Assembly (NCBI GenBank): GCA_051439605.1
Contig: JBFRWN010000011.1
Coordinates: 1-28,775, forward strand
DNA length: 28,775 bases
Reading direction: 5' to 3'
From: Synechococcus sp.
GTDB taxonomy: Bacteria; Cyanobacteriota; Cyanobacteriia; Thermostichales; PCC-7336
Shown here: one piece after another, positions 1 through 28,775 of the stretch
Layout: each line of letters begins with the position of its first letter
Position numbering within the stretch: position 1 is the stretch's first letter
Position numbers and translations under genes: made by a program
The notes under the pieces: model-generated
The model's database searches: none
Seen by the model: the letters and a program-made list of their open reading frames with translations, nothing else
What the model was told of the DNA's origin: nothing

Positions 1-228
1 TGGTCAGATGAGCTTGATGCACCCAAGGGCAGGCTTGCGTCAGCCAACTCTGCAACGCATTGTAGAGGGGGGAGTTTTTTGCAGCATTTTTGGGTCTTGA
101 GTGGTTTCTTGTCTGAGAGTGCTGCCTCCCCTCCTGTTCGTCAATCCCTGGCGTTTCTAAATCGGCTAGAAACTGTCCCCTGTAAAGGCTTCAGCCGAAT
201 TCATCAGATCTTTTGTCAGTCAAACAGG
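1..228 (-). mobile_element. Probable left end of an IS4-like insertion sequence with the transposase N-terminus running off the window start
   Basis: Minus-strand translation of ~2-66 gives LYNALQSWLTQACPWVHQAHLT, which I recall as resembling N-termini of cyanobacterial IS4-type transposases. Candidate terminal repeat CCTGTTTGACTGACAAAAG at 228-210. The ATG at 87 (MLQKTP) is one base out of frame across a G6 run at 67-72. Confidence 0.5.
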
Positions 229-1127
229 TTTGAACCAGGCCCAAATTTCTTGCGGAGGAAATCCACCAGCAGTCGAATTTTGGTGGATAAATGTCGATTG
301 ACGGGATAGAGCACTTCTATCGATAAATGGGAGGGATGGTAGTCGGGCATGACGATCGCCAACGTTCCCGCCTTCAAGCCGTTGGCCACAATAAAGCGGG
401 GTAATAGAGTGATACCGAGCCCTTGGATTGCCGCCTCCCGCAAAACTTCTCCGTTGTTAGAACACATCGCGCCGTCAATCTTCACAGTGTGTTCGGCACC
501 ATCTTTTCCCAGCAGGGTCCAGCGCTTTTCGGCGGCGATATGGCCGTAGTAGTGCAAGCAGGAATGCGATCGCAGTTCTGCGGGGAAGGTGGGGGTGCCG
601 CGCTTGGCCAGATAGTCGGGGGAGGCGCATAACACCCGCTCGGCAGAGACCAGCGGCTGCACGAAAAGGCTAGAAATGGGTTGCGGTTCGGAAATGCGTA
701 CCGTGATATCGAACCCCTCTTCAATAGGATCTACAAAGCGATCGTTGAGGGTGAGCTGAACCTGGAGGTCGGGAAAGTGGGCGGCAAATTCCGCGATCGC
801 TCCGGCCATATACATAGTTCCGAAGGTCATGGGGGCATTCATCCGCAGGCGTCCCTTTGGTTCCGCATGCAATTGCATCACAGAGCGCTGCGCCTCCTCC
901 CATTCCCCCAAAATATCGACGCAGCGGTTGTAAAATGCTAATCCCGTTTCCGTCGGGCTTACCACCCGTGTACTGCGATGGAACAATTGCACACTAAGAT
1001 CCTGCTCTAGCCCACTCACTAACTTGTTCACCGCCGATCTCGATACTCCTATCTGGCGAGCGGCAGCGGCGAATCCTCCCGCCTCCACCACCTGCGCAAA
1101 GGCTCGAATTTGCTCGAATTTATCCAT
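216..1127 (-). CDS. LysR-family transcriptional regulator (CrgA/DmlR-like)
   Basis: N-terminal HTH (GGFAAAARQIGVSRSAVNKLVSGLEQDLSVQLFHRSTRVVSPTETG) and substrate-binding domain motifs (DPIEEGFDITVR, NNGEVLREAAIQGLGI); divergent from pirin. Confidence 0.95.
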   Translation of the reverse strand: MDKFEQIRAFAQVVEAGGFAAAARQIGVSRSAVNKLVSGLEQDLSVQLFHRSTRVVSPTETGLAFYNRCVDILGEWEEAQRSVMQLHAEPKGRLRMNAPMTFGTMYMAGAIAEFAAHFPDLQVQLTLNDRFVDPIEEGFDITVRISEPQPISSLFVQPLVSAERVLCASPDYLAKRGTPTFPAELRSHSCLHYYGHIAAEKRWTLLGKDGAEHTVKIDGAMCSNNGEVLREAAIQGLGITLLPRFIVANGLKAGTLAIVMPDYHPSHLSIEVLYPVNRHLSTKIRLLVDFLRKKFGPGSNLFD

Positions 1128-1142
1128 CGGTTTCGACCTTTA

Positions 1143-1165
1143 ATTGGTTCCATAATGGAAACAAT
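1143..1165. promoter_or_regulatory. Putative LysR binding site (T-N11-A palindrome)
   Basis: ATTGGTTCCATAATGGAAACAAT; core TTCCAT-A-ATGGAA at 1148-1160 is a perfect 13-bp T-N11-A dyad between the divergent LysR and pirin genes. Confidence 0.65.
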
Positions 1166-1257
1166 CTGTTTTCAATAAAGTGTATTGTCTTTTTCTTGCT
1201 TCCCATCCACAATCATAGTGTCCCTCAAGCACGTTGCAAGTGAAGGAAAGGGAACCA

Positions 1258-1965
1258 ATGACCATCACAATTCGCTCCGCTACTGACCGAGGTGCCGCCA
1301 ATTTGGGCTGGCTCGACAGCCGTCACAGTTTTTCGTTCGGCCAATATTACGATCCCGCCCACATGGGGTTTGGCAACCTGCGCGTGATTAATGAAGACAA
1401 AGTGGCACCGGGAGCAGGTTTCGGCACCCACGGTCACCGGGATATGGAAATCATTTCCTACGTCCTGTCTGGCTCCCTCAAACATGAGGACAGCATCGGC
1501 AATGGTTCTGTCATCCGTCCTGGGGATGTCCAGCGGATGACGGCAGGCACTGGCATTCGCCACAGTGAATTCAATGGCTCCGACAGCGACCTGGTGCACT
1601 TCCTGCAAATTTGGGTGTTACCCGAGCAAGAAGGGCTCGATCCCAGCTACGAGCAGAAGCATTTCGACGTTGCTAACAACCCCGGTCAATTGTGGCTGGT
1701 GGGCTCCCGCGACGGACGAGAAGGCTCAATCTCCATTCACCAAGATGTCGATCTCTACGCAGCCACCCTTCGGGAAGGGAACGCCATCCAACACGAGCTG
1801 CAATCCGGTCGGATTGGTTGGATACAGGTGACTCGCGGCATGGTGACCCTCAACAATCGGGAGCTTACGGCAGGCGATGGCGCTGCGCTTGAAGGCGAAG
1901 GGCATCTGAATTTGCAAGGTCTCAGCGACGATGCCGAGGTGTTGCTATTCGATATGGCCAACTAG
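1258..1965 (+). CDS. Pirin-family protein (YhhW-like bicupin)
   Basis: GWLDSRHSFSF, GFGTHGHRDMEIISYV and MTAGTGIRHSEFN motifs; ATG at 1258 preceded by a purine-rich tract. Confidence 0.95.
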   Translation: MTITIRSATDRGAANLGWLDSRHSFSFGQYYDPAHMGFGNLRVINEDKVAPGAGFGTHGHRDMEIISYVLSGSLKHEDSIGNGSVIRPGDVQRMTAGTGIRHSEFNGSDSDLVHFLQIWVLPEQEGLDPSYEQKHFDVANNPGQLWLVGSRDGREGSISIHQDVDLYAATLREGNAIQHELQSGRIGWIQVTRGMVTLNNRELTAGDGAALEGEGHLNLQGLSDDAEVLLFDMAN

Positions 1966-2090
1966 CGATCGCTTGAGTCGTTTCCAGCCAAGCCATTACA
2001 ACCGCAAAACTTTGACTATTGGGTAGCCTCTCGTCAATTAGCGCTGCATTCAAAAAACGCAGTAATTGTCACTAGCTGCCAACACTTTTT

Positions 2091-2127
2091 AGTGATGGAT
2101 ACTCGCGATTGATGAGTATCCATCGCT
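2091..2127. other. Intergenic stem-loop between pirin and the YcaC-like gene
   Basis: AGTGATGGATACTC ... GAGTATCCATCGCT, 14-bp stem with one G-U pair and no clear U tract. Confidence 0.55.
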
Positions 2128-2166
2128 GACTCACATGCAATCGTTTCATTCTTCCAGGAGGTCTCC

Positions 2167-2796
2167 ATGACAAACTCGTTTCAATACCGCCGCTTGAATA
2201 AAGATGATGCCGCTGTGTTGCTGGTGGACCATCAAGCTGGCTTGGTGTCTCTGGTTCAGGACTACTCCCCCAACGACTTTAAGAACAACGTTCTTGCTCT
2301 AGCGGATGTGGCAAGGTTCTTCGAACTGCCCACCATCCTAACGACGAGCTTTGAAAGCGGTCCCAACGGTCCGATCGTCCCAGAACTGAAAGAATTATTT
2401 CCCGACGCCCCTTACATTGCCCGCCCCGGACAAATTAATGCCTGGGATAACGAGGACTTTGTCGAGGCAGTTAAAGCCACCGGTAAATCGCAGCTGATTA
2501 TTGCGGGGGTGGTAACGGATGTGTGTGTGGCTTTCTTAGCGCTTTCTGCACTGGAAGCTGGCTACGAAGTGTTTGTGGTCACCGATGCGTCGGGGACGTT
2601 CGACGAAGCGATTCGTGCTGCAGCTTGGGAACGTATGAGTCAAGCGGGGATACAACTAATGAACTGGTTTGCGGTTGCCTGTGAATTGCACAGAGATTGG
2701 CGCAACGATATCGAAGGGTTGGGCAACCTTCTTTCCAATCACATTCCCCTCTACCGAGGCTTGATGACCAGCTATACAGCTCTCTCTCAGAAATAA
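2167..2796 (+). CDS. ycaC: Isochorismatase-family cysteine hydrolase (YcaC-like)
   Basis: LLVDHQAGL, RPGQINAWDNEDFV and AGVVTDVCV (catalytic Cys); AGGAGG RBS upstream. Confidence 0.9.
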   Translation: MTNSFQYRRLNKDDAAVLLVDHQAGLVSLVQDYSPNDFKNNVLALADVARFFELPTILTTSFESGPNGPIVPELKELFPDAPYIARPGQINAWDNEDFVEAVKATGKSQLIIAGVVTDVCVAFLALSALEAGYEVFVVTDASGTFDEAIRAAAWERMSQAGIQLMNWFAVACELHRDWRNDIEGLGNLLSNHIPLYRGLMTSYTALSQK

Positions 2797-2926
2797 GTTC
2801 GGTTTTACCAAGTGGATTTATCTTGAGTGGCAGTATATCTTTCTGAGATAGGTATACCCCGACAGATTCTTCTGTTGCATTCTGTCAGAACTGACACGGA
2901 TTTATGACCCCCATACACCATCAATC

Positions 2927-3505
2927 ATGGATATTTCATGTGTCGATAGTGACGATCGTCGTCACAGTAGCTATCACGTGACAGCAGTCATTACCCATCG
3001 AGTGAAACCCAATCTCAGATTGAGATATGAAAACTGGATTTCGGGAATTTCTGCTGCCGCTCGTATGTTTGAAGGACATTTGGGGGTCAATATCCTTCGT
3101 CCTCAGCAAAACGCTGTTCCGGACTACGTGATTGTGTTGAGATTTGACACATGCACTCATCTCACAGCGTGGCTGCAGTCGGAGGTCCGCAAATCTTGGC
3201 TGGAAAAGGTCTATCCTCTCATCCAAAAGCAGGAAAACATTCAAGTGCTGACGGGCTTGGAATCTTGGTTCGAACTGCCGGAGCAAAGGACTCCAACAGG
3301 ACCAAAGCGTTACAAACAGGCCATACTCGTATGGTGCGGGGTGATGCTAGTGACACTATGTGTAAACCCGCTAATTACCCCCCTACTAGCCTATCTTCCA
3401 TGGCCGTTGAGCCAGGCGATCGGCGTTGCGATTACTGTTGTCCTGCTGTCCTACGTCATCATGCCTCAGCTAACGCTAAGGCTTAAACATTGGTTGTTTT
3501 CTTAA
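2927..3505 (+). CDS. Antibiotic-biosynthesis-monooxygenase (ABM)-like domain protein with two C-terminal membrane helices
   Basis: VTAVITHRVKP, FEGHLGVNILRP, YVIVLRFD, TGLESWF and PKRYKQA followed by hydrophobic helices and YVIMP. Confidence 0.8.
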   Translation: MDISCVDSDDRRHSSYHVTAVITHRVKPNLRLRYENWISGISAAARMFEGHLGVNILRPQQNAVPDYVIVLRFDTCTHLTAWLQSEVRKSWLEKVYPLIQKQENIQVLTGLESWFELPEQRTPTGPKRYKQAILVWCGVMLVTLCVNPLITPLLAYLPWPLSQAIGVAITVVLLSYVIMPQLTLRLKHWLFS

Positions 3506-3764
3506 GTGGGAAAGGTTTGTACGACGATCGCCATGATGCAGCCCAAACAGCCACAAGATTCTTCCTTACCAGTTTTTTTTGAGACCTGTTTCTTGGCATC
3601 AGGGTTCCTGTAGCAACAGACCTAAATTGTGTAATATTTCTTCCCAAGAAATGCGATCGCACATGCGAGTATTTCGCTAAATTTTTCAACCAAAACTTTT
3701 GCCAAGTAAGAGTTTGCTTGAAGTTTGTCCTAAAGTTTGCATTCTACTGACAAGGAGTTAACCC

Positions 3765-4370
3765 GTGAATGTCATCGAAGCCGCCTACAAGAGACGCTCT
3801 GTAAAGCAGTTCGATCCCAAACACAAGCTCAGTGAAGCGGAGGAGAAGCAACTACTGGAGGCGATGATTCAGTCCCCCACTAGTTTTAACATCCAACATT
3901 GGCGGTTTGTTATTCTTCGCGACCCAGAATTACGTGCCAAAATCCGGAAAGAATTCGGCAACGACCAATCCCAAATGACAGATGCCTCCTTACTCGTGCT
4001 GTTCACTGCAGATGTCAAAGCTTGGCAAAAGAGCCCGGAACGCTATTGGGTTAACGCTCCCCAGGAAGTTTCCGATCTGCTGGTTGGATGGATGGGGCCA
4101 TTTCACGAAGGACGCGAGTGGTTGCAGCGGGATGAAGCGCAACGGTCCATTGGCATGGCAATGCAGACGTTAATGCTGGCGGCGCAGGATTTGGGCTACC
4201 AGTCTTGTCCCATGATTGGCTTTGATATCGATAAGGTGGCTGAATTGATTAATTTGCCAGAAGGTCACGTCATGGGGCCGATGGTGGCGATCGGTAAGGG
4301 CATCAAGGAACCCTGGCCCAAGCCGGGTCAACTGCCCCTCGAAGATCTGGTCTTTGAAAATTCCTTTTAA
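3765..4370 (+). CDS. Nitroreductase family protein (DrgA-like)
   Basis: RRSVKQFD, SPTSFNIQHWRFV and LGYQSCPMIGFD motifs; GTG start with AAGGAG RBS. Confidence 0.92.
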   Translation: MNVIEAAYKRRSVKQFDPKHKLSEAEEKQLLEAMIQSPTSFNIQHWRFVILRDPELRAKIRKEFGNDQSQMTDASLLVLFTADVKAWQKSPERYWVNAPQEVSDLLVGWMGPFHEGREWLQRDEAQRSIGMAMQTLMLAAQDLGYQSCPMIGFDIDKVAELINLPEGHVMGPMVAIGKGIKEPWPKPGQLPLEDLVFENSF

Positions 4371-4688
4371 CGATCGACGGTAAACCCATAGTGAGTTTGC
4401 AGACAGCTCAATGAACTCTCGGGTTCACAAACCGCGAGCATTTCCAAACTCACTGGCCTTAAACCTCAAAGCCTTCCAATTCAACGATTCCTTTCCAGCC
4501 CAGGTCTTACTGGATAAGGGCTTAAAAGCCCTATCTGACAATAGTTTATTTGCTCGCAAATCCTCTCACAACAGCCGCACGGCCAGATAGCTTAACAACC
4601 GATCGCCATTGCACTTATTTCCCCTCCATATATTCCGATGTATCTTCACTCACTGTGGGGAACAGTAATATTGCCCGTAGATTAAGGA

Positions 4689-5387
4689 TTGGCTGTGCAA
4701 ATACGAGGCTCTTTTCAACTCTTAGAAGCGTATCGCAATGGCGATCGCCGATTTCAGGGGGCGCAGTTGAGTGCTGCCAACCTTGAAGGGAGCACCCTGA
4801 AAGGGATCGCCCTCTGCAGTGCAAACATGAAATGCGTTCGCTTGGAACTCTCCGATCTGCGCGAAGCAGACTTAAGCGGAGCAGATTTAGAGGGGGCCAA
4901 CCTCAACGGCATCAACCTGTGCAAAGCCAACTTGAACCGAGCAAGGCTGGAAAAAGCCATGTTTTCCAAAGCAAATTTGGAAAACGCCAACTTCGCTAAT
5001 GCCGACTTATCGAAAACCACGGCGATCGGCAGCAACTTTACCGGTGTGTCCATGTGGGGGGCAACGCTGACCAAAGCAGCAATAGATCGGAGCAACCTAC
5101 AGCGGGCGGACTTTCGGGGCGCCACCTTAGGATTTGCTAACCTCAGCCGATCGAATCTCACTGACGCCAACTTCGAAAGGGCCAACCTCAGAGGGGCTAA
5201 GCTATCCAATGCAATTGTGGAAGGTGCCAGCTTTCGGTATAGCGATCTAAGAGGAGCCAATCTGACCAAAACCAAGCTGCTCCGCGCTGATGTAACGCAG
5301 GCCATGTACGACGCCAATACGCTCTTCCCCGCTGGCTTCGATCCCACCAGCGCCGGCATGCATCAATATGAATACGCCGATTCTTGA
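4689..5387 (+). CDS. Pentapeptide repeat protein
   Basis: LLEAYRNGDRRF cap followed by many A(D/N)LxX pentapeptides and a YDANTLFPAGFDP C-terminal cap; TTG start uncertain. Confidence 0.9.
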   Translation: MAVQIRGSFQLLEAYRNGDRRFQGAQLSAANLEGSTLKGIALCSANMKCVRLELSDLREADLSGADLEGANLNGINLCKANLNRARLEKAMFSKANLENANFANADLSKTTAIGSNFTGVSMWGATLTKAAIDRSNLQRADFRGATLGFANLSRSNLTDANFERANLRGAKLSNAIVEGASFRYSDLRGANLTKTKLLRADVTQAMYDANTLFPAGFDPTSAGMHQYEYADS

Positions 5388-5552
5388 GCCCAGTTGGGTA
5401 ATGCATTTCTGTCGCAGACGTCCGAACCGACCCAAGCAGTTTAGCTTCATGCAAGATTCATGGGACGTCTAGGCTTTATGCGATTTTTAGGTACAATCAA
5501 CTACCCCAAGGGAATAGTAACTGAACACCTCGTGTCGAGTGTTGATGATTCG

Positions 5553-5582
5553 AACCCCCAGTGGATAACTGGGGGTTTGTTG
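5553..5582 (+). terminator. Putative intrinsic terminator
   Basis: AACCCCCAGT-GGATA-ACTGGGGGTT perfect 10-bp stem followed by TGTTG, downstream of the pentapeptide gene. Confidence 0.5.
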
Positions 5583-5878
5583 TCGTAATGACAGCCTGAC
5601 AGCCAAACTTTGATGTGCTTTAGTCGCCGATCGCGTCGTAAGGATCGCCATCAATGTTAGCTTTACCTTAGCTTCATCATTTATTTTATTGATACCCAAG
5701 ATAGAGGACAGTTTGCAGATTATCGCTAGCCTTTCTAGAGGGACGTCGAAATAGAGCGATGGATATCGTATTCTGGTGGTTGACTCAAAATTTGGCTGCC
5801 ACTCAGTTGCAGCTCTCTGGGGTCAGCCAGCGATAAGAGTCTCGCCGACCTTTCGCGATTGTTTGTTCTACCGCTGTT

Positions 5879-6793
5879 ATGCATAATTTTCTGCCGGTTG
5901 CCTACTTCCAAAATAAGTTTGTCCCCTTTGGTGAGGCCAACCTATCCATTGCCACCCACGCCCTGCACTACGGTACCGGGGCCTTTGGCGGAATGCGCGG
6001 TATTCCCGACCCCAACAATCCTCGGCAGATGCTGCTGTTTCGTGTCGATCGCCACTGCCAGCGCTTGAGCAACAGCGCTCGGTTCCTCAACTACGATCTG
6101 CCCGCCGACAAAATTGAGGCGATAATCGTCGATTTCGTTAAGCAGAACCAACCCAGCACCTCCATCTACATCCGCCCTTTCGTCTACACCTCCGACTTGG
6201 GCATTGCCCCCCGCCTGCACAAAATCGAAAAGGACTTTTTTGTCTACGGCATAGAGCTGGGGGATTACTTGTCCCCCGACGGCGTCAGTTGCCGCATCAG
6301 CTCTTGGCACCGACAGGAGGATCGCAGCCTGCCTCTGCGGGGCAAAATCAGCGGTGCATACATCACCTCCTCCCTGGCCAAAACCGAGGCGGTTGAGTCT
6401 GGGTTTGACGAGGCTATCTTGCTAAATTCTCACGGCAAAGTGTGCGAAGCCTCGGGCATGAATATCTTCATCGTGCGGGATGGTACCCTAATTGCCCCCG
6501 GTCTCGAACAAGACATCCTGGAAGGGATTACCCGCAGAAGTATTTTGACCATTGCCCGCGATGCTGGCATTGAATGTATCGAGCGTCCGGTGGATAAGAC
6601 TGAGCTGCTGATTGCTGATGAAGTCTTCCTCAGCGGAACTGCCGCCAAGATTACCCCTGTCAAGCGCATCGAAAACTACACCCTCTCCACAGAACGCCCC
6701 GTCATGGACAAGCTGCGGGCGACACTGACCGCCATCACCGAAAACCGCGAGCCCGCCTACAGCGACTGGGTGAACTGCGTTCCGCTGGACTAG
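5879..6793 (+). CDS. ilvE: Branched-chain amino acid aminotransferase
   Basis: HALHYGTGAFGG, YIRP, KISGAY (PLP lysine), ILEGITRRS and EVFLSGTAAKITPV. Confidence 0.95.
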   Translation: MHNFLPVAYFQNKFVPFGEANLSIATHALHYGTGAFGGMRGIPDPNNPRQMLLFRVDRHCQRLSNSARFLNYDLPADKIEAIIVDFVKQNQPSTSIYIRPFVYTSDLGIAPRLHKIEKDFFVYGIELGDYLSPDGVSCRISSWHRQEDRSLPLRGKISGAYITSSLAKTEAVESGFDEAILLNSHGKVCEASGMNIFIVRDGTLIAPGLEQDILEGITRRSILTIARDAGIECIERPVDKTELLIADEVFLSGTAAKITPVKRIENYTLSTERPVMDKLRATLTAITENREPAYSDWVNCVPLD

Positions 6794-6860
6794 GGCAGGC
6801 AATACCTGTGCAATTGGTGTTAGGACAGAAGAGTCTGTCCCACATCTTGTAGGTCTAGAT

Positions 6861-7901
6861 ATGCCGAAACGTCGCAAGTCTCTTCCCCCCAAGTTCGCGA
6901 TCGCGCTAGGGAAATTTGTCTGGACCACCCTGTGGCGCACTATGATGGCCAACTTGGCTCCTGCCAGCAAGGACGGAGCCTATCAACGCCCAGAAAGCGC
7001 ATTTCGCGACCGCGTTGTCCCTCCAGCAGAACTCACCGATCGAGATGGTCTCTATCCTGCCGAGGCTGGGCGTTACCGACTGTACGTGGGACTGAGCTGT
7101 CCCTGGGCCCATCGCACGCTGGTGGTGCGCACCCTGAAGGGATTGCAAGAGGCCATTCCGGTGACGATCGCATCAGCGGACGCGGAAGAAGGTGGGTGGG
7201 TACTGACCGATGACGTCGAGGGATGCAAAAAGCTGTCTGACCTCTATCAGCTAGCACAGCCGGGGTATGTGGGTCGCTGTACCGTACCCGTGCTTTGGGA
7301 TTCAAAGGCGAAGAGAATTGTCAATAACGAAAGCGCCGAGATTATCGAAATACTCAACAGCGCCTTCAACGAATTTGCCGATCGCCCCAATTTGGATTTG
7401 TATCCGCCAGAGCTGCGGGCAGACTGCGATCGTTGGAATGCCAAAATTTATCCGGCGGTCAATAACGGCGTTTACCGCTGCGGATTTGCCCAAACGCAGC
7501 AGGCATACAACGCTGCCGTCGCGGAACTGTTTGAGACATTAGACGAGATCGAGCACCACTTGGGCACCCAGCGATACTTGTGTGGTGAACGCCTGACGCT
7601 GGCGGACGTGCGCTTGTTCACCACCCTGATTCGGTTTGATGCGGTCTACCACGGTCTATTCAAGTGCAGCCGCAAGCGGGTTCGCGATTACGAGCATCTG
7701 TGGGGTTACCTGCGGGAGATATATCAGATGCCGGGTATTGCCGACACCTGCGATCTAGAGGCTCTGCAGCAGGAGTATTACACCTCGCTATTTCCCCTCA
7801 ATCCTGGGGGGATTGTACCCGTCCCCCCCGATCTCAACTTGCTTCAGATGCCCCACCAGCGAGATTTCATAGCCCAAGCAGTTGAATCGGAGCAGGCCTA
7901 A
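6861..7901 (+). CDS. Glutathionyl-hydroquinone reductase (omega/Xi-class GST, YqjG/ECM4-like)
   Basis: GRYRLYVGLSCPWAHR, TVPVLWD, IVNNESAEII, NNGVYRCGFA, TLIRFDAVY and LNPGGIVP. Confidence 0.95.
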   Translation: MPKRRKSLPPKFAIALGKFVWTTLWRTMMANLAPASKDGAYQRPESAFRDRVVPPAELTDRDGLYPAEAGRYRLYVGLSCPWAHRTLVVRTLKGLQEAIPVTIASADAEEGGWVLTDDVEGCKKLSDLYQLAQPGYVGRCTVPVLWDSKAKRIVNNESAEIIEILNSAFNEFADRPNLDLYPPELRADCDRWNAKIYPAVNNGVYRCGFAQTQQAYNAAVAELFETLDEIEHHLGTQRYLCGERLTLADVRLFTTLIRFDAVYHGLFKCSRKRVRDYEHLWGYLREIYQMPGIADTCDLEALQQEYYTSLFPLNPGGIVPVPPDLNLLQMPHQRDFIAQAVESEQA

Positions 7902-7907
7902 TGAAAG

Positions 7908-7956
7908 AATCAAGGGCTGTTCCAGAATGCGAAAGCAGCAGGAACGACCCTTGATT
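7908..7956. terminator. Inverted repeat between convergent genes, possible terminator
   Basis: AATCAAGGGCTGTTCC ... GGAACGACCCTTGATT (14/16 complementary) starting just after the GST stop. Confidence 0.5.
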
Positions 7957-7984
7957 AATGGACTATGACTTAGGTCTGAAACGA

Positions 7985-8079
7985 TATAGTCTTTGACATT
8001 TTAGTTAGGACGAAAGCCTCTGTGCCCAGACATAGATTGGGATAGCTAAAATGTCCTAAGCAACTTGATGGTCGCTATA
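7985..8079. repeat. ~95-bp dispersed repeat, MITE-like, copy 1
   Basis: TATAG...CTATA ends and internal inverted repeat GACATTTTAG/CTAAAATGTC; about 84% identical by hand alignment to 12338-12433; related to 27685-27783 in reverse orientation. Confidence 0.8.
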
Positions 8080-8099
8080 ACTATCAACTTCCTCTATGG

Positions 8100-8576
8100 T
8101 TAGCGAATCCCTGGCACCGGCTCGATGAATTGCATCTGTCTGTGGCCGGAATTAGCAGGGTGGAGGACTGCGGTCGCTTCATCCTGTGCAGGATTATAAC
8201 GGGAGTAGTCCGGCTGTGAAGGCGCCGCTAGATTGTCGGGCAGACAACCCAACTGAGGGTTGAGGGGGGACACAGCAGGAGAGAAGCCCTCGGGACAGCT
8301 GCCGGGGGGCAGCCCAGTTTCCACCGGACCAACAGGTTGGATGGTGAGAGAGCCGGGCTGACATCCTCCTGGCTGAGAGGACGGTATCCAACCGTCCGGG
8401 CAGCCTTCGGTGGCGCGTTGGAACTGTTGAACCTGCACGTACAAGGGTTGCCTCGGGGAGCGGTCATTGCGGAACATCTGGCTGTCTTGGGCTAGAGCGG
8501 TTCCACCGGCGGTAAATGCGGCTAGGGCGGCAAATCCTACTGCGGGCAATACTAATTGAAGGGATTTCACGGTCAT
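8100..8576 (-). CDS. Secreted Pro/Gln-rich hypothetical protein with two Cys-loop repeats
   Basis: Signal peptide ending TALA; GAGGA RBS; repeats GCPDGWIPSSQPGGCQP and SCPEGFSPAVSPLNPQLGCLP. Confidence 0.75.
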   Translation of the reverse strand: MTVKSLQLVLPAVGFAALAAFTAGGTALAQDSQMFRNDRSPRQPLYVQVQQFQRATEGCPDGWIPSSQPGGCQPGSLTIQPVGPVETGLPPGSCPEGFSPAVSPLNPQLGCLPDNLAAPSQPDYSRYNPAQDEATAVLHPANSGHRQMQFIEPVPGIR

Positions 8577-8757
8577 ATCCTCGTGTTGAGTGATGATGAC
8601 TCAACCGTAGAAATTTCATGGGATTACCACAGCGATCGCTGACATATCCTGGGTGCGATCGTCCGCACACCGTCTAATATTTACGATGTTTCCATCTCAT
8701 TGAGGGCAGAGCTATTTATTCTGGATCGCTGAAATGGCCTCTGCGACTTGGCGATCG

Positions 8758-9306
8758 CTATTGACTTGAGTCGCGATCTTGCTTGCGCGAACTGCGCAGC
8801 CGATCTCTGACATTACCCACCAACCTAAGCGTCACCACGTAGGAGATGGCAGCGCACACTCCACCCACCACCGTGCATCCAACCAGCATCACCAATGCTA
8901 GGTGAGAGCCAGCGGTCAAAATTTCCCCTAAAGATTGACGGGTGATCGCGAAGCTATCTTGAGCCCGTAACAGCCAACTGCCCACTTGAAAATTGAAGGC
9001 GTAGATAGGCACGTAGGTGAACGGATTGCTGACCCAGGTGGCGGCGGCGGCAGCTATCTTATTGCCCCTAAAGATGGCAGCAATACCCACGGACAGGATG
9101 GTTTGAAACCCGAAAAACGGATACATGCCGGAAAACACCCCTACGGCTGTTCCCCGAGCAATTTCTGCAGGGGTGCCACGCATGCGAATAAATCGCAAAT
9201 ACAAATAGCGCAACCGCCTGTGATAACTATTTCGTTGAGGATTAGGAAGACGGCGCAATGGGGTAGGGGAAGGTTTGAGTTTAAGCGATGACTTCACGCG
9301 GGCCAT
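8758..9306 (-). CDS. DUF2062 family membrane protein
   Basis: GTPAEIARGTAVGVFSGMYPFFGFQTI and TWVSNPFTYVPIY motifs; start codon uncertain (ORF open to 9411). Confidence 0.88.
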   Translation of the reverse strand: MARVKSSLKLKPSPTPLRRLPNPQRNSYHRRLRYLYLRFIRMRGTPAEIARGTAVGVFSGMYPFFGFQTILSVGIAAIFRGNKIAAAAATWVSNPFTYVPIYAFNFQVGSWLLRAQDSFAITRQSLGEILTAGSHLALVMLVGCTVVGGVCAAISYVVTLRLVGNVRDRLRSSRKQDRDSSQ

Positions 9307-9441
9307 CCAGATGGGGAGCAAACACCCCCTTACAATAGCAACCGCTGGGATCGTTCCGAGAACTTTCATCAGTAGAGCTACAGTGCCCGCAAAGTGCGAA
9401 GGACATTGCATCGCCCTAGCCGGGATGCAATCCTACGTTCG

Positions 9442-10275
9442 CTATACCTTTGTCAACCACTGTTGGATATCCTGCTGCACCTGTTCCGGTACCTCCCAAG
9501 GAAACAGGTGGGCGGTGTTGGGATATTCAATCCAGTCAGATTGGGGGAGTGCAGCGGCGGTTGCTTGGCTGCATTCAGGTGTGATGTGGCGATCGCCATC
9601 CCCTGCCAGCACGAGGGTAGGTATCTCAATTTGACTGAGGGCTGAGGTGCGATCGTATCCCTGGCGCAGAGCCCTGGAGAGGGCCGCATGGGCTTGGGGG
9701 GAAGTTTTCAGGTATGCGGTAACCGCTGGGTGTTTGAGATAGCGATAGGTTGCAGGGGTGTGGCGCTGCACCAGATACTTAAATAGCGATCGCCGACCAA
9801 ACGTATCGATATTCCAACGCCAGCCGGGACGTATCCAGTTGAGCGCACCAGCGATCGCCGTGAATAGAGTATCGGCGAGCGAAATCGGGGGGTGGTTGCT
9901 GCGGGGTCTGGCGGCGGTGGCGACCAAGATTAATGCCTGTACCCTTTCCGGCTGCTGCAGAGCGAGTTCTATCGCCAGAATTCCCCCCAACGACCAGCCC
10001 AACACAATGCAGCTTTGAATATTGAGTCGATCGAGCAGTGCGGTTAAATCCTGTAGGTGGTCTGCGAGTTCGTAAGCATCTTTCACCTGGCTGAAGCCGT
10101 ACCCCCGCAGGTCGGGAGCGATCGCCCAGCGCTCATGCCCCAAGACCTCTCCAAACACTGCCATCGCAGCCCCATTTCCTGGATGACCGTGCAACATCAA
10201 AATCGGCAATTGGGAACAGCTTTTCTGTCCCCATTCGCAGTAATTCAGCGGGAGTGGCGTTTGAGAGGACAGCAT
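9442..10275 (-). CDS. Alpha/beta-fold hydrolase
   Basis: LHGHPG, PDLRGYG, GWSLGG nucleophile elbow, GDGDRHI and AHLFPWE. Confidence 0.92.
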   Translation of the reverse strand: MLSSQTPLPLNYCEWGQKSCSQLPILMLHGHPGNGAAMAVFGEVLGHERWAIAPDLRGYGFSQVKDAYELADHLQDLTALLDRLNIQSCIVLGWSLGGILAIELALQQPERVQALILVATAARPRSNHPPISLADTLFTAIAGALNWIRPGWRWNIDTFGRRSLFKYLVQRHTPATYRYLKHPAVTAYLKTSPQAHAALSRALRQGYDRTSALSQIEIPTLVLAGDGDRHITPECSQATAAALPQSDWIEYPNTAHLFPWEVPEQVQQDIQQWLTKV

Positions 10276-10452
10276 GTCGCAACGAACTGACTGCTCTTAG
10301 CTTATGGCAAGGGTCGATGAAACTGACAAGCTAGCCAGTGGTTTCCACGGTGAGTTTCTAAGGGGGTGGATCTTTATAATTCGGAAAGTGGACCGAATCT
10401 CTAGCTGGAATGTGCCTTGTAGGCATGTCGGAAGTGGCTTGATGGCCGCCAT

Positions 10453-10501
10453 AAAAAAGGTGTGCCGATCTCGCATCCCATAGCGAGGAAACCGGCACAC
10501 C
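10453..10501 (-). terminator. Intrinsic terminator after repeat-protein copy 1
   Basis: Minus strand: GGTGTGCCG...CGGCACACC 9-bp stem with inner CTCGC/GCGAG pairing, followed by TTTTTT, about 30 nt after the stop at 10531. Confidence 0.75.
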
Positions 10502-10530
10502 CGATCGCGCGATTCCGATCGTGAAATGAA

Positions 10531-11004
10531 TTAGAAGGTGCTGTTTTGCAGGATGTGGCCAAACTGATTTTCCAAGTTGCCAGCGTAGTTGCCTAACCCA
10601 GAGGTAGCAGCCGTCTGATCCAATCCTTGACCGAGGTTCGACATGTTGGAATCACCGGTCCAGGTGGCGTTTTGATCGATGATGCCCGTTTGCGAACCAT
10701 TGTTTTGGGACAGGTTAAAGTACCCATCCGCAACACCGGTTTGATTCATGCCTTGGAATCCAGTGGAAACGTTATCTCCGCTCCCGAGAAAGCTGGACTG
10801 GTGGCTATGCAAGCTTTGGGAGCCACTATTGGAAACGGTATTGCCCACACCCACAGATGCAGCAGTTTGACCGGCAATCTGAGTCACATCCGAATAGTTG
10901 TCAGCTTTGGCAGGAGCCATTGCCAAGCCCAAACTGGCAACGGCAAGCAGGCTGAAGGTAGCGGTCTTTTCAATTAGTTGGGTAGACATTGTTTTAACGA
11001 ACAT
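10531..11004 (-). CDS. Secreted Q/N/G/S-rich protein with three 42-aa repeats (candidate amyloid/beta-solenoid fibre subunit), copy 1
   Basis: AAGGAG RBS before MFVKT; 34-aa signal peptide ending APAKA; mature 123 aa = 42+42+39 repeats with invariant N, S, Q, QT, G, N, N, Q, Q positions; no K, R, P or C. Confidence 0.85.
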   Translation of the reverse strand: MFVKTMSTQLIEKTATFSLLAVASLGLAMAPAKADNYSDVTQIAGQTAASVGVGNTVSNSGSQSLHSHQSSFLGSGDNVSTGFQGMNQTGVADGYFNLSQNNGSQTGIIDQNATWTGDSNMSNLGQGLDQTAATSGLGNYAGNLENQFGHILQNSTF

Positions 11005-11104
11005 GGGAATGGTTCTCCTTGGTTGCGGTGTCGATGGCGTGAACCTATCGACATTGCTATCTTCCTTCCAGAACATATTCTTTTCTGCGATCGATGTATC
11101 GCGA
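10531..11104 (-). repeat. 574-bp direct duplication, unit 1 (CDS plus 100-bp leader)
   Basis: Aligns without gaps to 12437-13010 at offset 1906; about 95% identity by hand count. Confidence 0.95.
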
Positions 11105-11217
11105 ATGCTGAGATCTATGTCACAACACAAATGCTTTTTTTGAATCAGATATCTAGTCTTTTAAGCGCTATTTTGGATATCTATATAACAAAGATATGGA
11201 CCTATTTTATCGAAACC

Positions 11218-11256
11218 AAAATAGCTGCCGATCTCAAAGATATCGGCAGCTATTTT
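11218..11256. terminator. Perfect 15-bp inverted repeat, probable bidirectional terminator
   Basis: AAAATAGCTGCCGAT-9nt-ATCGGCAGCTATTTT, between the 11325 stop and the leader of repeat-protein copy 1. Confidence 0.7.
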
Positions 11257-11324
11257 AATTGGATAGATATTTAGTTTACAGGTGTCAAACTGCTGTGCTA
11301 ATCAGGTAGGCTTCTGGTTGCAAG

Positions 11325-11684
11325 CTACTGACAGGAAGTTGTCGTGACAGAGCTCTGACTGTACAACCCCCCTGAGCTAGAGCGAGTGGTTTGAAGCGTC
11401 TGAGAAGTGATACTACCTGCGTTACACAGAGCGGTTTGTGGAACAACTCTGAGTTGAGGTTGACGGACGCCAAAGAATCGATATCGGGTAAAGATATCGA
11501 GCCAATTTTGTGGCAAGAAGATTGAATATTCTGGTGGGGATTCAATCTCAATATCTTCGCCATCTGAAATAGTGATTCGAGTCGTGGGACTGTGCACCTC
11601 TAGCTCGCGCGCGATCGCCACTCTTGTCAGTCCGCCGAATAGAATCGCGAGGAACATCAAGAGAACAAACTGTTTGATATTCAT
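11325..11684 (-). CDS. Small secreted hypothetical protein with a C-terminal Cys-bracketed S/T/Q-rich segment
   Basis: GAGG RBS; signal peptide ending VAIA; C-terminus CNAGSITSQTLQTTRSSSGGLYSQSSVTTTSCQ. Confidence 0.78.
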   Translation of the reverse strand: MNIKQFVLLMFLAILFGGLTRVAIARELEVHSPTTRITISDGEDIEIESPPEYSIFLPQNWLDIFTRYRFFGVRQPQLRVVPQTALCNAGSITSQTLQTTRSSSGGLYSQSSVTTTSCQ

Positions 11685-11812
11685 GGTTCGATGACCTCTT
11701 GGGGTGGGATAGTAAATCTAGAAATTTTTCCTACGATTGACTGCTGTTCGAGAGTGCGTTGATGAACGACTCGACAGGTTGGATACAACGCTGTCGAGAT
11801 GGAATGTTCGCT

Positions 11813-12214
11813 CTAAGGAAGTCCCAAAGACTCCATGAAGTTGGTATCGTGAGCGGGGCTGTAGATATCCAGGGGCACGTAAATGGACGTACCGATGACC
11901 GGACCAGCGATTCCTGGCCCGACGGTTTCACTACCGCCAACCAGGTGGTTGCTATTGCGAATTTGGGTGGCATCCCCTGCCCCCGTATAGGTTTGACTTT
12001 GGACGTTTGTGGTCGTGTTTCCCCAGCAGGGACCGTCCACAGCCATGCCAACGTTGTTGACTTGTTGGCCGGATTGCTGAGTACCGGAAATTTGCAGCTG
12101 GAGGGCAATGTCAGTCATCACGCAGGCAGCCGTTGCTGGTGGAGCAGAGAATCCTGCGATCGCGAGCAAAGACGGCACAAGCAACAATCCGGAGGAGAGG
12201 AATTTGAACGTCAT
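11813..12214 (-). CDS. Small secreted Q/N/G/T-rich hypothetical protein with one Cys pair
   Basis: GGAG RBS before MTFKF; signal peptide ending PATA; mature ACVMTDIALQLQISGTQQSGQQVNNVGMAVDGPCWGNTTTNVQSQTYTG... Confidence 0.8.
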   Translation of the reverse strand: MTFKFLSSGLLLVPSLLAIAGFSAPPATAACVMTDIALQLQISGTQQSGQQVNNVGMAVDGPCWGNTTTNVQSQTYTGAGDATQIRNSNHLVGGSETVGPGIAGPVIGTSIYVPLDIYSPAHDTNFMESLGLP

Positions 12215-12337
12215 GGGTGGAATCTCCGTTGAAGGGAATTTCTCAGGTGAGTTTGAAGAAAGAAGGTGTACCGCTTGAACAGCGGGATAGCAATACAACC
12301 AGCACACCTCGTTCTCGATACCGGGTCATTCAACGTC

Positions 12338-12433
12338 TATAGTTTTTGACATGTCTAGTAAGGACGTAAGTCTCTACACCCAGTCATGGATTGGGATAGC
12401 TAAAATGTCCTCAGCGACTTGACGGTCGCCATA
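12338..12433. repeat. ~96-bp dispersed repeat, MITE-like, copy 2
   Basis: Shares GATTGGGATAGCTAAAATGTCCT and flanks with 7985-8079; ends 3 bp from the stop codon at 12437. Confidence 0.8.
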
Positions 12434-12436
12434 GTC

Positions 12437-12910
12437 TTAGAAAGTGCTGTTTTGCAGGATGTGGCCAAACTGATTTTCCAAGTTGCCAGCGTAGTTACCA
12501 AACCCAGATGTAGCAGCTGTCTGATCCAACCCTTGGCCGAGGTTCGCCATGTTGGAATCACCAGTCCAGGTGGCGTTCTGATCGATGATGCCGGTTTGGG
12601 AACCATTGTTTTGAGACAGGTTAAAGTACCCATCCGCAACACCGGTTTGATTCATACCCTGGAATCCAGTAGAAACGTTATCTCCGCTACCTAACCAGCT
12701 GGACTGGTTGCTATGCAAGCTTTGGGAGCCACTATTGGAAACGGTATTGCCCACACCCACAGATGCAGCAGTTTGACCGGCAATCTGAGTCACATCCGAA
12801 TAGTTGTCGGCTTTGGCAGGAGCCATTGCCAAGCCCAAACTGGCAACGGCAAGCAGGCTGAAGGTAGCGGTCTTTTCAATTAGTTGGGCAGACATTGTTT
12901 TAACGAACAT
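12437..12910 (-). CDS. Secreted Q/N/G/S-rich protein with three 42-aa repeats, copy 2
   Basis: 152/157 aa identical to 10531-11004; same RBS and signal peptide. Confidence 0.85.
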   Translation of the reverse strand: MFVKTMSAQLIEKTATFSLLAVASLGLAMAPAKADNYSDVTQIAGQTAASVGVGNTVSNSGSQSLHSNQSSWLGSGDNVSTGFQGMNQTGVADGYFNLSQNNGSQTGIIDQNATWTGDSNMANLGQGLDQTAATSGFGNYAGNLENQFGHILQNSTF

Positions 12911-13010
12911 GGGAATGGTTCTCCTTGGTTTCGGCGTCGATGGCGTGAACCTTTCGACATTGCTATCTTCCTGCCAGAACACATTCTTTTCTGCGATCGA
13001 TGTATCCCGA
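12437..13010 (-). repeat. 574-bp direct duplication, unit 2
   Basis: Ungapped match to 10531-11104. Confidence 0.95.
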
Positions 13011-13277
13011 GACCTGTGAGTCAAATCACTTGATTAGCTCGAACTAGAGGCTATTTAGTAGTCTGAATTCTAAGAATATTCTTTCTCAATAATGCTAATT
13101 CTATCTGCGCCTTATGGAAATTTTTTGTAACTGTAGTTTCTTGAAAAAAACACATCTTTATGGTCATGGGATTGAACAAGAAAATCTGTCAGTATGACTT
13201 GGCTGGCAGCTTGCAAATGATTATGCAGACAGGCACTCAGATTGGACTGTATATATCCGAGACGCTAATAGAATGTA

Positions 13278-14003
13278 GGAAGTCCTAGACATGTAAGGAC
13301 GCATTGTAGTGGTGTACAAACATCCAAATTGCTCCGATATGATTCTCGAGCTTTTTAGAAAAGGAGAGAGTCTTGCGAATTAAGCGTGCAACTCGTTGCG
13401 CATCGAACAGTTGAAGCGCTCGATATAACTGGTTTTGCCAGTTTCCTTGCCCACAGCTTTGTGGCGTTTCTGAGGAAAGACAAGAGCCTAAGCATCCCAA
13501 AAATCGGTATAGGCTGCCGTGCATTGGCGGTAGATATCCGGTAACTACTCCCAAAGCATACGGGCTCCCTGCTCGGTGCGATCGCCCACGTGGGCTCCAA
13601 CAATCTCACGAGTGCTGACATCCTGAGCCAGCAAGATCCATTGCTTGCTACCTTTATCATTCACAAACGACCACATCTCATCGCACCGAATTGTCAATGA
13701 CCCTTTGGTTTGAAGACACACTGACTTGACGGGAAACCGCTTCGTATTTGCGATTGGCATAGTCTTGCAGCCAGCTTTCAGAAACCTCACAAACCCTGGC
13801 GATACCTGCCAGAGGAATTTTTTCGAGCAACAGCTTATCAATCAAGTCGTTGGTTTTTTGGGGAATCCGTTTGTTCTGAGGATCTTCGACAAACTGACGG
13901 TTATAGGCTTTGTACTTGAAATTTTGTTTGCCGTTATGGATACGACCGTTCTTAACGACGTCCTCGGAGCCACAGTTTGGGCAATTTGGCTTCAACATCA
14001 GCC
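13278..14003 (-). mobile_element. Degenerate IS1-family element (InsA/InsB-type transposase pseudogene)
   Basis: CPNCGSEDVVKNGRIHNGKQNF zinc ribbon (second CxxC decayed to YKAY), CDEMWSFV, EIVGAHVGDR, YTDFW and RLIRKTLSFSKK...HHYN; in-frame stops at 13545-13547 and 13488-13490 and a frameshift near 13400; GGAAGTCCTAGACATG end at 13278. Confidence 0.9.
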
Positions 14004-14459
14004 TGTCTCAAGGCAAAAGGAATCAAGGCCATGGGGCAGCGGTCCAATCTTCACCCGATCGCGGAAGATCTCGGCGAGCGGGAACTGGTGGACGTCTTGC
14101 ACGCTAACGAGGCATGGGACCCGACGGCTTCAACGGTCGTCGTAGCTGAAGGTCTGCTCATGTACCTGTCTCCCGATTTGGTCAGGGCGTTGTTCGAGCA
14201 GTGCGCTGCAATCACTGGCGCCAACAGTCGGATCGCGTTTACGTATATTGGAACCCGTGCTAACGGGCAACCTGATGCCGGTCCCTGGACTTGGCTAGTT
14301 CTGTGTATTCTCAAGGTCAGCGGTGGACCATGGCTCTGGAGCACGAGCCCCAAGGAGCTTGGCCCATTTCTGAACGAAACCGGGTGGACTGACGATCCGT
14401 ACCTGGCAGGAGCAACCGTGAAATACGGCGTGGAGTTTTGTGGTTGTGCGTTAAAGTGA
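14004..14459 (+). pseudogene. 5'-truncated class I SAM-dependent methyltransferase (leucine carboxyl methyltransferase-like)
   Basis: TVVVAEGLLMYL motif typical of LCM-family enzymes; the N-terminal SAM-binding Gly motif is absent and the fragment abuts the IS1 remnant. Confidence 0.75.
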
Positions 14460-14581
14460 GAGCGCATATCCAGTTGTTCCTCATGAGGGCCCTCTTTGGG
14501 TCGTTGAAGCGTAGTAGAAAATTGTGAGGTTAAATTGTCAAGCTGCTCTTGCTAAATTAGTTTAGACTTTTCACTCGCAGT

Positions 14582-15547
14582 ATGGAATTAAAATCAAAGC
14601 TACTGGATACCAACCGAGGATTGTATCTTTACGGAACTACTCCTCCAAGACAGGGCTTAGTGCCAGAAGAGCTTATCAAGATCGGAGAGAAGCTAACAAC
14701 AAGACTATCCAATTTGAACCTAGATGCGATTAACGTTTACGACATCCAGGATGAGGAAGGCAGAACTCAAGGAGAGAGACCTTTTCCTTTTCTGCCGCTC
14801 GCAGATTCGAGGGCATATGCCCAAATTCTCAAAAATTTAAGCGGTATAGAAGTCATTAACTATAAATGCGTTGTCCATTATCCAAAAGACAATTTTTCAG
14901 CATGGCTCGATCGAGCTTGGCAGCAGTTTGATCTTCGCTATTTGACTCTAGTGGGGGGCTCTTCTTCTAAGATGGCTTATCCTGGACTCACTTTATATCA
15001 AGCAGCTCAAGCGATCGCGTCCCATCAGTACGATTTTGTATTTGGTGGCGTAACCATTGCTGAACGTCATATCCGTAAGGGAGACGAACATCTTAAGTTA
15101 ATTGAAAAATCCCGATGGGGAATGAGCTTTTTTACTTCTCAAGTGGTTTACGAGCCAAAGGCAACAATCCAGCTGATACAAGATTATGCCCGGCAATGTG
15201 ATGCTCTTAATCTATTCCCAGCCCGAATTGTTTTGACTTTTTCTCCTTGCGGACATCGCAAGACTTTCGAGTTTTTAAGGTGGCTAGGAGTAGATTTTCC
15301 GCTAGAAGCCGAACAAGAAATTTTCTCGGCTCAATCTCCACTTCAGAAATCGATTGAAATATGTTGTTCAACTTTGAGGGAAATTCTAGAGTCTGTCAAA
15401 ACATATAGAATTCCTTTGGGGATAAATGTCGAAAGCGTTTCTATTAAAAAAGACGAGATTGATGCCTCAATCGATCTGTCTCAGGAGCTGAAAGGGATGT
15501 TGGATATGTTTTACGAAAGGAAATCGCATCCCCAACCATCTATCTGA
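14582..15547 (+). CDS. Methylenetetrahydrofolate reductase-like FAD-linked TIM-barrel protein
   Basis: LYGTTPP, VYDIQDE..R...RPFPFLP, GGVTIAERH, FFTSQVVY and GINVESVSIKKDEIDAS, recalled as an atypical MTHFR-like family. Confidence 0.7.
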   Translation: MELKSKLLDTNRGLYLYGTTPPRQGLVPEELIKIGEKLTTRLSNLNLDAINVYDIQDEEGRTQGERPFPFLPLADSRAYAQILKNLSGIEVINYKCVVHYPKDNFSAWLDRAWQQFDLRYLTLVGGSSSKMAYPGLTLYQAAQAIASHQYDFVFGGVTIAERHIRKGDEHLKLIEKSRWGMSFFTSQVVYEPKATIQLIQDYARQCDALNLFPARIVLTFSPCGHRKTFEFLRWLGVDFPLEAEQEIFSAQSPLQKSIEICCSTLREILESVKTYRIPLGINVESVSIKKDEIDASIDLSQELKGMLDMFYERKSHPQPSI

Positions 15548-15569
15548 AAAGACTATCAGAACAGCTGTC

Positions 15570-16913
15570 CTACAGCGTGAACGTAAAGTCATCCACTAAC
15601 ATCCCCGGCACCATTGCTCCCCCCAGCGATCGCCGTTCGTAAGTCCCGACCTCCGGCACAAATTCAGCCATCTCGGCCAGGTCTACCAAGCTATCCCCCC
15701 AGAACGAATACAGGCTTTCATCGAACCTTAAATCCTGGATGGGTGCTTGAATCTCGCCATTCTCCACCCAGAAACAGGCATAGCGCGTCATGCCGGTGAT
15801 GCGTCCCCCCGTGCGATCGCTCCAATTGAGGTAATGCAAATTAGAAAGATATAACCCGCGATCGAGAGTCTTGAAAATATCGCCCTGCGCCAGTGTCCCA
15901 GTTGCTACGCGGGGCGATCGCAACCCTTCGCCTGCACTGGCAGCGTTGCTCCTGACTCCGTATTCCTTCGCAGTCCGAGTGCTAACCAGCGTATGGCGCA
16001 ATTCTCCCTCCACCACAATCGGCACCTCATCAGGCGATACTTCCCCCGCGTGGTTAAACCGGGGCACCGCCCCCAACCGGAAGTCCTCCACTAGTGTGAA
16101 TTTAGAAGACAAAGACTTCCCTTCCCGCAGTTTCGCTAAGGCACTCGACCCCTGGCGCATAGAGGCTTCGCTGACTGCCCCCCACGACAACATGTTCACC
16201 AGTTCTGCAGTGGCGGCGGGGGCAAAGTAGGTGCGGTATTTCCCTGGAGCGACTTTGTGAGGCTGACGATCCATCACCTCTAGCTGTTGCCGCGATCGCT
16301 GAAGTTGCTCCTCAAATTGCTGCTGTTCCCAGCTTTTCCCTGCCAACGTGGCTTTAACCGCTTTTTCGGACGGAGCGATCGCCGAATAATCCAAACTAAA
16401 CGTTTCAGTGGCAAACCAATGACGCTGTCCGGCGGAGTTCCCAGTAGCGCGCACGACTCCTCCAGAAGCGTAAATCCCCGTAAAATCAATGCCCTTGACT
16501 GACGGCAAAATCGCATCTGCTACATCTTCGGGATCTAACAATTTCCCCCTGTACTCCGCACGGCTGTTGCCCAAATTTTGGGGTAAGACGAGGTAGGGGT
16601 CTTCCGGCAGCTGACTCAGGTCTTGACGCAGATATTCTAGATTCTCTAGGGCTTCGGCGCGATCGCCCTCGAGGTCTCCAGTGAAGGGAAAAGACGCAGA
16701 CGCGGTGCGATCGCGTTGCATCAGTTGTAACGTCACCGACCCATCCGTAACAGTTCCGCTCTGGCGTACTTTGCCGTTATTCAGTCGCATAAAATGGCTG
16801 GATTCCCCACCCATTTCCAGCGATAACTGCTCGTCGCCTTTGAGTGCAGCTACTACCTCATCGCAAAGACTGTTGAACCTAGATTCCCATGCCTCCAATT
16901 CGTTCAAACTCAT
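15570..16913 (-). CDS. tldE: TldE/PmbA-family protein
   Basis: PGKYRTYFAPAA, LYLSNLHYLNWSDR, RITGMTRYACFWVENGEI and LRFDES; 4-bp overlap with tldD. Confidence 0.88.
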   Translation of the reverse strand: MSLNELEAWESRFNSLCDEVVAALKGDEQLSLEMGGESSHFMRLNNGKVRQSGTVTDGSVTLQLMQRDRTASASFPFTGDLEGDRAEALENLEYLRQDLSQLPEDPYLVLPQNLGNSRAEYRGKLLDPEDVADAILPSVKGIDFTGIYASGGVVRATGNSAGQRHWFATETFSLDYSAIAPSEKAVKATLAGKSWEQQQFEEQLQRSRQQLEVMDRQPHKVAPGKYRTYFAPAATAELVNMLSWGAVSEASMRQGSSALAKLREGKSLSSKFTLVEDFRLGAVPRFNHAGEVSPDEVPIVVEGELRHTLVSTRTAKEYGVRSNAASAGEGLRSPRVATGTLAQGDIFKTLDRGLYLSNLHYLNWSDRTGGRITGMTRYACFWVENGEIQAPIQDLRFDESLYSFWGDSLVDLAEMAEFVPEVGTYERRSLGGAMVPGMLVDDFTFTL

Positions 16914-18343
16914 GCGGCACCTCCAAACACTTCGATATTGTCAAAGGCACAAACCGGAGAGGCATGACCGACGCGGATGCATTGGTTGGGTTCCCCTTTG
17001 CCGCAGTAGGGGGTTCCAAACACTTCGAACGTGCTGCGATCGCCGACTTTCGATAAGCTACGCCAGAAGGGGTTGCTAATGCCGCGATAGTTGGGGTTAC
17101 GCAAAGTCTTGGTTAACTTGCCGTTTTCAATCAGTTTGGCGTATTCGCAGCCGAACTGAAATTTGTTGCGGTAATCGTCGATGGACCACGAGCGATTGGA
17201 TTCCATGTAGACACCGTGTTCGATCGCGCCGACGATGTCTTCGAAGCTAACATCGCCAGGTTCCAGGTTGAGGTTGGCCATGCGATCGATGGGGGGGCGA
17301 TTCCAAGAACAGGCACGGGAGTTAGCGACACCAGGGACACCCGAACGCTGTTGACTCTCGATACTGCCCAAGCCTCTTTGCAGGACGCCGTTTTGAATCA
17401 GGTATTCCCGCTGGGCAGGTGCCCCGACATCGTCGAAGGCATAGCTGGCCAGCTGTCCGGGGATAGAGGGGTCGAAGGTTACGTTCATGAGGGTCGAGCC
17501 ATAAACCAGTGAACCGAAGTCGGAGAGGTTCACAAAGCTGGAACCGGCATAGTTGCGTTCGTCACCCAGGATGCGGTCAAGCTCTAGCGGGTGGCCGACG
17601 CTCTCGTGGATTTGCAGCATCATTTGGTCGGGGGCCAACACGAGAGTGGTACAGGTATCGGGGCATTCCTCAGCCTCTAACAGTTCGATCGCCTGTTCCC
17701 CAATTTTGCGAGCACGACTGAGCACGTCCTCTTCTGCTAACACTTCGCTGCCGGTTTGGTAGCAGCGGGAGAAGGAACCGTTGTCGGTGCGTTGTTGGGT
17801 GATGGTTCCGTCTTGGGCAGTGGCGGTGAAATGAGTGTTGACGATCGCAAAGTGCTGGGAAATATCGGAGCCGTTGCTACTAACGAAATGCTGCTCCGTC
17901 TCGATAGTTTGGGCAAGTGCGGAGGTTTTGACAACTTTGTCAGAGACTTTAAGACGATCGCAGGATTGCTGCAACAGTCCGACTAGATCGCCAACAGAGA
18001 TGGCTTCTAGGGGTTTCTGTTGGGGCGATCGGTAGTGACCAACGGCTTTGGGGCGGACGTCGGTGGTAAAGGAATGAACGGCCCACTGGGAGGCGGCTAC
18101 GGCTTGCCGATGGGCGCGATTGGCGGCGGCTTGAATGCTTTCGGGGGTGAGGCGGTTGGTGGAAGCGTAGCCGAATTGGCCGTTGGCGAGGACTTCGACC
18201 ATGAGGCCGCGATCGCGACTGCGGCGGTTACCCTGCGGTTTTCCGTCGCGCACCGACCGAGTCGTGGTTGTTTCGGACATCAGTCGGAGTCCGACCCAAT
18301 CGGCATCAATGTCTAGGTGGTCGAGATGTTGATGCAGGTTCAT
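16910..18343 (-). CDS. tldD: TldD-family metalloprotease
   Basis: HESVGHPLELDRI (HExxxH), PPIDRMANLN, SWSIDDYR and CGKGEPNQ; start may be 18343 or 18364. Confidence 0.92.
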   Translation of the reverse strand: MNLHQHLDHLDIDADWVGLRLMSETTTTRSVRDGKPQGNRRSRDRGLMVEVLANGQFGYASTNRLTPESIQAAANRAHRQAVAASQWAVHSFTTDVRPKAVGHYRSPQQKPLEAISVGDLVGLLQQSCDRLKVSDKVVKTSALAQTIETEQHFVSSNGSDISQHFAIVNTHFTATAQDGTITQQRTDNGSFSRCYQTGSEVLAEEDVLSRARKIGEQAIELLEAEECPDTCTTLVLAPDQMMLQIHESVGHPLELDRILGDERNYAGSSFVNLSDFGSLVYGSTLMNVTFDPSIPGQLASYAFDDVGAPAQREYLIQNGVLQRGLGSIESQQRSGVPGVANSRACSWNRPPIDRMANLNLEPGDVSFEDIVGAIEHGVYMESNRSWSIDDYRNKFQFGCEYAKLIENGKLTKTLRNPNYRGISNPFWRSLSKVGDRSTFEVFGTPYCGKGEPNQCIRVGHASPVCAFDNIEVFGGAA

Positions 18344-18593
18344 ATCTGTCAGTATTCCATTCACCGTCTGTTAATTTCCAAAATGACATAAGCCGTTCTC
18401 TTCAGACTAACCAGGGAAGCAGTTCTCAGAATATGCTCAAGCAGATTGGTTTAGTTCACCCTACATTTGAAGAGTTAGAATTCAGGTCTAAAATTCGGGA
18501 ATGAGAGAAGGCATAGGTTGCTGAGGATGGATGGCAGCAATCAAAGCTTGCCGGAAGAACTGGATAGCAGACCCATGAGGTGTTGTTGAGACA

Positions 18594-19551
18594 ATGTCTA
18601 CTAACTTGTATAGAACAGATCTGGGGTGCTTGCTCGTTTCGCTCGTCGCGGCAACCGGGTTGTTGGCGAGTTGCAGTTCTTCCGAGGTCACAGATAGTGT
18701 GTCAGATGGCTTGACCTCCAATCGTCCGATTGCCTATACCGTCAACTATCCCCTGCAATACTTTGCCGAGAGCATTGGCGGAGACGCTATCAACGTTGAA
18801 TTTCCCGCACCACCCGATATCGATCCCGCAGTCTGGATGCCAGATACAGAGGAGATCGCTCAGTACCAGCAAGCCGATGCGATTTTCTTGAATGGTGCAG
18901 GGTACTCGCAATGGTTGAAGGCTGTAAGCTTGCCAGCCTCAAAGACCATCTATACTTCTGTTCCCTTTCAAGATCGATACATCCTGCAAGAGGACTGCGG
19001 TACTCACAGTCACGGTCTTGAGGGGGATCATTCCCACTGTGACTTTGCTTTCACCACCTGGCTGGACCCTCAATTGGCCATCTGACAAGCGCGATCGATC
19101 CGCGACGGGTTAAGCAAGTTGTTTCCCGCGAACAAGCAAGACTTTAACGCGAACTACCAATCGCTTGAAGCCGATCTCAGCAACTCGATCGCCAGCTTGA
19201 AACCATCGTCTCTGCAGATCCCGATAAACCGTTACTGTTCTCTCACCCCGTTTACGATTACCCGATCGATACGACCTCAACGCGAAAAGCGTCCATTGGG
19301 AGCCTGAGGAATTTCCCGACGAAACCCAGTGGCAGGAGCCTGAATTGATCGTGGCCAATTTCCAACCTAGCTGGATGATATGGGAAGGAGAACCCCTACC
19401 AGAAACTGTCGAAAAATTGGCTGAAATGGGGATTTCTAGCCTTGTGTTCGATCCAGCTGCCAACCGACCAGAAACAGGGGATTACCTCACCGTTATGCAG
19501 CGTAATGCGAATCATCTATCCCAGATCTTTGTAGTCGACTCCAAAGAATAA
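18594..19551 (+). pseudogene. Disrupted ZnuA/TroA-type metal ABC transporter substrate-binding lipoprotein
   Basis: Lipobox LLASC, VNYPLQYFAESIGG, FLNGAGY, His-rich HSHGLEGDHSH and TWLDP; in-frame TGA at 19083-19085, then frameshifts near 19180 and 19260 linking LLFSHPVYDY and SVHWEPEEFP...WMIWEGEP. Confidence 0.82.
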
Positions 19552-19575
19552 TTTGAGTTGTTCGATGAGGGATCC

Positions 19576-20283
19576 TCAATCCTCTGAATAAGTGAGTAGT
19601 AAACTCACTGCTAATAGCCCTAACGAAGTCAATCCCAGAAAAGCACCCCAAAACCAATAGGGGAGGAACAGCTCGCGTGAAATTTGTCCAGTATCCGACA
19701 GTACAAATTGCCCGTTAATCAAAATTCCCTTTGTAAATAGGTAGTCGAACTGGTTGTATGTACTCACACAAGCTTGTACCCCCAAAAACGGTAATGTAAA
19801 TTCTCGCAGCCACTTTGGTCCCCATATCGCAATAGCTGTAACGAGTCCGGCCCACCCCAAGATTGCGATCGCACCAAACAGAGTTCTGAGCCAAATTAGC
19901 GATACAAACAGCCCGCCCGCCAAAACCCCCAGGCTACAACGGCACCATTGAGGCCACCGAGCCATGACGATCGCCATCGATCCTGCAATTGCTGGTCCCA
20001 ATGGACCGCCAGCCGCGATTAACGCCCGCCCCAGTCTTCCACCCCAAACCCATCCTCCATAGGTGGCTACTCCACTGCCATTGGGGAATAGCTCCAATTT
20101 TTGAAAGGATCCGCCTAACAGCAATGCCGTTAATCCATGTCCCATCTCGTGAAACCAGACCGACAAAATCGTGAACGGGTAAAGGAATTGATGGCCAAAC
20201 GGCAACTGCCAAATCGTCACAGTTGCGATCGCTGCCGTAACCAAGAGAAAAAGAGCTTGTTTGCGAGCAATAGATGGACTCAT
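19576..20283 (-). CDS. M50B-like membrane metallopeptidase
   Basis: HEMGH zinc motif within a TM segment, AAGGPLGP, a late SD motif and multiple TM helices. Confidence 0.88.
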   Translation of the reverse strand: MSPSIARKQALFLLVTAAIATVTIWQLPFGHQFLYPFTILSVWFHEMGHGLTALLLGGSFQKLELFPNGSGVATYGGWVWGGRLGRALIAAGGPLGPAIAGSMAIVMARWPQWCRCSLGVLAGGLFVSLIWLRTLFGAIAILGWAGLVTAIAIWGPKWLREFTLPFLGVQACVSTYNQFDYLFTKGILINGQFVLSDTGQISRELFLPYWFWGAFLGLTSLGLLAVSLLLTYSED

Positions 20284-21052
20284 ATTCTGGAAATTGATTC
20301 AAGCGATCGCCAATTTATTTTGCAGGTATTTCGTAGTTCTGCCCAACTTATACTGGGCAGCAATGTAAACCTTCTCAACGAAGCCGATGGGCTCTCCAAT
20401 GCATTGGTTAACCTTGTCTTAACCTTAAAATAACCAAATATCGTCCGATGGTAGCTCTACTCATCACCTGGTATTGGTGTGGCCCTATGGCAATCTATAC
20501 TCGCGATACTCGTTGCTGGCAGCCTCAATACCAACAACAATGCCTCAACGGTCATCCTTCATTTCGGCAACTTTATGGCTCTGGCAAGAAATGTACCGTA
20601 CAGCCTGCAGTTAATTCTGGATAAAGTATGGTCATTTAAGTTGAAAGGCAGACCCATTGACATAGCTTATGTGGCTGATGTTGTAGCGGTCTGGTCCCGA
20701 TCGTTGGTTTGACATTGTTCGTCTAGCCGTAGCAAATTTACGTCTGTCCGCTACCCGCTAGTTGAACCGATAACGCATGATGGAGTTAGAGGCAGACTGT
20801 GTAGTCTCAATCATTTCTGGTTATTGACGAACACTGACGCGCTCTTACTGTGAGCACCAACTCCAACGATTGCAGCCAGATCGTTTGACTTCTTCGTTCA
20901 ACTTTTGTATCTGCGCACCTCACCAACATCGTTTTTTGCCTGTCTGAATTTCATTCCTTCGAGTGCCCTTGAAACTCGGGCAGCCAGCCAGAAAGACAAT
21001 CCTACGGCTACATCTGTTTGCGGGTTACTCCCCATACATTTGGAGCGTCATC

Positions 21053-21343
21053 ATGAAAGTCACACAACGATTTCTATCCGCTGTTCTGACCCTAGCAGCC
21101 ATTGCTTTTGCGATCGCTGCTGCCCCAGCAGATGCTCATCACTATCGCGTCAGGACTAACAGGGTTAGTGTTGGAGCGATTGACTATGGTTACGGGCGCT
21201 ACGACTCTCCCTGCAACTACGGCAATCGCCGATTGATGAACAACAGCCCTTTCATTCGTCGCCGCCGTTTCATTCGCAACCGTCAATTCAACCGGTTCAA
21301 TCGCTACGAAACTGACAGATCGGGTATGTATATTCGCTTTTAA
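21053..21343 (+). CDS. Small secreted Arg/Asn/aromatic-rich hypothetical protein
   Basis: GGAG RBS before ATG 21053; signal peptide ending APADA; 68-aa mature part with 16 Arg, ending GMYIRF. Confidence 0.72.
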   Translation: MKVTQRFLSAVLTLAAIAFAIAAAPADAHHYRVRTNRVSVGAIDYGYGRYDSPCNYGNRRLMNNSPFIRRRRFIRNRQFNRFNRYETDRSGMYIRF

Positions 21344-21444
21344 TGAATAACATCCCCCCAGGCAATTCGAATGCGATGGCCGTCGAACCGGGAGAAATTG
21401 TAACCTTCGAGCTGCTCGGCATGGGTACGGCTGTAGTCGTTAAG

Positions 21445-22641
21445 CTAAGCTGTATTCTTGGGCACGAGATAGGTTTGAATCACCGTTTCGAATCTAGAAA
21501 CTGAGAGGGGTTTACCCAGAAAATCTGTCGATCCAGATAGCTTTGCACGTACTCTGTCTATAATTCCATCATTGCCAGTCAAGATAATAATTGGGACATT
21601 TTTGAAGCACTCTTGATGTCGTAACTGGGTGCAAATTTCATATCCATTCGTATTTGGCATCACTAAATCTAAAAAGATCAGATCGGGCTTGCGATCCAAT
21701 AAGATATCCATTGCTTGTAACGGATCGGTAATCGAAATATAGTTATATCCTGCATCTGTCGCGAGCATCTTCATGTATTCGCAGATTGCCCGACTATCGT
21801 CAATACAGGCAATCGTTAAAACTTCCTCAGAAGCTTGAGGCGTAGCATCATCTGGGGGAGCCGCGACTTTGACTGGACATGGTAAATCGGAAATTTCGCT
21901 CCAAGTTAAAATTCCATTCTGAACGAAGGGCGTTAGCGTTCGTATAAACTGCTTAACATCCTTCTTGAACTTGGCCGAAATCTCTCGAACTGTGGAATTG
22001 CCATCCATCATGGCCATCATGGTTCGATAAACCGCAGGAGGAGTCTGTTTTTGTAGTATGTCGGGCTGAACCACCTTAATTCCCATATTGGGTCGATAGG
22101 CCAGTATGCTGGCTTCCCGCCAGGAAGACCATTCGGATTCAGCTGCATCGCTAGCTTGTTCGGGGTCGATTAAGATGGTTGTGGGTAATTTTGTTTCTTC
22201 TTCAATTAATTGAGTTTGAATTTCACCTGATTGCCAGATATCGAAAGTTGACCAAATGATTGCAGTTTGAGAAATATTGGTCAGTTGTTGGCGAGAGATC
22301 GACCCCTGTTTGAGGTTTTCGTGTAGAATTTCGTATTCCCAGCACTGCACTGGGCTTTGAGTTGAGGGACTTTTTAGGCTACGCAGGATTTGCTGTCGTT
22401 GGAGGTTATCGGTGTGCTGCTGAATTAGGGCAAGCCACTGCCTGACGGGGTGCGTGCCACCAGAGGCAAAGAGGATGCGCCCGTAGTAGACATAAAAATT
22501 CCACATCACCTCTTGGGCACTTTTCGCGACTAATCTGCCGCAAAAGTGCTTGCCTTTTAGACCCCGTAAAGTTGATGCAAACGCAAGCTGCTGCTCCGTA
22601 AGTATTGCAATGCGATCGCCCAGTAAACTGTTCGAACTCAT
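21445..22641 (-). CDS. PatA-family response regulator (PATAN domain plus C-terminal receiver)
   Basis: WNFYVYYGRILFASGGTHPVRQW, CWEYEIL; receiver IACIDDS, PDLIFLDLVMPNTNGYEIC, ILTGNDGIIDRVRAK and FLGKP. Confidence 0.9.
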   Translation of the reverse strand: MSSNSLLGDRIAILTEQQLAFASTLRGLKGKHFCGRLVAKSAQEVMWNFYVYYGRILFASGGTHPVRQWLALIQQHTDNLQRQQILRSLKSPSTQSPVQCWEYEILHENLKQGSISRQQLTNISQTAIIWSTFDIWQSGEIQTQLIEEETKLPTTILIDPEQASDAAESEWSSWREASILAYRPNMGIKVVQPDILQKQTPPAVYRTMMAMMDGNSTVREISAKFKKDVKQFIRTLTPFVQNGILTWSEISDLPCPVKVAAPPDDATPQASEEVLTIACIDDSRAICEYMKMLATDAGYNYISITDPLQAMDILLDRKPDLIFLDLVMPNTNGYEICTQLRHQECFKNVPIIILTGNDGIIDRVRAKLSGSTDFLGKPLSVSRFETVIQTYLVPKNTA

Positions 22642-22867
22642 AAATACACCTATAGAAGCAATGGATGGATAGATGGAGAGTGCCCAGGTACGAACAAAAA
22701 TATACTTAATGGGCAAGTCAACAAACGCATAGGGCTCAACCGTAGTTAAGTGTTCCCCAAAACCTACAAAATCATTCAGCCTATCTTGTCGCTTTTTGAG
22801 AGATCCATAATGTTTCGGTAGACATCCTTCTCGACTTGCGATCTGAAATAAATATTTATAATTAAAT

Positions 22868-23587
22868 TTACCCTACAAGTTGTTTTTTATTTGATGCATT
22901 CCTATGGCATGTATATCCTGTAGGTACTTCAATGCCCAAGAACTCTCCCAGCTTTCGCCACTTATCCGGATCCTCAAGCCTTCCCACATGCAGGGAATCT
23001 GGAGCATGCCTTTGAAAAAATTCCTGAACTTCTAGATTATGAAGTCGATAAATATTCTTGTAATGTTCCGCATGACCAGGAAGCTTCATCATTTTTTCAG
23101 AATAGATTTCGTTTTCAATCTTTTCATCGATCTTACCGGAATGTAGAAGATCGAGGTATTCTAGTTCTCTCCTATATATTTTGCAGTGAATTCTACTTCT
23201 ATCAAGAATATTTCCCCTAGAGTGTTTAACCATAGACTGAAACCATGCATCAGGGTCTCTCGTAAAAAGGATGAATTTTGCATTCGGGAAGCGATTGAAT
23301 AAAACCTTGTAGAAATCAGGCAAGAACCATGGAGAGTCTTCAAACGCATTGGCTATCTTAAAATCTATAGAAGAAAAAATTTTCTCGTAGTCACCTTCAT
23401 ACCAAAAATCTGACCAACCGTTCTTCTCGTCTTTCGGCCAGCCTGCCCATCGAAAGCCAAAGTCGCGGAAAAATTTGCCGACTGATGTGGTTCCAGTGCG
23501 CTGCATGGAGAGACAAAAAACCTTCTCCGATCTGCTGTAGTACTTAGCCTGAAAAACTTTGTACGTTTTTTTAATTAGGCCCTTCAT
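22868..23587 (-). CDS. Sulfotransferase-family (P-loop-like) protein
   Basis: KVFCLSMQRTGTTS PAPS-binding loop, FPNAKFILFTRDPDAWFQS and WRKLGEFLG; visibly AT-rich. Confidence 0.85.
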   Translation of the reverse strand: MKGLIKKTYKVFQAKYYSRSEKVFCLSMQRTGTTSVGKFFRDFGFRWAGWPKDEKNGWSDFWYEGDYEKIFSSIDFKIANAFEDSPWFLPDFYKVLFNRFPNAKFILFTRDPDAWFQSMVKHSRGNILDRSRIHCKIYRRELEYLDLLHSGKIDEKIENEIYSEKMMKLPGHAEHYKNIYRLHNLEVQEFFQRHAPDSLHVGRLEDPDKWRKLGEFLGIEVPTGYTCHRNASNKKQLVG

Positions 23588-23714
23588 CTATATCTCTCTA
23601 GGCAAACTAAATATACGGTTTGGATTCCGATCCCCCCTTTAGTGGGCGACAGGCTTCTAATGTACAAATAATAGCAAAGAGCACCCTGATCATGTCAATT
23701 ATTTCACAGTTCCT

Positions 23715-23835
23715 CATTGACGTGGTCGACTTGGGCCAAATATTCCTACCAGACACGCTATCAATCTGTCCCTTACGAATCATGTTGGTGTTCTCGCGGC
23801 CCCTGAAGGGTCGGTGAGGAGGTGGAAAAACGCCG
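23715..23835 (-). mobile_element. Highly degraded IS6-family transposase C-terminal fragment
   Basis: Minus strand reads FRGRENTNMIRKGQIDSVSGRNI, then after a frameshift LAQVDHVNE; this resembles the IS6 G-x-E-x-x-x-M-I-R-K-G-Q motif. Confidence 0.55.
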
Positions 23836-24097
23836 CTTTGTCATTCCGATCAGCCTCTATTGATAGCAAGATTTTCCTTCAATCCATTGCAAATTCCATG
23901 ATGGTGCCACTGTGCTCGGCCAAACCTAGGTGGATGTAATCAGCCCTGGCGTTGTTGGCACGGTGGATTTTCATGGGAATTGAACAAATAGGAGAGGTTT
24001 AGAATAGTTTGTTCGTTCATCGGAAATCAAAAGACTTTCTTGAATAGCAATATCGCCCCCTTTCACATGTTTGATTTACCACTGGTTCTTCCACAGG

Positions 24098-25009
24098 CTA
24101 TGGAACCTCTTGGTTTTCTGAATGTAGCCCAATCCCGCTCCACTGGATGGGAGTCGGTGGCTTTTGAATCCGCCGATAGGAAAAGAAATTCTCATCGTCG
24201 CTCCAGGTGCAGTGGGGACTGAGGCAGATGTTCGAAAGTTTTACCCCCACCGCTAGCAATTGGTGAACGATCGCCGCCCGCAAATCCACCCGCACCTTGT
24301 CAGGATGCTCGTCCCGGTAGGTAACAGGGGGCACCTCGGGGTGTTCTTTCTTCTGAAGGATGGACACAACGCGATCGCCTACCTCTTGCGATACCTGATA
24401 AATAGGGCCAGAAATGGCTGGACCGATCGCCACTGCCAACTCAGAAACAGATGCCCCCTGCTTGCACAGCGATAGAGCCGTTTGCGGCACAATTTCAGCA
24501 GCAGTGCCCCGCCACCCCGAATGAATCGCCGCCACCCGATGCGGATGGGCAATCAATACCGGGACGCAATCCGCCGATCTCACCCACACCGAGCCCCCCC
24601 GTCGTTCAGTAGCCACAGCATCTGCATCTTCCTGTTGATTCGACTGTTCGTCGAACCACACCAAGCGATCGCCATGCACCTGCGTGGTCCAGTCAGCCAT
24701 CGCCCCCTCCAACCCCAATTGCACGAGGGATAAGGTATCTGGCTTGTGGGGATAGCTATGGCGGCTGCTAAAGGCGTGGGGCCAGGATTCCAGCAGCCTA
24801 CACGTCAACCATCGTTGGCCCTCGCGATGGTGCCACTGCCACTGGCTCTCATCAGCAATAGCCAGATCCCGCCAGTCCCGATCGTTCAGACTAGAACTGT
24901 TTTGGGCGGGTCTATCTGAATCGAATGGCTTTTGAAGAGAATCCACGCTCAGTTGGTCAACGCTTAGATCGTCAACGTTCAACTCATCTAGGCTAGGGGT
25001 ATTGGACAT
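24098..25009 (-). CDS. pgeF: PgeF/YfiH-family (laccase-domain, purine nucleoside phosphorylase-like) protein
   Basis: QVHG, ADAV, SADCVPVLI, AAIHSGWRGT, AIGPAISG and HCT...FFSYRR; GGAG RBS before ATG 25009. Confidence 0.9.
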   Translation of the reverse strand: MSNTPSLDELNVDDLSVDQLSVDSLQKPFDSDRPAQNSSSLNDRDWRDLAIADESQWQWHHREGQRWLTCRLLESWPHAFSSRHSYPHKPDTLSLVQLGLEGAMADWTTQVHGDRLVWFDEQSNQQEDADAVATERRGGSVWVRSADCVPVLIAHPHRVAAIHSGWRGTAAEIVPQTALSLCKQGASVSELAVAIGPAISGPIYQVSQEVGDRVVSILQKKEHPEVPPVTYRDEHPDKVRVDLRAAIVHQLLAVGVKLSNICLSPHCTWSDDENFFSYRRIQKPPTPIQWSGIGLHSENQEVP

Positions 25010-25200
25010 GATGTCTGTTGCTCCATCCAGGCTTGGGGAGCTTTCCCCAGCCAAGGTTCGTAGGGCTGTGTCGCGCAAATCGCGCTCGCGATGTCCAACC
25101 CCCTCATGTTCTAGCCCATTCAACTGGCTCGCGGCGAGGGGAATTCCAACTGAAGGGACTCAGGAAATTGGCAGTCAGCGAGTCTGGAAACGGAAATAAC

Positions 25201-25926
25201 TTATGGGCGATCGGCAGAAATTACCTCGTTGGGGGCGGCCAGTTGGGTCAGCTTATCTAGATCGCGATTGGCCCCAATTAGCACCACCACGTCTCCTCTG
25301 TAAATCTTGTCGTTGGGGGATGGGTTGACGTTAAATTTATCCGTGTGCTGAATGGCCAGCACGCTGACCCCAAAACGGGAGCGCAAGTTCAAATCCCTGA
25401 GCGTTTTCTCGGTCAGGGGCTCGGGGGCTACCATTTCCACGATGCTGTGCTCGGTATCCAGCTGCAAAGATTCCAGTAACCCTGTTGCAGTCAGTCGTAG
25501 CGCTAGGGTTCGCCCCATCTCCGCTTCGGGGTAAACCACCTGATCGGCCCCGACTTTCTCCAATACTTCACCGTGAATGGGGGATACCGCCTTAGCAATT
25601 ACGCGGGGGCAACCCATAGATTTGACATTCAAGGTGGCCAAAACGCTTTCGGCAAAATACTGACCGATCGCGATCACCACCACCCCAAACGAGGCTAAGC
25701 CCGCCTGCTTGAGGGCGGCTGGGTCTGTGGCATCCAGCTGGACGGCCTGGGTGGCAATGCAGTTGGTATTGGCGTACGAGATCCGATCTGCACTGACATC
25801 AATGGCAAGCACTTCGTAACCGATTTGGTAGAGGGTACGGGCAACCGATGTGCCAAAGCGTCCTAACCCAATCACCGCTACCTGTTTGTTTTTGCCGCGA
25901 GTAAACCAATTTGAAAAAGCTGTCAT
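25201..25926 (-). CDS. TrkA/KtrA-family potassium uptake regulatory subunit
   Basis: VAVIGLGRFG Rossmann motif, LEKVGADQVVYPEAEMG and a TrkA_C domain (LRDLNLRSRFGVSVLAI). Confidence 0.92.
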   Translation of the reverse strand: MTAFSNWFTRGKNKQVAVIGLGRFGTSVARTLYQIGYEVLAIDVSADRISYANTNCIATQAVQLDATDPAALKQAGLASFGVVVIAIGQYFAESVLATLNVKSMGCPRVIAKAVSPIHGEVLEKVGADQVVYPEAEMGRTLALRLTATGLLESLQLDTEHSIVEMVAPEPLTEKTLRDLNLRSRFGVSVLAIQHTDKFNVNPSPNDKIYRGDVVVLIGANRDLDKLTQLAAPNEVISADRP

Positions 25927-26082
25927 GCCAAAGTTTTATACCTTCTCGGATCGAGTATGCCCGATAGTACTCCTACAATCGGTCTATTTTGGGGGGCAAT
26001 TTACATTGGCCCCGGACTTACATTTTCCTCCACTGACAGGGGAAATAGGAAGATCGCATGCAGAGCGGAGTGTGGCTTTGGG

Positions 26083-27465
26083 TTAGATCATGGTAACGAA
26101 TTCTTCGGCGGTGGAGGGGTGCAACGCCATAGTGCTGTCGAAATCCTGCTTACTGGCTCCCCTATTGAGGGCGATCGCCACTGCCTGAATAATTTCCGCT
26201 GCATCCTTCCCCACCATGTGTGCCCCGAGAACGCGTTCGGTTTGGCGATCGACCACCAGCTTCATGAGGGTCTTTTCGGTGGAACCCGTTAGATTTTGAT
26301 AGAGGGGACGAAACGTCGATTGATAAACCTTGATGTTTTCCTTACCCAGTTGGGCTTCAGCTTCAGCCTGGGTTTGACCGACAGTGGCAACTTCTGGCTG
26401 GCTGAATACAGCGGTGGGGATGTTGTGGTAGTTCACCTGGCGAGGGCGATCTCCAAACACTGTTTCTGCAAAGGCACGCCCTTCGTCGATTGCCACAGGG
26501 GTAAGGTTCACCCGGTTGGTGACATCCCCCACCGCATAGATATGAGGTTGGTTGGTTTGGCTCCATTCGTTGACCCTCACCGCTCCCCTCGGGGAGATGT
26601 CCACATCGGCAGCTTCTAAATGCAAATCGGTGGTGTTGGGGATGCGGCCAGTGGCGAACAGAACAGTGGCATCCACCGCGATCCGGTCTGGGGCATTCTC
26701 TCCGTTCAGGAATAGCGTCGTTACGTCGCCTGCTTTCTCCATCCGCACCACCTGAGTCCCCGTCAAAATGGTGATGCCCCGCTGGCTCATAGACTCATGC
26801 AGGTGGGTGCGAATGTCGTCATCGAAGCGTTTGAGAATTTCTTTTCCCCGCACGATTAGGGTGACATCGGTTCCTAATCCGTTAAAGATTCCGGCGAATT
26901 CGACAGCAATGTAGCCGCCTCCAATAATGGCGAGGCGTTGAGGTTGTTCGGGAAGTTTAAAGACTTCTCGGGATGTGTGGCCATGTTCGATGCCAGGTAG
27001 CTTTGGGAGAATCGCTTCGCTGCCGGTGGCAATCAGAATGCATTCTGCGGTGAATTGGTGCTGGTTTAGAGCCGACTTTTCAAGGGCATTGCTGATGGCT
27101 ATCGTGTGCGGATCCACAAATGCTGCCTTGCCTCGAATCAGCTCTACCTTGGATTTGTCTAAAAAGCCTACGTGTAGCTGGCTGAGGCGATTGACCTCTG
27201 AGTCCACTATGTCTGTTAGTTTGCTCCAGTTGAAATGGGGCTTGACTGCATCCCAGCCGTAGCCTTCTGCATCTTCATAGATATGGGAGAATTTGGAGGC
27301 GTAGACCAATAGTTTTTTGGGGACGCATCCGCGCACAACACAGGTACCACCCACCAAATCGTTCTCGACGATCGCAACGCGGGCACCGTGGTGGGCAGCT
27401 CGTTTGGCGGCTGCCAGTCCACCTGAACCGGCTCCAATGACCAGTAAGTCATAGTCGTAGTTCAT
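26083..27465 (-). CDS. gor: Glutathione-disulfide reductase
   Basis: VIGAGSGG, GGTCVVRGCVPKK, GGGYIAVEFA, GDVTNRVNLTPVAI and HPSTAEEF; GGAGG RBS before ATG 27465. Confidence 0.96.
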   Translation of the reverse strand: MNYDYDLLVIGAGSGGLAAAKRAAHHGARVAIVENDLVGGTCVVRGCVPKKLLVYASKFSHIYEDAEGYGWDAVKPHFNWSKLTDIVDSEVNRLSQLHVGFLDKSKVELIRGKAAFVDPHTIAISNALEKSALNQHQFTAECILIATGSEAILPKLPGIEHGHTSREVFKLPEQPQRLAIIGGGYIAVEFAGIFNGLGTDVTLIVRGKEILKRFDDDIRTHLHESMSQRGITILTGTQVVRMEKAGDVTTLFLNGENAPDRIAVDATVLFATGRIPNTTDLHLEAADVDISPRGAVRVNEWSQTNQPHIYAVGDVTNRVNLTPVAIDEGRAFAETVFGDRPRQVNYHNIPTAVFSQPEVATVGQTQAEAEAQLGKENIKVYQSTFRPLYQNLTGSTEKTLMKLVVDRQTERVLGAHMVGKDAAEIIQAVAIALNRGASKQDFDSTMALHPSTAEEFVTMI

Positions 27466-27684
27466 GGTAGATACCTCCAGTAGTTGGTCGGTCTCATCGA
27501 AATGAGGGGTGAGCCTGACTGACCCTTTACCTTGGGGGGAGACCCCCACACAATGGGTTAACCCCCAAGATTGGCGATCGCGTAGATTGAGGGTCATCGC
27601 ACAACCAGGGGAGGCTGATTCCATGCTGGCAAGTTTTCAGAATGTCTGACATGGCGACCGGTTAAACCACTCAGGGTTGTTGGG

Positions 27685-27783
27685 TAGCGACCGTCAAGTC
27701 GCTGAGGACATTTCAGCTGCTCAGAACCCTAACTAGGCATAGATATAAGATCTATCCGTACGAACTGAAATGGCAAAGCTATA
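27685..27783. repeat. Dispersed repeat, MITE-like, copy 3 (inverted, more diverged)
   Basis: GCGACCGTCAAGTCGCTGAGGACATTT exactly matches the reverse complement of the copy 2 end; ends in GCAAAGCTATA; internal inverted repeat CATTTCAG/CTGAAATG. Confidence 0.72.
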
Positions 27784-27910
27784 ACTGTGACCTCCTAGCG
27801 ATCCGATCCCCTGAGTCCTCTGGGCGATCGCAAGCGTTTCACAGTACAGAAGCACACATATACCCAATGTGCCTCTACCATAACCTAGAAGTATAAACTT
27901 CCTCTCCCAT

Positions 27911-27942
27911 AAAAAAGTGGTAGGGCTGAGCTTCCTACCACT
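27911..27942 (-). terminator. Intrinsic terminator
   Basis: Minus strand AGTGGTAGG-9nt-CCTACCACT running into a T tract, about 50 nt downstream of the stop at 27993. Confidence 0.75.
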
Positions 27943-27992
27943 ATAAAAAAACGTTGCAAAGCTGTTGTTAAGTCATTTCCTGAGAGAAACTA

Positions 27993-28337
27993 TTACCTTA
28001 AGGTCTGTCCCATGAACTCGCGTCCTAAAAATGTACGTTTAGTGCCATCATCCTGCATTTCAACTTTGGCATCAAGAACATCGTAATCCCTACCCAGAAA
28101 ACGACCGTGATGAGTGGTACCCGCTGCATTTAGTTGGAAATTCTTGTTTCTAAATCTTCTGCCTAAGAATCTAGCACTGCCAACGATCGCTGCATCTTGG
28201 CGGACAGAAGGTGTTGAAACATTCCCTTCAATCTTTTCTAGACGTTGGGAAATATTAGCCAGTTGAAATTGTAGATTTTGAATTGTTTCGTTAAGCCGAT
28301 CGATAATACCTTGTTGAGAATGCGATGCACTCATCAT
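27993..28337 (-). CDS. Hypothetical protein with an N-terminal coiled coil and three FLGR motifs (possibly DUF4278-related)
   Basis: LNETIQNLQFQLANISQRLEKI heptads; ARFLGRRF, GRFLGRDY and RTFLGREF; followed by a terminator. Confidence 0.7.
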   Translation of the reverse strand: MMSASHSQQGIIDRLNETIQNLQFQLANISQRLEKIEGNVSTPSVRQDAAIVGSARFLGRRFRNKNFQLNAAGTTHHGRFLGRDYDVLDAKVEMQDDGTKRTFLGREFMGQTLR

Positions 28338-28666
28338 TCAGAACCTCATAGGGAATTTGCTTCAAAGAAAAAATGCAAATTAGCCACTTCAGCAAACAAA
28401 AAATAATAGTGATTAATATCTTTGGCTAAGATGTGCTGAGCTTATCACGGGCCCAAAGAAATGTCAGGATATGATAGCTAAAACTTAATCAAATGTATCG
28501 AGAGATACTACGCAGTGCTGCAAATCTACTCTCGATCATGCTTAGCTCTTGAAATGAGTCTCGTGCGAGAAATTGAATTTCTCTTGCACGAACCGGATTT
28601 GGCCTGTGTTTCTGTTGTTCGACAATCAAGTTTGCGGTTGGCCCCTCCAATCAAAGTCCCTAGCTT

Positions 28667-28775
28667 TCAACCTGCAGTTGAGGAATGATGTTGACAGCGT
28701 TCAGCAAATTCGCGAAAGAGCTGAATGTGTTTGGTTTCTTCTTGGGCAAAGCCCAGGAAAGCTTGAGAGGCTTCA
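28667..28775 (-). CDS. 3' end of a probable ferritin-like/diiron protein (partial, starts beyond the window)
   Basis: Minus strand EASQAFLGFAQEETKHIQLFREFAERCQHHSSTAG*, with an EExxH motif in an amphipathic helix. Confidence 0.45.
   Translation of the reverse strand, partial: EASQAFLGFAQEETKHIQLFREFAERCQHHSSTAG

Follow-up and report, generated by a model that had tools for sequence, protein, structure and literature searches.

Repeat protein A of a PCC-7336-lineage Synechococcus heads an unannotated cyanobacterial family and is a candidate subunit of a curli-like extracellular fibre

The present study analyzes a window of 28,775 nucleotides from Synechococcus sp. (contig JBFRWN010000011.1, PCC-7336 lineage), the minus strand of which carries a compact cassette reading A2-B-C-A1 in the direction of transcription, with the two A copies flanking B and C and lying 1.9 kb apart. 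Gene A1 (10531..11004) encodes a secreted repeat protein of 157 residues, and A2 (12437..12910) is a second copy with 97% protein identity to it, about 100 nt of upstream DNA having been duplicated along with the gene. Between them lie two secreted orphans, B (11813..12214; 133 residues, with two conserved cysteines and an invariant glutamine) and C (11325..11684; 119 residues, with a C-terminal Cys...Cys segment rich in Ser, Thr and Gln). Judged from sequence, A, B and C all appear to carry Sec-type signals. A1 starts with the ATG at 11004, behind a ribosome-binding-site-like hexamer, AGGAGA (11014..11019, minus strand), that is common to all three A genes of the genome. An 18-nt inverted repeat between C and A1 (11218..11256, 94% complementary) is possibly a terminator or stabilising hairpin. 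A 78-nt element between A2 and B (12356..12433) is dispersed and not specific to the cassette, with 74 BLAST matches in the genome, further copies in the window at 8002-8079 and 27687-27718 and no Rfam match. Directly upstream of the cassette is a broken, frameshifted IS1-like transposase (13285..13998, minus strand; InsA N-terminal match below the Pfam cut-off), pieces of which recur at many contig ends. A promoter scan stayed at chance level. RNA from one marine-sediment metatranscriptome consisted of two 151-nt contigs of depth 2 on A2 only, too little to count, and the lack of cover on A1, B and C in that single data set is evidence neither way. Elsewhere in the window are a secreted-looking orphan of 158 residues with three Cys-Pro-x-Gly...Gly-Cys units and no Pfam or NCBIfam match (8100-8576, minus strand), an Arg/Asn/Tyr-rich secreted-looking orphan with a faint score on the C profile (20963-21343, plus strand; E 0.02), and a 321-residue frame with no Pfam match and a faint NCBIfam similarity to part of a methylenetetrahydrofolate reductase model (14582-15547, plus strand; E 0.27).

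The initial annotation of this DNA had described a gap-free triple repeat of 42 residues at 10534-10902 (minus strand), and translation of that stretch matches the quoted repeats exactly. Repeats 1 (10777..10902), 2 (10651..10776) and 3 (10534..10650; 39 residues, Phe-terminated) together make up the whole mature protein, which is acidic (pI 4.05), cysteine-free and 12.6-kDa in size, and the proposed lack of a capping domain held as well. The ten positions said to be identical in all three copies (N2, S4, Q8, Q12, T13, G18, N21, N25, Q29 and Q35) recurred at period 42, and the composition was as reported, with Q+N at 28/123, Q/N/G/S at 64/123 and no K, R, P or C. When composition was kept and the residues shuffled 20,000 times, the best period within 30-45 yielded at most six triple identities (three shuffles) versus ten in A1; autocorrelation peaked at lag 42 with 35% identity and was at most 19% at every other lag from 5 to 69. 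What the annotation omitted was the second copy at 12437-12910 and the signal peptide of 34 residues (10903..11004), which was read by eye, ends in P-A-K-A ahead of repeat 1 and has P31, A32 and A34 conserved in the family alignment. Nor did the picture of A1 as a lone protein survive, A1 being one gene of a conserved multi-gene cassette. The find is larger than the one first noted, an unannotated set of secreted beta-rich proteins: Pfam and NCBIfam assigned no family to A, B, C or to the further cassette genes D and E described below, and an Atlas search gave leads below 0.9 only, with a recognition score for A under the level of known families.

The same genome holds a paralogous A-B-C cassette on another contig, C92 (855-2451; identities 53%, 60% and 37%), which converges on a sigma factor gene that is presumably SigF-like. 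A divergent cluster on contig C121 (17537-19872) comprises a D-like gene preceded by three secreted, Gln-rich frames that each have two repeats and a basic tail; gene B was not found in that cluster. Values of dN/dS were 0.11 for A1-A2, 0.17-0.18 for A against the C92 paralogue and 0.18 for B, and these low values indicate that the genes are under purifying selection. Two metagenome contigs carry A proteins 96% and 85% identical, with B behind A on one of them. No B turned up in 29 genomes drawn from the same genus, family or order, a pattern suggestive of acquisition by transfer or of repeated loss. The genes in the window, like the relatives retrieved, point to a cyanobacterial genome.

A word-based homologue search with A alone returned no relatives, and the family was reached through B, beside which lie secreted proteins that bear the motif Q-x3-Q-x5-G-x2-N-x3-Q-x3-Q two or three times; the first A relatives were therefore located by position beside B and not by A sequence. 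A single B query and a B profile each reached 17 of the 251 class genomes sampled, and B also occurred in 30 of 89 genomes of one family. Run over 1.84 billion proteins, a profile of A from 18 B-neighbours drew 168 representatives with E no higher than 0.001, and a 134-row profile had matches in 19 of the 251 class genomes, 16 of them shared with B, a count that is no independent test as the A profiles include sequences from those same genomes. A adjoins B in all mapped loci but one (16 of 17), that one lying at a contig end, and in every one of the 30 loci from the family search (30 loci of 40 places), where D was present in 27 and C beside B in 23, usually in the order A-C-B-D-A'. In many loci A is duplicated or triplicated while B is single, and runs of three tandem A copies occur elsewhere. 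A is thus the head of an unannotated cyanobacterial family, patchily spread and nearly always beside B. Its database relatives are named hypothetical, bar one UniRef entry called 'Minor curlin subunit', and homologues in cultured strains include cce_1572, PCC8801_2291/2293 and Ple7327_1071. A viral library gave no match at E 0.001. Among other features of these loci, one cassette carries an insertion of about 3.5 kb of unrelated genes that parts B from C (L078:7302-10819); several others (L081, L082, L085 and L155) adjoin a long sigma-70 family gene, with a TIGR02937 match for the L085 copy; a caspase-domain gene also adjoins the cassette in one plasmid record, and one B gene is plasmid-borne. 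We found no published description of the operon by topic or by locus tag in open full text, a body that leaves most subscription papers and supplements outside, and the accessible portions of PMC10936207 and PMC12267927 do not mention it.

Conservation across the family follows the ladder in part. In 131 rows from other genomes, most of them picked by a profile already holding these columns, Q8 was conserved at 95%, Q12 at 87%, G18 at 100%, N21 at 99% and Q29 at 99%, and position 25 was Q in 90% of rows against N in 6%; the Gln/Gly/Asn columns are also kept by those members that were identified solely through their place next to B. N2, S4, T13 and Q35 are not family-wide, with T13 at about 19% in one of the two repeats and under 16% in the other. 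Periods in the family are mostly 37-48, only two motif copies are seen in 113 of 134 aligned members, and basic tails occur in 60 of 132 members. A gap-free 3 x 42 subfamily comprises seven proteins besides A1 and A2, namely the C92 paralogue, two close metagenome copies and four from genomes of a single family (f34). There N2, T13, N25, Q29 and Q35 stand at 21/21 and Q12 at 20/21, G18 and N21 being fixed by the selection pattern, and S4 and Q8 vary. The expectation that homologues would conserve the Asn/Gln positions was accordingly borne out for the core ladder, with six of ten positions kept family-wide (position 25 mostly as Q) and eight of ten in the subfamily, S4 and Q8 being the exceptions there.

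AlphaFold2, run on an 18-row alignment, gave a best model of A with pLDDT 80.7 and pTM 0.65, the other four reaching 71, 66, 55 and 44 (lowest 44.3). The best model has six strands of 16-18 residues in register with the repeats (2-19 and 22-37, 44-61 and 64-79, 86-101 and 106-121), two per repeat with a tight arc at G-x-x-N, and links of six residues between repeats. These strands agree with the proposal that each repeat forms a strand-arc-strand unit turning at G-x-x-N, and with arches about twice as long as in CsgA when set against the seven-residue curlin motif in the available part of PMC10192328. A three-rung solenoid had been anticipated from such a model; the six long strands are there, and the stacking of the arches and the inward ladders are read from strand spacing, residue parity and weak solenoid matches. 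By parity N2, S4, Q8 and Q12 fall on one face of strand 1 and N21, N25, Q29 and Q35 on one face of strand 2, T13 is on the opposite face, G18 is in the arc and the outward faces are heterogeneous. Eight of the ten invariant residues thus share one parity per strand, as expected for inward ladders.

Fold searches returned matches of low strength. Foldseek with the A model placed FapC first (E 3.2e-4; TM 0.16 and rmsd 17 to 9u4u) and CsgA second (E 0.025). In the wide fold search (VIA), in which Z under 8 denotes a common arrangement, all matches to A were weak with Z at most 4.2: the SufBD beta-helix at Z 4.2 (rmsd 1.9-2.4 over 87-89 residues), CsgA at Z 4.2 (rmsd 7.1 over 69), FapC at Z 4.0 (rmsd 6.1 over 95) and the antifreeze solenoid Rhagium AFP at Z 3.6 (rmsd 6.6 over 72). 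The PDB held no sequence relatives of A, the rows returned being signal-peptide or chance matches. The fold matches, weak as they are, would be compatible with a two-sided solenoid lacking near relatives among solved structures, and on the models A very probably folds as a flat two-sheet beta-solenoid of long strands.

B was modelled at pLDDT 87.5 with five strands and a short helix, Cys2 being near-invariant and Cys34 invariant. The model had no fold match at Z of at least 2 nor at E 0.001, a result that shows neither difference nor novelty, and no homology of A and B was detectable beyond the signal peptide. A prediction of the A+B complex scored 0.44 versus 0.00 for the best of three controls, with runs agreeing in at least 94% of contacts and a partner pLDDT of at least 71. 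At that mark 116 of 157 solved complexes qualify, against 2 of 215 mismatched pairs, and because the band at 0.60 or under holds only 18 of the 157 solved complexes along with both mismatches, we count A+B as a weak pass.

Other cassettes contain additional genes that may bear on surface attachment and export. Four of 11 further loci continue after D with an A-repeat frame of 370-420 residues ending in V/I-P-E-P and a hydrophobic segment, that is, a long acidic A-repeat protein with a PEP-CTERM-like tail within the cassette (L160:3774-4880, L161:4067-5167, L163:4007-5113 and L164:1012-2262). PEP-CTERM scores of these four in-operon variants were below the cut-off or absent; one database relative (P0094) passes the TIGR02595 PEP-CTERM cut-off. 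An exosortase is present in the PCC-7336 genome, where neither a long PEP-CTERM-like A variant nor gene E was found. Gene E closes some cassettes (L079:5579-6088, L080:6444-7085, L082:5723-6292, L084:2056-2622 and L086:8039-8632) and is laid out as a signal peptide, an Asn/Gln-rich segment, an alternating hydrophobic hairpin-like stretch and a coiled coil; its product is a candidate membrane anchor or pore. The cassette in the window includes no secretion channel. CsgG is absent from this 99.98%-complete genome by a profile search with positive controls; it was present in 4 of 23 cassette genomes, in none of them inside a mapped cassette, and in two of three cassette-free congeners.

Curli and Fap are the only well-defined Sec-dependent amyloid assembly systems of Gram-negative bacteria, and A, which in the best reading acts like CsgA or FapC, belongs to neither family. 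With curli it shares apparent Sec export, a repeat-only mature chain, a predicted strand-arc-strand unit with an x-G-x-x arc and predicted N/Q ladders, open ends and an operon with accessory proteins. Curlin repeats, as described in part of PMC10192328, measure 23 ± 5 residues with N-x-h-x-h-x-Q motifs, whereas A has a period of 42 (37-48 in the family), strands of 16-18 residues as opposed to 7 and the motif Q-x3-Q-x5-G-x2-N-x3-Q/N-x3-Q, and its partners B, C and D lack a Pfam or NCBIfam family. Neither N-x5-Q-x-G nor Q-x-G-x-x-N occurs in A, PF07012 (Curlin_rpt) was not found in the PCC-7336 genome with a positive E. coli control, none of 20 A-family members had a Pfam curlin match, and the family profiles gave no sequence match to the CsgA and FapC chains of the PDB at E up to 10. 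FapC, according to the available part of PMC12392863, has three repeats, each layer being built from five short strands as a Greek key, and linkers about 30-260 residues in length. A resembles it in the three imperfect repeats of the monomer, each of which would supply a single cross-beta layer, and in conserved Asn/Gln, and FapC is its best Foldseek row, but A has two long strands per repeat and six-residue links, the TM is 0.16 and a sequence match is absent. An assignment of A as a FapC-type protein was rejected on the lack of a Greek-key layer in the model, the short links and the failure of the profiles to reach FapC chains. The cassette has no gene of FapF or FapD size; a genome search with PF13557, which we take to be FapF-like, was positive in none of its controls. 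A cyanobacterial parallel is EbfG1-4, likewise small secreted proteins of one operon; in the portion of PMC9981879 available, EbfG1-3 of Synechococcus elongatus form amyloid and support biofilm, and secretion is by a double-glycine motif, unlike the Sec-type leader ending A-x-A in A, a separation drawn from published descriptions of EbfG.

Three weak matches to the A profile (E 2e-5 to 2e-4) led to secreted, unannotated proteins of the archaeal Methanotrichaceae. Such repeat proteins are present in 31 of 81 genomes of that family, some in multiple copies (L088:5995-7621, L121:180-1904 and L093-L120; one is 575 residues long), with the same Q..A.V.G..N...Q...Q motif at a period of 30-43. Sixteen of 17 scored 10-40 bits on the A profile, with reversed or shuffled controls at 5.6 at most; hhalign of A against them gave 93.8%, a partly circular figure, and a homologue search with the archaeal alignment returned nothing. 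Methanotrichaceae have amyloid sheaths (PMC6242892; PMC11576556), and SH cores are described as antiparallel (PMC11576556), as far as the available parts of these sources go. The likeness of A to the sheath amyloids SH and MspA consists of a repeat motif in other secreted proteins of the family, and these searches established no connection with the sheath. The member from Methanothrix thermoacetophila was ABK15237.1, which is neither MspA (ABK14853.1) nor a listed SH protein. The 575-residue protein, equal in length to MspA, likewise gave no link to it: a search of the 104 remaining genomes of the family at 1e-10 brought up no relative, and the protein scored only -7.5 bits on the A profile. 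Going by the motif, A and the Methanotrichaceae repeat may be related by homology or by convergence.

The patterns detected are consistent with a cyanobacterial system, distinct from both curli and Fap, that makes a curli-like extracellular fibre (functional amyloid) with the help of accessory proteins and has A as its major subunit. In this reading, to which we assign a probability of about 0.6, A would polymerise. A, B and C, with their apparent Sec-type signals, would be exported from one conserved cassette. After signal cleavage each repeat is predicted to form a long strand, a G-x-x-N arc and a second long strand, and three such rungs would stack as a flat two-sheet beta-solenoid with a core lined by Asn/Gln ladders. 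Capless monomers could then join end to end, giving a cross-beta filament with about double the width of curli. The Cys-containing B may dock on the open end as nucleator or cap, as the weak A+B pass hints, and attachment of the filament to the cell surface might fall to C and D, to an A variant of one repeat or to a long PEP-CTERM-like A variant. The outer membrane would be crossed by a route other than CsgG. The fibre would likely serve matrix, sheath or adhesion in attached growth. Support comes from purifying selection, the repeats-only chain, residue parity, the six-strand model, the linkage of A and B, and PEP-CTERM-like tails together with an exosortase; two near-identical A copies here and three in tandem elsewhere give the gene dosage expected for a structural subunit. 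The reading is weakened by the spread of pLDDT from 80.7 to 44.3 on 18 rows, by the weak fold matches and by a cassette with no channel in a genome where E was not found; the sub-threshold PEP-CTERM scores of the long in-operon variants and the scant RNA on A2 are further points against it. The prevalence of two motif copies and of basic tails in the family could hinder stacking and also counts against a fibre.

An alternative explanation, unlikely in our estimate and still to be taken seriously, is a finite rod, in which the same solenoid comprises a few A rungs capped by B (and C or D) as a short surface or periplasmic rod or adhesin. This would suit the constancy of B as the partner of A, the predicted A+B contact, a cassette with no export pore, the scarcity of CsgG in cassette genomes and the predominance of two-repeat members, but A is often duplicated or triplicated beside a single B, as for a polymer subunit needed in excess, and both its ends are capless. 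It is improbable that A is a monomeric surface-binding solenoid, ice-binding or mineral-templating, with a flat face bearing the Thr13 ladder. T13 is invariant in the 3 x 42 subfamily, the chain is acidic and weak antifreeze matches were obtained, but T-x-T arrays are absent and A has one Thr column, which is not family-wide, instead of regular Thr arrays, on outward faces that are heterogeneous. Ice-binding solenoids moreover normally have capped ends, and A does not. Comparably improbable is a largely unfolded low-complexity secreted protein, a matrix or stress protectant or a peptide precursor, with the model as a Gln/Asn/Ser artefact; low complexity, the spread of model confidence and the Atlas score would agree with it, but a gap-free 42-residue register in distant orthologues, face-specific conservation and fixed motif spacing in 134 sequences are hard to explain in the absence of a fold. 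That A is a degenerate long-repeat curlin on ordinary curli machinery is very improbable and already largely refuted, for despite the shared G-x-x-N arc and N/Q ladders, the one curlin-named relative and the occurrence of degenerate curlins with insertions (part of PMC10192328), the curlin motif, Curlin_rpt, CsgG and any Pfam or PDB-chain profile match are all missing.

For the fibre system as a whole a broader, tentative proposal, to which we give somewhat under even odds, is that it makes up, next to curli and Fap, a third bacterial pathway dedicated to functional amyloid. This would be a mobile operon of cyanobacteria with double-width A filaments, B as nucleator or cap, C and D as adaptors, an exosortase-anchored base and no CsgG-type pore, its repeat shared with proteins of sheathed methanogens. 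A cysteine-free 12.6-kDa subunit with three rungs and strands of 16-18 residues would enlarge the range of designs open to amyloid materials. Beyond EbfG, very little is known of the proteins that form the scaffold of biofilms, mats and sheaths in cyanobacteria, and the cassette offers a small, testable candidate for it.
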